Part shown: one piece after another, positions 1-64,000 of the stretch | Position numbering within the stretch: the stretch's first letter is position 1 | How the letters are laid out: each line of letters opens with the position of its first letter | Assembly (NCBI RefSeq): GCF_038025025.1 | Contig: NW_027117344.1 | Span: 620,001 to 684,000, forward strand | Direction: 5' to 3' | Length of the DNA stretch: 64,000 bases | Source of the DNA: Phyllosticta citribraziliensis | Lineage: Eukaryota | Position numbers and translations under genes: made by a program | The notes under the pieces: model-generated | Seen by the model: the letters and a program-made list of their open reading frames with translations, nothing else | The model's database searches: none | What the model was told of the DNA's origin: nothing

Positions 1-1173
1 GAAGCATATCTGTCCCGTCGGCCTGGATGGCAAGCAATGCACCTAGCAAATCAAATGCTCCCAGCCTGCGGTGCAAGGTCGCGCAGGCCTGGCAGGACAA
101 GCAATGCAGTCGATAAGCCCGCTCAACGCCATGAGCGCTGAAGAAGCGCGTGGTAGACACAATCAGAATGTACTTGGGCCGGCGCCTGTCTTTTGCCATG
201 TGACGCGGGCGGTATCTAAGGAAGGTAGGTACGTAGTGGTCTCGAAGCCGCCCATGGGCTTGTGATGCACACCCAGCTCTAGCAAACAAGCCAGGTGCGC
301 GCTTGTGGCCGCCCTTATGTCCAGCAGCGAGCGAGTCCTTCGAGGCGTGCGCATAGTCCAGGAGACGACCTAGCCCATTACATGTAGGAGGGGCTCGCTG
401 CCCAACGTTGACGTCGACGACCACAGGACATGGTGGACGACGCTGCTGGGGGCGAGGGACAGGAGAGAAAGCTGCAGACGTCGGGCGGGAGTGCAGCGTC
501 GCAGTGCTGCGGGCCTGAGGATGCTGTGTCCATGATGATGATGTTGTTGTTATTGTTGTTCCTGTCGCCGTCGCTGTCGCTGTCGTTCCTTGCCAGATGG
601 ACAGACAGAGGGCGCCAAGAGTGGTCGGGCCAAACCTCCCCACTGCCTACAGAATACCACACCCCTCTTTCAAAGTTCACGCTGTCCTCGCCCACCAGTG
701 ATCCCGCCTCCCACCCCCAGGCAAAAACGCCCTCCCCTCCCGGCCTGCTCGTCCACACAGACTCGTCGACCGCCAGTCGCCCGTGCGAATCCTCGCTTCC
801 ATTCCACGTCTGCACGCTCGGGCGGACGGGCGCCAATCAGGCATTAAGCTCGCTCCCGAGAGACGGACGCTGAGCCACAGTCCGGCGGAGCTTGGGGTGA
901 CAATTGACATCACCCAACAAACATCACCTCCACGGCCTGACGAGACCCTGACATCGTCTTTGCCCTCCTCGTCGCGACGACTGCCGCTGCCCCAGCCTCC
1001 GCTACACCTTTTCTTGGCACACGGCCACGCGTGGGTGCATCGGCCAAACCGCATGCTTTCCCCTGCGTCATCGCACGAGGCCTGATCTTGTACGCGACTC
1101 TGCCTCAGGGACCGCGCGAATAGCTCGACCGGCCCATTAACCTCTCCATCGACACAGGGACACGACCGCCAAA

Positions 1174-4964
<3,791 letters not shown>

Positions 4965-7819
4965 GCCAAAGAAAAAGGTTGGGGAAATCCACCAGAGACG
5001 AGAAGGAGATGTAGTCCGCAGTACGCATATTACACTTGAATAATTCGCGAGTCAAAACCTTGCTCCCTCCCTTAACTCATAGCCCCATCCACGACAACTT
5101 TCTTCATCGACCAAGCCATCGGCCGGACCATCCTCTCTCCTGCGCTCCTTGTATAATCGAACCTCGCTCCTACTATGGTTCGGCTGTGTGGTCCTGTTAC
5201 CCTTTTGAATTGAGCCTTTTATTCTCTTGACTCCCCGCGTTCGATGCATTGGTCCCTACTTGTCAGATGTGTTGAGAAGCTTTCTGAATGACGTGAAGTA
5301 TTTCGTGCTCCCTACGCACTCGTTTACCTATTCGACTCTCACATACGCTGTGGGCCGCCCTTTTCAACCCCACTCCCACAGATCTTTTCGGACATGACGA
5401 TAGCAACGACGATGACGGCAACATGCGGCCGCATTGATCTTTTCAAAACAAAGCCATCTCGATGTGTACACAGCCGCCACTCCTCCCGAACCAAATCCCC
5501 GTCATTTCCCCAAATCCGCTCAAATATACCCACCAACAGACCTGCCTGCGAAAGACCTTCTCCAGCTCCGGAGCTCACCCGTGCCTCTGCATATCTGACG
5601 TACTTCCTCGCTCGACCAATCAATGCACCAACGCTTCGATACCCTCCCCACAGTTCTCCTTTGCCACACGTCCTCTTCCTCGCTAATTGACTGGCTGGCT
5701 GGCTGACGTTTCAGCTGCTTCGTATCATTCGTATTGATGGACGTCATCCTGTCAGCCAGCCACGCGCGCTTTCGCTTTCCGTGGTTGCGGCGCGAGCGAG
5801 CGAGCGAGGCTGGATGGTAAAAGTCGTGGCATACAGATGAGTTGGAATTTTACGGCGATTGCCTGTGGAGGTGCACGAATGCTCCTCGTGCATGGTTTAT
5901 CTAGTCATCTTCTTCTTCTTTCGTGTGTTTTGTCATCCAAACTTGAAGCGTAAGCAGTGGAGAGTTGGGCATGTGATGAGGTGCACTACTACTGCCTGCT
6001 CGCTCGTCTGATTGGTGGGAAAATTAGGTGTGTCTCGTTCCGTCCCGCCCGCGTGGGCGGTAGTGGCGGCTGCTGTGGTTGATGTAGATTGTAGAGTGTG
6101 TGTAGGAGGAAAATAAAGGGGGGAGATGCGGGTTTGGCTGTTCACCATTTGTTTGCTCTGGGATTCGTATGGCGTTTGATGCTACCTTCTGCTATTGCTG
6201 CTACGGAGAATGGTCTCTGGGATGCTTTGATAATGTACATGTATTTTGGGTACGCGGTTTGGCTGAAGCGGATGTGATAGAAATTCTACCGTTGTTTATG
6301 GTCGCCATTTGAATGATCCAAATCTCACCTCTCAGTGAGGCCTCCATCCCATTCCTTTTCGTAATCCTGATCAACAGCTTCTCCTGTTCCTACTCCACGT
6401 GAGCTTCTTTGTACCAAGTCTATGATATGAGAAGGGTCGGAAGCACTGATGGGACAATCTATGCATGAGAAGCGACAAAAGCTGGAACTGTGCTGCAGCA
6501 GTTGCCGACGTCATAAACGCTCCATGCGCGCCGCGTACCCGACCCTGCTCCATTCCCGTATCCCGTTCCCGAGCTCCACACCCGGCCCTCCGCTTCTCCA
6601 TCCCTTCTCCCCACAACCCGCCGACGAACCCATCATCCGTACACTTTCCAACGCCTCTACCACATGCAACCTCTCCGATACCGCGAGCCACCGAATCCTC
6701 CAGCGCAGCCACACCTACCAATCTTCCCACCAACGGCATAAACGACGTCTCAAGACCCTGGACGACCGGAGCCGATGCCTACCCCGGTCCTACCCCGGCC
6801 GCGCTAAGCACGACCGCCGCACCCCGCACTGCTTTTTGCTCCTCTTCCCCGGGCGGCCTTTGCGCTGATGTGCTGCCCCGCTGCCGACATCCCGACCACC
6901 GATGACGGATGATGGAGAGATATACACACTTATACCCAGATCGCTTTGGCAGCTCGCCGTCGGCCGGGCCGTGAGTGCATGGTCCACTTTTCTTCACCAC
7001 ATTTTGTGGTGCTGTCGTGCCGAGGTTTGTGATACTGCCTTGTTTCTGCTTCGCAATTGCTTCGCAGAATCGGGGGAAACACAGGCGAAGGGACAGACGA
7101 TGAGCATTCGTGTGTACTGTCCACCTGCCCATGTGTACACGCACATCACGGACGATGGCTTGAAGGATCCCAATGGCTTTCGAGTGAAGAACGAGAGAGC
7201 GCGAAGTGAGCAATGTTCCGTCCGTCCAGCCTTTCCAGTCAGTCATCAATAAACAAGCATTCGATCAGAGTAAATCAAACAGACGCTACTGTAACTGTGG
7301 GGAATGCAGACCATGAGCGAGAGCGCTACCAGAAGCGGCATGATGGCCCGGGTATTTGCAGGCGCAATAGAGCCAGACTGGAAGGTTGGCATGGGTTCGA
7401 TGGCGTCGACGGCGGGGGTGCGGTTCGGCTGTCACGTCGCATGCCACCCTGCTCCAGTAGCTTGTGTATTTGCGAAGAGCAAGGCCAGGTGTGACTGGAG
7501 GAGACCTTGTTGCTGATTGGTTGGCTTGCTGCCTTGCTTCTCTGCCAGCCAATGGCTGCGTGCTGGCTTGGGCAGATGGGAAGTGATTGTCGGTCCATCT
7601 GTAGCGACGTGTTGGTGACCTGCACCACGACGCTCGTGTAGTAGTGTGTGGCACCGCTTTTTGGAGTAAGCACTTTAGCCGGCGGAGGATTTTGTGCTGC
7701 GGAGCTTGCTTCAACTTTTTGAATTTAGATCGCGTCCTTGCTTGCTTGCGCGCTCGCTCGTTGCCTGCGCAAAATTCGTTGTTGTTTTTCACTTGCCATT
7801 ATTCCTGCGAGCGTCAGCG

Positions 7820-10078
7820 ATGTATGTCATCACCAATATCTATGTCCTAGCGGCGTTTGGCACCATCGGCGGTGCCCTGTTCGGGTTCGATGTTAGGTCA
7901 GTTAGTCGCAGCGCAGATTTCCCCATCTGGCTCGCTGTCGCGCGCAATATTCCATGAGTCGAGTCTTACCTTTGAGAAGTTCCATGTCGGCCTGGATCGG
8001 CACCGACCAATACCATGACTACTTCAACAATCCGAGTTCTGATCTCCAGGGAGGGGTGAGCAAGTCTCAAGGAGCATTCGAGTGCTTGTCAGGCTGAGAA
8101 ATAATGCCAGATTACGGCCAGCATGAGTGCGGGTAGTTTCGCCGGAGCTCTTGCGGCAGGTTTCTTGTCCGACAAGCTGGGCCGCAAACATGCCATGGAA
8201 ATCGCAGCGTGCATTTGGCTCGTAGGCTCGGCCATCCAATGTAGTTCGCAAAATGTCGCGCAGCTGGTCGCCGGTCGGGTCATAAACGGTTTCACAGGTG
8301 CGTTGTCGCGAACCGTGGGGTGGGCGGTCGACGAAGGCCCCTGGAGAGCATCACTGAATCATCACTGACCACCACCCTCTTCGAACAGTCGGCATCATGT
8401 CTTCGCAGGTCCCCGTCTATCTTGCCGAACTGTCTCCTGGGCGCATCCGCGGTCGCATTGTCGGTATCCAGCAGTGGGCCATCGAGTGGGGCATCCTGAT
8501 CATGTACCTCATCTCCTACGGCTGCTCCAAGATTGCTGGCCCATCGTCCTTTCGTCTCGCCTGGGGTCTTCAGGGCATCCCCGCGCTCGTCTTGCTCGCT
8601 GCTTTGTTCTTATTCCCGGAGAGCCCTCGGTGGCTCGCGTCCCAGGATCGCTGGGAAGAGACCCTCAACGTCCTCGCTATGCTCCACGGCAACGGTGATC
8701 CGCAACACCCCATCGTCCAAGCTGAGTACTTGGAAGGTTTGCGTCTCGTTCCTTTTTGTTTTTCCTCGGCGCTTCTTTGCTTCCGAAAAATGGTGTTCTA
8801 ACTCGTCCTCCACCCCAGTCCGCGAAGCTGTCCGAATCGCATCCGAAGCCGCTGAACTCCCCATCTTTGGACTCTTCGGACCCAAAATGTGGCGTCGTAC
8901 ATTAGCTGGCATGTCAGCGCAGGCAAATCAGCAAATGCTTGGAGGAAATGCAGGTCACATGACTTTCCTGGTGTTGTAATACTCTTGCTAACGCGCTCAG
9001 GTCATGATGTAAGCTTCCGGGACTTCAAAGGCTCTCTCCGGGGAGTCCAGGGAGTCAAACTAACGCAGAGATGCAGGTACTACATCGTTTACGTATTCGA
9101 AATGGCCGGGCTCACGGGAAATGTAAACCTATACTCGTCAGCGATCCAATATGTCATTTTTCTGGTCACTACCGGAATCACGCTGCTATTCATCGAGAAG
9201 GTAGGCCGCCGGCAGCTACTGTTCTACGGTGCCATCGTTATGATGGCTCTTAACTTCGCTGTCGCTGGTATGATGGCGAACTATGGAGAATTCGTACCGG
9301 ATGGCGTCAATGGCTCCTCAACCGTCCGCTGGAGAGTTACTGGCCCTCCTGCAAAGGGCATCATTTTTGCATCGTATTTCTTCGTGGCCATCTATGGCTT
9401 CACTTGGGTGAGTAATTGTTGTTTCATAAGATCCAGAATGGTGTTGAGGGCGTGGTGGTGTTGGAAACTCATGATGTTGAGAAAATTCGACCATCGGAGG
9501 TGCGAGCCTTATCGCGCACGAGCCATCGGATCCCCCACACTACCTACGACCCCTTAAACTCGCAGCATCGTCGCGCTCTGCGAATACAATCCCGCTAACA
9601 GCGAAAATAGGCACCGGTGGCGTGGATTTACTGCTCAGAGGTCTTTCCATTGCGCTGGCGCGCCAAAGGAGTCGGTCTCTCTGCCGCCACCAATTGGATC
9701 TTCAACTTCGCTCTGTAAGTTGGGCAGTCAAATTTGCCCCACCAATGTACTTACCTCTCGCTCCCCAGCGCGTACTTCGTCCCCCCAGCTTTCAGAAATA
9801 TTCAGTGGAAGACTTACATCATATTCGGCGTCTTCTGCCTTTGGTCCACGATCCATTCATACTTCGGATATCCAGAGACGGCCGGCAAGACGCTCGAGGA
9901 GATCGACCTCGTCTTCGAGCCTGGCGTTAAGCCTTGGAAGACGAGCGGCATCAAGAGTAACTTCGCCGAGAGGGTAGCGGCCGTTGAGAACAAGCTGGGA
10001 GATGAGCCAGTCGGTGGCGTCGAGGTCGGCGAGAAGGGGCAAGTGTTCAGGCACGAGGGAGCTGCTGCGTCGGTTTGA
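7820..10078 (+). CDS. MFS sugar porter (high-affinity hexose transporter-like), many introns
   Basis: FGTIGGALFGFD N-terminus, LSDKLGRK, PVYLAELSP..IRG, PESPRWL, QQMLGGN-VMMYY, PETAGKTLEEID motifs of the sugar porter family. Confidence 0.92.
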
Positions 10079-10437
10079 GGGCTGGGGAATGGAGGACCAA
10101 GGCTTCTGGGAACACGGGGCTTGGATTCGGCACCAGACACTGTCTCTTGCTGGAGGAAAATAGCTTGCAATGCCGCGTTCAACAAGGGTCTAAATCACCA
10201 GCTTTTTCGGAGCGCAAGATGCTTATGAGCAAGTGGATGATGCGTTGCGGAGACCAGGATGAGGTGTGCGACGTCAGAGGAGCGGGTGAGCGACAGCCGC
10301 TATACCAGATTGGGTATAGCGGATGTCGCTCCTTGAGCTTCCGCAGACGACAGGCGACACGACTGAACATCAAGGACGACCGGAGATTCAATAATGCATT
10401 GGCAAACGGCTTCATATTTCTCGTGATTGCAGCGTCA

Positions 10438-10614
10438 GGGAGCATTCAGACGATCCAACGCGGCCCACATCGGGAGCATTCGACCCCATTCGCGACACAC
10501 TCATGTCCTACGCCGCCACGCATGTTTTGTACCAAGTCTTGGATGACGAATCCAGTCTGTCAATCAACGTATTTCTAACCATGTCCTCCTCTGATCATGC
10601 AACTGGGAGCATTC
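10438..10614 (+). repeat. Three copies of GGGAGCATTC (10438, 10472, 10605)
   Basis: Exact 10-mers read directly; first two are 34 nt apart; reverse complement of the array at 12623-12732. Confidence 0.8.
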
Positions 10615-10946
10615 CTTCGCTGACACGCAACTACTTCTACGCTGTTTCGCGGTGGCCATCAAACAGTGTGAGAATGGCGGACAAAGTTGCTGGACAGTCT
10701 TCTTGTAGATCATAGTACCCATCTTAGCATCTCACGTTGAGAAGTTCCCGCCTGGCACGACGTGGACGTGTGGGTAAAAGCCAGGCTGATTTGTTCACGC
10801 AGTTTACTCTGCGGTGTTTAAAGTGCTTTTCTCCACTCTTTCCATTCCACTCCTGGTGCTCCTTTTTTCACTTCGTCTCTTTTTCTTTCCGTCTTTACCT
10901 TTACAGTACTTTGCTTCACGGTCAGCTCATGATTTGAGGGACACAA

Positions 10947-12353
10947 CTAACCTTTCTGTATCTTGTTGGACTTAGGCCCTCCCTTGCCCTCGTCACCGTC
11001 CTCTCGCTTCCGTTTGTTCGATTCGGGGGGAGGGGGCGGAGGGGGCATTGAGGATCCGCCTCGTCCACCAAACCCACCCCGTCCACGAGGTCCGCCCCGA
11101 CCGCGACCGTCGCCACGACCACGACCACGACCACGACCACGGAATTCGCCTCCTCCGCGGGTTGCTGCTTGAGGCTGGCTCGGGGGCTGGTGATTCGTCG
11201 TGGCAGTGCTGCTCGCCACGTTTTGCGCCAGCGTTGGGGCGACTGTCGCCGCGAAGGTTGCCACCCAGGATGCTGAGGCTTGGGCGTACTCCGCGGAACC
11301 CAATGGAAAGCCATTTCTTTCAATTGAGCCCATATGATGGCTCAATCCCTCCTTCATAATGGCGTTGTATGCGTCCGCCTGTTGTTGTTGTTGCTGCCGC
11401 TGCCGCTGCCTTTCCTCATTCTGCTGCCGCTGACGCTGCCGCTGCGCTTCCCTGATTGGCGCAATTCTCTTTGATGCCGCCGAGCAGGTCGTCGTGCTGG
11501 CATGAAATAGGTTGCAACGCTCACAACGTGGAGCAGTGCAGAGGCCTCTGTGTAAAACGCCGCATCTTTCGCAAGTAGGCGTGTCTCTGCCGTCAATCTC
11601 CTTTTTCCCAGCCTCTATAAAGGCTGTGCGTTTCTTGAAGGCCCTCCTTTTGAAGCATGGCGGGGCATGCTTCTGCTGACATTGGGCGCAAGCTGGAGCG
11701 CCGGCATTGGTCCACTGCGTCATTGCCTGAGACTCAGCACTCATGAAGGTCTTCCATGCCTCCCGACGCTCTTTGAATGGCACCGTATCATCACCCAGCC
11801 TGATACTTGGTGCAGGCGGGCGACCAACGATCGCTGGCATTGCAGCCACATTGGCGCCGTCTTCTTGCTTTCCGGCATCCTCAGCATGCGCGGACATCTT
11901 GGGCTCAGGAGTGTGATCTCCCGAGTTCTCGGCCACCGCGCCGAGACTGTACGGACTTGGAGCCGAAGCTCCCAGTCCCGAAGTCACGTCCAATGGACCG
12001 TGACTTTCTTTCCTGTGCAGAGACGGAGCTCCGCTTGCTTTCCTTGGAGCCGGAGCTCTGGGCCTTTGGCCAGCCTGATGAGCGGTGGTATCATGCAGGC
12101 CGCCAAAGTTCACGCCCGTACCAAACATCGGCTGCTGCCGATTGTACTCAAGCTGGTACTGCATGTCCTGTCGCGTTTCCGTCAGTGCGCGTCCTCGTGA
12201 ATGCTCCTTGTGCACGACACATACCTCGAAGCCCGTCGGGCCTTGACCGTACGGCGCCGAGCCACGCATGCTCCTGGGCGCGCGCGGGGCCGACGGGGGA
12301 GGCTGGTCACCGGCAGCCTGGCCGCGCTTCTGCTGGTTGTCGTGAGCAGACAT
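10947..12353 (-). CDS. Orphan putative nucleic-acid-binding protein with three CX2CX3HX3-5C knuckles, Q/R-rich tract and RGG box
   Basis: Long open frame from ATG 12353; in-frame GTATGT...CTGAC...CAG intron 12168-12224; motifs [49 protein letters not shown] tract. A GTTAGT donor at the ORF end may extend the gene to about 10818. Confidence 0.65.
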   Translation of the reverse strand: MSAHDNQQKRGQAAGDQPPPSAPRAPRSMRGSAPYGQGPTGFEVCVVHKEHSRGRALTETRQDMQYQLEYNRQQPMFGTGVNFGGLHDTTAHQAGQRPRAPAPRKASGAPSLHRKESHGPLDVTSGLGASAPSPYSLGAVAENSGDHTPEPKMSAHAEDAGKQEDGANVAAMPAIVGRPPAPSIRLGDDTVPFKERREAWKTFMSAESQAMTQWTNAGAPACAQCQQKHAPPCFKRRAFKKRTAFIEAGKKEIDGRDTPTCERCGVLHRGLCTAPRCERCNLFHASTTTCSAASKRIAPIREAQRQRQRQQNEERQRQRQQQQQQADAYNAIMKEGLSHHMGSIERNGFPLGSAEYAQASASWVATFAATVAPTLAQNVASSTATTNHQPPSQPQAATRGGGEFRGRGRGRGRGDGRGRGGPRGRGGFGGRGGSSMPPPPPPPESNKRKREDGDEGKGGPKSNKIQKG

Positions 12354-12622
12354 CTTGAGAGAGGGAGAAAGAGAGAGAGAAAAAGGTTGTGTGTAAGTGT
12401 GTAGGTGGGTTGAAAAACGAAGCTGTAGACGAAGGCGGAACGCGAGTTCGTAGACAGACGATGGGGTGGAGGGTGGAAGAGGGAAGGTCGAGGATGAATT
12501 TTGGAGTCGAAGGTGGGTGTTGTGGGCGCGCTCCTTCCGCTCCGGCTCTGTCGCCCACTGTCTTGGGCGTGACTTCCTCGCCATGACCGCCAGCCCTCCG
12601 TCTTGTGGGTGCTACAGCTAAC

Positions 12623-12732
12623 GAATGCTCCCTGTCCGCTTGACTGCAAGCCCTCGAATGCTCCAGGTCCATTTGGCTACTTGATCGAATGCTCCCTGTG
12701 CTTGTGGCTGCTAACCATGGAATGCTTCCTGT
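12623..12732 (+). repeat. Degenerate ~31-33 bp periodic array with core GAATGCTCCCTGT (12623, 12656, 12687, 12720)
   Basis: Cores GAATGCTCCCTGT, GAATGCTCCAGGT, GAATGCTCCCTGT, GAATGCTTCCTGT, spaced 33/31/33 nt. Confidence 0.8.
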
Positions 12733-12954
12733 CCGCGCTCTTACGTTGATGTCAACACTACCTGTCCACCCGTTCTCTGTCTTGTTTGGCGCCAGTCACT
12801 GGTCCCATTACCGTAGATTGAATCGTGATTGCTACCCTCACATCCACCAGACTACAATCAAGGCCATCAAGCAATCATATTTTGTCTATCATGCAGCTCC
12901 CTCTATGCTATTTTGCGCGTAGCCGCCAAATAAACCGAAAGGCCCCGTAAAACC

Positions 12955-14760
12955 CTACGCAGCAAGCTTTTCATCCTCTACTCTCTTGACAATCAGACTC
13001 CTGATACCGCTCAGACCCTCGCTCTTCTGCACGACGGTGACGCGCTTCTCCTTGTCCTCCAGCCCGACAAACTGCTCGGGCAGCACCGTCTTAAAGTCAA
13101 AGTCGGGCTGGCCGACGAGAGCCAGCTCGACGGCGCTCGAGAACTTGGCGGGATGCGCCGTGGCGAGGGAGATGTGGTGGGTCGACGCGGGGACGCGCTC
13201 GACGGAGCGCAGGGCGGCGGCGATGCCAACGGCCGAGTGCGGGTCGAGGATGTAGTTGCCGTTCTTGGTGAGGGTGCCGGCGGTGCCGTTGTTGGCCGAG
13301 GCCTTGGGGCCGGCCTGGGAGGCGGTGGAGAGGTACACGTCCTTGATGGTCTGGAGCGTCTGCTGGTCGGACACGCGGTCGGACTCAAAGTCGGCGCTGG
13401 CGGCGTCGAGGATGGCCTGCTCGACGCCGAAGCCGTCCTTGGTCTTGAGATCGTTGAGCCAGCCCTGGACCTTTTCGCCGGCAATCTTGCGCTTCTCGGC
13501 GACGGACGAGGCCGACGCGCCGTACACTTGGTACGCGAGGAACCAGAGCAGACGCTCAAAGTTGCTCGAGACGAGAATGTCCATGGCGGGGCTCAGCGTC
13601 TCCTTGACGCCCTCGGCATGTGCCTCGACGCCGTCCTCCTTGAGGCCACCCTCGGCTTCGCGGCCGTGGACGGCCTTCTTCTCGTAGTGGCCAAACTTCC
13701 AGAACCGGTTGAGAATGTCATTCTCGTTGGTCGCAATGACGAGCTTCTCCGCTGGCAGGCCCATGCGCTTTGCAAAGTACCCAGCCAGAATGTCGCCAAA
13801 GTTGCCAGTAGGAACGACAAAGCGAACCTGCGAGCCGGCGGTGTACGAGGGGGAGCGGATGAGGGAGAAGTAGGCGGCAAAGTAGTAGGTGATCTGGGCG
13901 AGGATGCGAGCCCAGTTGATCGAGTTGACGGCGGCGAGGCGGTGGGTCTTGTTGATGGCCTCGTCGGCAAAGAGGGCCTTGACAAAGTCCTGTAGAGTGT
14001 TAGAGGGATGTAGCCGTCGAGAATCAGCCTCCTACCTGGCAGTCGTCAAACGTGCCATCCACCGCGAGGTTGTGGACGTTGGCATCCAGGACCGTCGTCA
14101 TTTGCGCCTCTTGAACGGGGCTGACCTTGCCCCGAGGGTGCATGATGAAGACCGAGACATCCTTCTTGCCCCTGAGACCGTAAATGGCAGCGGAACCAGT
14201 GTCTCCACTGGTGGCGCCAATGACGGTCAAGTGCTCCTTGTCGCTCTCAGCCTTTCCCTTGTTGCGCCTGACCAAAAAGTATTCAAACAGGTTTCCGAGG
14301 AATTGGAGAGCGACGTCCTTGAAGGCAAAGGTGGGGCCATGGAAGAGCTCGAGGAGGTGGACATTGTTCTTCTCGTCCAGCGTCACGGTGGGCGTGCGGT
14401 CCTGGGCGCGAAAGGTCGAGTAGCTCTTGCGGATGAGCTCCTTGAGGTCGGCGGCGGGTATCTCGGAGGGGGAGACGTAGAGGGAAAAGATTTCAAAGGC
14501 GAGCTCCTCGAACGAGTGGTTCTTCCATTTGGACTCCCAGTCGGCAGGCAGGGAAGGAATCTCCTCGGGAATGAAGAGGCCTCCGTCGTTGGCGAGACCC
14601 TTCAAGACGACATCCTCAAAAGACAGCTGGTGCGGACGACTCAGCGCATGGCTTCAGCGCGCGCGGCGAGCGAGGAATTGGCGCCGCGGAAGGAGGGACG
14701 TACATCATAAGATCCTCCTCTTGTGCTGAGGTATCTTTGCGAAGCGGTATGCGAAGACAT
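12955..14760 (-). CDS. THR4: Threonine synthase, 2 introns
   Basis: RYLSTRG start, GLANDGGLFIPE, PLP-lysine motif FHGPTFAFKDVALQ, ATSGDTGSAA, TLSPAMDILVSSNFERL, LATAHPAKF. Confidence 0.96.
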
Positions 14761-15675
14761 TTTGCGACCTATTGCGGTGATGGTGATGACTGTCGACGCC
14801 GGGTCCGGGTGTTTTTCGTACCCCGGCCAGCCTCACGCGTCCCCGACATCGGCCTCGCCCGCCCAGCAAACAGCCGAGTGCGGACCTTGACCTGACATCG
14901 AATCACCACCAACGACCACCACACGTGCATGGGCACATTCATCCTCTTTCAAGATCCCACTGCAACCACATTATCCGCTTTGCACCCGATGGACGATAAT
15001 TGACGGCGGCGACGTCTTCCGCACCCGCTTGAAACACTGCAAATCGGCTGCGTGTACGACGTACTCCGGATCATCTCCCTCTTCTCATTGCTCGAGCATG
15101 ATCATTGGTCACGGCTTGGGGGCGGGTCGGAACGCTTTCAGACGTTTGATCTTGCAGGGATGCCAGCGTGGTGGTGACGTTTCTGGTTTCGGAAACTTGC
15201 ATGCTTGTCCATGTGTACAGGTTGCACCTGGATTCCCTTACACCACTTGTTTGTTCAACGTCGACAAGCTCATCAACTTCCTCTGCAAGTGATGCAATGG
15301 ACAGATGCAGTGGACTGGACAAGGACGCCAACTGTGCAAGACAACTAGGAACAGTCGTTTTGATTCCAAGACTACGAATAGCAATCGGAGCGCCTAGGGA
15401 AGTGAAAGGAAGAAAGAGGATAGGGCATGTTGGAGGAAAAAGAGACGAATAAACCAGACGAACGGCCAACCTCTTCAACCCTGACCGTCAACGCCCGCAT
15501 ACCACTTCCAGCAAGCATCAAAGTGACTCGAGCGATACCCAGACTGGGATCGTCAACTCCCACTCCTTGAAAGTCAAGACGTAAAGTCAAGACGTCCAAA
15601 CCATTACCAACACTGACCCATCAACCCGTCCATCAAACTGATTTACCAGCTTCCTCTTCGCATCTCGTCAAGCCC

Positions 15676-16927
15676 TCAACCTCGCACCACGCTCTGAATC
15701 GGCGAACCACTGCCCGTTGCTCGAGGCACCCTGAGACGTGCACCGGGGTCGCGTTCGTCGACATTGTCCGACGCCCCGTCTGCGACCACAGATCTTCGTG
15801 ACGTAGGCGTTGGCCTCTCAACGATGACAGCTGGTACTTTCTCTACAGCAGTCTTCTCTACGGGCACAACAGTCTTCTCTTCGGGCCTCGGCTCCACCTC
15901 CACAACTTCGACGACCTCTTCCGTCACCGGCGGGTCGTGAAAAGTTGGAGGAGGTCCTGATTCGCCGCCGCTGGCCTCTCTGCGACGGACGATACGTCTA
16001 TTCCGATAGGCCTTTCTGATGATGACGAATGCGACAACGGCGCCTGCGAAGCCACCGAGGAGCAAAAGGAGCGCGTACGTGACCTTCTTTTCTCGCCTCG
16101 TGGTCATTTCGCAGCGTCGATAGCAAGATTCGAAGCTGGTGCATTCTGGTACGGGGGGCGGAGTGTTTTTCTTGCCCTTCTTGCTGGACGAGGTTGGCTT
16201 CGACGACTTCCCTATCGTTCTCGACGGCCTCTTTCTGCCCTTCGTCTTTTTGCAGTGTTGAGGCGTATTTGTTGCCGTCGTGTTGAGGCCTGCCAGTGAG
16301 TAGAACAGCCCCTTGGGAATCAACCTGCCATGGGCGTCTCCCCAATGGGGGGACTCGGTGTACGTGACAACTTTCGTGACTTGCTTGCAATTGGATCCCT
16401 TGTAGCCGCTCACGGTTGAAACCACCGGCGTCAGGTATTGTCGCATGCAAGTGGTTTGACAAATGCCTCTGTGGTGTGTCTTGTAAGATGATTTCGTGTT
16501 TTCTGGAAAAAAGTCGCCGAAGCTGAAGGTCTTCGGGGGGCAAACGGTAGGCCAGAAGATAGGACTGCGAGTGATATCATCAGTTGTTGCCTCGCAAGAG
16601 AGAAATAAACCCACCTGGTAGTGCTTGGCTTCCGCTGTTTGGGAGAACTCTTCAAGTCTAACTTCACAGGGTTTCCCTCTGTCAAGTTTCGACCATCCCA
16701 GGGCGACACCATCTTGGGAAATGCACCCGGTCCGAGGATCATGTTCCAAATTCCTCCTGTGGCTCTAACAAATCGTTAGATTCAGAGGATCAAGGAAGAA
16801 CTCAGACATACTGCGGGCCTGGGGTGGGCATCGTATAAGTCAAAGCCGGGCGATTCTGGGGTTGCTGGGCAAGTGAGACGCCCAAAAGGAGCGGAGCGTG
16901 TAGGAGAAGCTTGAAGAGGGGCGCCAT
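15676..16927 (-). CDS. Orphan type I membrane protein (signal peptide, Cys-containing ectodomain, one TM, charged tail)
   Basis: ATG 16927 gives MAPLFKLLLHAPLLLGVSLAQQ (signal-like); two plausible GT-AG introns join it to the 15676 frame with TM YALLLLLGGFAGAVVAFVII followed by RKAYRNRR. Confidence 0.55.
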
Positions 16928-19225
16928 GTCGAATAATGGATCGTCGTGCCAATGTTGAGGCAAGTTCTGCTGCGGAATAGCTGCTTCGTGACCAAAAGAT
17001 GATTGTGATGAGTGAAGAGCAAGTCTTGCCTGGGCTCAGAGGTGAGTTGTTTTTGCACGACAGCGCTTTCCGTTTCTGGCAGACACGCAACGCCAGCACT
17101 TGCCGTTCCTGCAGACAGCCCAAGCGGCATCAATCCTCGTGAAAGGGCATGTTGCTCTTGCGGGAAGTCTCGTGTCGAACTTGCGAACTTCCTTCCGAGT
17201 GACTTCCGCGATGCGATACTGCATGCAAAAGAGCAACGAACCCAACCCACCCAATCCGCAAATTTCCATGATACAGTGACAGACAACGCTGTGCGGCCGT
17301 GTCAGCGACGCTTCATCCTTGACAAAAGCCAAGAGGACGATGCAAGTGTCTGACTTCTACAAGGACCATTACAACCACACTCGATCTGTCCCGCTCTTCA
17401 AGTCTCTGGGCCACAAAGGACATTGGAGAAAGCAGCCAAAAGAGAAGGGACAGACAATGACAGCGGCCAAAAGAAAAGACCTCCGGTTGAACAGGAGGCA
17501 AAAGAATTACTGGGATGGTCACTACGAGGGTCGAACTCGCGACCTTGGCGTTAACTTGATATTAGCACCACGCTCTAACCAACTGAGCTAAGCGACCCAG
17601 AGAATCCGAATGTTGGTGATTTCGTAAATCGCCAGGGTGGGATTGTTGAAAATAGAAACACCAGCATGCATTATGTATAACATTTGATTGTTCTCCTGAT
17701 CTCTGACAGCGAACTGAGGGTTTACGAAAGCAAAAATGAAGAAATCTGACTTTTGAGGAAGCTCAATGTTGAGTTTGAGATATTTGGAGTGAAGTGAGGG
17801 CCCAAATAAACAAAACTTAGGTGTCGAAGTTGAACGAACAAGCGACAGCAAGAGGAGAAACACAAGACCTGAAATGATGAAAGAGGAGAAGCTGTCACCC
17901 TCAACCATGGTACCTTGCCGCAGTCATGCTCAGAACCGTGACCCAACACGCGACTTTACCAACTTTCGTCGACCACAGGAATCGGCCCAAGGCAGGAAAA
18001 ACGACGGGCGACTGAGGTGAGAACCAAACTTTGACCGGCGAGCCAGCAATGAGCTCCTCAAGTGCCAAAACACGTGCGACCACCGCCACCGCCGCCGGCG
18101 CCCTTGCATGCCGCTAACGACGACAGCCCGGACCGCAGCGAGAGAATCAGACAGCCGTCATGAAAGCTGCTGGAGACAGCCCAGAGTCGTCGCTCGCCGC
18201 TTTGTCGCACATCAAAGACCAAATCCAACGGAACCATGCAGGGCGCCGAACACGTCGAACCAGCCGCACCTAGGTCTTCATGCACCCGAAATATCTTTCT
18301 CCATGGACGCATGAGGACAGCCAGCGGTCTCAGTCAGTCAGCCAGTCAGTCTCGGAAGCTTCCTTGCCGAGCAGCGGCGTCAAAGAAATAAAAGAAAGGT
18401 CGAGAAGAATGCCCCCGCGTGAACCGGCCAGCAAGGAGTTGAGCGACAGCCGGAAAGGGAAAAGGCGCGGTTGGTAACAAGGGACGACTGCGTGCACCGG
18501 GGACCTATCGAAGGGGAAAAATTGGAAACAGAGAGAGGAAGAGGAAGAGGAAGAGGAAGAGAGGGAAAAAGGGCTGCTGTCGTTTGTCTGGCTGTCAAAC
18601 AGACAACAACCTTTCAACGCTCTTCATGCAACGAGGGCTTCTCCCAGGACGACATCGCCCCTCTTCCTCCTTCAAATCGCTCCTTGACCAACGGATTCGT
18701 CTTTCTCGATCCCGCGACGCCGCCGCTGCATGTCCATCTGGGTAGACGACGAAGGACCGAGAACCCAAAAGTCCACCAACCACGTGACGCCAGACGTCCT
18801 GCGTCGACCTCGTTGACACTTGACAAAAAATCCACGCGGCTCAATTTCAGGGGCCCCACATCGTCGCCCCAATCGAGCTGGGCCAAGACGCTGGCGTACG
18901 AGTCGCTCAAGGGGGGCCAAAAAACAAGAAAAATACATCTCCCCCAAAACCAACTGCGCGCGCGCGCGACTAGAGGAACACTTTTGCGAACGAATAGTCC
19001 CGCATAGATCGCAACGCGGGTCTCCTCCCCATTCCCCGCGCGAAATCGTCTACTAAGCGCCGGTGACACTGTATTGTACAAGGGCTGTGCGACTGCGTTT
19101 CTCAGAAGGGGACGACGCCGTCCACCTCTCCTGTGCGTACATAGCGAGAAGGCATACAGACCTGGTCCAGCCGTCCGACCCCATCGCCAGGTCCTCACCA
19201 CGCTGGGCACCATCTTCCCCGAAAG

Positions 19226-20397
19226 ATGAAGTCGCGGCGCGCGCTCTTGGCGTGGGCGTCTGTCTTTCTCTTCACGTTCCTGGGCCTATGGCTTCTGCCC
19301 GCGCTGGTGCGGCTGCTCTGGCTGCCGAATTCCACGTTTGTGACGTCACGGCGCCTCGAGCAGCACCGGCGCGCTGGGAACGCGACCTTGGGGGTGAGGC
19401 TGTCCGTCCGTGTCGACATCGACTCGGAACAGAAGGGAGTTCCATTTTAACAACAGCGCTAACGCGTGCACAGTTTGAAGCGATCCTGGCAGTGACGCCG
19501 CACTCGATGCCGGAGCGGCTGCGCTGGCGCAAAGACGGCATGGTCGACGCGGCCACGCTCACAGGACTCGAGATACAGTACCCGACGCAGCCGCAGTGGA
19601 CCGACGCCGACGAGCACGCCTTTGTCGAGCACACCCGCGACGGCGGCGACAGTCCCAGCGACGGCGCCGCAAAGGCCTGGCTGGGCCATTTGTACACGCT
19701 GCGGCAGGCCGCCAACTTCTCCACGGCCCTGATCCTCGAGGACGACATGGACTGGGACGTCGCCGTCAAGCAGCAGGTCGTCGACGTGGCCAAGGCCATC
19801 TGGACGCTGTCGCATCCGCAGTACATGCTGACCTTGGGCCGCGTCGTCGGTCAGGCGGCTAAGCTGGAGGCGGAGCTGGACGACGCACCGTACGGCCTGG
19901 CATGGGATGTGCTCTGGCTGGGGCACTGCGGCAGCGCGGTCCCCGAGGACCCGGACGCCATTTACCGATACAACGACTCTTCACTGCCGCCAGTCACGCA
20001 GTCGGCCGTCCAAGAAAAGGGGGTCCGCTTCGTCTACCAGAGCGGCTCGCCCGTGTGCAGTTTCGCGTATGCCGTGACGCGGCACAGCGCTGAGAAGATC
20101 CTGCGCACGGCGACGGGCAACTCGGTTGCGTTTGACGTGTGGCTGCATTTCGCCTGCGAGAGGGGCCAGTTGACGTGCTTTGCCGTCAACCCGGAACTCT
20201 TTCATCAGCACGAGATGGCAGGCGCTCATGACAGCTTGATTAATGGCCTGGACTCGGGCAATCCGATTGAGTTTGAAAAGACGAACAATATTTGGCATAG
20301 CGCGCGGTGCAACGTTGGGTCGAATGCCACGGGTCCGATATCTTGTCCAGCGCAGTACGATGGTGTTGACGAGGCTGTCCCGGAGGCTCAGAGATGA
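19226..20397 (+). CDS. Glycosyltransferase family 25 protein (type II membrane), 1 intron
   Basis: N-terminal TM, AGNATLG|FEAILAV junction, TALILEDDMDWD, PYGLAWDVLWLGHCG, PVCSFAYAVT typical of fungal GT25. Confidence 0.85.
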
Positions 20398-20620
20398 TTT
20401 GTATTTGGCGCGGAGGGCGTTCTATCAGTCAGGTTTGGTTCGAGCATTGGCGCGGAGTCAGGGTCAAGGTGGAGTTGGAAATTTTGTGAACCGGGAAATC
20501 GGAAAGGCCAACTTGTATAACACAAGCGTTTGGAGGCTGATGGAGCTGGTAGGTCTATTTCAAATTGTTCTTTCTAAATGGCCGTTGTCGTTCAGTCGTC
20601 CATCGTCAGTCGTTCAAGCC

Positions 20621-22071
20621 TCATACCCCATGCGCAGCTTGTGAAGCTTTCAGGGCGCCAACCACAGCGAAACAGATCAATGGCGATATCACGTACGACA
20701 ACTAATCAAGTCAGTCTCAAGTTTGCCAACCAGGGGTCGACTTACCGTCAAAAACTTGGCAACGCTCAGCCTCTCGTGTTCCTCAACATCGCTAATATCA
20801 GCGAGAGCCGAAAGCTTCAACGCCGGCGGACCCGTCGGCATTAGCATCATGCAAAACCAAAGCAACGGATCCCGAATCAAAAGACCCGTCTTGGCCGCCA
20901 GGACCCAAACGATCAAAATGCTCAGGACGGGCCACACAAAGTAGCGCACGGCAGTGACAAAGACAAACAGTCGCCAGGGCACGGCGCCGCTGTCCTTGCC
21001 CTGCTTGACCCGCACCATGGCCTGCCACAGCTTGACGCCCACAACGACAATCTGCAGCGCGGCGAAGAGGTCGCCAATGTTTTTGATCGACGTCGTCAGC
21101 CACGCCCTGAAGTAGCCGCCTTCATCCGGAGGGGAGAAGAAGAGGCGGTGCAACGTGGGTGTCAGCCCGATGATGGCGCCTGCGACGGCGCCGAAGAATG
21201 GTGGGTTGGCGAGCTGGAACGTAAAGATCAGAGTCGACTGCAGCCAGCGAGGTAGCTTCTCGAAATAGTGCTGCCAGAGCGCGAGCATGCGGGAGCCGAC
21301 TGGCTCGCTGCTGCGCGCGACGCTATCCGAGAGGAGCGTCGTCTCTTCAGAGTCGTCCACGAGCGCGTCGTCAGATTCATCTTCAGAGTTGGCGCTCAGC
21401 TGACGTTGGCGGACGCGTCCAATCTCGATATCGACGCTTCTCTCAGAAGACGAGCCATTCGTGGTCGTGCTGCCGTGGGAGTGACGTTTTCTCTTTGGTA
21501 CGTCTGACAAGTCGTCGTCTTGGCTATTGAGCAGCCAGGGACCAATCGCAAACGTCAGGCTGTTGCTGACCATGGCATTGACGAGGAAATATGACTTTGC
21601 GCGCTCGACGACGTCGGGCGAGTCGTCGACCATTGCCAAGACGCCTGCCGCGTTCAGAGACTGCACCAGGAGCAGTGGTAGCGATGTCGTGTTGTTGAAT
21701 GCGATTGCGGGCGTGATCCAGCCCGGCAGCTTGAAAAACCTGGTGCATATGCTGCCAAAGGCGACAGATGAGAGAATTGTCATTATGGCGAATACTGGAT
21801 TCTTTTAGCCCATGCCTGACGGCGTCCAAAGTCACAAATTACTCAGAATGGGCACGTAGTTTGTGGCGGTTTCATGCTGGAGCTGCGAACCGACATTGTA
21901 CACCAACAAGGCCGGTAGAAACAGGCGTACGCAGGCTTTGGAGAGATCTTTGGCGGTATTGTCGCCTATGAGTCTGAATTGCGCAGCCAACACGCCGTAT
22001 GATATTGTGAGGAGGACGCTAATGGACGCCTGAAGAGAGCCCACAAAGGCCGTCAATATGCTGGAGGACAT
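20621..22071 (-). CDS. Auxin efflux carrier family (PILS/ECM3-like) membrane transporter, 2 introns
   Basis: SLQASISVLLTISYGV, CVRLFLPALL, AFNNTTSLPLLL, MLMPTGPPALKL; last exon LSYVISPLICFAVVGAL ends at TGA 20621. Confidence 0.85.
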
Positions 22072-22718
22072 GACGGCGAGAGTGGGAGAGTATGGAGACA
22101 AGGAGGGTGTCAAAAGACTTGGAAAGATTGTCGCGTTATGGCAGCATGTCTTGAGGTTGGCTGGCGGGAAAAGTCATGTCCGAGGCTTGGTCAGGCAGGA
22201 GTGGGAGTCCCCTGAAGACGCCAGGCAAGGTGCTCCTTACGTCATGCACAGACGGTTCAGCACGCGAGTTTCCGTGGTGTTCAAGGGTCTGATAGGCACA
22301 TTTAGATCACGCAGTTACAGATCTGGAATTGCACGTGGTTGCGCTTCGAAACATTTCACGCTGGCTTGTTATCGTCGCATTCAAGTAGGCAATTTTGGGA
22401 GCATGGTTTTCAGATTGTAGAGACTAAGCCATAACCAAAGCACGCAGACAGACTAAAAGCAAATCCGCCAAGTGTATCAATACCATCCTGTAAGAAACCA
22501 TTCGATCTGACCAAAACAAAAGTAGAGAGGGCCACGAGTCAATCCCGTAGGAGACGTCAGAACCGGCCAAAATAGGATAAGCCAAAATGAAGAGTCGAGA
22601 ACAATAATGAAACTTTTTTGTAGGGTAGCTGGAAGCCAGACCCATATTCCCGGGAGCTCTCCAGCTCCCCAACCTTCAAGGCATCATGCATCTAAAGATG
22701 ACATGCAAAAGCAGACAA

Positions 22719-23507
22719 TCACGAGGGGGTGTAACCGAGGCTGAGAGCAATCTTCTTCCACTCGTCCCGTTCCGATTCGATATCGGCAATGCGCTTCTCC
22801 AATGTCTGAACGTGCTCGTACTTGCGGGCGCGCGACTCACGTGCGGCAAGAGTGTTGCGGGCACGCTTGATCGCAATCTTGTCAGAAGGGTCCTGAACAG
22901 TAATGGGAGGCAGCGGGCCCTTGCGCCGACGGGACTTGACAACGCCAGAAACAGACGAGTGGGGCATGGCGGGAGAGTTGGACTTCGATTCAGACTTGCG
23001 CCGGTAGGTATCCATGACCAGAGGCTGCGGAGACTCGAGCGGAGTGGCACAGGTTTGCTCCTCAAGCGCGGGAATGTTGTCGGTGGGGACCGGGTCGCAA
23101 GCAGTCTTGTCGTCAGACGGGAACAAAGAGTACCAAGTGCTGGTCGAGGACATGTCGGCGTCCTGCTGGAACAAAGGGGACGTGTCGTACGAGTCCAAGT
23201 ACGGAGACTCATTTATGGACGGCGAAGTCAAGTTTGTAAACGCGGTCGAGGGAGGAGCCGAGGACAGAGGGTCGTTGAAGATGTCCTTGGGGGAAACGGT
23301 GGTGGCAGTTCCGATCGAGGCAGACATGGGGTCGTTGACCTGGAAGTTGGCGTTGTCGAAAGTAGTCCAGTCGAACGAGTCCATGGGCATGTTGCCGAGG
23401 TTGGACGAGTCGCCGTCGCCAGCAAAGGCGACGTTGATTCCGTTGTCTGGGATCGGATGAGAAACTGGCGTTGACAGAGGCAAGCGGAGCGAATTACCTG
23501 AAACCAT
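22719..23507 (-). CDS. cpcA: Cross-pathway control bZIP transcription factor (GCN4 orthologue)
   Basis: TVSPKDIF, SAPPSTAFTNLTSPS, WYSLFP activation motifs; basic region KRARNTLAARESRARK plus zipper; in-frame 51-nt intron 23447-23497. Confidence 0.95.
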   Translation of the reverse strand: MVSGNSLRLPLSTPVSHPIPDNGINVAFAGDGDSSNLGNMPMDSFDWTTFDNANFQVNDPMSASIGTATTVSPKDIFNDPLSSAPPSTAFTNLTSPSINESPYLDSYDTSPLFQQDADMSSTSTWYSLFPSDDKTACDPVPTDNIPALEEQTCATPLESPQPLVMDTYRRKSESKSNSPAMPHSSVSGVVKSRRRKGPLPPITVQDPSDKIAIKRARNTLAARESRARKYEHVQTLEKRIADIESERDEWKKIALSLGYTPS

Positions 23508-23652
23508 GGTGTTGGTAGTAACTGGTTTCTGTGAAATGTTTCCCGTAGTGCTAGAGAAGAGAGGGACCTGTGGAAGACTTCGGTTCGAAGAAGGGTGACG
23601 ACGGAATCCTAGGGTAGAAGCAGGGGCGCTGTTGGCGTAGAAGTGGTCGCGG

Positions 23653-23814
23653 TTAAACGTAGGAGGCTGCGGATGAGCGCTCGGTCGACGCGGTTGGGTG
23701 GCAGGCGTCGATTGCTCGAAGAGTTGAAAGTCTTCCTGAGGCAGCCGAAAGTTCGGTTGTGATTGGTGCTGTGTTGGTTGCCGTAAGGCTGGTGGAGCTG
23801 GAGAGGGGAGCCAT
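23653..23814 (-). promoter_or_regulatory. cpcA uORF2 (53 codons, MAPLSSSTSL...ASYV*)
   Basis: ATG 23814 to TAA 23653, out of frame with the main ORF; matches the known cpc-1/cpcA leader layout. Confidence 0.85.
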
Positions 23815-23954
23815 TGTTGCTGGTGAGAAGCCGTGGTGGACGACTTGAGGGGTTTAATAGTTGGAGGGCGAAAGCTTGAAAAGCTGCGCGAGGCTGGGCT
23901 GTTCACAGGTCCTGACGGAGTCTGTGAGAGTGGAGAGAAGACGACAGAGGGGGT

Positions 23955-23966
23955 CTAAGCAGCCAT
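23955..23966 (-). promoter_or_regulatory. cpcA uORF1 (ATG GCT GCT TAG)
   Basis: Three-codon uORF beginning Met-Ala, like GCN4/cpc-1 uORF1. Confidence 0.88.
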
Positions 23967-24042
23967 GATTGCCAAATGTCGTGATGTGTGTAGTGTGGTG
24001 TTGAGTGGAGTGGGTGGGAGGCGAGACCGAGGGGGAAAGACG

Positions 24043-24084
24043 TGACTCTTTAAACGCGCCCGCCGAGAGAGCGAGTGTGAGTCA
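24043..24084. promoter_or_regulatory. Gcn4/CpcA response elements upstream of cpcA (TGACTC 24043, TGAGTCA 24078)
   Basis: Consensus TGA(C/G)TCA sites about 80-120 nt upstream of uORF1; cpcA autoregulation through such sites is known in Aspergillus. Confidence 0.7.
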
Positions 24085-24388
24085 CAAATTCACGGGCTAG
24101 CTGCAACGGGCGCTAGCGCCAAAACGGCGACTCGGGCCTGCCTGTGCCCCTCGCCCTGGCCCTCGCCCTCGCCCTCGCCCTCGGCCTCCCGCCAGCGCTC
24201 AACCACTTGTGATCCCTGCCCCAGGCTCCCTCTGCTTCACCTTTACCGGCCGCCTGCTTCACGACACCGTCCCCACCTCATTCATGAACTGTCGCCCTCG
24301 TCACCATGCAACTTGTCGACCACATTCTGCTGCAACCGCCCAAATGGCTCTCCATCCATAGCCGGCCGCCGCGCACTGCCATTGCTGC

Positions 24389-24422
24389 CTAGCTGCTAGC
24401 TGCTAGCTGCTAGCTGCTAGCT
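24389..24422. repeat. (CTAGCTG)x~5 heptamer tandem repeat
   Basis: Read directly. Confidence 0.85.
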
Positions 24423-26750
24423 CAGGCAGCCCCCGGCAGCGCCAATTTCACCGATTGGGGTGCTGCATGTCAACCGCGCCCTATCCCGCTGGATTATTCA
24501 GCCTCTACTGCCGTTTTCCCCGGCTTCGCCTTGGCCTTCCCTGTCCGCTCTTTGTTCAAACTCCGCAATCTCCATCGCAGCCATTCCACTCGAGGACAAT
24601 GGCCACATTTGACCTCGTCTTCCACCATCCAAGTGCAATCCTCATTCTCTCCAACACTGCCTCCACATTGCGGTAGACTACTTTCGGTTACGGGAGCACA
24701 ACAGCGCCTACCTAGCATCCAGGAGCCGTACTCTCAAAACGCAGGGAAAGGCAGTTGCTGTGACTCACTCTCTTTAGTCCCCCTACCAGACGCGTTTCTC
24801 GTCCAAAATTCCAAGCCGCCACATGCCGCCTTTGGTGTGCGTAGCGTTCCCGTCAAACCCCTGCCAAGTGTGCCGCCAGACCGGCAACCACGGCACTCAC
24901 TTTTAGCCCATCCGTCCAGACCATCACGAGCTTATATGTTCTCACTCTCACCATCAGCAGCACAAATCTCAAACTCACAAGAGCATGGGTGCATGTGTGC
25001 TGCCGTCAGAAACGGGTGCCGGCGAGTACGAAGTGGAGAGGCGGCTGACAAGGTGCAGGTGCAGCTTGGGACACGAGCGCTCCAAGCAGTCCCGTCGCAA
25101 CCGACACCCGCCCACGGGCTGGCAGCCTTGTTGGTCGTCATGTCTGCCTTGTCCCAATCCATCAACAGCAGCAACAGAGACAAAACAGCACACGGCATAC
25201 GTACGCCGTAGGATTTGGTCGTGTGCCCGCTGAGCCTCGCCGCCTTCGCTCCTGGCTCTTGCACGCGTTTGGACACCGCATCTCATTCTTCGCCGCGACC
25301 GCCATCCAACCATGCTTGTTCGCCGCTGCCGCCGCCGCCCTCTGCCTCAGGTTCGGCCTGCGTAGATTGGTTGACGTCCTCTGATAGGTGGACTGCACCC
25401 TTGATAGGCGCAGCCACGGTGCATTTCCAGCCGTCTGCCTGGCTTGCTGCCCGGAGTGGACGTGAGATGCTGCGATGCTCCACCGTCTTTTTGTATTCTC
25501 CACCTTTTTGCCTTTTGACTAGGAATTTTTTTCTTCTTTCCTCCTCCGCTTCTCACGCAGGAGACGTCGCAGCAGCCTGCTGGCGTGGTGTCGTTGGCAG
25601 GACGCTGTTCGCCATGAAACGAGCCCCCTTCCAAGCATTTTTTCGTCTTTTCTTCTTTTCGTGGACACTCTGCCGTCGAGGCTTTGCAGTGCGCGCCACC
25701 ACTCCCTACATCATCAGGCTCCGCTGCAACGGCATGGCATCCTCATCCCAGCTTCCTACCCTTAGAAGAGACGAAAGCTTTGCCAGACATCCAACCCATC
25801 GTCGTGGAATGCATTGAACACATGTCGATCTAGCGACAGACAGGCGAAAATGCTCGCCAGAAAACATGTTCACTGATCAAGCAAAAGACGACAGTCGTTG
25901 TTTCTTTCTCCAGGCGCAGGTGAATGCAAACACCCTCTCTCCATCTTCGGCGTCGTGCTGTGCTTGTTGCGCGCCTCGTCATGCCGTTTATCTGCAATGC
26001 CTTCCCAGCGCTTCCTCTGCGCACTGCTGCTCTGTCACTACCTCACCTGCACGTACATGTATGTGCACGTATAGATGGGTTAGTAGACACAGTCTCAAAA
26101 ACCGTCCAAAAGGCGTCACCACGCTCTGATCATTCAGCACGCCAGTAGTGTGTCCTGGACTGTTCATAAATGCGCTGGCTCTGCACCGGAGGATTAGGAT
26201 GATACATGGGTAAATCCATGAGTTGAGCGTCTCTTGTATTCGATTCAGTGGTATCCATCTACGCTCTCTAATGCTACTACTACCGCTACCGCTACTGCCA
26301 CTACTGAGTCGAGTCGATCGGTCAATCGACTTTCGAAGCCAGAAAAAAGAAAGAAAAACAATACCCATGAAGAAGCCACCGCAACTCATCCATCCACGCT
26401 TCTCTACGCTCGCTCGCTCTCCGCCTGTCGTTCAACTCTCTGAGGATGCGCTCGAAGCAAGAAAACCGAAGGCCATGATGTATGAAGTAACTCCCATGCT
26501 TTTCTCCCGGCCTAAACACCATGGCAAGCAAGTTCTGCAGTCCATCCGTCTCTTTTTTTCCGTCGGTCTCTCCGTCCATCCGTGGAGCACTCAACGCATT
26601 CACCCATCACTCCACCACTCACTCCATCATGCCCTCGCCCAACGCAGGCCGAACGACACCATCTCAGTCCATCGCACTCAAGCCAAGCCGCCACGCCATC
26701 TCTGCCCACCACCGCCCGACCTCTGCCTACCATGGCGCCGTCTACCCATC

Positions 26751-29273
26751 TTAGAAGCGCTGCAAGACAGCCTTGACGGAGCCATCCAGCATAATCTGGC
26801 CGGGGACGAGCGCGTCCCTGATGCCCGACTGCGGCCCGCTGCCCTGGTGCAGCCAGCGCTGCAGCAAGTCGTTGCTCTCTTTCGGCTTGATGTCGTGGCT
26901 GGCCGTGCCGACCGTGACGTGCGCGACGTCATTGACCGTCTCGAAGAAGCCGCTGCCGCCGCTACCGCCATTGGCGTTGTTCTCCGAAGCAGCACCGGCC
27001 GGCCCGTCATTGGATGATGCAGGCTGGGACTCGTTGACGAGGCGGACGACAAAGCACATGACACGGTCGTCCCAGACGAGGCGCTCGAGTTGGATCTTGC
27101 ACTTGCCGAGCGGCGGGTCGCTGGCAGCGGGGTTCTGGTCGAGCGTCGCCTGGTGGAGATCCAGCATGCGTTGCCAGTGGTCGGGCTTGTCCTTGCTGGA
27201 GGCGCGGTGGATGAGCGTGACGTGAAAGTTGGGCTGCACGCGGCGGCTGCCCTGGAGCCGGCGGAAGAATTGCTGCGTCTCGGCGTCCTTGTCGCGGAAA
27301 ATGGCGTCGAGGATGCCGTGGACGCGTTGACTGGGGAGCGTGACGGCAAAGTAGTCGACTTTGGGCGCCTTGGCCTTCTTTTGTTGCAGACCCTGTTGAT
27401 TCTGCTGGCCTCCTTGCTTGTTTAGCTTGTTCTTGTTGCCGAAACTCAGATCGTGCTGGATGTCGGGCTTGTAGTTGTGCAAGGCCGCGTCAATAGCATT
27501 GTCGAGATCGGTGGCGGTAGGCATCTCGTTGAAGAGCTTGGGATATTCCGAATGCAACTGTGCTACGACAGTCTCGAGATTCTCCCGGGAGGAAGATGCG
27601 ACGTCCAAATCGATGACCGTGTCAAAGCCGTCGTCAGGCGGTTCGTCGGCGTTGAGAGGCTGGAAGCGTTCCAAGAATCCTTCCATGATGCCAATGACTT
27701 CTTTTGAACCCTTCTTGTTTGCTTGAATGGTTTGGTGATTGTCACCCCTGCTGAGAACGCGATCCTGCATGACCTTTCGGATCTGGTCATAGTTCTCGCG
27801 CTCATGAACGTAGTGGAGTGCCACGAGACTGACGCCAGGAATCGCCCGCGAGAGGTCCTTGATTATCTGCTCGCGTTCCCTCTTTTGATGGTTGTTCCTA
27901 TCAGCAATCATGACTGGATAATTCTTGAGCGTGCGGCAAATCTCCTCGACGAATCTCTGCGGACGATTCTTTTTGCCTTCAATATTGTCATTCTGAACAT
28001 GGCCCCAGCCAAAGAGCTTGGCGAGAGCGACAGCTACCGTGGTCTTACCGCATCCAATTGTAGCAATGGGAACCAGAACAACGTCTCTTGTGACATTCCT
28101 CTTCTCCGGACCCTCTTCACCGGCCTCAATCTCCTGTCTGATAATGTCGGACCCTTTGACGCCTCTCTCGCGCAAGAAATCATCTCGCAGCTTGATGATA
28201 CCATGGTTCTGGGTGTATGCCTTGGCCAGTGCTGGGTCGTTTGCCAGACGGCGCTTTGCGTAAGCCAAATACTCCTCAGTAATGGCCTTGTGTTTCTTGA
28301 CCTTGGGAGTTGCCTTGGCAATCAATGCCTTGGTACACTCTCTCCACTGTCTGTACATCAAGTAAGGCTCCTCAAACTTGTATTTGAAAAACCAGTCTTC
28401 CCACGGGGCATCTTCACTGTTCCGAGATTGGCATCGAATGACGAAGCCTTCCGTTTCGCGGCCGGCATACGATCCAGTCTCTGCCACCTTGTCTAGGAAG
28501 GTCTTGACACTCTGAATGTTGTCCTCCACGAGATACAGCGTCTTCTTGAATCCCCAATCGGTAGCGAATCGGTCGATGAGGTGGCCTGGGTACGTAGCAA
28601 ACTCTGGCAGGTTGAGATTGATACCGTGGAGGTACAGACCCGATTGTTCAGGATTGTAGGCAAGAACATGCTCCTCAAAAGTGTCATCACACAGCTCCGC
28701 CACAGCTGTTGCATTCATTTGCCTCAGAGTCTTTGCAAGCTGTTCCCGGGTTTTTCCAAGGCTCTGCAGCTGTCTGTCGACCCACTTCTCGCCTGCCTGG
28801 GAGTGGCTCAACGGAACATCGGCGCGTCCACCAGTCGAGTGTTTGCTGCACACGAGAAGGGTTCCATCGTCCAAGCCGGAGATGAAGATGATGCAGCCGT
28901 TTTCCTTGAGGCTCAATTCGTATGGTCCTCTAGTGTTCTTCTCGACATTTCTCCATTCCGTCTTTCTTACTTCGCCGTGGTTGAAGAATTTGTCGTAACC
29001 TCTCACGGCAATCTCCCAGTCGCCATTCAAGTTCTTGTAGGTAAACAAGCCGCGCGCGTAGGTCGGCAGGTTGGGTTTCTTGTAGTCCCAGTCTTGCATT
29101 TTCCAAGAGTCGACGGTCCGACCATTCGGCAGCTCGAAGGTGTGTTTCTTCACGGAGAAACCGCCTTTTGCCTTTGATTTGCCCTTCTTGCAGTGCTCAT
29201 CCAGGGTGTGCACTAATTGGCCGATTTCTTGTGGATCCTGCGCCTTGTGCGGCGCTTCTTGGCGATTCGCCAT
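26751..29273 (-). CDS. TRL1: Fungal tRNA ligase (ligase, kinase, CPDase), intronless; in-frame upstream ATGs at 29507 and 29564
   Basis: LPTYARGLF, RGYDKFFN, motif I KENG, EGFVIRC, FFKYKF, P-loop ATIGCGKTT, ADRNNH, CPDase HVT...HVT. Confidence 0.96.
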   Translation of the reverse strand: MANRQEAPHKAQDPQEIGQLVHTLDEHCKKGKSKAKGGFSVKKHTFELPNGRTVDSWKMQDWDYKKPNLPTYARGLFTYKNLNGDWEIAVRGYDKFFNHGEVRKTEWRNVEKNTRGPYELSLKENGCIIFISGLDDGTLLVCSKHSTGGRADVPLSHSQAGEKWVDRQLQSLGKTREQLAKTLRQMNATAVAELCDDTFEEHVLAYNPEQSGLYLHGINLNLPEFATYPGHLIDRFATDWGFKKTLYLVEDNIQSVKTFLDKVAETGSYAGRETEGFVIRCQSRNSEDAPWEDWFFKYKFEEPYLMYRQWRECTKALIAKATPKVKKHKAITEEYLAYAKRRLANDPALAKAYTQNHGIIKLRDDFLRERGVKGSDIIRQEIEAGEEGPEKRNVTRDVVLVPIATIGCGKTTVAVALAKLFGWGHVQNDNIEGKKNRPQRFVEEICRTLKNYPVMIADRNNHQKREREQIIKDLSRAIPGVSLVALHYVHERENYDQIRKVMQDRVLSRGDNHQTIQANKKGSKEVIGIMEGFLERFQPLNADEPPDDGFDTVIDLDVASSSRENLETVVAQLHSEYPKLFNEMPTATDLDNAIDAALHNYKPDIQHDLSFGNKNKLNKQGGQQNQQGLQQKKAKAPKVDYFAVTLPSQRVHGILDAIFRDKDAETQQFFRRLQGSRRVQPNFHVTLIHRASSKDKPDHWQRMLDLHQATLDQNPAASDPPLGKCKIQLERLVWDDRVMCFVVRLVNESQPASSNDGPAGAASENNANGGSGGSGFFETVNDVAHVTVGTASHDIKPKESNDLLQRWLHQGSGPQSGIRDALVPGQIMLDGSVKAVLQRF

Positions 29274-29791
29274 GGCGTGAGCTTCTCTGGAGATATTCGT
29301 GCGAAGAAACGAGTAGTAGAGGGGAGTGGTTTGCCGGGGGGTGGTTTGCGCGCGTGTCGGTAAAAGGGCGTTGCGAGAGTAAAACAAAGCTCGGTTGCCG
29401 CTGGAAGCCGGATTGAAAAGCAGACAGCGTTGTTTTGACGGAGAAACAAGGCGAAGAGAAGGACGAGAGGTCGAACGCGCACAACGAAGGAGAGAGTGGG
29501 TTGGCATGGAGTGAAAGAGCTGGTGGTTGTTTGAAAAATGTCGGCAGGAAAGCGTGAGCGTCATAGCTTGGCGGAGTCACCCACTGGACCGCAGACAGAC
29601 ACCGCCCACGCAGCACAGACCCTACCCCGCTGTCCGTCACCGGCACCCTGTTGACTCTCACCACATTTCCTTGACACTTTGCTTTGTACTCTATTGCAAT
29701 CTTTATTCATTGTGGTTCGTGAGTCCGTTCAAGCTAGGTAGGTATCTATGGCCCCCCTCCGTCGTACAGCAGCCCTCATTCACTACGACCT

Positions 29792-30846
29792 CTACTCGTC
29801 GTCATCGTAGAAGATCTTGGCGCCTCCGAGGAAGGTGCCATCGCAGACCTTGAAACGGCCCTTGAGGCTGCTCAGAGTCTTGACCTCATCCGCAGTCAAC
29901 TCCCAGCCGTCAAGCGCAAAGTTGCCTTCAATGCGCGAGGCAGTGACACTCTTGGGAATGACACTGGTGCCGCGTTGGATACCCCACATCAAGCTGCAAG
30001 ACAGTCAGATCATTTCCAGACAACTAGTCTCGTCTTCACTTACAGGACTTGCTGCACGCTCTTGCCCTTTGCCTTGGCAATCTCACCGACAACAGGGTCC
30101 TTGTACAGCGGCGAGTCGGTCGAGCCAAGGCAGCTGTAGGCAGTGAGGTGAATGTTCTTGCCCTTGCAGTATTCGAGGAGCTTGGGCGCCGGGTAGCTGG
30201 GGTGCAGCTCGTACTGGTTCACGGCCGGAGGAATCTTGGTCGTGGGGTGGTTGAGGAGAATCTCGAGGTTGTGCTTGCAAAAGTTGGAGACACCAATGTT
30301 GCGCACACGGCCAGAGGCAGGGAGCTTCTGCATCTCTTGCCTACACTCATGTCAGTCTTGTTAAAAAGGTTGTCAAGAAACGTACCAGGTCTTGATAAAG
30401 TCCCAGTCGGGCAACTCCTTCTGAGGGTTCTCAGGGTCCATGGATGCCGGCCAGTGGATCAGGTAGAGGTCCACATAGTCGGTCTGGAGGTCCCGAAGCG
30501 AAGAGGTAATGCCCTCCTCAACTCTGTGATGCCACGTGTTGTCGAGCTTTTTGCGCGTTCAATTAGCCTACGAGCAGTTCCTCAGTGAGGCAAAGAACTC
30601 TACCTTGGTGGTGAGCCAAATCTCCTCGCGAGGAACACCAGAATCCTTGATGCCGTCGCCGACCTCCTTCTCGTTCTGGTAGGCCAGAGCAGTGTCAATG
30701 TGACGGTAGCCCTTTTGAAGCGCAACCTTGACGGCCTCGCGCACTTCGTTCGGCTTGGATTGCCAGGTGCCGAGACCGACAGCCGGAATCTTAGCACCGG
30801 AGTTGAGGGTGTAGGTCTTCTTGGTGTGCTCAAGTGTGCCGGCCAT
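29792..30846 (-). CDS. Aldo-keto reductase (GCY1/glycerol dehydrogenase-like), 3 introns
   Basis: IPAVGLGTWQS, GYRHIDTALAY, EIWLTTK, RNIGVSNF, PAVNQYELHP, TAYSCLG, VIPKSV. Confidence 0.93.
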
Positions 30847-31462
30847 TGTGAATTGGTATGAGGTGTGGTGTGAGGGGTGGTTTGTAAAAGTGGAGGAAGA
30901 GGGGGGATGCGGTCAGGGCAGTTGGGAGCAGCGAGCTGTTATTTAGCTTTGATGCGAGGTACCCACAGCATGACGTTCCGGTTTGGCAAGCACCGGCATG
31001 GCTTGCATCGGGCCACCTGAGTCGACTCTGGAGTTTCGATAAGTCAAGAAAATTGTAGACTTTGACAGGCACACATGTTCCGGCTGAGAGGACCAAGTAC
31101 CGGCGCCGATTACTGGTCCTGCTATGCTGATAGCCCTGTGAGAGCCCTCATTCACGGCTTCAACGTCTGCCTCGTCTCGAGAAGGACCAGTCCCGATTGA
31201 CCAGGAGTCAAGTAGTTGTAGACGAAAGGGCGCAAGGGGCCATTTTTTCCGGGATATGAGCAGTAAACAAAAGCGTCGGCTGGTCTGTCTGGAGCCAAAA
31301 ACTGACTGCCATGGCGGGGTAAGGGCAGCTGTGGCGCGACATGACCGACGCCGATGATGCGCACCAGACACCGCCGCACGGTCTCCACGAGAGGGGCTTC
31401 TCGCGCCAAAGCTCCGTCACCGTCGACAACCTTCAACCCCACCACCACCATCCATCCAAGCC

Positions 31463-32267
31463 ATGTCGTCCGGTTTCGTCTCGGGCGGCACCAACGAGCA
31501 GCCAATCGAGCGAGACGAGGAATGGCTCAAGGCCCAGCAAGAGATTGAGGCCACCCGCAGGCGCAAAGAGGAGGAAAAAGAGCAGGACGGCGGCAAAAGC
31601 CTCTACGAGGTTCTCCAGGCGAACAAGGGTGAATTGCGGCTGGGACCGACATTCAATCGTGCACGGCAGCTAATATGATAGATCTTGAACCATCATAGCC
31701 AAGAAACAAGAAGCTTTCGAAGAATCAATCAAGTTCAAAAACCAATTCCGTTCACTCGATGAAGACGAAGCCGAATTTCTCGACTCGGTCCTAGAATCAA
31801 CACGGGCCAAAGAAGCCGCTGTCAGAACGGAGACGACTGAACAACTGGACGCCTTCCGCAGGCAACAAGAAGAAGCCGAAAGGGCTGCTCGCTTGGCTGC
31901 CGGGACCGAGGGGAGCCCAGCTGCCGAAGAAGAGCAATGGGTACCCGCGGGAAAGAAGCGCAAAAAGGGCAAGGATAGAGAGAATCTGCTCGGGGTCAAG
32001 CTTCGAAAAGCTTCAAGCACCGATGACAAGTCCACGAAGACGGCGGCGGAAAATGCTGCAGCGTCAGACACGAACTCAGGCGCGTCTGCCGGTACCAAAC
32101 CTACGCCGAGCACCTTGAAGGACGACTCTCCCAAGCAAGCTGCGTCATCATCAAATGGTTTGAAGTCGGCCGAAAGCTCGGAGATGAAAGAGAAGCCCGT
32201 CATTCCAAGCAAGCCCGCTCCTGCTGGACTGGGTCTCGCTGGATACTCGTCAGATGAGGATGATTAA
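31463..32267 (+). CDS. FAM192A/NIP30 (Fyv6-like) nuclear protein, 1 intron
   Basis: MSSGFVSGGT...KSLYEVLQANK|AKKQEAFEE..KFKNQFRSLDEDEAEFLD; C-terminal LGLAGYSSDEDD. Confidence 0.85.
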
Positions 32268-32691
32268 AAGGAAGTAATTGGCAGACTTGAGAAAACCGAA
32301 CGGAATGAAAGCTTGGAGGAGAATGATTTGATCAAAGCCTTGCCATCAAGGTAGTCAGACAGTAGAAGATGCGAGAGTATGTGAGCAATAAGCTCCAAAA
32401 AAAATCAATGTGACTGCAAGGATTGAAACCTCCACACAAGTTAGAAATGCTTCAAGTGATCAATACATCATTTGGGAATCTCATGAAGAATCTCATCCAG
32501 CCTGCCTACCAAGCTGCAGCCATACAACGGCATTTACTCGGCATTGAACACCGCTAAGAGACCTCCGGCGGCCGAGGAGCTCGCGCCAAAACCTCAAACG
32601 ACGTCAATCGCGGCATGAATTGACCAGCCTTGAGCAATCGGCACCATTGACACTCCAAAAACCTCCTCTCCACCTCAACCCCCGCTGCACC

Positions 32692-33758
32692 ATGGCACCT
32701 CCATCGCGCCCTCGAACACTCAACAAAGCCACGTTTCCCTCGGTATTTTCAAAGCTCAAGACGCAGACGTACTCCGATGTCTCACGAGGAACCGCGACGC
32801 GCAACATTCGCACCATTGACTGGAATCCCCTTGGCACTCTGATCGCCACGGGCGCATCAGACCGCACACTACGCGTCTGGAATCCGGAGAAGCCTCAAGC
32901 AAAGAATTCGACCGAGCTACGTGGACACACCAATTCGATTGAGCGCGTCGCATGGAACCCTACAAAGGAGTCGGAGCTGGCAAGTTGCAGCGCTGATGGG
33001 ACGGTCAGATTCTGGGACGTCAGGACAAAGCTTTGTATCTCCAAGGTCGAGGTTGGAGGCGAAGCTTTTACGCTGTCATGGAGACCAGACGGAAGTGAGG
33101 TGGTCGTTGGACGCAAGGTGAGTGAATGGATGGCGTTGTTGCGGAGGCCATGATTCTGACGCTTCACAGGACGATAGACTCGTTCCGATTTCACGCTCGA
33201 CCTTTACCGCATTGCCTATTCACCCGCAACCTGTGCAGACAAACCAGACGACGTTTTCTTGGAGCGGTCAAGAGCTGTTCTTGACGACGGGCGAGGGTCA
33301 CGTCAAGGTTCTTGACTACCCGTCTATGGTCTGTCAATAATCTACCTATAACCTGGATCATGGCTGACTAGACACAGAACGTAGTCCACACACTAAACGC
33401 GCACACATCTTCTTGCTACTCCATCTGCTACTCGCCAACGGCATCATACCTAGCCATCGGCGGCTCCGACGCACTCATAACATTGTGGGATACCAAGGAC
33501 TGGATCTGCCAGCGCACCCTCACCAACATGACCGGGCCCGTCCGCACCGTCAGCTTTTCCTTTGATGGCAGCTACATCGTCGGGGGTTCAGACGAAGGTA
33601 CCGGACTCGAAGTCGCTCACGTAGAGACTGGAGAATATGTTCACAAGGTGGAAATAAACTCTCCGTCTCCGTGCGTACAATGGCACCCGAGCCGCTACGT
33701 CCTCGCCTATTCGGACTCGACTGTCCTGAAGATTGTTGGTGGAGCTGAGAGGGGCTGA
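32692..33758 (+). CDS. TEX1: WD40 THO/TREX subunit 3, 2 introns
   Basis: WD repeats (IATGASDRTLRVW, LASCSADGTVRFWD, AIGGSDALITLWD, VRTVSFSFDG, VQWHP) matching THOC3/Tex1. Confidence 0.85.
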
Positions 33759-34113
33759 GGTTGATTCCAGTGTGGATGATTATCGACATTGTTGATCTGC
33801 TGGCTGCGCGTAAGCCGAGTTTGTTGAGATGAGCCAGGGAAGGCTCATAAATGACCGTATACCCCGAGTTTGGCGGCAGAGCTTACACTGTCGCTTTTGT
33901 TGAAAAAAGATACCAAGGTGAGTGCCGATCGACTGTATTTTATCTGTCTGACACCATTCAGCAAGATCACCAAAAGCGCCACGACTCATATAGTAACAAG
34001 AGATTTGCCAAACATGGCATTTCTACCCTTCAAATTCGCCGAGTCAATTGAAATGGAAAAGCACCATTCGCCATTTCTCAAATTCGCTTTTTCCTGAATC
34101 CACGTGCTTCCAA

Positions 34114-35902
34114 CTACAAATGTTTCGTGTTCTCCTCACTCTCCCGGAACCACCGCTCAAGCGCATTCCTATCCCTCACCCTGAGCCCAACCTTGAACTT
34201 CTTCGGCTCCATGGTCAAACTCGTAGGCAGAGCATTGGCCTCCAAGCAATCCATAATTGGCCTATCCTTAGGGTCCTTTGCCTCGATAATCTCAAACGCA
34301 GATATCATCCTCACAAACGCCGTAAAAAGCTCCCTATTCGCCAAGTGGCTGCCAGCGCACATCCTGCTGCCCGCACCGTAGCCGTAGTGAGGCGTACCGC
34401 TGACTTCTGGGTTGCCTTCCTCGTCGCTCTTCATGTACCGCTCGGGCTCAAAGTCGAACGGGTTCTTGAAGTGGTCTTCGTCGTAGTCGGCCGCGTACGC
34501 GTTCATGTAGAATGTGGTGCCGGCCGGGATGACGGCGCCCTTGTACTCGACGTCCTTGATGGAGACGCGCGGCAGAGAGATGGGGATGACGGTCCAGAAG
34601 CGCAGCGTCTCTTTGACGAGCGCCGTGATGTATGGGATCTTTTCTTCGACGAGGCAGTGCGACCATGCGTTGCCGTACGGGTAGACGCGCATGATTTCTT
34701 CGTACGCCTTTTTCTGGATGCGTTGGCCGGTGGACGAGGAGAGCGTTGCTAACCCCATGATCAGGTTGCCGGGGACTGTGTCTAGTCCTGCTGATACCAT
34801 GGACAGGCCAATGGAAAGGACCTCGGCTGGTAAATGTTAGCAACTGACAGTTCCAACTCTACTCGGTCACTCACCATGGTTCAGCTTTGCTTCCGGATCC
34901 TTCAACACATTGCCCGTAATGCACGGCTTGTCAGTCCCCTCGGCGATTCTCTCCTGGAGCATGTGTAGCAGCTTGTTCATGTAAACCTCGCGCCTCTTTC
35001 TGCTCTCCACCGCGCCCTGGTTCGTCTTGGTCGAAAACAGTCTCAGCAAGGGGACGTAGTCTTGCCAGTTGTTGCTGGTTGATCTGTAGTTGGAGATGAG
35101 CCGCTCCACATTCACAATCTCTCTTAGCATGTCGTCGTTGACGTTGCCGTCAATGCGGAAGCCGTAGTTTAGCGTCAAGCTGGTGTTGAGCGCAAAACGC
35201 TGGAAGTAGGGAGCGGGGTCTGAAGCGAGTTAGTTGGGTTTTTGGTGTAGTAAGCCTTCCACTCCTTTTCAGTCATATCTTGGCTACTCTCGTGCCATGC
35301 TCGACAAAAAAGCAAGAATCAAAGCTCACCGATGTCAACTTGGCCGTATTGGCTGTCCTTGAGCATCTCGATGATACTGACATACGATTCGAGGTCAATG
35401 ATGGGCATGTACGACTGCACGGCGGGCCTGTTGAGCGCCGTGGCCGCGGCCTTGCGTCGATTCTTGCACGACTCGTCCCACGGCGAAGTGCCGATGGTGA
35501 AGCCCTGGGAGCTAGACACGACCTTGTGGAAAGTGTGAAGCGTAGGCCTCGAAATAAGAGCAGATTGGTTGTGAATCCAGAGATCGCGGACAGAATCGAA
35601 GCTGTTGGCGAAGACGATGCGCTGGCAAAATGATCAGCACCATCCACACGCATTGAATCATTCGATTTATTGTCACTACTTACTCTGTTACCCAGACGAA
35701 CTTGGAAAACCGGACCGTATTTCTTGGACCACTCGCGCGCTACCTTTGGATGGTTTGTCCCCAGTTGAATCAGGTTTCCGAAAAGCGGCACTCCCGGAAT
35801 CTCTGGAATGCCCCTGATCTTGGGCATATCCGTCCGGTTGAAGTAGCGAATAAGGAAATACACGGCCACAACGGCGGCCAGGATCTGCACCGGTAACGAC
35901 AT
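34114..35902 (-). CDS. phacA: Cytochrome P450 CYP504 family, phenylacetate 2-hydroxylase-like, 3 introns
   Basis: YFLIRYFNRTD.PKI.G.PE.PG.P.FGNLIQLG, SSSQGFTIGTSPWDESCK, MVSAGLDTVP, ETLR, heme motif YGYGAGSRMCAG; adjacent to fahA and hmgA. Confidence 0.88.
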
Positions 35903-37251
35903 GGCGACAGATTTGGCGACCAAATAGCTACTGAGAAACCGTGCGGACCGCGATGACAGGAATTTAGACCGAGGAGTTGGGCAAAGGTAATGTCAACAAA
36001 CGAAAAGTCTTTGGAGGAGCTTTTATGCAGCGCCCCGAATCCATAGAGCAACCCGGCGGGTGACCCTGGAAAGCTAGAAGAGCAGGCATTCCGTCCCAGC
36101 GCTCGCCGTTCCGCACTCTCTAGCGTCACACACGCCTCCACTCAAACAGCTGCCATTAGCAGTGTTGTCATGTAGCAACTATGTCCCTCTTCCTCTCGGC
36201 CTTCGGCTTTCGCTATGTAGCCATTCAATACTTTGCTTATATAAAAAGAAGCTTTGCGTATTCGGCCACCGCTGATTGAGCAATTCTTCGACAGTCAAAA
36301 CTTTCGTATATCTCAGGGTGCTGATTTAGACACAGAATCGTCCAGCATGGTAACCTACATGTCTTCCTCACTCCCGCCACAAACCTGCCCAGTCAAGCGC
36401 TGCTTGCTGGCGCGTCAGTGGTGGAGCCCCATGTGGTCTCGTGCTGCTATGCTTCCACGCTGCAGGTGGCCAGGCGCCTCAGCTCATAGTGGATATTTCA
36501 CGAGGAGCAATTGGCCAGCTGCGACCAATCCGTCAGGCCCGTTTCGAGGTCATCTCTACATCCACAGCCATTCAGCTTTTCCATCGCCCCTTTTTTACTT
36601 CGTCGACTCGGGACGGAGGCTGAACTCGGGTCCGGAACCAGACGACAAAGCTTGCTCTCAATCGGCGCCCAGGTTCCTGGAGCATCATGGCCGGCGCGCC
36701 CTGTCAATGGCACCCTGTTGCGTTTTGGGGCGCGCAGTTGTAATTGGGCGCAGGCCATTGGGCGCGCGGGGATGCCGCTGCGAGTCGTGCGGACGCTTTC
36801 CGTCGTCCCGTCCCCGCCTTGTGGAGATGCTGGGACGTGCTCGCGCGCCTCCCCCGGATTCCTTGGGCGGGCGGGCGGAAAGGCGCCGTGCGGGGTGCTT
36901 GGGAGTGGAGATGGGGGGAGTGTCGGACAGGGGTAGCTTTTGCGCTTTTGCGGTAGGTGCTTGCGTGCATTGCGTCATTGGTTTGTCGAAATCGTCCGTG
37001 TTGTGAGAAGGCTTGTGCCGCTCAAGGCCGTGTATTCAGGGACAATTCGTGGGATATAGGACGAGCAGGCGGGAGAACCGTTTGGCTTGAATGTAAAGTT
37101 CAAAGTCATCAAGAAGCTCCGAGACTGCAATCACAATTGCCACGACTTCTTGCAGCACGCCTCGAGACTTGAGGCCAAATGAAAGAAGAGCAAGCACGAC
37201 ATGAATGATCTTGTTTGGTTTAACTAAAGGATGCACATACACAGATGTCGT

Positions 37252-38605
37252 CTAAAATGGAAACGTGAGCGCTGGCTCAATCTTCCCGCGGCACTGACCG
37301 AATCCAACAAGGGCTTCCTCGTCGCTGCCACACACGCCGGTGAAGATGACCTCATCACCATCGTGAAGAAATGTCCTCTCGTCTCCTCCCGAGAGCTTCA
37401 TGCTCAGCTTGCCATTTTGCGTCGACTCCAAAAGACAGCCCAGTGAGCCAGGAGTCGTGCCACTGATTGTGCCGGATCCAAGCAAATCACCTACGTTGAA
37501 GGGACACCCGCCTACTGTGTGGTGGGCGAGCATCTGCGGAAATGAAAAGAGGAGGTTCTTGCCACTGGTCTCGCAAATGGTTCCCTTGGTTCCAGAGCTT
37601 GCTGTGTTCTCGTCAGTCAAGAAGGAAGAGAGAAAGGAGCGAGCACTTACACTCAATGTCGACCTTCAACTTGATGTCTGGGACCGTCTCGTTGCGCTCT
37701 GATTTCATGTACGGCAGAATGTCCTCGTCATTCTCAAGCGGCTTGGTCAAGAAAGGCTCAAGTGCCTCGTACAAGACAACCCACGGGCTGACGCTCGTTC
37801 CAAAATTCTTGGCATTGAATGGACCCAGGGGAACGTATTCCCAAGCCTGGATATCACGAGCAGACCAGTCATTCATCATGACGACTCCAAAAATGCTCTG
37901 ATCGGCTTCGTCAACGGGTATGGGCTCGCCCAGCTTTGTGTTTTTGCACACAAACGCTCCCAGCTCCAACTCAAAGTCGAGCTTGCGCGAGGCCGAGAAG
38001 ATGGGCTTCTTGACCTCGGCAGCGGGGTTCTCCAAGAACTGGCCGCTCGGTCTGCGGATCGGGGTCCCCGAAACCACGACCGACGACGCTCTGCCGTGGT
38101 ATCCCACGGGCAGGTGTTTGTAGTTGGGGTTCAGGGCGAGCATGGGCCCGCGGAACATTTGGCCCGCATTGAAGGCGTGGTTCAGGCCGACGAAAAAGTC
38201 GGTGTAGTCGCCAATCTTGAAGGGAATGTGGTTCTTGACCTTGTCGAGAGGGACGAGGGCGGCTGTCTGAAGGGCGGCATTGTCCTTGAGAATTTCCGGG
38301 TGCGGCGTGTCTTCCAAAAAGATGTCCTGGATATACTTGCGGACCACGCTGTGAATTGGACGGCCGAGAGCCGCAAATGCGTTCAGCGTGGGCTCGGAGA
38401 AGACTTGCTGGTGTGGCTGGATGATTGAAAGCGCGGAGAATCCATTATTTGCGACAAAGACCTCGAGATCAAGGGCGGCATCACCGATTGCGATGGCTAC
38501 CCGGGGCTTGGGTGACAGAGGAGTGGATATGACACCAAACGGGATGTTGGCAAGGGAGAAGTGCGAGCCCTTGGGGATGTTGAGCCAGGAGCGGAGAGCA
38601 GGCAT
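37252..38605 (-). CDS. fahA: Fumarylacetoacetate hydrolase, 1 intron
   Basis: HFSLANIPFG, IGDYTDFF, LPVGYHGRASS, LDFELELG, NDWSARDIQAWEYVPLGPFNAKNF, GDLLGSGTISG. Confidence 0.96.
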
Positions 38606-39141
38606 GGTGACACGGTGATTCAACGAGGACTGTCGACGGAGGAGGAGGAGATGGCAGAAGAGTTGTAGCTGAAGCTGAAGCTGAGGCCGAAGCCGTAGCT
38701 CGAAAGCGTCAGCGCGGGCATAGCATGTAGGTTCAAGGGATGATGGTTCCTGGTCGGGTCCCCTCTGACGGAGCGATTCCGCACGTTTTCGGTTGGGGTG
38801 GCCAGTGCACGTCTTCCCCACACAGGGTTCCCGGCCTCCCGCCAACTCCACTTCCTCCATCCCATCTCCAGTTCCGCACTCGACGGCTACACCCTCACAC
38901 TAGTCCGCCGGGACAAAAGGCGACATGGACTCCAGCACCTCTGGCCGTGTCATCTCCTCCTACGACGATCCCAACAAGCCCTCCCCTTCTCAGATCCAGC
39001 AGCGCCGCGTCTGGTCTCGTCTTATCAAACGCATCCGCCTGCCGCGCTCCTCCCCCGCAACAAAGGTCCCAAAGAGCCTGGTTCCCTTGACTGAGCGCAA
39101 CCTCACCGAGCTCTTCAACCCCGACTACTGCGACGAGCACG

Positions 39142-40616
39142 ATGCCTTTCACGAATTTCGCCGTCCCCGAAAAATATCGATACCAGAATGGCTTCAACTC
39201 CTACCATGAGTGCGTGCCTGGTCACCCGACCCACGTTGCCCGTCACTAACCCCCCGCCACAGGACTGAAGCCGTAGAGGGCGCTCTGCCCATCGCCACAA
39301 ACTCGCCCCAGACACCACCCTATGGTCTGTATGCTGGAAAGCTGTCGGGCACCGCCTTTACTGCTCCACGTGCCGAGAATCAGCAGACCTGGCTGTATCG
39401 AATCCTGCCTGCGTCGGCCCACAGCAACTTTGAGCCGCGAGAGCATCAGACCTTCAACACCAACCCGGAAAACAAGCCTTGGGAGAAGATTTACCAGATT
39501 CCCAACCAGCTGCGATGGGATCCTTTCGACCTCGACGAGACGGTCGACTGGGTCCACGCCCTGCACCTCATCGCCGGCGCTGGAAGTCCCGTCACCAAAT
39601 CGGGTGTCGGTTACTACATTTATGCTGCAGGCAAGGACATGGACCAGAACTCGGCCTTTTACTCTGCAGACGGCGACTTTCTCATCGTCCCCCAACATGG
39701 CGTCCTCGACATCCAGACAGAGCTGGGCAAGCTCCTCGTCAGACCCAATGAGATTTGCGTCATTCCACGGGGTGTTCGGTATCGCGTGACCCTACCCCAG
39801 GGTCCGGTCCGAGGCTACATCTGCGAGCTGTACCAAGGCCACTTTGCCCTCCCTGAGCTGGGACCCATCGGCAGCAACTGTCTCGCCAACGCGCGCGACT
39901 TTCAAGCCCCAGTGGCATATTTTGATGAGGACACGAGCACAGAGTGGACGCTCTTATCCAAGTTTGCCGGTCAGCTTTTTGCCGCTAAGCAGAACCACAC
40001 CCCTTTTGACGTGGTCGCCTGGCACGGGCTGTACTATCCGTACAAGTACGACCTGGGAAGGTACAATGCCATTGGTAGCATTTCCTACGACCATCCGGAT
40101 CCGTCCATTTACACGGTCCTTACGGCGCCAACGGACCACGCAGGGACAGCGGTTGCCGACTTTGTAATCTTTCCGCCGCGGTGGCTGGTGGCCGAGGAAA
40201 CATTCCGGCCCCCTTGGTACCATCGCAACACCATGTCCGAGTTCATGGGATTGATCCACGGCCAGTACGACGCCAAGACGGGGGGCGGGTTTCAACCAGC
40301 TGGCGCCAGTCTGCACAACGTCATGTCCGCGCACGGCCCGGACGCGACGACGCATGAAAAGGCGTCATCAGTCGAGCTGAAGCCGCAAAAGGTCGGCGAG
40401 GGCAGCATGGCGTTCATGTTTGAAAGCTGCCTCATGGTCGGCGTGACAGAGTGGGGCCTGAGCAAGTGCGCCAAAATCCAGGACGGATACAACAGTGAGA
40501 GTTGGGTACCGTTGAAGCCGCATTTCAAGATTCCAGCAGGGAAGAAGCGCATCGCAAACGAGGTCACTGCGGACGGTGGCCAGGCGGACGCAAGGCAACA
40601 ACCGCACTATGCGTAG
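39142..40616 (+). CDS. hmgA: Homogentisate 1,2-dioxygenase, 1 intron (39210-39262)
   Basis: Exon 1 [92 protein letters not shown]. Confidence 0.96.
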
Positions 40617-43444
40617 ACGCTGATTTCCTTGGATAATGATTCAGTTTGACGAAATGATGTGGAACGAAATTGTTTGGATGGCTTGCCGTTTACTCGGATG
40701 CTAGGTAAAATACCACGCCGACCTTTCTTTTCTTTTCACACTGTGGCCCGTCGCCTTCCATTGACGAATCATCAAACGGCTGCAACGTGGCTCATCAACA
40801 CGCCTTGCCCTTGCGCTGTGTATACTGTACATGCGCAGAAGCCACTCATTACCCCATAGTTCCCCACCCCCGCCCGCCCCTCTCGCGCCTCGCTGCGTCA
40901 ATACCAGATGAAACAAGCACAATCATCGCAGATGCAACAGCGTAGCATCGAACACGACATTTTTGCTCCATCGCTCCCGCTGCCGCATCTCTCCGCCGCC
41001 CGCAGCGGTTCCGTCGCCCGTCCCGTCCGTCGGCCGCCGTTGCGCGTCGTCATCGACGGGTTTTCCAGAAGGTGGTGGGCCCCTGGTGTTGACCTTGACC
41101 TTGTCCCTGTCCCTGTTTATGATCGCGGGGGGGATGGTGTGCCCTGTCCCTGTCGTCCGTTTGCTGCTAACCGGGTTCTGCGATCGATGATCGTTCGTGA
41201 TCTTGCATCTTGACCTGTGCGCCAATTGAGTGGGCACACTGCGTCAATCCTGTACTTGTCGGTAAGTACAGTATAAGCCATCAGAGTATCTTCCCCATTC
41301 TTCGCGACTGAGGGACGGTGTTGCGAGAAAGCACTGTTCATCATGCCCTCCACCGCTGACTGACAATACATCATCATCCTCCCCCATATCTCTTCCCGCT
41401 CCTCCCACCTCGAACGGCAAAGCACTCACCCAACCCTCCCCACCCCTACCTTACCAGCCCTGGCGGCAAGGCCTCCCTGCCTCGTCCGCGCGGCCTCCCG
41501 ACACCCCGGTCCCTGCCCACCTGCCTATCTGCGCCGTTGCTTGCGTAGCTTGTCGGGTCGGTCCTCCGGCACATCTGAGAACCGAGTGCGTCTGCCGGCG
41601 GGCTTGCGCGTTGAGCGTGGCGTGGAGGGAGGAAGTGGATGAGTGGTTTGGCTGCGTGGATTGTGGCTGTGAATCGCTGGGGAGATGTGTGGGGTCTGGA
41701 GATGTTGCTCGCGAGGAAGAAGAGAGAGAAAGGAGGAGTGGGAAAAGTGTGGCTCTAGAGGGTGCCTGGCCAAACCGTTGTGCCGCGGTAGGCAGAAGAA
41801 GTAAAGACGGCGGAGTAGAGGTTTATTTACCGATATGCGCGAAAGAGGCAGTTTAGTTTGCGAAGTGGCAGCTGTGTGGACCAGGGACTTGTGCTCTGTC
41901 TGTTTCCAGTGCCAGCAAAAACTCGCAGTGAATCAGCCACTGCACCCACAGGAGCGCACTAGGATCACACAAAGCCTACCGCCATCAAATCGACCCTCGA
42001 CCCCAGGCAAAGCAATTCAATCACACCGGAGGAAATCGGGTCATCCAGACCACCTAGAGCAGCAATCAGGGGCCCGGAGTTGCATTGCGTTAGTGAGGTA
42101 CGCTGCAGTCAAACCAGCCATAGCGCCATCGCATCCCGCCAGACGACACAAAACGCATAAGACAGACGCCGTTTCGCCCCCGTCACTTCCTCCCTCTCCC
42201 CCTGCCCCGTTCTCCTGACGCTCTCCCATCACACCTCAAACCCATGGCAGGTTTCCCTTCCCGCCCAGGCACCTGAGACGCGCGCGCGTGCCATGGTGCG
42301 GGAGGGAGGGAGGGAGGGCCAACGACGGCGGCGTTGCGGCAGGCTAACCAAACGGTCCTTAGACGACGAGCGACGGCTGCAGGCGTTGGGAGAGGCCCGC
42401 GCCGTCGCGTCTTCGGCCAAGGTTCTTGGGCGGTTCTTGAGGGGGTCTTGGTGAGGGGTAGATTTTTGGTCGTGGTGGTAGCATCATGGTTTGGTGTGTA
42501 GTTGGCAAGAGATCAGCACAAATGCATAAATTATGGTTGGTTGTCGCGTGCGGGCGCATTGAGCGGCGGCGACGTGTCTATGTACATTTTTGAACAAGGC
42601 GGTAGAAGGAGTTGCGTGATTGGGTGGGTGGAGGGTAAGGGAGAAGTGAAGTGTAGAAGGAAAACTGTTTTTGGGTTGACAAATGGCAGACAGGCATATT
42701 ACGGAATGAGACAGACAATAGATGGACAAGTAGAGGGGATAGTGGTAGCGATCATATGATCGAAGGATGAGACAACCAAGGTGGTGAGGGAAGCGGAAGA
42801 AGTCAGGTAGTGAAAAAGTCAAGACTGGTGGACTTGGGTATAAGGAGAGTGTTGCGCCGTGCAGCTACCAAGAAGTGAACCAAATAGAGCAGACAGAGGT
42901 CGCTGACATGAAAAGAAAAATTAAGTTGGCCAAGATTGGCCACGCAGAAGAACAGAGCAACAAAGAGTGCTCGTAGTCCGAGCAATCGAATCGAAAAATG
43001 GGTCGACAGAAAGGAAGGAAAGCAAAGCATGTAGCGTATGACCTCGATGTACACGCAGCGCCGACGCAATGGTCGACGCGGAAAGCGTGTGGAGCAGTTA
43101 CGGGGGCCCACAACTACGCAGAACTAGAAGCAAGATTTCGATTTTCGAAGCCGAAGGAGCTCAGCGCCTTTGCGCCGTCCGTGGAAGGTTACAGCAAATA
43201 GTCGAACCAGATGGCTTTCGGGGCAAGGGTAGATGCAAAATGAAACAGCGAACTCCGTCCAAGGCCGTTTTTCCATCCAGGTGTCGTGTCCAGTCCAGTC
43301 CCGAACTGGATTTGTAGATTCTGGTCGATCCTGAAACCCGCGCGTCGGCTCTCACCTCAGCACATCATCATCGCAAACGCTTGATCCGCCACGATTCTGA
43401 CTGGATTGTCAAGTGAATTCGCGACATCATGATGCGGCTCCAAC

Positions 43445-44484
43445 TCAAAACAGAGCTGCTGCCATGGCAATGGCAACAACTGCGCCTCCAATGCGGTTTC
43501 GTGCAGCAGCAGCGGTCGTGACCTGAGGAGGCCCAGTAGTCAAGGGAGTGGTTGGAGTAGGCGGTACAACAGGCGTGCTGACATTGACGCCGGGAGTGCT
43601 AGTAGCATTGGCGCCACCACCGACTCCACCGGCGCCGCCAGCAGCGTTGCCTGCACCGCCAGCGCCGCCGGCGCCACCAGCGCCATTACCGGCGGCACGG
43701 GTCGGGATTGGTAGAGGCGCGGTGCCCGGAATGGTGCCAAAGGGGAAGCCAGGTGGAGGAGATACGCCAGCAGGAATGCCGCCAGCGCCGGGAGTGACGA
43801 ATCCCGGAGTGGTGCCAGCGGGAGGAGCGCCGGGAGGACAGAATGCATTGTTTTTGCCCACGTTGGGAATTTCAGGAGTGACGCGGACAAAGTTGGCGCA
43901 TGTGATGCGGGTCAAGTTGGCGTAGTGGAAGACGATGCTGCGGTTGCCAATGAAGTCACCAACTCCAGGGACAAGGGAAAGGTAGACGTCTGGGTAGCTG
44001 TCGTACATGTTAGCCCAATAATCATACAGATTGAATATGAGCTGGACGGTACTTACTTGGCAGAAAAGGCCTGACCTTCAATGACACCATGCTTGCCGCT
44101 CAAGTCACCAACTTGGCATGTCGCTGGCTTCTTGGGGTTGCAAGGAGGCTTCTCACCGCGAATAAAGGGGTCCAAATGGGCCAAGGTCTTTGTACAGTTG
44201 CCGTCAGGGGGAAGAGGCTGGTCGTGCACATGGTAGGGAAACGGGCCACCCTCAGCAGGGAGGCCTGCAATGTTGACCTGGATCTGGACAGGAAGGCCAG
44301 GGCCGACGGAAGAGGCCACCACGACACCTCGTACATTGGACTTGGGTTGGTCGAAAACGGCCTGATAGACGGTGGCCGGAGGATTGTTCAGGTTCTCGAT
44401 GGCATCGCCAAGCTTGCCGGTGGCTTCTTCCTGGGCAAAGGCAAGGGCGCTGAGAGCGGCAACGACGAGGGTGGAGGAGAGCAT
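43445..44484 (-). CDS. Secreted, probably GPI-anchored Cu-only superoxide dismutase (SOD5-like), 1 intron
   Basis: Signal MLSSTLVVAALSALAFA; PFPYHVH, AHLDP, CQVGDLSGKHG, RSIVFHYANLTRITCANF; Pro/Gly/Thr-rich stalk and hydrophobic C-terminus. Confidence 0.88.
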
Positions 44485-47400
44485 TTTGAACGATTGGCTA
44501 CGAGTGGATTCCTCGTGGACGAGCAGTGATGGATGGTGAGCTGGGCAGGCAGCGGACAGGGCGGACTCGAGAGGTTTTGAGAAGGTTGTGAGTCGTAGCA
44601 AGGAAAAAAAGGTAGTCCCAACTGGCCAAAGATTAACGACGGACTGCAAGCGGCTATGTTGGCGCGGGCGTTTACTTTATTAGGAGGGAGAGGAGGAGGA
44701 GTGACGAGAGCAGCGGGGGACGCTGACCAATGATGTCAAGTTGGCAGGGGACTTTGAGATTTGAAAGAGGAGAGTGCTGGGCGCAGAGCGAGTTATTAAT
44801 CCGGAGTCAAGGTAGATGAGAGGGATGTTTTGGGGCGGTGGTCATGAATAATAAGGTGTTGGTGACAGGCGCAGTCCCTGCCGCTCATCCGGGGTAGACA
44901 GGCATGCCCAGTTCTGGCGTGCAGCGGCACTGCAAGGTAGGACACTCTGCGCTCCCGCGTTTCAGCTGCCCTGGCACCCTCGACCGACAAGAAACGGCTT
45001 TGACGACGAGAAGACAGGGCTGACGCACATGAGTGAGCCGCATCCCTCTTCACGCGTCATCAGTCGACCTGGACTGCCGCTGCGCCTGCTCTGCTCTATT
45101 CCACCCTGCTCTGCTCAGCTCAACACATCGCAAGGCGCAGCGAGGCCACAATCCACATGCACCCCAAGGAGAGCACGGCGCCAAGTTGTGTGACTGACCC
45201 CCTGCGTACTCTCCAGTGTCAAGACGGCGTCAGGTCAGTCATTGTGCTACCCCCAGGAACAAACCCGCTGCGCGTTTGTACAGAGACCCAGCCACCGTAG
45301 ATTGCGGCCATGTTCGACGGTAGTCACTCCCGCGGGCCAAATGGCCATGTCGCGTCGCAGCGCTCATCCTCTCTGCTTCAGTCGCCCGTCATCGCGTTTG
45401 ATGCCCGAAAACCGCTCTCTTCTGCGACCGGGCGACCCGTTCGTTGCAAGCTGCTGACCATCTCTCTTTGGTGCCGCGTTTGTCGCTGGTGTGCCACTGG
45501 CCGGCTACTTCGGTACGTCTTGTCAGCCTGCGCCCTTCCTTGCTCTTTTCTTGCTTGGTTGCTTCGGTTGCTTGCTCCCCAGCCACCTCGCCTCAGGAAC
45601 GCAGGCTGTTGTTGCTGCTGCTTCGTCGACACGGCTCCAGATTTGGTCGCACGCCGTCAGCGCGGCTGCCGCTTCCCCTGCCGAACACGAGAATTCTCCA
45701 TTCCTGGCCCTTGGCTGCTGTCTCGCTGACATTGCTCCGTTGGTTGCTTTTCTCGATGCTCACCCAAGACAAGACACACCAACCACCCACCTAAGCGTTG
45801 GAAGAGTGGTAGCTCAGCCCGCCAACGCGCACTGGTTCCCTTTTCGGGAAGAGTCGACGGATCCATCCAACGCAGGGGCGAAGTAGTTCGTCGATCCTTT
45901 GGGGTCGCCCCGCGGGGACTGGGCGGGAACTGGGAACACGACAACAACCCTGCTGCTGCCAAGTCGATTGCCCAGACGGGAGCTAGAGGGAGCCAACCAC
46001 TCCGTCCAACTCCCTTTCCATCTACCACTGCCATGGTATACCTCCGGCTTATTTGGCCACACCGTCAGGCCTTTCCTCCACCATACATCATCAAACCGCT
46101 CCCTCCGTCCTTCTCTGCCGTGACCTTGGAACTCGTCAATATGCCGTGTATGCCTCAATGGCAGACCGGCACCTCTGTTTCTCTTCTCGAACCCAGCTTA
46201 CATCTGACCACCCTACCACCTTACCTCTCCCTCGACGTTGTCGCATACGTCATTTGAACATTTCATTCCTCTGCTCGCCGTCGCGTGCAAAAGAAGGATA
46301 CCGGCTCTCGGCCATGTCTGTCGTCCGTGTGCCCGCGCCTCGAGCAAAACCAGGATGAGGTCGCATCTGACATCGCCGATGCAGCAAGGAGGGAATCGAC
46401 ACGAAGGAAGGTGATGAAGCAGACGTGCTCACCATCGAAGCAGGGAATTCTTTCACCTCGACCTCCGACCACACGCCTCCGACACGCGACCAAACGGGAC
46501 CCCTGCTGCTGCATCTAACGCCGTTGCGCGTTGTTGCAAGGAAGCAAGGGACGACGCGCAAGGTGACGACGTGGGTGCGGCTGCGAGCCAGGGAATCTCT
46601 CTCTGGCTGTGAGTCGTGGCCGCCATGTTTCAGAGGCTCTCTGACCTTGGCTTGCCTGGCTTCCCGGAAGTCTTGGTGTCTCGAATATACTACCTACTAC
46701 AGTACCACTGTCGATACTCTCGTAGACAGGCGCGGATGGATTGATGGTCGGAGGACAAGAATGCCGTCTAGGCCGACCACTTTTGATGGCAATGCGCTCG
46801 TCTGTTGCGTAGCCTGTGTTTAGACTGTGCGCCGAAACAGTGACAGTGACAGTGGTATCGGAGAGTAGATGGGAGGGTATGGGTCACTCGCTCCAGTACT
46901 GTCTCCATGACCCTAGTCGAATGGAGCCAGGAATTGGCCAAAGATGAGAATATGTACTCGGAGCAAATGAGGCGTGTCTCTAGTGGAAGCCAGCCAAATC
47001 AGGCAATTCGTGATGCGGTGGTTCAACTCTCGTGGGTCTCTTTCGCCATCTCTTAGCCCTGCTCAGCGTGAAGCCTCGATGGAACTTTGACTACTTTGAC
47101 CAAGCGGATAGACCGTTCGTCGTTGAGTTGGAGGCTTGTTATGTGACTGGCAGACCTGGAAAGAGACACTGGAGCGCCGTGACAGACGTGGAGGCAGGTC
47201 AGGGGGAGTGAGTAAGAGGTACACAGAATAGGGGGGGTTTGCGATGGTCGACTCGCCACAGTCAACCGTGCGAATCGCTCGTAGAGACCGACTTCCAGCC
47301 GTGCCACTGTAGCCATCAAGGTGCAGAGGGAGGAAACACACGACAGAAACCCCGAGTTCTGGCACCCCAAACACAGCAATACAAACGAGGCCCAAAACAA

Positions 47401-48063
47401 GACGTCCAGGTACAGCTCCAAGCGCCAAAACAGCTGCACAGCAGCAGCAGCACAGCACGACATTTCATTCCTCGACCGCGAAGCATTCTCCGCAACCACA
47501 AAAATTGGCAGACAGACGAGCGTCGAATGGCTGGGATTCTTTTTTTCTTTCATTTCATTTGAGCAACAAGGAGACGAGAGGCACATCGCCGGGTAGCGAT
47601 GATCCCCAGGTTTCCTTAGCGCAACCAAGGCGAGGAGGGTGGGGACATGTTTGTTTGAGTCTGCCAATCCACACCATTGCCTTGGCGTTATCGACTTTGT
47701 GCTTTCCGTCGTTCGCAGCCAGGGCTGAAAGAAGACATGTAGCCCGTGGCTCCCGAGGCAAGCGCATACCGTGAGAAACCTCGTTCGCCTCGAATCGCCC
47801 GCCCCTACGTCGTCGAGTCATTTGTCTCCTTCATTTCCCGGTTCCTCTCTCGAGTCCCGCGCGCGCCTCTCGAAACAAAAACACCGCCGTCTCTGTCCGC
47901 GACCATCTCTCTTTTTCCTCTGAACATTTTGAGGTGCGTTCCCCCCCGGAACAAGGATTGGGGTGATGGTATAATCCACGTAGTCTTTTTCTTTTCGAGT
48001 TTTCAAGGAAATTTATTCATTGAAAAAAAAAAAGTAGCGGGGTTGCGCGCCCGGTTGTGGTAT

Positions 48064-48919
48064 TTAGATGGACGAAGGGTAGAGCATGACGCGGACGGAG
48101 GCGCCGAACGAGCGGGGAGGGAGGTTGTGGTTGAACTGGGCGCGGACGGCACCGTTGTTGCCTGTGAGCCGAATTCCATCAGCAATCAATATCCTCGTCA
48201 TTGTCCCACGTTCCTTTTCGAGATTCTCGAGTCTTCCTCTTCCTCTTCCTCTTCCTCCGGAGACCAGTTCCGTGGTATAGTTCGTCGATGGGTGCTTTCA
48301 TGCTTGCGAAGGAAAAAGGGAAGCGTACCGTGCACGCGCGTGATCTTGCCCCAGATGGCCCTGATCTTGGAGCCGCGGACCTCCTTGGAGGCGCGGTAGA
48401 CGAAAGCGACGCGCTTGCCGAGGTAGAACCTGTGTATTCCGTGTCAGCCCAAATTGCCCATCGCATTCTTCATCCAAAGCGACGCCAGAAGGTTCGTCTC
48501 GTCCTGGTGGGGGAAATCGTACTCAGCCTCGCCCTTGTCCTGGACACCCTCGAGAGCAAGAATGCTGTAGGTCCTTTAGTATCGCGTTCTGAAAAGGCCC
48601 TTGTATCCCTCTTCTTTTTTCGTTTCTTTCTTCATCTTCTGACTGCTGTCGCGGTGGTTTTGGGCGGAGCTGACCTCGTGTTGGGGTTGGTGTTGCGCTT
48701 GCCGCGCTGGTAGCTGAGGTGACGGCCCCTACACACAGTGTCAGGAACTCTGGAATCTTGCGGTGCTCGTAGCGGAGCGATGGTTCGGTGGGCCGTACTT
48801 GACGTAGACTGTGGTAGATCAAAAAATGGTGTTAGCCGTCTGCGCGAATTCTCGACAAAGTCGCCTGTCCCCACGGCAGCAAAATCCCACTTACGCCTGT
48901 GTCCCTTTTGTTCGCTCAT
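48064..48919 (-). CDS. RPL33: 60S ribosomal protein L33 (eL33/L35a), six exons
   Basis: Exons 48895-48919, 48799-48808, 48675-48728, 48523-48564, 48329-48429, 48064-48161 splice at GT-AG to [29 protein letters not shown]...[13 protein letters not shown]...[10 protein letters not shown]. Confidence 0.96.
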
Positions 48920-49364
48920 CTTGTCTGCGGTGCGCTTGGATACGTGGTTGCGGCTCCAGGCGGGGTTTCGGTCGTCTCTCGTCTTGAAAACCGACCCTGC
49001 TCGAGACAAGGAAATTGCCCGGGTGCGTGTGGCGGAGCTAAGGTTTCTCCGCGACCGACAATCCCCGTCGCCCGGACATTTCCCGGCTGATCTATCCATG
49101 ACGCATTTTCAAGCGCTGGATTTGGTACGGTCAAATACTAAGTTCGTCTTGCAAAGTTTTGGCTGTCATCACACAGTCGCGGAACACGCTGGTCAAATCA
49201 TTCGTGCATTCTTTTTTTTCTTTCATAAGCCTTCTAGACGTACAATCATTTCCATACAACCGACCCGAAGTCAATTCACCCAATCCAAGCCACCAGCAAG
49301 CGCTTTTTTTGTTCAATGAAATTCCACCACGCATGCGACCACCTTGCCTCAACGAGCTCGCTGC

Positions 49365-50849
49365 TTACAAAGGCTTGACGAGAGCCTCGCCGCCCTCGGC
49401 CTTCATGTTGCCGTACTTCTTCAGGCGGATGGCCATGACGCTGATGAAGCCGGTGGTGTCACTGGGCTCGAAGTCGCCAATCTCGTCCATGCTGCTCTCG
49501 CTCATGTCGTACAGCTTCTCGGTCTCGGACCAGCGGCCCAGGACGCTGAAGGAGCCCTTGTAGGCGCGGCAGCGGACCTGGCCGTTGACGTGCTTCTGCG
49601 ACGAGACGATCGAGTCCTCGAGGTACTCGCGCTCGGGCGAGAAGTAGAGGCCGTTGTAGAGAATCTATTTCAACGAGTCAGAATGCGTCCTCGAGTTTTG
49701 CTGTGGAATGAACGAACCTTGGCGTAGTTGAAGGTGACAAACTGGTCCCTAAGAGCGCGGACCTCCCTGTCCATGACGAGACCCTCAAGGTCGACGTGGG
49801 CAGCCCTCAGCATGGTGAGACCAGGAGTCTCGTAGCAGCCACGAGACTTGAGACCAATGAACCTGTTCTCGACAATGTCGATCCTGCCGACACCGTGCTT
49901 CCTGGCAATGGCGTTTGCCGTCAGGAAAAGCTCGACGGTGTCCGTGACCTCAGTCTGCTTGCCATCCTTGGTGTAGACGAGCTTCGTAGGCAGACCCTTC
50001 TCGAAGAAGAGGGTAAAGTCCTCGGGGGTCTCGGGGGCCTTGGTGGGGTCCGTGGTGAGCTTCCACATGTCCTCAGGAGGAGTGACGTTGGGGTCCTCGA
50101 GGATACCGGCCTCGTAAGAGCAGTGAGCCAGGTTCTCGTCCATCGACCAAGGCTTGGACTTGGTGCTGGTGACGGGAATGCCCTTCTGGGCGGCGTAGTC
50201 GAGCAGGTCGTTGCGGCCAGCGAAACGCTTGTAAAAGACCTCGTCACGCCAGGGGGCAATGACCTTGATGGTGGGCTGGAGGGCGTAGAATGCGAGCTCG
50301 AAGCGGACTTGGTCGTTGCCCTTGCCAGTGCAGCCGTGCGAGACGGCGAAGCAGCCCTCCTTCTGAGCGACGGCAATCTGGGCGCGGGCAATGACGGGGC
50401 GGGCGAGGGAGGTGCCGAGGAGGTAGACGTTCTCGTAGATGGCGTTGGCCTGGATGGCAGGGTAGCAGAGCTCCTCGACGAACTCGCGGCGGAGGTCCTC
50501 GACGTAGCAGGCAGAAGCACCAATCTGCTTGGCCTTCACCTTGGCAGCCTCAAAGTCCTCCTCCTGACCAACATCGGCCACTGTGTATCGTTAGCATGGC
50601 GCCAGCTCGTTCGAAGATTGGACCGTACTGAAGCAGACGACCTCATAGCCCTTGATTTCTGGTTAGCAGAGGTCGAGAAGTGAGATGAGAGCAACTTACC
50701 TCCTCGAGCAGGTATGCAAGAATGCAGCTGGTGTCAAGACCACCGCTGTAGGCGAGACAAACCTATGGCAGAGGTTAGCACCTTGATGAGATGACTCAAT
50801 GCCGAAGAGCTGTCCCCAGATTGTAAACACTTGCCTTGCCCTTGGACAT
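49365..50849 (-). CDS. ARG1: Argininosuccinate synthase, 4 introns
   Basis: MSKGK|VCLAYSGGLDTSCIL, YLLGTSLARP, SHGCTGKGNDQVRFE, ENRFIGLKSRGCYETP. Confidence 0.97.
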
Positions 50850-51098
50850 GTTGATGTGCTAGTTTAAAGTTGTGTGCGTGGAGGAGAGACGTGAGCGAGG
50901 CTGGAGACTGTAGCGACGAGAGTCAATGGCGCGTGAGGAGTACGAGATGCAATGGTCAAGAGATGGGAGCTTGGGAAATTTGTTTTAATCCATGCAGGTG
51001 GAGCGATAGCGGCATTATCGCGGGGAAGACAGCGCAAGTGCTTCCGTTCACCGCCTGCGAGACACAAGGTCCTGGGGTGTGCCTCTTATCTCAGCGGG

Positions 51099-51105
51099 TG
51101 ACTCA
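51099..51105. promoter_or_regulatory. Gcn4/CpcA site TGACTCA in ARG1 promoter
   Basis: Perfect consensus about 250 nt upstream of the ARG1 ATG; ARG1 is a classical Gcn4/Cpc-1 target. Confidence 0.65.
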
Positions 51106-51652
51106 GCCCCGCGCCGTCGAGATTGGCCCCTCTCCGGGATCGCATCTCATCCATTCCCACTGGTTGCGGCACGCTGCTCTGCGGGTAGACGCGGCGTCCC
51201 GGTCGGGATTATCGTCTTGCATCTCCCAAACGAATACTTGCAGACCAGTGCGTCCAAAAATCGTCTCGCGCCATCATCATGATTTTCTTGTTCAAAGGAG
51301 AGACGATGGAATGCTGTATACCTGCGCAGTTCGAGAATATATGTGTATGCAATTCGTGCCCAACAGCCCCCAGTACTCCTCGCTGATGCTCAAGGTAAAG
51401 AAACAAGTTTTGCTTTGCAACAAAGAAACAACAGTGCCGCTCCCTTCGAGAGCCACCGCCCGCCCATTTGCTTGCGAATTAAAAGAAAAAACAATCCTAA
51501 CGTCGCGACTTGCCCCCAACACACACGCCTGGACACAAAACGACGAATTGTTTGACTGTATGAAGCTCCCGCTCAATGAGCAAGGAGGCCGCCGATAAAA
51601 ACAAGAGGTAGTGATGGATCGTGTGGAACAATGACTGGCACTGTGCGCAGTC

Positions 51653-54600
51653 TCAGCGGCTAAAGTGACCGCTGGCCGAAGAACCCTCGCTGCTTGGAGT
51701 CTGCGGCGTCTGCGGTTCGAGCGACAGCTGAGAGCGCAGAATCATGATCCACTCGTGCTGGAGCAGCTCGGCCGCCGTCGCCCGCTTGCTCGGGTCCCGC
51801 TCAAAGCATGCCTTCAAAAAGTCAATGCCCTGGTCGCTGAGCTGTTCACGCGAAGGCAGCTGTGGCGGATTGCCCTGGGCAATGTTGTACATGATGGCCC
51901 ACTCATTGTCGAGCGAGGCCCAGGGACGGCGACCCGTCGCCATTTCGAGAATGACGCAGCCGAGAGACCAAATGTCGACCGCACCGTGGCGGCCCTTGTT
52001 CTCGCCCTTGATGACTTCGGGCGACATGTACATGGGAGTACCGGTCATGGACTTTTGACGGCCCTGGCGCGTGGAGGCGTGTTCGGCGGCGAGGGTCTTG
52101 CCTTGCTTGGCAATGATTTTGGCGGCGCCAAAGTCGACAAACTTGATGACACCGTTGTGGTCGAGGAGAATGTCTGAGGGAATTAGCAAAAGATGTGCTG
52201 CAGGATTTAGGGGTACTCACTTTCAGGCTTGATGTCTCGATGCACGACGCTACTGTCGTGAAGGTACGCCAATCCTTCCAACATCTGCAGCGCGTACACC
52301 TGAATTACGGTTTCATCCTCGATACGACCATGCTCGAGCAGTCCAGCCAGTGAGCCGCCAGAACAGTACTCCATAAAGATGTACACCTTGTCGCGATGGG
52401 GCTCGATTCCGTAGTACGACACGATGTTCGGATGGTCAAGCATCTGCAAAACGCCCATCTCGTCCCGAATCTGCGAGACAATCGTTGGGATGAGTTGCGG
52501 ATCCTGCAGGCGGATTTCCTTGACCGCCATGAGGTGGTTGGAGTCGAGGTTGATGGCTGCATACACCGAGCCGAAAGTGCCGCCGCCGATGAATTGACCC
52601 TGTTGCCATCTAAGCGTGACGTTGGTTGCGGACGAAGACAGATAAGTCAGAGCACGATCGGCCTCGTTCGAGTCCTCCAAGACCCGTCCGAGAGCCTGTC
52701 TCTCGGCCTCCTTTTGCTTTCGAATCTCTTCAATGTCCGCCAGCTGCTCGAGCCACTGCTCTCGGACAAGGGCAGCCGATTCTTCGTCATTCTTCAATCG
52801 GCTGACGTCCAGCTGCTTCTTGCCCAACATTGCGTCGATGCGCTGCTTCTCGGCCTGTGCTGCCATGGTAGACCGAGCACCCATAATGTCAAAGTGCGAG
52901 ATGAGCAGAGACATGCAGCCGGCGACTTTGGCCCTGAGTTTTGCGTACTCTTCCTCATTCAAAGACAGGATGTTCTGGCCCCGGGTCATCATCATGGCAA
53001 ACTCCAACGCGACGACCGCCCATCTAAATGTCTTTCGGTCCGAAGCAATGCAGTCATCGCAAATGAAACTTACCCAGTCAAGAGCCAATCTCGTGAGCTT
53101 GAGGTTGTTAAGTGCCCGGCGGTTGAAATCCATGTAGTAAACTGAACGCTGTCCAAACTCGGTGGCGAACGCGAAACAAGTTTGAATCAGTTCCTGGCAC
53201 TCCAAGCCGAGGGTTTGCCTTCTGATGATTTCGACACTGTCCATGATGGTGTTGGAGAGCTTGTAGGCCACCTTCTTGATGCGTTGAAGCTCCAAGTTGA
53301 CTCTCGGAAGGTTTGCTCTTTGCTCCACGAGCTTGGTCAGGTCGATGCTCGTTGCTTGAATGAAGGCAGTGTTGGCGTTGGCTAAGCGTGCCTGAGCACC
53401 ATCGGCGATCAGACGCATGCGGCCGGTCTTGATATCGAGATGCGGCTGGCGCGCTTGAGTATGCATGCGAGGTCCATGCCAGTAATGGGGATGCTCTGGC
53501 TTTAGGACCAACAGATATGGATTCGTAGGGTCATCTGTGACTTCATCCGTGTGATAACAGGTACCGAGCAAAGACTGAATGTCTTGGGGGCGATCCATCA
53601 AGACAGGAGAAGCAATGAAGAAAAGGCCCTTGTTGTCATTCGAGGGAAGGGTCTCCACAAGGAAGTGTCCGCTCATTTCCAGGGCGGTGTACAGATCTTG
53701 CATAGACTCGTCATCAATGTTGATGTTGTACTCGGTCGAGTTTTCGAAGCGCGTCGTCAGTATCCTCGAAAAACGGAACAATTTTCGCTGCCGAACACGG
53801 ACGGAATCCAAGATGGTCTTGTAGCGTTTGTCCATCTCCGCACCAGCGACCTCTTCCGGCCGCCGCTGCAGTTCCTTTTCAAAGTGAGCGGTAAGACGCG
53901 ACAGAGACTTGTACGTGAGGTAGCTGAACTGTTCAGCAACTTCCACGTCACCACCCTCCAAGTGCTTGCCCAAAGACTTGGAAAACTCCCATTCCTGCTC
54001 CAAGATTTCGGCTTCCTTGAACGTATTCTTGTTTGCAGAAAGCTTCCAGTTCAACATCCTAAAGTAGAACTTGAGTGCGTCGAGCACGACGGCGTCGAAA
54101 TTCTCCTCGATACAAGGTGGAGGATCCCAGCCTTGTTCAGGCTGAGAAACTACCGTGTAGGCTTCCTTGATCTTGATGGCAAGGTTGAGCAGGATTTGAA
54201 ACTGCGAAATCATTTGCTCTGCCATCATGACGCCCTGTTGGGCTGGGTCTTTCATTCTCTTGGCGTAGGATAATCGCATCCGGATAATCTCTTGCACGAG
54301 GCGCGAGGGAAAGTTGATCAACGTAAGAAGCTCCTCAACATAGGGTGGAAGGTGGCGGTCGACAAAGGCATTGGCGTTTGCTATCAGGGTAGCTTTTGCC
54401 TTGTTGATGACTTGGTTCAATCCAACCAAAAGACTGTTGTCGCTTTGGAGAGATTTCAATCCGTCTTCCTTCAAGATGCGGTCGATGAAAGAAGAGTCGT
54501 CGGTCAAATGGCTGTCTCGCTCTGAACGGTCCCTTCTCTTGGAAAAATCCAGCTCGTCGTTGCCGACCCAGCTTCTCAAAATTGACAGCTCGGTGTTAAT

Positions 54601-55824
54601 GAGCTTTGTCGTGTTGTACCAGGCAATGACGGCATCGCAGCTCTCGCGGAATGGCGCCGACGCAGCTCGTGGTTGGGCTTGTTCCAGGGCCTGCCATGTG
54701 GGATACAAGCTCTCAATCTTTCCAATCTTCTGGACCACATCATCAACCTGCTCCTGAGCTGTCAAACCAACTTCGGCCTCGCCTTTGATCTCAAAGGCAA
54801 TGATTCCTTCGATTGTGCTCTTTGCTTTTGAGCGACCATCGTCAATCAGGCGTCGTTGCGCTTGCAGAGTTCTTCCGCAGGTTTTGGCTCGTATTCCCAT
54901 CCAGATCTCCGTCTTGATTGTGTTGTCTCCCTGCGACTCGGTTCCGCCAATCAACCGCTTCTTCTCTTGCTTGACCACGTCTCCGGTCAAGACGCTGGCG
55001 AGCATTGAATGCCACTCCAGCCTTTCTCGATTTTCTGGACGCTTGAGCTCTTCTAACGAGGGCTCCAAATCATCGTTGCCGTAATATAGCAATGTTTCGT
55101 TCTCGTATGGGTCGTTTTCGAGGTAGTCGGTGGTCGAGGGCGACTCGTCATCCGTCTCCGAGTCTTCGCTACTGTAGCCCAGGCTCGGGGTACGCAAATC
55201 GGGGTTGAAGAATTCGTCATTATCTGGGGCGTCTTGCCGTATCCGCTCCACGTAAGCCCTTTCCTGTGCGCGGTATTCGGCGTTCGGGTTCCGGCGCGAG
55301 CGGTTCGTCGAGGCAGCGCGGTGGCGATTCGAGTTGCTGCCCAGCGAATACTGCTGCGGCCTTCGTTGGGGAGCATAGGCATTCGATGGGGTTCGCACGG
55401 CAGAGGGCCGAGGAGGTCTCGAGCTGGTCATGACTGGGGTTTGGGCTGGGACAGGCTCATAAACGCCGTTTGGAGGACCGCCGCTTGATCCGCGTGTTCG
55501 GGGGGCGTAGGCATAGTTTGCGGCGCTGGCCATGGGCGGCACGTCGTCGAGCGGCGGCGACACAATGGCTGGGGCAAATTGGTACTGGCCTTCGGTGTCG
55601 TCGTCGGAGCCATTGCGCTCCCCCGTTGCGCGGTCTGGATCCGACTCCCCGGACGAGGCAGAGCCTGACGAGTCGTTGCGCGGAATGTCGGGCGTGTCCA
55701 TGGCGAGATCGGTGAGGATGAGGCTGTCCGAGGGCTGCTGGACAGGAACCTGCTGGAGCAGCTCAGTGAAGCGGACGCCGCGAGGTGTTGATGGGCCCGA
55801 CTCGGGCTGATTGGTGGTGGCCAT
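51653..55824 (-). CDS. SSK2: HOG-pathway MAP kinase kinase kinase (Ssk2/SskB/Os-4), 1 intron
   Basis: ERLEWHSMLASVLTGDVVKQEK N-terminal domain; kinase WQQGQFIGGGTFG, HRDIKPE, DFG, GTPMYMSPE, RRPWASLDNEWAIMY. Confidence 0.95.
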
Positions 55825-58800
55825 GGCCTTTGAGAGCGCAAGGGATCGGCCTCGAGCTTGGGGCCCGCAACGCGGGAACGGGCTAGGCTCTGTGTGTGGC
55901 GGTGCGAGAAGACGGACGACGCGGCTCAAACATCAAGGACAAAGAGGTGCGACGGGCTCTCGACTTTGCCGGCGACCATGGCATTCTTCATGCCGCTCGA
56001 GAATCCCATCGGATTTTTAGGTCATCCAGTCCGTCTCGTGTCCCCTCATGGGCCATCCTTTTCAACCGGACCCTACGCGCTCCACGTGAGGCTCCGCTTG
56101 GGGCCATGGCCCCTGTCCGGACGCGATCCCCAGCACACTTTTCGATTCCCAAAAAGGTCGGTCAATTTGCTGCTACTCCTAGGCCAACCGGCCAACCAAC
56201 AGGGCCTAGCCCGCAACAAAGGTTTTCCTGCTCGCGGCCGCACGGCTCAAACAGCTGGCCAACGACCTTTCTTCTCCGCTGACACAGCCGCATCATCACG
56301 GGTCGAACGGCCTACCAGCTTGGCTCTATGTTTTCGCCGTCCTACCTCAGATTCTGCAGCCATGCGACGGAAACCCCGACCTTGATCAGCCTGTTGTCCA
56401 GCCCATCGCAAAACCGGTCTCCATCGCCTTTGTCCACGCCCAGGACCAGTGTTGGCAATCAGAGTAGGTAAAAGTTCGCCATGTGGGTGAAAGCGAGCCT
56501 GATTTGGGAGAAAAGACAAGAAACCCAAGTCTTTATGTAGAGGAGTGCCCAGTCAACATGTCACATTCACTTTTGCCAGTTTGACGTGGCTTGTCCAAAA
56601 TGACTGGTAGTCACTAGGCAGATCTAACCATAACCATGTTACCCGAATTCCACACGAGACCAATCGCTTTCACGTGTCGCCGTCTGTCATCACACGGTTA
56701 GCGACAGAAACATCGCAAGAAAACCACACTTCCGAGCTGTGGCTGGACGAGGTTGCGCTTTTAAGAAGATTGGCGTTGAAAATCGAGCACTGCAGACGGA
56801 TACCGACGCCAGAAGAACCACGTGTGAGAAGAAAGGCTGAGACAGGAAAGACGCTGAGGGCTGTTGAATGACAGAAGAATCCCGGATGAACTTGAGAAGG
56901 GCAGACCTAGCAAGTCAGCATTCAGCTTGAGAGCCGCCTACAGATCGCGGAGGCAGATGTTCTGCAGAATAGTGGCAACGGCATTCTGTCTCGAACGACA
57001 AGCGGTCTGGACAGCGAGGGAGATGTCCGTGTCTTGAACTGCAGACAAACACCTATGCAGACGCCATGTCGGTGCCGTGTCGAAACAGCGTGACTGCGAT
57101 GCAGGATGCAGGTCCCGTGCCAAACCATGGCTCGCAGACGGTCCTACCGTCTCAGCTGAAAAACAAAGGAACGCATCACGACTAATCTGACAGCGGTAAC
57201 TGGAATAACTTGGGACGTACAGAGTCTGACCTTAGTGAGACTGAGTATAAGCCAAAGTGAAATTCCAACCGAGAACTTTCTGCTGTTCAACCGACTCGCA
57301 GCAGTTTGCCCCTGCACAGCGTCAGCAGCTCCAGAGGTTTCGAAGCTTGCGACTCCGTCCGACTTCGGGGACAGCGAGAGCATGGCGGTTTGCAAGGCAA
57401 GGATTTTTTCCGAGTGGCTGTCCGGATGGCGGGTCGAGGGGAAGAGAGCGGACCAAACGGGGAGCTAGGAGGTTGGCAGACGATGCCGGCACAACGGATC
57501 GCTGCACGCCTCCGGCAGTCTTGTCTCGAAAAACTTGAAGGGGGTTGAAGCGTTGGTTAGGAGTTGCAGACTTGTTGCCAGACGGAGCGACAGTCATGTT
57601 GCACGACAGCAGCCCCTGCGGACCAGTGTCTTGCAGGCGACTGACCGCCTCAACGAAATAGACGCAGAATAGTGGGGTTTTGACATGTCGTGCCCGTCAA
57701 AGGACTTGGGAACATGCTCTCGAACAGGCCAGATGTCGGATCAAAGAAAGCTCGGGGCTTGGTGGAAAGCGGATGGTGGACAAAGTTCTGCGGATGCTTC
57801 TCCCGCACGTAGCTCGCGAAAGGCAGCTTGGCGTGCATCGGCCTCGTGAGAATCATCCCACAGCCAGGGTTTGGTTCATTCAAAGTGGTCAGGAGCTCGT
57901 GGGGGAGGGGGTTGAAGGCGGCAATCTGGCTGTGCCGCTATCGAAGAAGGATTGCGATGTAATATCAACAGCCAACAGACTGGATGACGATTGGACAGAC
58001 GGAAGAAATCAGAGTGCAAGCGGACGTGGAGGCGGAAGGAAGAAACACGGTTCATGACGGAGGATGAACGCAAAGAAGCAGCTCAAGTCAGCGTCGTGTT
58101 GGGTCCATTGGTTTAGCTGACATGTTCAACGACGCGGGCTGAGCTTTCACCAATCATAGCAAGAAGAGTTATCAGTCGCACCGCTCGCTTACTCGGTTCA
58201 AGGAGTTTACAATGGTGAGAGGATTCGAGATGCACATGGCGTCGACGATTGTTCCATGGCACATGGCGCAACGCAGCAAAGAGGAAGAAGAGGCCGGACT
58301 CGAGATTGCCAGTGGCATGCAGGGGTGGGTACAGTACAGTACAAGGCGGACGACGGAGAGTCGCAGCGGTGCAGAAGCGCCGATGATGTACCTAGGTTGC
58401 TCGAACTTGAATCGCGGAGCTGCTGTGTGAGGCGTGCAAAGGGTACACAGGGATGGTCCAAGGCAGTAAGGAAGACCAAAAGGACAAGCTGAGCAACCAA
58501 GACACGCGGGCCGGTGGGTCTGGCCTGATCCTCATGATCTTCGCCTCCGGCTTCCGTTGGAGCGGCCAGTGCTGAGAAGGGAGCGCGAGCCCAACAACGC
58601 GTTGGAATCAATAAAGAGGCTTGACAAGAGTGCAGAATTGAAGACGCAAACGACGGTCGACGATGCGGCAATGCAAGGACGGGCGTACCCATGACATAAC
58701 ACGCGGCCGGCCAGACTCGCAGCGCAGCGCAGTGCAGTGCAGCGGGCAAGCGCTGGCTGGCGGCACGTTTGCAGCTGGGCGCGTCGTAGTCAGCTCGACA

Positions 58801-59782
58801 GGCCGATGGAGGGACATTGTATCCAGCGAAGCCGTGTGACGGCGTGGATGCCGATGTCAGACGTCGACGACGAAGTGAGGGTTGCTGCGGATGCGCGTGG
58901 TGGTTGTCAAGACGAGGCCAAGCAAGCCGAGCAGTGCAAACACTCCAACTCCAGTCCACTCGAATCCCGCAGCGGCGGTTCTGGAGGCGGGCTCCGGCAG
59001 AGAGAGGGTCGCACCGATTGATCAGGGCACCGCAGGGCCTCGCTCCCGCTGGCTCCCGTCCACCATGGGGCTTGGCGCCGCCGTCGTCGTCAGGTCGTCA
59101 CTCCAGGGCAGGACGGTGGTGAGAGTCAGCTGCTCAGCGACACGATGGCATTGAAACCAATTGACACGGCCTTGGTCACAGTCGAGCGTCATGAAGACGG
59201 GATGGCCGGCGTGGTGTTGAGCGTGAGTGTCGAGTGTATTTCTTATCTGTGCCTTGGCGCCTCCAGGCCGGGGGTCCAGGGTGCCAGGGTGTCAGGGCTC
59301 ACCCAACGCCCGCGGCTTAGCGCAACTTGGGGGTGGAAGGAATGCCTCTGGGACGAAAGGAAAAGGGAGCAGACGCAGACAATGGAACCCGGGGCCCTGG
59401 CAGGCAGTCTGGTGCATTTAAAATAGCTCCGTGGCCGTTGACGTTTACCCTCTTGCTCGCTCTTGGCCCCCTCCCTTTTCCCGCCCGTCGCTTAAGCAGC
59501 CGTGCTTCCTTCCTTCCCTCCTGCTCCATCCATCCACCACCGCAAGGCCTCAGGCGGTGCCAGCCGCACTATCCCGTTTTCTGCCAACCCACAGACACAA
59601 AGCCATATCTTCCATTCGCCCTCCACCTCCACCTCCACCTCGACCTGCCTGCCTTTGTTCCTGTGCACCGCTCCCAGCGCCAATCTCTACCGTCCGCCTT
59701 TGTCTTCTCGAGCCCTCGGCTGATATCAAAAACACCCACCTCGCCCTCGTCTTGGTGATTCACACCTTTCACCAACTCCATC

Positions 59783-61488
59783 ATGTCTGCCACCACGGGG
59801 CTGCCATATGTGCCGCTCCAGGCCTTTCCCACGGATGCGCCCGCCACTGGCGGCGACAGCCTGACCCAAGACCTCAATGTCTACTACAAGGTGACCATCC
59901 TCATGCTCTTGTTGCGCCGCCCTCCGGACTGACGCAAGTGAACAGGCCGGTGACATTTCCTGGATCCTCACTTCCACGGCCCTTGTCTTGTTGATGATTC
60001 CTGGTGTTGGGTATGTCTTCCTCTTTGATGACCCCAGACCGGGGCTCACATTGACCGCGCGCTAGTTTCTTCTACTCTGGTCTCGCTCGTCGCAAGTCGG
60101 CCCTCTCTCTGATCTGGCTCTCCATCATGGCCACGGCCGTCGTCTCGTTCCAGTGGTTCTTCTGGGGCTACTCGCTGTCCTTTTCTCACTCGGCCGGCAA
60201 GTACATTGGCGACCTCACCAACTTTGGCTTCAAGGATGTCCTCGGTGCCCCCTCCGTCGCGGCCACTGCAATCCCCGACCTTCTGTTTGCCATCTACCAG
60301 GGCATGTTCGCTGCCATCACGTAAGTCCAATGGCTCCAATTTTGGAACTTATTTTGAAGCTGACCCGACATCCCAGTGTGGCCCTCGCCGTTGGTGCCGT
60401 TGCGGAACGCGGCCGCATGCTGCCTTGTGTCATCTACATGTTCGTCTGGTCCACCATCATCTACGACCCCATCGCTTGCTGGACTTGGAACCCCAATGGC
60501 TGGGGTGCGTCCATGGGCAGTATCGACTTTGCTGGCGGCACTCCCGTGCACATTGCCTCTGGTTGCGCAGCCTTGGCCTACTCCTACATGCTCGGAAAGC
60601 GTCGCGGTCACGGTACCCAGGAGCTCAACTACCGTCCTCACAACGTCACCCACATTGTAATTGGCACCGTCTTCCTCTGGGTTGGTTGGTTCGGCTTCAA
60701 CGCTGGTTCGGCCGGCGCTGCGAACCTCCGTGCTGTCATGGCTGCCGTCGTCACCAACCTTGCAGCTTGCGTCGGTGGTATCACCTGGTGCTTGATTGAC
60801 TACCGCCTCGAAAAGAAGTGGTCGACCGTCGGCTTCTGCTCTGGTGTCATCGCCGGTCTTGTTGCCATCACTCCTGGTTCCGGTTTCGTTCCCGCTTGGG
60901 CCGCTGTTGTTTTCGGCATCGTTGGAGGCGCTTTCTGCAACTACGCCACGAAGCTCAAGTATTTCCTCCGCGCTGACGACGCCCTCGACATTTTCGCCGT
61001 CCACGGTGTCGGTGGATTCGTTGGCAACATTTTGACCGCCTTCTTCGCTGCGTAAGTTGACCCATTTCCAAGCTCTTGCGCACACTAACTCTCTCAGTGA
61101 CTACATTGCCCATCTCGATGGCACCACGGAGATTGACGGCGGCTGGATTAACCACCACTGGGTTCAGCTTGGCTACCAGCTGGCTGACTCAATCGCCGGC
61201 GCAGCCTACTCATTCGGCGGTACATGCATTATCCTCGGCGCCCTGGGCTTCCTTGGCAACTACGTTTCGATCTTCCGCCTTCGCGTCTCCGAGGAAGAGG
61301 AAGTCCTGGGCATCGATGACTGCGAGATTGGTGAATTTGCCTACGACTACGTCGAGGTCAGCCGTGAAGCCAAGGTCCCTGAGGACATTAGCGACACTGC
61401 TTCTCACCATTCCATGATGCGGACCGCCAGCCACGAGGGCCACGAAAAGACTCATGACTCGATGGGCTTTGAAAACCACTCTTCATAA
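59783..61488 (+). CDS. Ammonium permease (Mep/Amt family), 4 introns
   Basis: FYSGLARRKSAL, QWFFWGYSL, DFAGGTPVH, FLWVGWFGFNAGS, GLVAITPGSG, DDALDIFAVHGVGG, GIDDCEIGEFAY. Confidence 0.95.
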
Positions 61489-62049
61489 GAAGCCTCGGGA
61501 TTTGTTTCACGGCCTTGGTTATTTGGCCATGACGGAGTTCGGGCTGCTGGGATGTGTAGATAGAAGTTGAAAAGGCTATTGCCCATGCGGCGGTTTTTGA
61601 TGCGCGATACCCCTGTAATTACCCATCTGCTCCTCTTGGTTCGCTCAGCTTCGGCTGTGACGGTGCGGGCGGGAAAGATCATGATGGGGTCGGAACGGTT
61701 TCCTTTGACTCGTAGTTCGGATAGCAAAATTTTCTTTTCTCACCATCCTGAACGTCGAATGAGGTGTCGTTGAGCGCTTCGTCCCGGGCCTGATCCGTCT
61801 GCCACGTGTGTTGGGATGTGCAGGTGGGGATTTTCAGTTTGGCCTTGGAGGCCAAGTTCGTATCGATAAGACTGCCAAGACTGCGCCAACGTGACGTACT
61901 TTGAGCTCCGCAGCGACTGCAGTCCGTTCCCACCAAAACCTCTTCGACTCTGTGCATGCAAGAATCGCACCCCGCCCTAACCTTTCCGGAAATCATACCA
62001 AAACTCTCTGTCGACCAGGGGCTGCGCGCAGGAGCTAGCCCAAATCACG

Positions 62050-63621
62050 ATGCCTGCGCCTGGACTCCAAGACCTGGGCGCAAAATCCGACGAACACCCT
62101 GAGCAGCAAGCCTCATTCCCGCAGACCCAGGAGGAGATTGACAACGACCCACGCGTCTCGTGGTCAATCTCTGGCAACAAATACATCCTCGAGGAAGAAA
62201 ATGGCACGGAATGGGCATACGACCCTAAGCTTCAAAGATGGATCCCATCGGTAGGCTGAAGCCCTTCTCCCTCGTCGCAAACCGTGAAAAACATCCATGG
62301 CGCTGGTTTCTGGCTTTCTTTTTGGCGAATACTCCAACGATGTCTCGAGGCTCCCGTATTGACTGGTTCCGATCGTGTGCAAACAGCTTGACGAGGACGA
62401 TCTTGCCAGACAAAGTGAAGCTTATGCGGTCCCCGGTGTCGACCAGCAAAGCACAGCGGACGCCTTCGACGACTTTGAGCAAAACGTGAGGGCGGAGCCT
62501 GGCGACGCGGACAAGAAGACAAAGACTGCGCGCCCCAAGAGGAAGCGTGAAAAGGAGGAGAAGCGTCCTGTAAGGTTGCCCACTCCACTCTCCGTGTCTT
62601 TGGCTGAACCTTGTAGGCCCAAAATACTGCGGTATACGCGACCTCGATCCCTCTCGATGCGACTGCCGAAGAAATCGAAGAAGTCTTCGGCAAATATGGA
62701 ATGATTGCCGAAGCTCTGGAAGACGGCAAGAAGCGCGTCAAGCTCTACACGGATGACAATGGCAACTTCAAGGGAGACGCCCTCATCATCTACTACCGCC
62801 CTGAATCGGTCGAATTGGCCATCTCCATGCTGGATGATAGCGAGTTCCGCTTTGGAACCAAGGGCCCCAACGGCAACATGCGCGTCCAAGTGGCAGACTC
62901 GTCTTACAAGAAGCAGAAAGACGATGACAAGAAGCAACACTTTGAAAGCCGCACCCACTACGATCGCGAAAAGTTTGCCAAGAAGTTGAAACGTCACAAG
63001 GAGAGGATGGAAAAGTGAGTGTCAAACGGCTTGACGGCTGCACAAATGCTTACACGCGGGTAGGAGGATCGGCGAATGGAGCAGTGAGGAAGAAGAGGAA
63101 CGTACGCGTTGGGAGAAGAATGTCGTCCTGAAGCACATGTTCACTTTGGCGGAGCTCGAGGTATGGATCCGTCGAGTCCTCGGCCCATCGACATCGGCTA
63201 AGCCCCATCGCAGGAAGACAAGGACGCCTTTGACGAAATCCACGAGGACATCCAGGAAGAAGCATCCAAGTACGGAGAAGTCACAAAGGTCAAGATTTGC
63301 GACAAGGAAGTGGACGGCGTCGTCATTGTGCAGTTCAACGACTTTGACGCGGCCGAACGCTGTGCCGCAGCTTTCAACGGCCGCTCCTTCGACGGCCGCA
63401 CAGTCGTTGCGTACATTTCGCAGCAACGAGAGAATTTCAAGGCAAAGAGCTTGGAGGAGCGCACGGGCAAGTCGGAGGAGGCGCGTATCGACGAGTTCAC
63501 GACCAAGTTGGAGAAGGGCGAGCTGGCAAAGAACATTGACGGCGGCGAGCTTCCTCCTCTCTCGGACGCTGCCGCCGAAGGAGAGGCTTCCAAGGGAACG
63601 CCTGGTGCCGTTGCCCCTTGA
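62050..63621 (+). CDS. U2 snRNP-associated two-RRM splicing factor (CUS2/Tat-SF1/Uap2-like), 4 introns
   Basis: NTAVYATSIP, VKLYTDDNGNFKGDALIIYYRPESVELAI..LD, VVLKHMFT, DIQEEASKYG.V, FNGRSFDGRTVVAYI. Confidence 0.88.
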
Positions 63622-64000
63622 CCACGCTTCTCGATCACTTCGATCTTGGACAGCAAGCATAGCATATGAGCGCTTTTACACTGCCAAAGCCCCAATCGTC
63701 GTTGGCGGGAGGCATGAATACCTCGAGCGCCACCATGACCAGCATGGGTGACGGCTATCACGCTTGTCGTTGGAGTCAAGCAACGAGAACGCTAGTTTCT
63801 CGGTTGGGTACCTCTGGCAGACAGACGAGGACTTGGTCTTCAAAGTGAAGCCAGTTGACGGGGGAAAATTCAAGAGAGAAAACAAATCTAAATCAACAAA
63901 TCCTCCTTCAACACTGGCCAATCAATATCTTGACTGTGGAAGAAGAGACGATGCTAGCGCTCAGATGTCCCGCCCGTATCCCTTGGTTGAAGCAGGCATG

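Follow-up and report, generated by a model that had tools for sequence, protein, structure and literature searches.

Facing arrays of a MITE-derived repeat around a knuckle/RGG gene of Phyllosticta citribraziliensis probably reflect separate old insertions beside a resident gene

In the window analysed here, a stretch of 64,000 nucleotides of the Phyllosticta citribraziliensis genome, a gene predicted to encode Cys/His knuckles and an RGG tract is flanked by arrays of one 10-bp motif, GGGAGCATTC, which face each other across the gene and raise the question of whether gene and arrays form a single unit. A preliminary description of this DNA proposed three models: (a) a mobile element with subterminal sites that carries the gene, (b) an autoregulatory module in which the protein binds its own transcript, or (c) clustered transcription-factor sites. 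The analyses described below indicate that separate, old insertions of non-autonomous DNA transposons (MITEs) probably came to lie beside a resident gene, and that the layout is ordinary, neither a cassette nor a self-regulating switch. The locus, in which the knuckle gene lies between a transporter gene on the left and threonine synthase on the right, comprises the following features.

7821..10078, plus strand: multi-intron gene, MFS sugar-transporter-like by predicted family and placed from its open reading frames; left neighbour, with intron 9407-9609 spliced in run X1
10288..10331: hairpin with 19-bp arms and a 6-nt loop (z = -8.7), 3' of the transporter and outside the arrays; at its only stem mismatch (10323), runs X3 and X7 have a base that pairs
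10421..10430, plus strand: left copy of the 10-bp direct repeat TCGTGATTGC, judged not to be a TSD
10433..10541, plus strand: probable decayed 3' half of a family-2 MITE, with motifs at 10438 and 10472 and then a TIR relic at 10515-10539
10598..10626, plus strand: lone motif copy at 10605, flanked by family-1-like sequence; probable third relic
10739..10809, minus strand: 3' non-coding segment with dispersed homologues, unexplained
10947..12167, minus strand: second exon of the knuckle/RGG gene (406 codons and a stop), with three predicted Cys/His fingers (about 11484-11690), a Q/R-rich helix, an RGG tract (about 11060-11150) and a basic C-terminal KRKR
12168..12224, minus strand: in-frame 57-nt intron with one motif copy (12199-12208, one mismatch)
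12225..12353, minus strand: exon 1, 43 codons
12606..12743, minus strand: decayed family-1 MITE interior with four repeat units (12720, 12687, 12656 and 12623)
12823..12832, plus strand: right-hand copy of TCGTGATTGC, likewise not regarded as a TSD
12955..14735, minus strand: threonine synthase gene THR4, right neighbour, from open reading frames with the start coordinate read from the sequence

The eight motif copies that the preliminary description had placed within about 2.3 kb were all re-found. Three exact copies lie on the plus strand downstream of the gene, at 10438, 10472 and 10605, spaced by 34 and 133 nt. Five lie on the minus strand, exact at 12623 and 12687 and with one mismatch at 12199, 12656 and 12720, the copy at 12199 being inside the intron as described. 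The upstream copies, 270-376 nt ahead of the ATG and past a CT-rich tract, are spaced by 33, 31 and 33 nt, in agreement with the reported period of 31-33 nt. At one mismatch or fewer, the window holds 12 matches compared to a shuffle mean of 6.29 (12 or more in 1 of 100 shuffles), and since eight of the 12 fall inside 2.3 kb, their clustering is not due to chance. A further one-mismatch copy, at 8070, lies in a short intron of the transporter.

The motif is not specific to this locus. Its 813 exact copies in the 31.35-Mb genome far exceed background, with 20 copies of a reversed control and about 70 expected from base composition. GGGAGCATTC forms the core of a 33-bp internal repeat in two families of MITEs, and exactly 33 nt was measured for 38 of the 71 within-cluster spacings in 464 kb of tiles, picked for motif density or paralogues. 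Elements of family 1 are mostly 150-220 bp long and end in CACAGTGGGTG (CACAGTG ends), their end pairs spanning 133-432 bp; of 33 candidate end pairs, which include some mis-paired duplicates, 18 have a TSD of 4 bp and none has one of 5 or 6 bp. The family-1 end word occurs 119 times in the genome versus 11 for its control. Family 2 begins C[AG]AGGCTTGG (C[AG]AGGC ends), with core pairs of 109-358 bp and a 3-bp TSD in 8 of 18 pairs. Genome-wide, both families consist of short, non-coding TIR elements with a constant TSD length and many dispersed copies, at least 49 matches for family 1 and at least 33 for family 2.

Profiles of the families, built from 25 (family 1) and 15 (family 2) elements, some of them inside the tiles, assign 28 of the 83 exact motif copies in the tiles to family 1 and 19 to family 2, and no reversed-control copy in the 464 kb falls in a profile hit. 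The motif originates in MITE interiors. The other 36 copies lie in neither profile, and thus further families, or a motif kept by the host, may exist. In intact elements all 91 motif copies are on the same strand and none is on the opposite strand; the motif is therefore an internal direct repeat and not an inverted subterminal signal. Within the elements, the motif mismatch rate is 0.12 in family 1 and 0.09 in family 2, compared to 0.21 and 0.24 for the spacers and 0.08 and 0.13 for the terminal repeats, rates that are biased in favour of motif and ends by the choice of elements on those features. Because the motif is kept as well as the ends and two to three times better than the spacers, it may represent a putative cis site for a transposition protein. 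A search of the genome for a CACTA transposase (PF02992) returned no match, as did its controls. An end pair 4.5 kb apart (C8:265.7-270.3 kb), considered as a long parent, was set aside, as it lacks a 4-bp TSD and showed no transposase-like open reading frame on inspection. In the titles and abstract openings of the literature consulted, no description of these families or of this motif in fungi was found, and these two fungal MITE families with a common repeat core, apparently uncatalogued, are a by-product of modest value.

The upstream array aligns to positions 41-180 of the 217 in the family-1 profile (about 21.1-21.2 bits, E 1.1e-5), a score reached in none of 300 trials in which the motifs were kept and the spacers shuffled; its match to the family-2 profile is not significant (21 of 300 shuffles). 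The array is homologous to the family-1 interior beyond the motif itself. Its motif copies are almost intact, with 38 of 40 bases kept, yet the element ends are gone, and neither terminal repeats nor a TSD are recognisable around it. On the downstream side, the probable relic of a family-2 3' end at 10515-10539 has a score reached by 6 of 2,000 background windows. Since this is a single relic, from one of 11 end comparisons of which the other ten were not significant (best 68 of 2,000), and since the spacers of the motif pair alone are not significant (62 of 300 shuffles reach their score), the pair can be placed in family 2 as probable only. The 5' end of this relic is not recognisable. The copy at 10605 is 82% identical over 39 nt to a family-1 interior (5 of 300 spacer shuffles reach the score) and is probably a third relic. 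Searches with the array DNA only, each array alone, matched just the window itself, by a method that skips common words. Apart from the one probable family-2 3' end relic, no pair of ends with a TSD belonging to the arrays was found, and they are therefore relics rather than intact elements.

The facing arrangement does not appear to be special. Array clusters were compared on contig C1, which holds the first 100 of the 813 motif copies. Neighbours 0.3-3 kb apart face each other in 5 of 17 cases, with 4 back to back and 8 parallel, and three distance cut-offs gave no enrichment of facing pairs (5 of 17, 7 of 25 and 12 of 40). Close neighbours are about three times as frequent as under uniform placement (17 vs 5.7). 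Given this close clustering, and facing pairs at no more than their share, arrays that face each other around a gene are to be expected occasionally.

The main rival to separate, decayed insertions is that MITE-derived arrays were later co-opted as sites for a host DNA-binding protein, with selection keeping the motif. MITE-borne transcription-factor sites are described in plants, in the part of the source that was available (PMC5950925), and the lower mismatch of motif than of spacers would fit, as would near-perfect copies without ends at this locus, the exact copies outside recognisable elements (36 of 83) and the placing of relatives' differences between the copies, described below. Yet the motif has decayed about as much as the terminal repeats, which fits conservation during amplification followed by neutral decay, and the selection of elements by motif and ends biases the rates. 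Co-option is regarded as unlikely, and so, to the same degree, is its specific form, with the upstream array as a promoter array for the knuckle gene and the 3' array serving the transporter. For model (c), the origin of the clustered sites is explained by MITE interiors, although they may have gained a secondary use as binding sites.

A single element that carries the gene should be evident from its ends, its copies or its absence from relatives. Around the locus, no two family ends pair up with a TSD of 3 or 4 bp, no Pack-type element spanning 10421-12832 with matching ends and the family TSD was found, and a search of the block against the same genome gave no second full copy at the sensitivity used. 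An empty site with a single 10-bp repeat, as an insertion would leave in relatives, is absent from the four runs, in which 15 of 17 joints were examined and none skips the locus (run X5 has cover in 5 of 30 bins). A contig from run X7 stays collinear between the transporter and THR4, through both arrays and the gene, with 145 differences over 11428-13800, and run X3 shows deletions inside the arrays, for example at 10485-10612 and 12635-12720. Near the arrays, the relatives' differences fall between motif copies (6 rows, among 40 of the 586 difference rows).

The direct repeat TCGTGATTGC, which the preliminary description had called TSD-like, is present at both 10421 and 12823. For random pairs of segments 100, 150 and 250 nt long, the chance of a shared 10-mer is 0.9%, 2.3% and 5.7%, and the repeat is thus somewhat unusual, yet we judge that it is not a TSD, because 10 bp is not the TSD length of either family and the last base of the left copy (10430) differs in runs X3 and X7. 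With arrays that match different MITE families, no bracketing ends and no empty site in these runs, transport of the gene by one element is very improbable. What survives of the mobile-DNA idea is the origin of the motif in MITEs; a single carrier or a cassette finds little support.

The gene occupies 12353-10947 on the minus strand and would encode 449 residues. Its 57-nt intron, read from the sequence, has GTATGT, ACTGAC and CAG signals and is in frame without a stop. The intron is skipped in the public gene models of two species (P0003 and P0004), and the models at the locus lose the fingers wholly or partly, as P0003 ends once the second finger begins and P0004 uses another frame. The RNA-type run, which covers the gene in pieces only, contains no splice joint for this intron; the cover from run X1 includes 10830-11351 and 11958-12153, with none at 12301-12900.

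Parts of the gene have relatives elsewhere in the genome. Exon 1, the intron and the 5' CT-rich tract have a 69% homologue at C5:765.7 kb, which retains the intronic motif copy and precedes a broken SF1-helicase-like gene. The 3' segment at 10739-10809 has three genomic copies (control 0), matching the paralogue at C7:914.8 kb (79% over 75 nt) and, at C2:426.2 kb, a small gene that looks unrelated (94% over 35 nt) and that the family profile does not detect. The segment has no Rfam match, two miRNA hits in the Rfam search being chance ones (E 0.3), and folds no better than shuffles. Three paralogues were confirmed, and for two of these, orthologues are present in several species of Phyllosticta; two weak candidates, at C7:594 kb and C9:690 kb, were not confirmed by the family profile. 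The arrays are absent beside all three paralogues: the 10-kb tiles around them hold 0, 3 and 1 single motif copies and no hit to either MITE profile. The paralogue on contig C6 has one exact copy just past its stop, in the same orientation as at the locus.

With three paralogues and 78 representatives at E ≤ 0.001 in a profile search, the gene can no longer be called an orphan. Among 20 representatives looked up, the named ones come from Phyllosticta, Diplodia, Lasiodiplodia, Aplosporella, Coniosporium, Byssothecium, Periconia and Dothidotthia, and a plant Ty3 Gag (P0069) was matched weakly. By sequence, the protein family is present at least in Dothideomycetes and is without a Pfam name for its core. 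The predicted fingers are of the forms CX2CX3HX3C and CX2CX3HX5-6C; the canonical CX2CX4HX4C occurs in 1 of 57 aligned family sequences and not in the window protein, a basic C-terminal patch in 52 of 57, and three or more RG in 14 of 57. A Pfam scan of the window protein gave nothing below E 0.03 and no zf-CCHC (PF00098), and 72 of 73 relatives had no hit at E ≤ 0.001. The best E in a PDB sequence search was 0.12. The AlphaFold model of the core (pLDDT 94.8, pTM 0.65) found no Foldseek match at E ≤ 0.001, which is no proof of a new fold; the structure search VIA gave a best Z of 5.1, on helices, and the nearest named Atlas clusters are knuckle proteins at 0.77-0.81, to be taken as a lead only. 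Given three Cys/His fingers, an RGG tract and a basic tail, we infer a nuclear, zinc-dependent nucleic-acid binder, probably of RNA, that would have no special tie to GGGAGCATTC. The titles and abstract openings of the literature consulted yielded no description of the family, and this unnamed Dothideomycete zinc-finger/RGG family, misread by public gene models, is a second by-product of modest value.

Accession numbers of the gene and THR4 follow one another directly in P. citrichinensis and in two assemblies of P. citribraziliensis, the latter validating accession order as a measure. Five P. capitalensis assemblies place a family member three to four numbers away from THR4, a synteny of accession order and not of DNA. 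By this measure family members adjoin threonine synthase in three Phyllosticta species, and the P. capitalensis protein is 32% identical over 264 residues. The members checked in Diplodia corticola and Aplosporella are not near THR4 by accession and contig, and the homologue on one metagenome contig is not next to it. The gene would therefore have stood beside THR4 since early in the genus Phyllosticta; because the Diplodia corticola and Aplosporella members lie elsewhere, it may have moved before the genus arose. Most likely the gene is an old, vertically inherited and fast-evolving resident.

These comparisons also bear on whether the 2.4-kb block could be a single non-autonomous element of great age, or two MITEs combined, that brought the gene here ahead of the radiation of the genus, in which case TCGTGATTGC would be the TSD. 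Such a block would account for the facing arrays and the direct repeat of 10 bp, as well as for the members away from THR4 in Diplodia corticola, Aplosporella and the metagenome contig, and the dispersed homologues of exon 1 and of the 3' segment indicate that pieces of the gene have moved. However, the two sides match different families and lack matching ends with a 3- or 4-bp TSD, a perfect 10-bp TSD would hardly last while the protein drifts to 32% identity, the left repeat is imperfect in two relatives, no empty site appeared in the four runs, and the genome search gave no second full copy. We consider such an ancient carrier very improbable.

Least probable of all, and barely credible, is model (b), in which GGAG sites in the intron or leader of the gene's own RNA are bound by the protein and pair with the complementary copies downstream. 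Lin28 and nucleocapsid knuckles bind GGAG, the intronic copy reads GGAG in the sense direction and is kept in the C5 homologue, and the protein combines Cys/His fingers with an RGG tract. However, canonical finger spacing is nearly absent from the family and the zf-CCHC profile has no hit, the intron folds back around the motif no better than shuffles (z = +0.93), and the transporter intron carries the same motif. The upstream copies lie 270-376 nt ahead of the ATG, beyond the CT-rich tract; the paralogues lack the arrangement; and the motif is missing from the 10-kb metagenome locus of a distant homologue. The 813 copies, at unrelated genes, and the non-Lin28 spacing of the fingers speak against self-regulation in the same way.

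A related proposal is that the three-finger family is a domesticated transposon accessory or nucleocapsid-like protein that reads either the 813-site GGGAGCATTC or the 10739-10809 segment. This is quite improbable, and it would matter if true, as a host gene would then be tied to a transposon-derived signal found throughout the genome. Reading of GGGAGCATTC would make it a host-encoded reader of a genome-wide motif common to two MITE families with different ends; reading of the 3' segment, shared with a 30%-identical paralogue, would suggest a family-wide autoregulatory loop.

Based on these data, separate old MITE insertions beside a resident gene explain the locus best. In this model, a gene of an unnamed Dothideomycete zinc-finger/RGG family would have stood beside THR4 from early Phyllosticta on, and its flanks would have gained two or three independent MITE insertions, a family-1 copy upstream and a family-2 copy with a further fragment downstream. 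The facing arrangement would be happenstance, one of four about equally common orientations, and the ends would then have decayed, leaving arrays of the internal 33-bp repeat with its GGGAGCATTC core. That the arrays are separate insertion events is our inference from their family matches. Several observations weigh against it: the upstream array retains no TIR or TSD, the downstream family-2 call hangs on one relic, neither profile takes in 36 of the 83 exact copies, and near-perfect upstream copies with vanished ends could mean host selection. The exact copy past the stop of the C6 paralogue, the intronic copy retained in the C5 homologue and the low chance rate of the shared 10-mer (about 1-6%) also weigh against it. 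As it stands, the locus matters little, since decayed MITEs beside a lineage-restricted gene are common.

The protein resembles retroviral and Lin28 CCHC knuckles (PF00098) in its short tandem Cys-Cys-His-Cys clusters, RGG tract and basic, disordered flanks. It differs from them in its finger spacings, CX2CX3HX3C and CX2CX3HX5-6C, and in a first finger within a helical hairpin and, unlike retroviral knuckle proteins, has no capsid domain or pol. The elements recall the CMCT clade (EnSpm/CACTA, Mirage, Chapaev, Transib, Plavaka and ESTA), which, in the portion of the source available, has 5'-CA..TG-3' ends and a 2-5-bp TSD (PMC12730594). Family 1, with CAC..GTG ends and a 4-bp TSD, is similar; family 2 begins CAAGG or CGAGG with a 3-bp TSD, and agrees with these ends in its CAAGG variant only. 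Membership of the clade turns on a DDE transposase with C(2)C and H(3-4)H motifs, whereas the resemblance here is one of ends and TSDs, and the window relics keep neither intact. Transib is reported absent from fungi in the accessible text of one study (PMC5751038), and no 5-bp TSD was seen here.

More generally, MITEs with internal repeats are described, in the parts of the sources consulted, as SIRC in Arabidopsis, with internal tandem repeats and end-less relics (PMC10342631), Tetris in Drosophila virilis (PMC4079207) and a minisatellite MITE of Porphyromonas gingivalis (PMC4596501). As far as those parts describe them, the present families differ from all three in their fungal host and in one 10-bp core placed in two shells with different ends and TSD lengths. 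As in SIRC, direct repeats with divergent spacers lie in a small TIR element, and the cassette outlives the ends as a free-standing array; the upstream array of the knuckle gene resembles such an end-less cassette.

The 3' side of the knuckle gene carries a sequence that recurs at two other places in the P. citribraziliensis genome:

Window 10739-10809, minus strand: shared segment with a 17-nt core, knuckle gene
Contig C7, 914825-914842: the C7 paralogue's copy
Contig C2, 426164-426180: the copy of a small C2 gene

The core, of which the genome holds exactly three copies, is embedded in a segment of 35-75 nt and lies 140-260 nt past the stop codon, in sense orientation, in all three genes; the C7 paralogue is 30% identical to the knuckle gene. 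Contigs of other loci bearing the same core were seen as loose ends in the sequencing runs X1 and X3. The segment is a candidate for a shared 3'-UTR element of the three genes.

A 69% copy of the knuckle gene's 5' tract, exon 1 and intron precedes one of a group of helicase reading frames, by our reading DNA2/NAM7-like, on contig C5:

Contig C5, 760-776 kb (tiles L021 and L079): cluster of SF1 helicase ORFs, one long and several broken

Motif arrays lie close to this cluster.

In P. capitalensis, THR4 lies three to four accession numbers away from two different knuckle-family members, one of them without the double finger, depending on the assembly (proteins P0014, P0023 and P0092), which suggests that the knuckle-gene locus there has either a tandem pair of genes or alleles that have diverged.

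Motif arrays of other periods point to additional repeat families that share the motif as their core:

Tile L067, 9082-9253: period 54 nt
Tile L011, 817-915: period 49 nt
Tile L062, 6700-6857: period 76-81 nt

The motif and a stem-loop also mark the transporter:

Window 5805-5895: further family-2 end relic upstream of the gene, with a motif copy nearby (5877)
Window 8057-8111: short intron with a sense motif copy
Window 10288-10331: strong 19-bp hairpin 3' of the gene (z -8.7)

Where the hairpin's stem has its sole mismatch, two relatives have a base that pairs; the remaining listed differences all fall within the loop. One contig of X1, a spliced, RNA-type run, spans the downstream array (window 10185-10772), its strand unreadable from contigs, and abuts pieces from the 3' side of the transporter. 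Within the transporter intron, the motif sits between the 5' splice site and the branch point, a placement like that in the knuckle gene's own intron.
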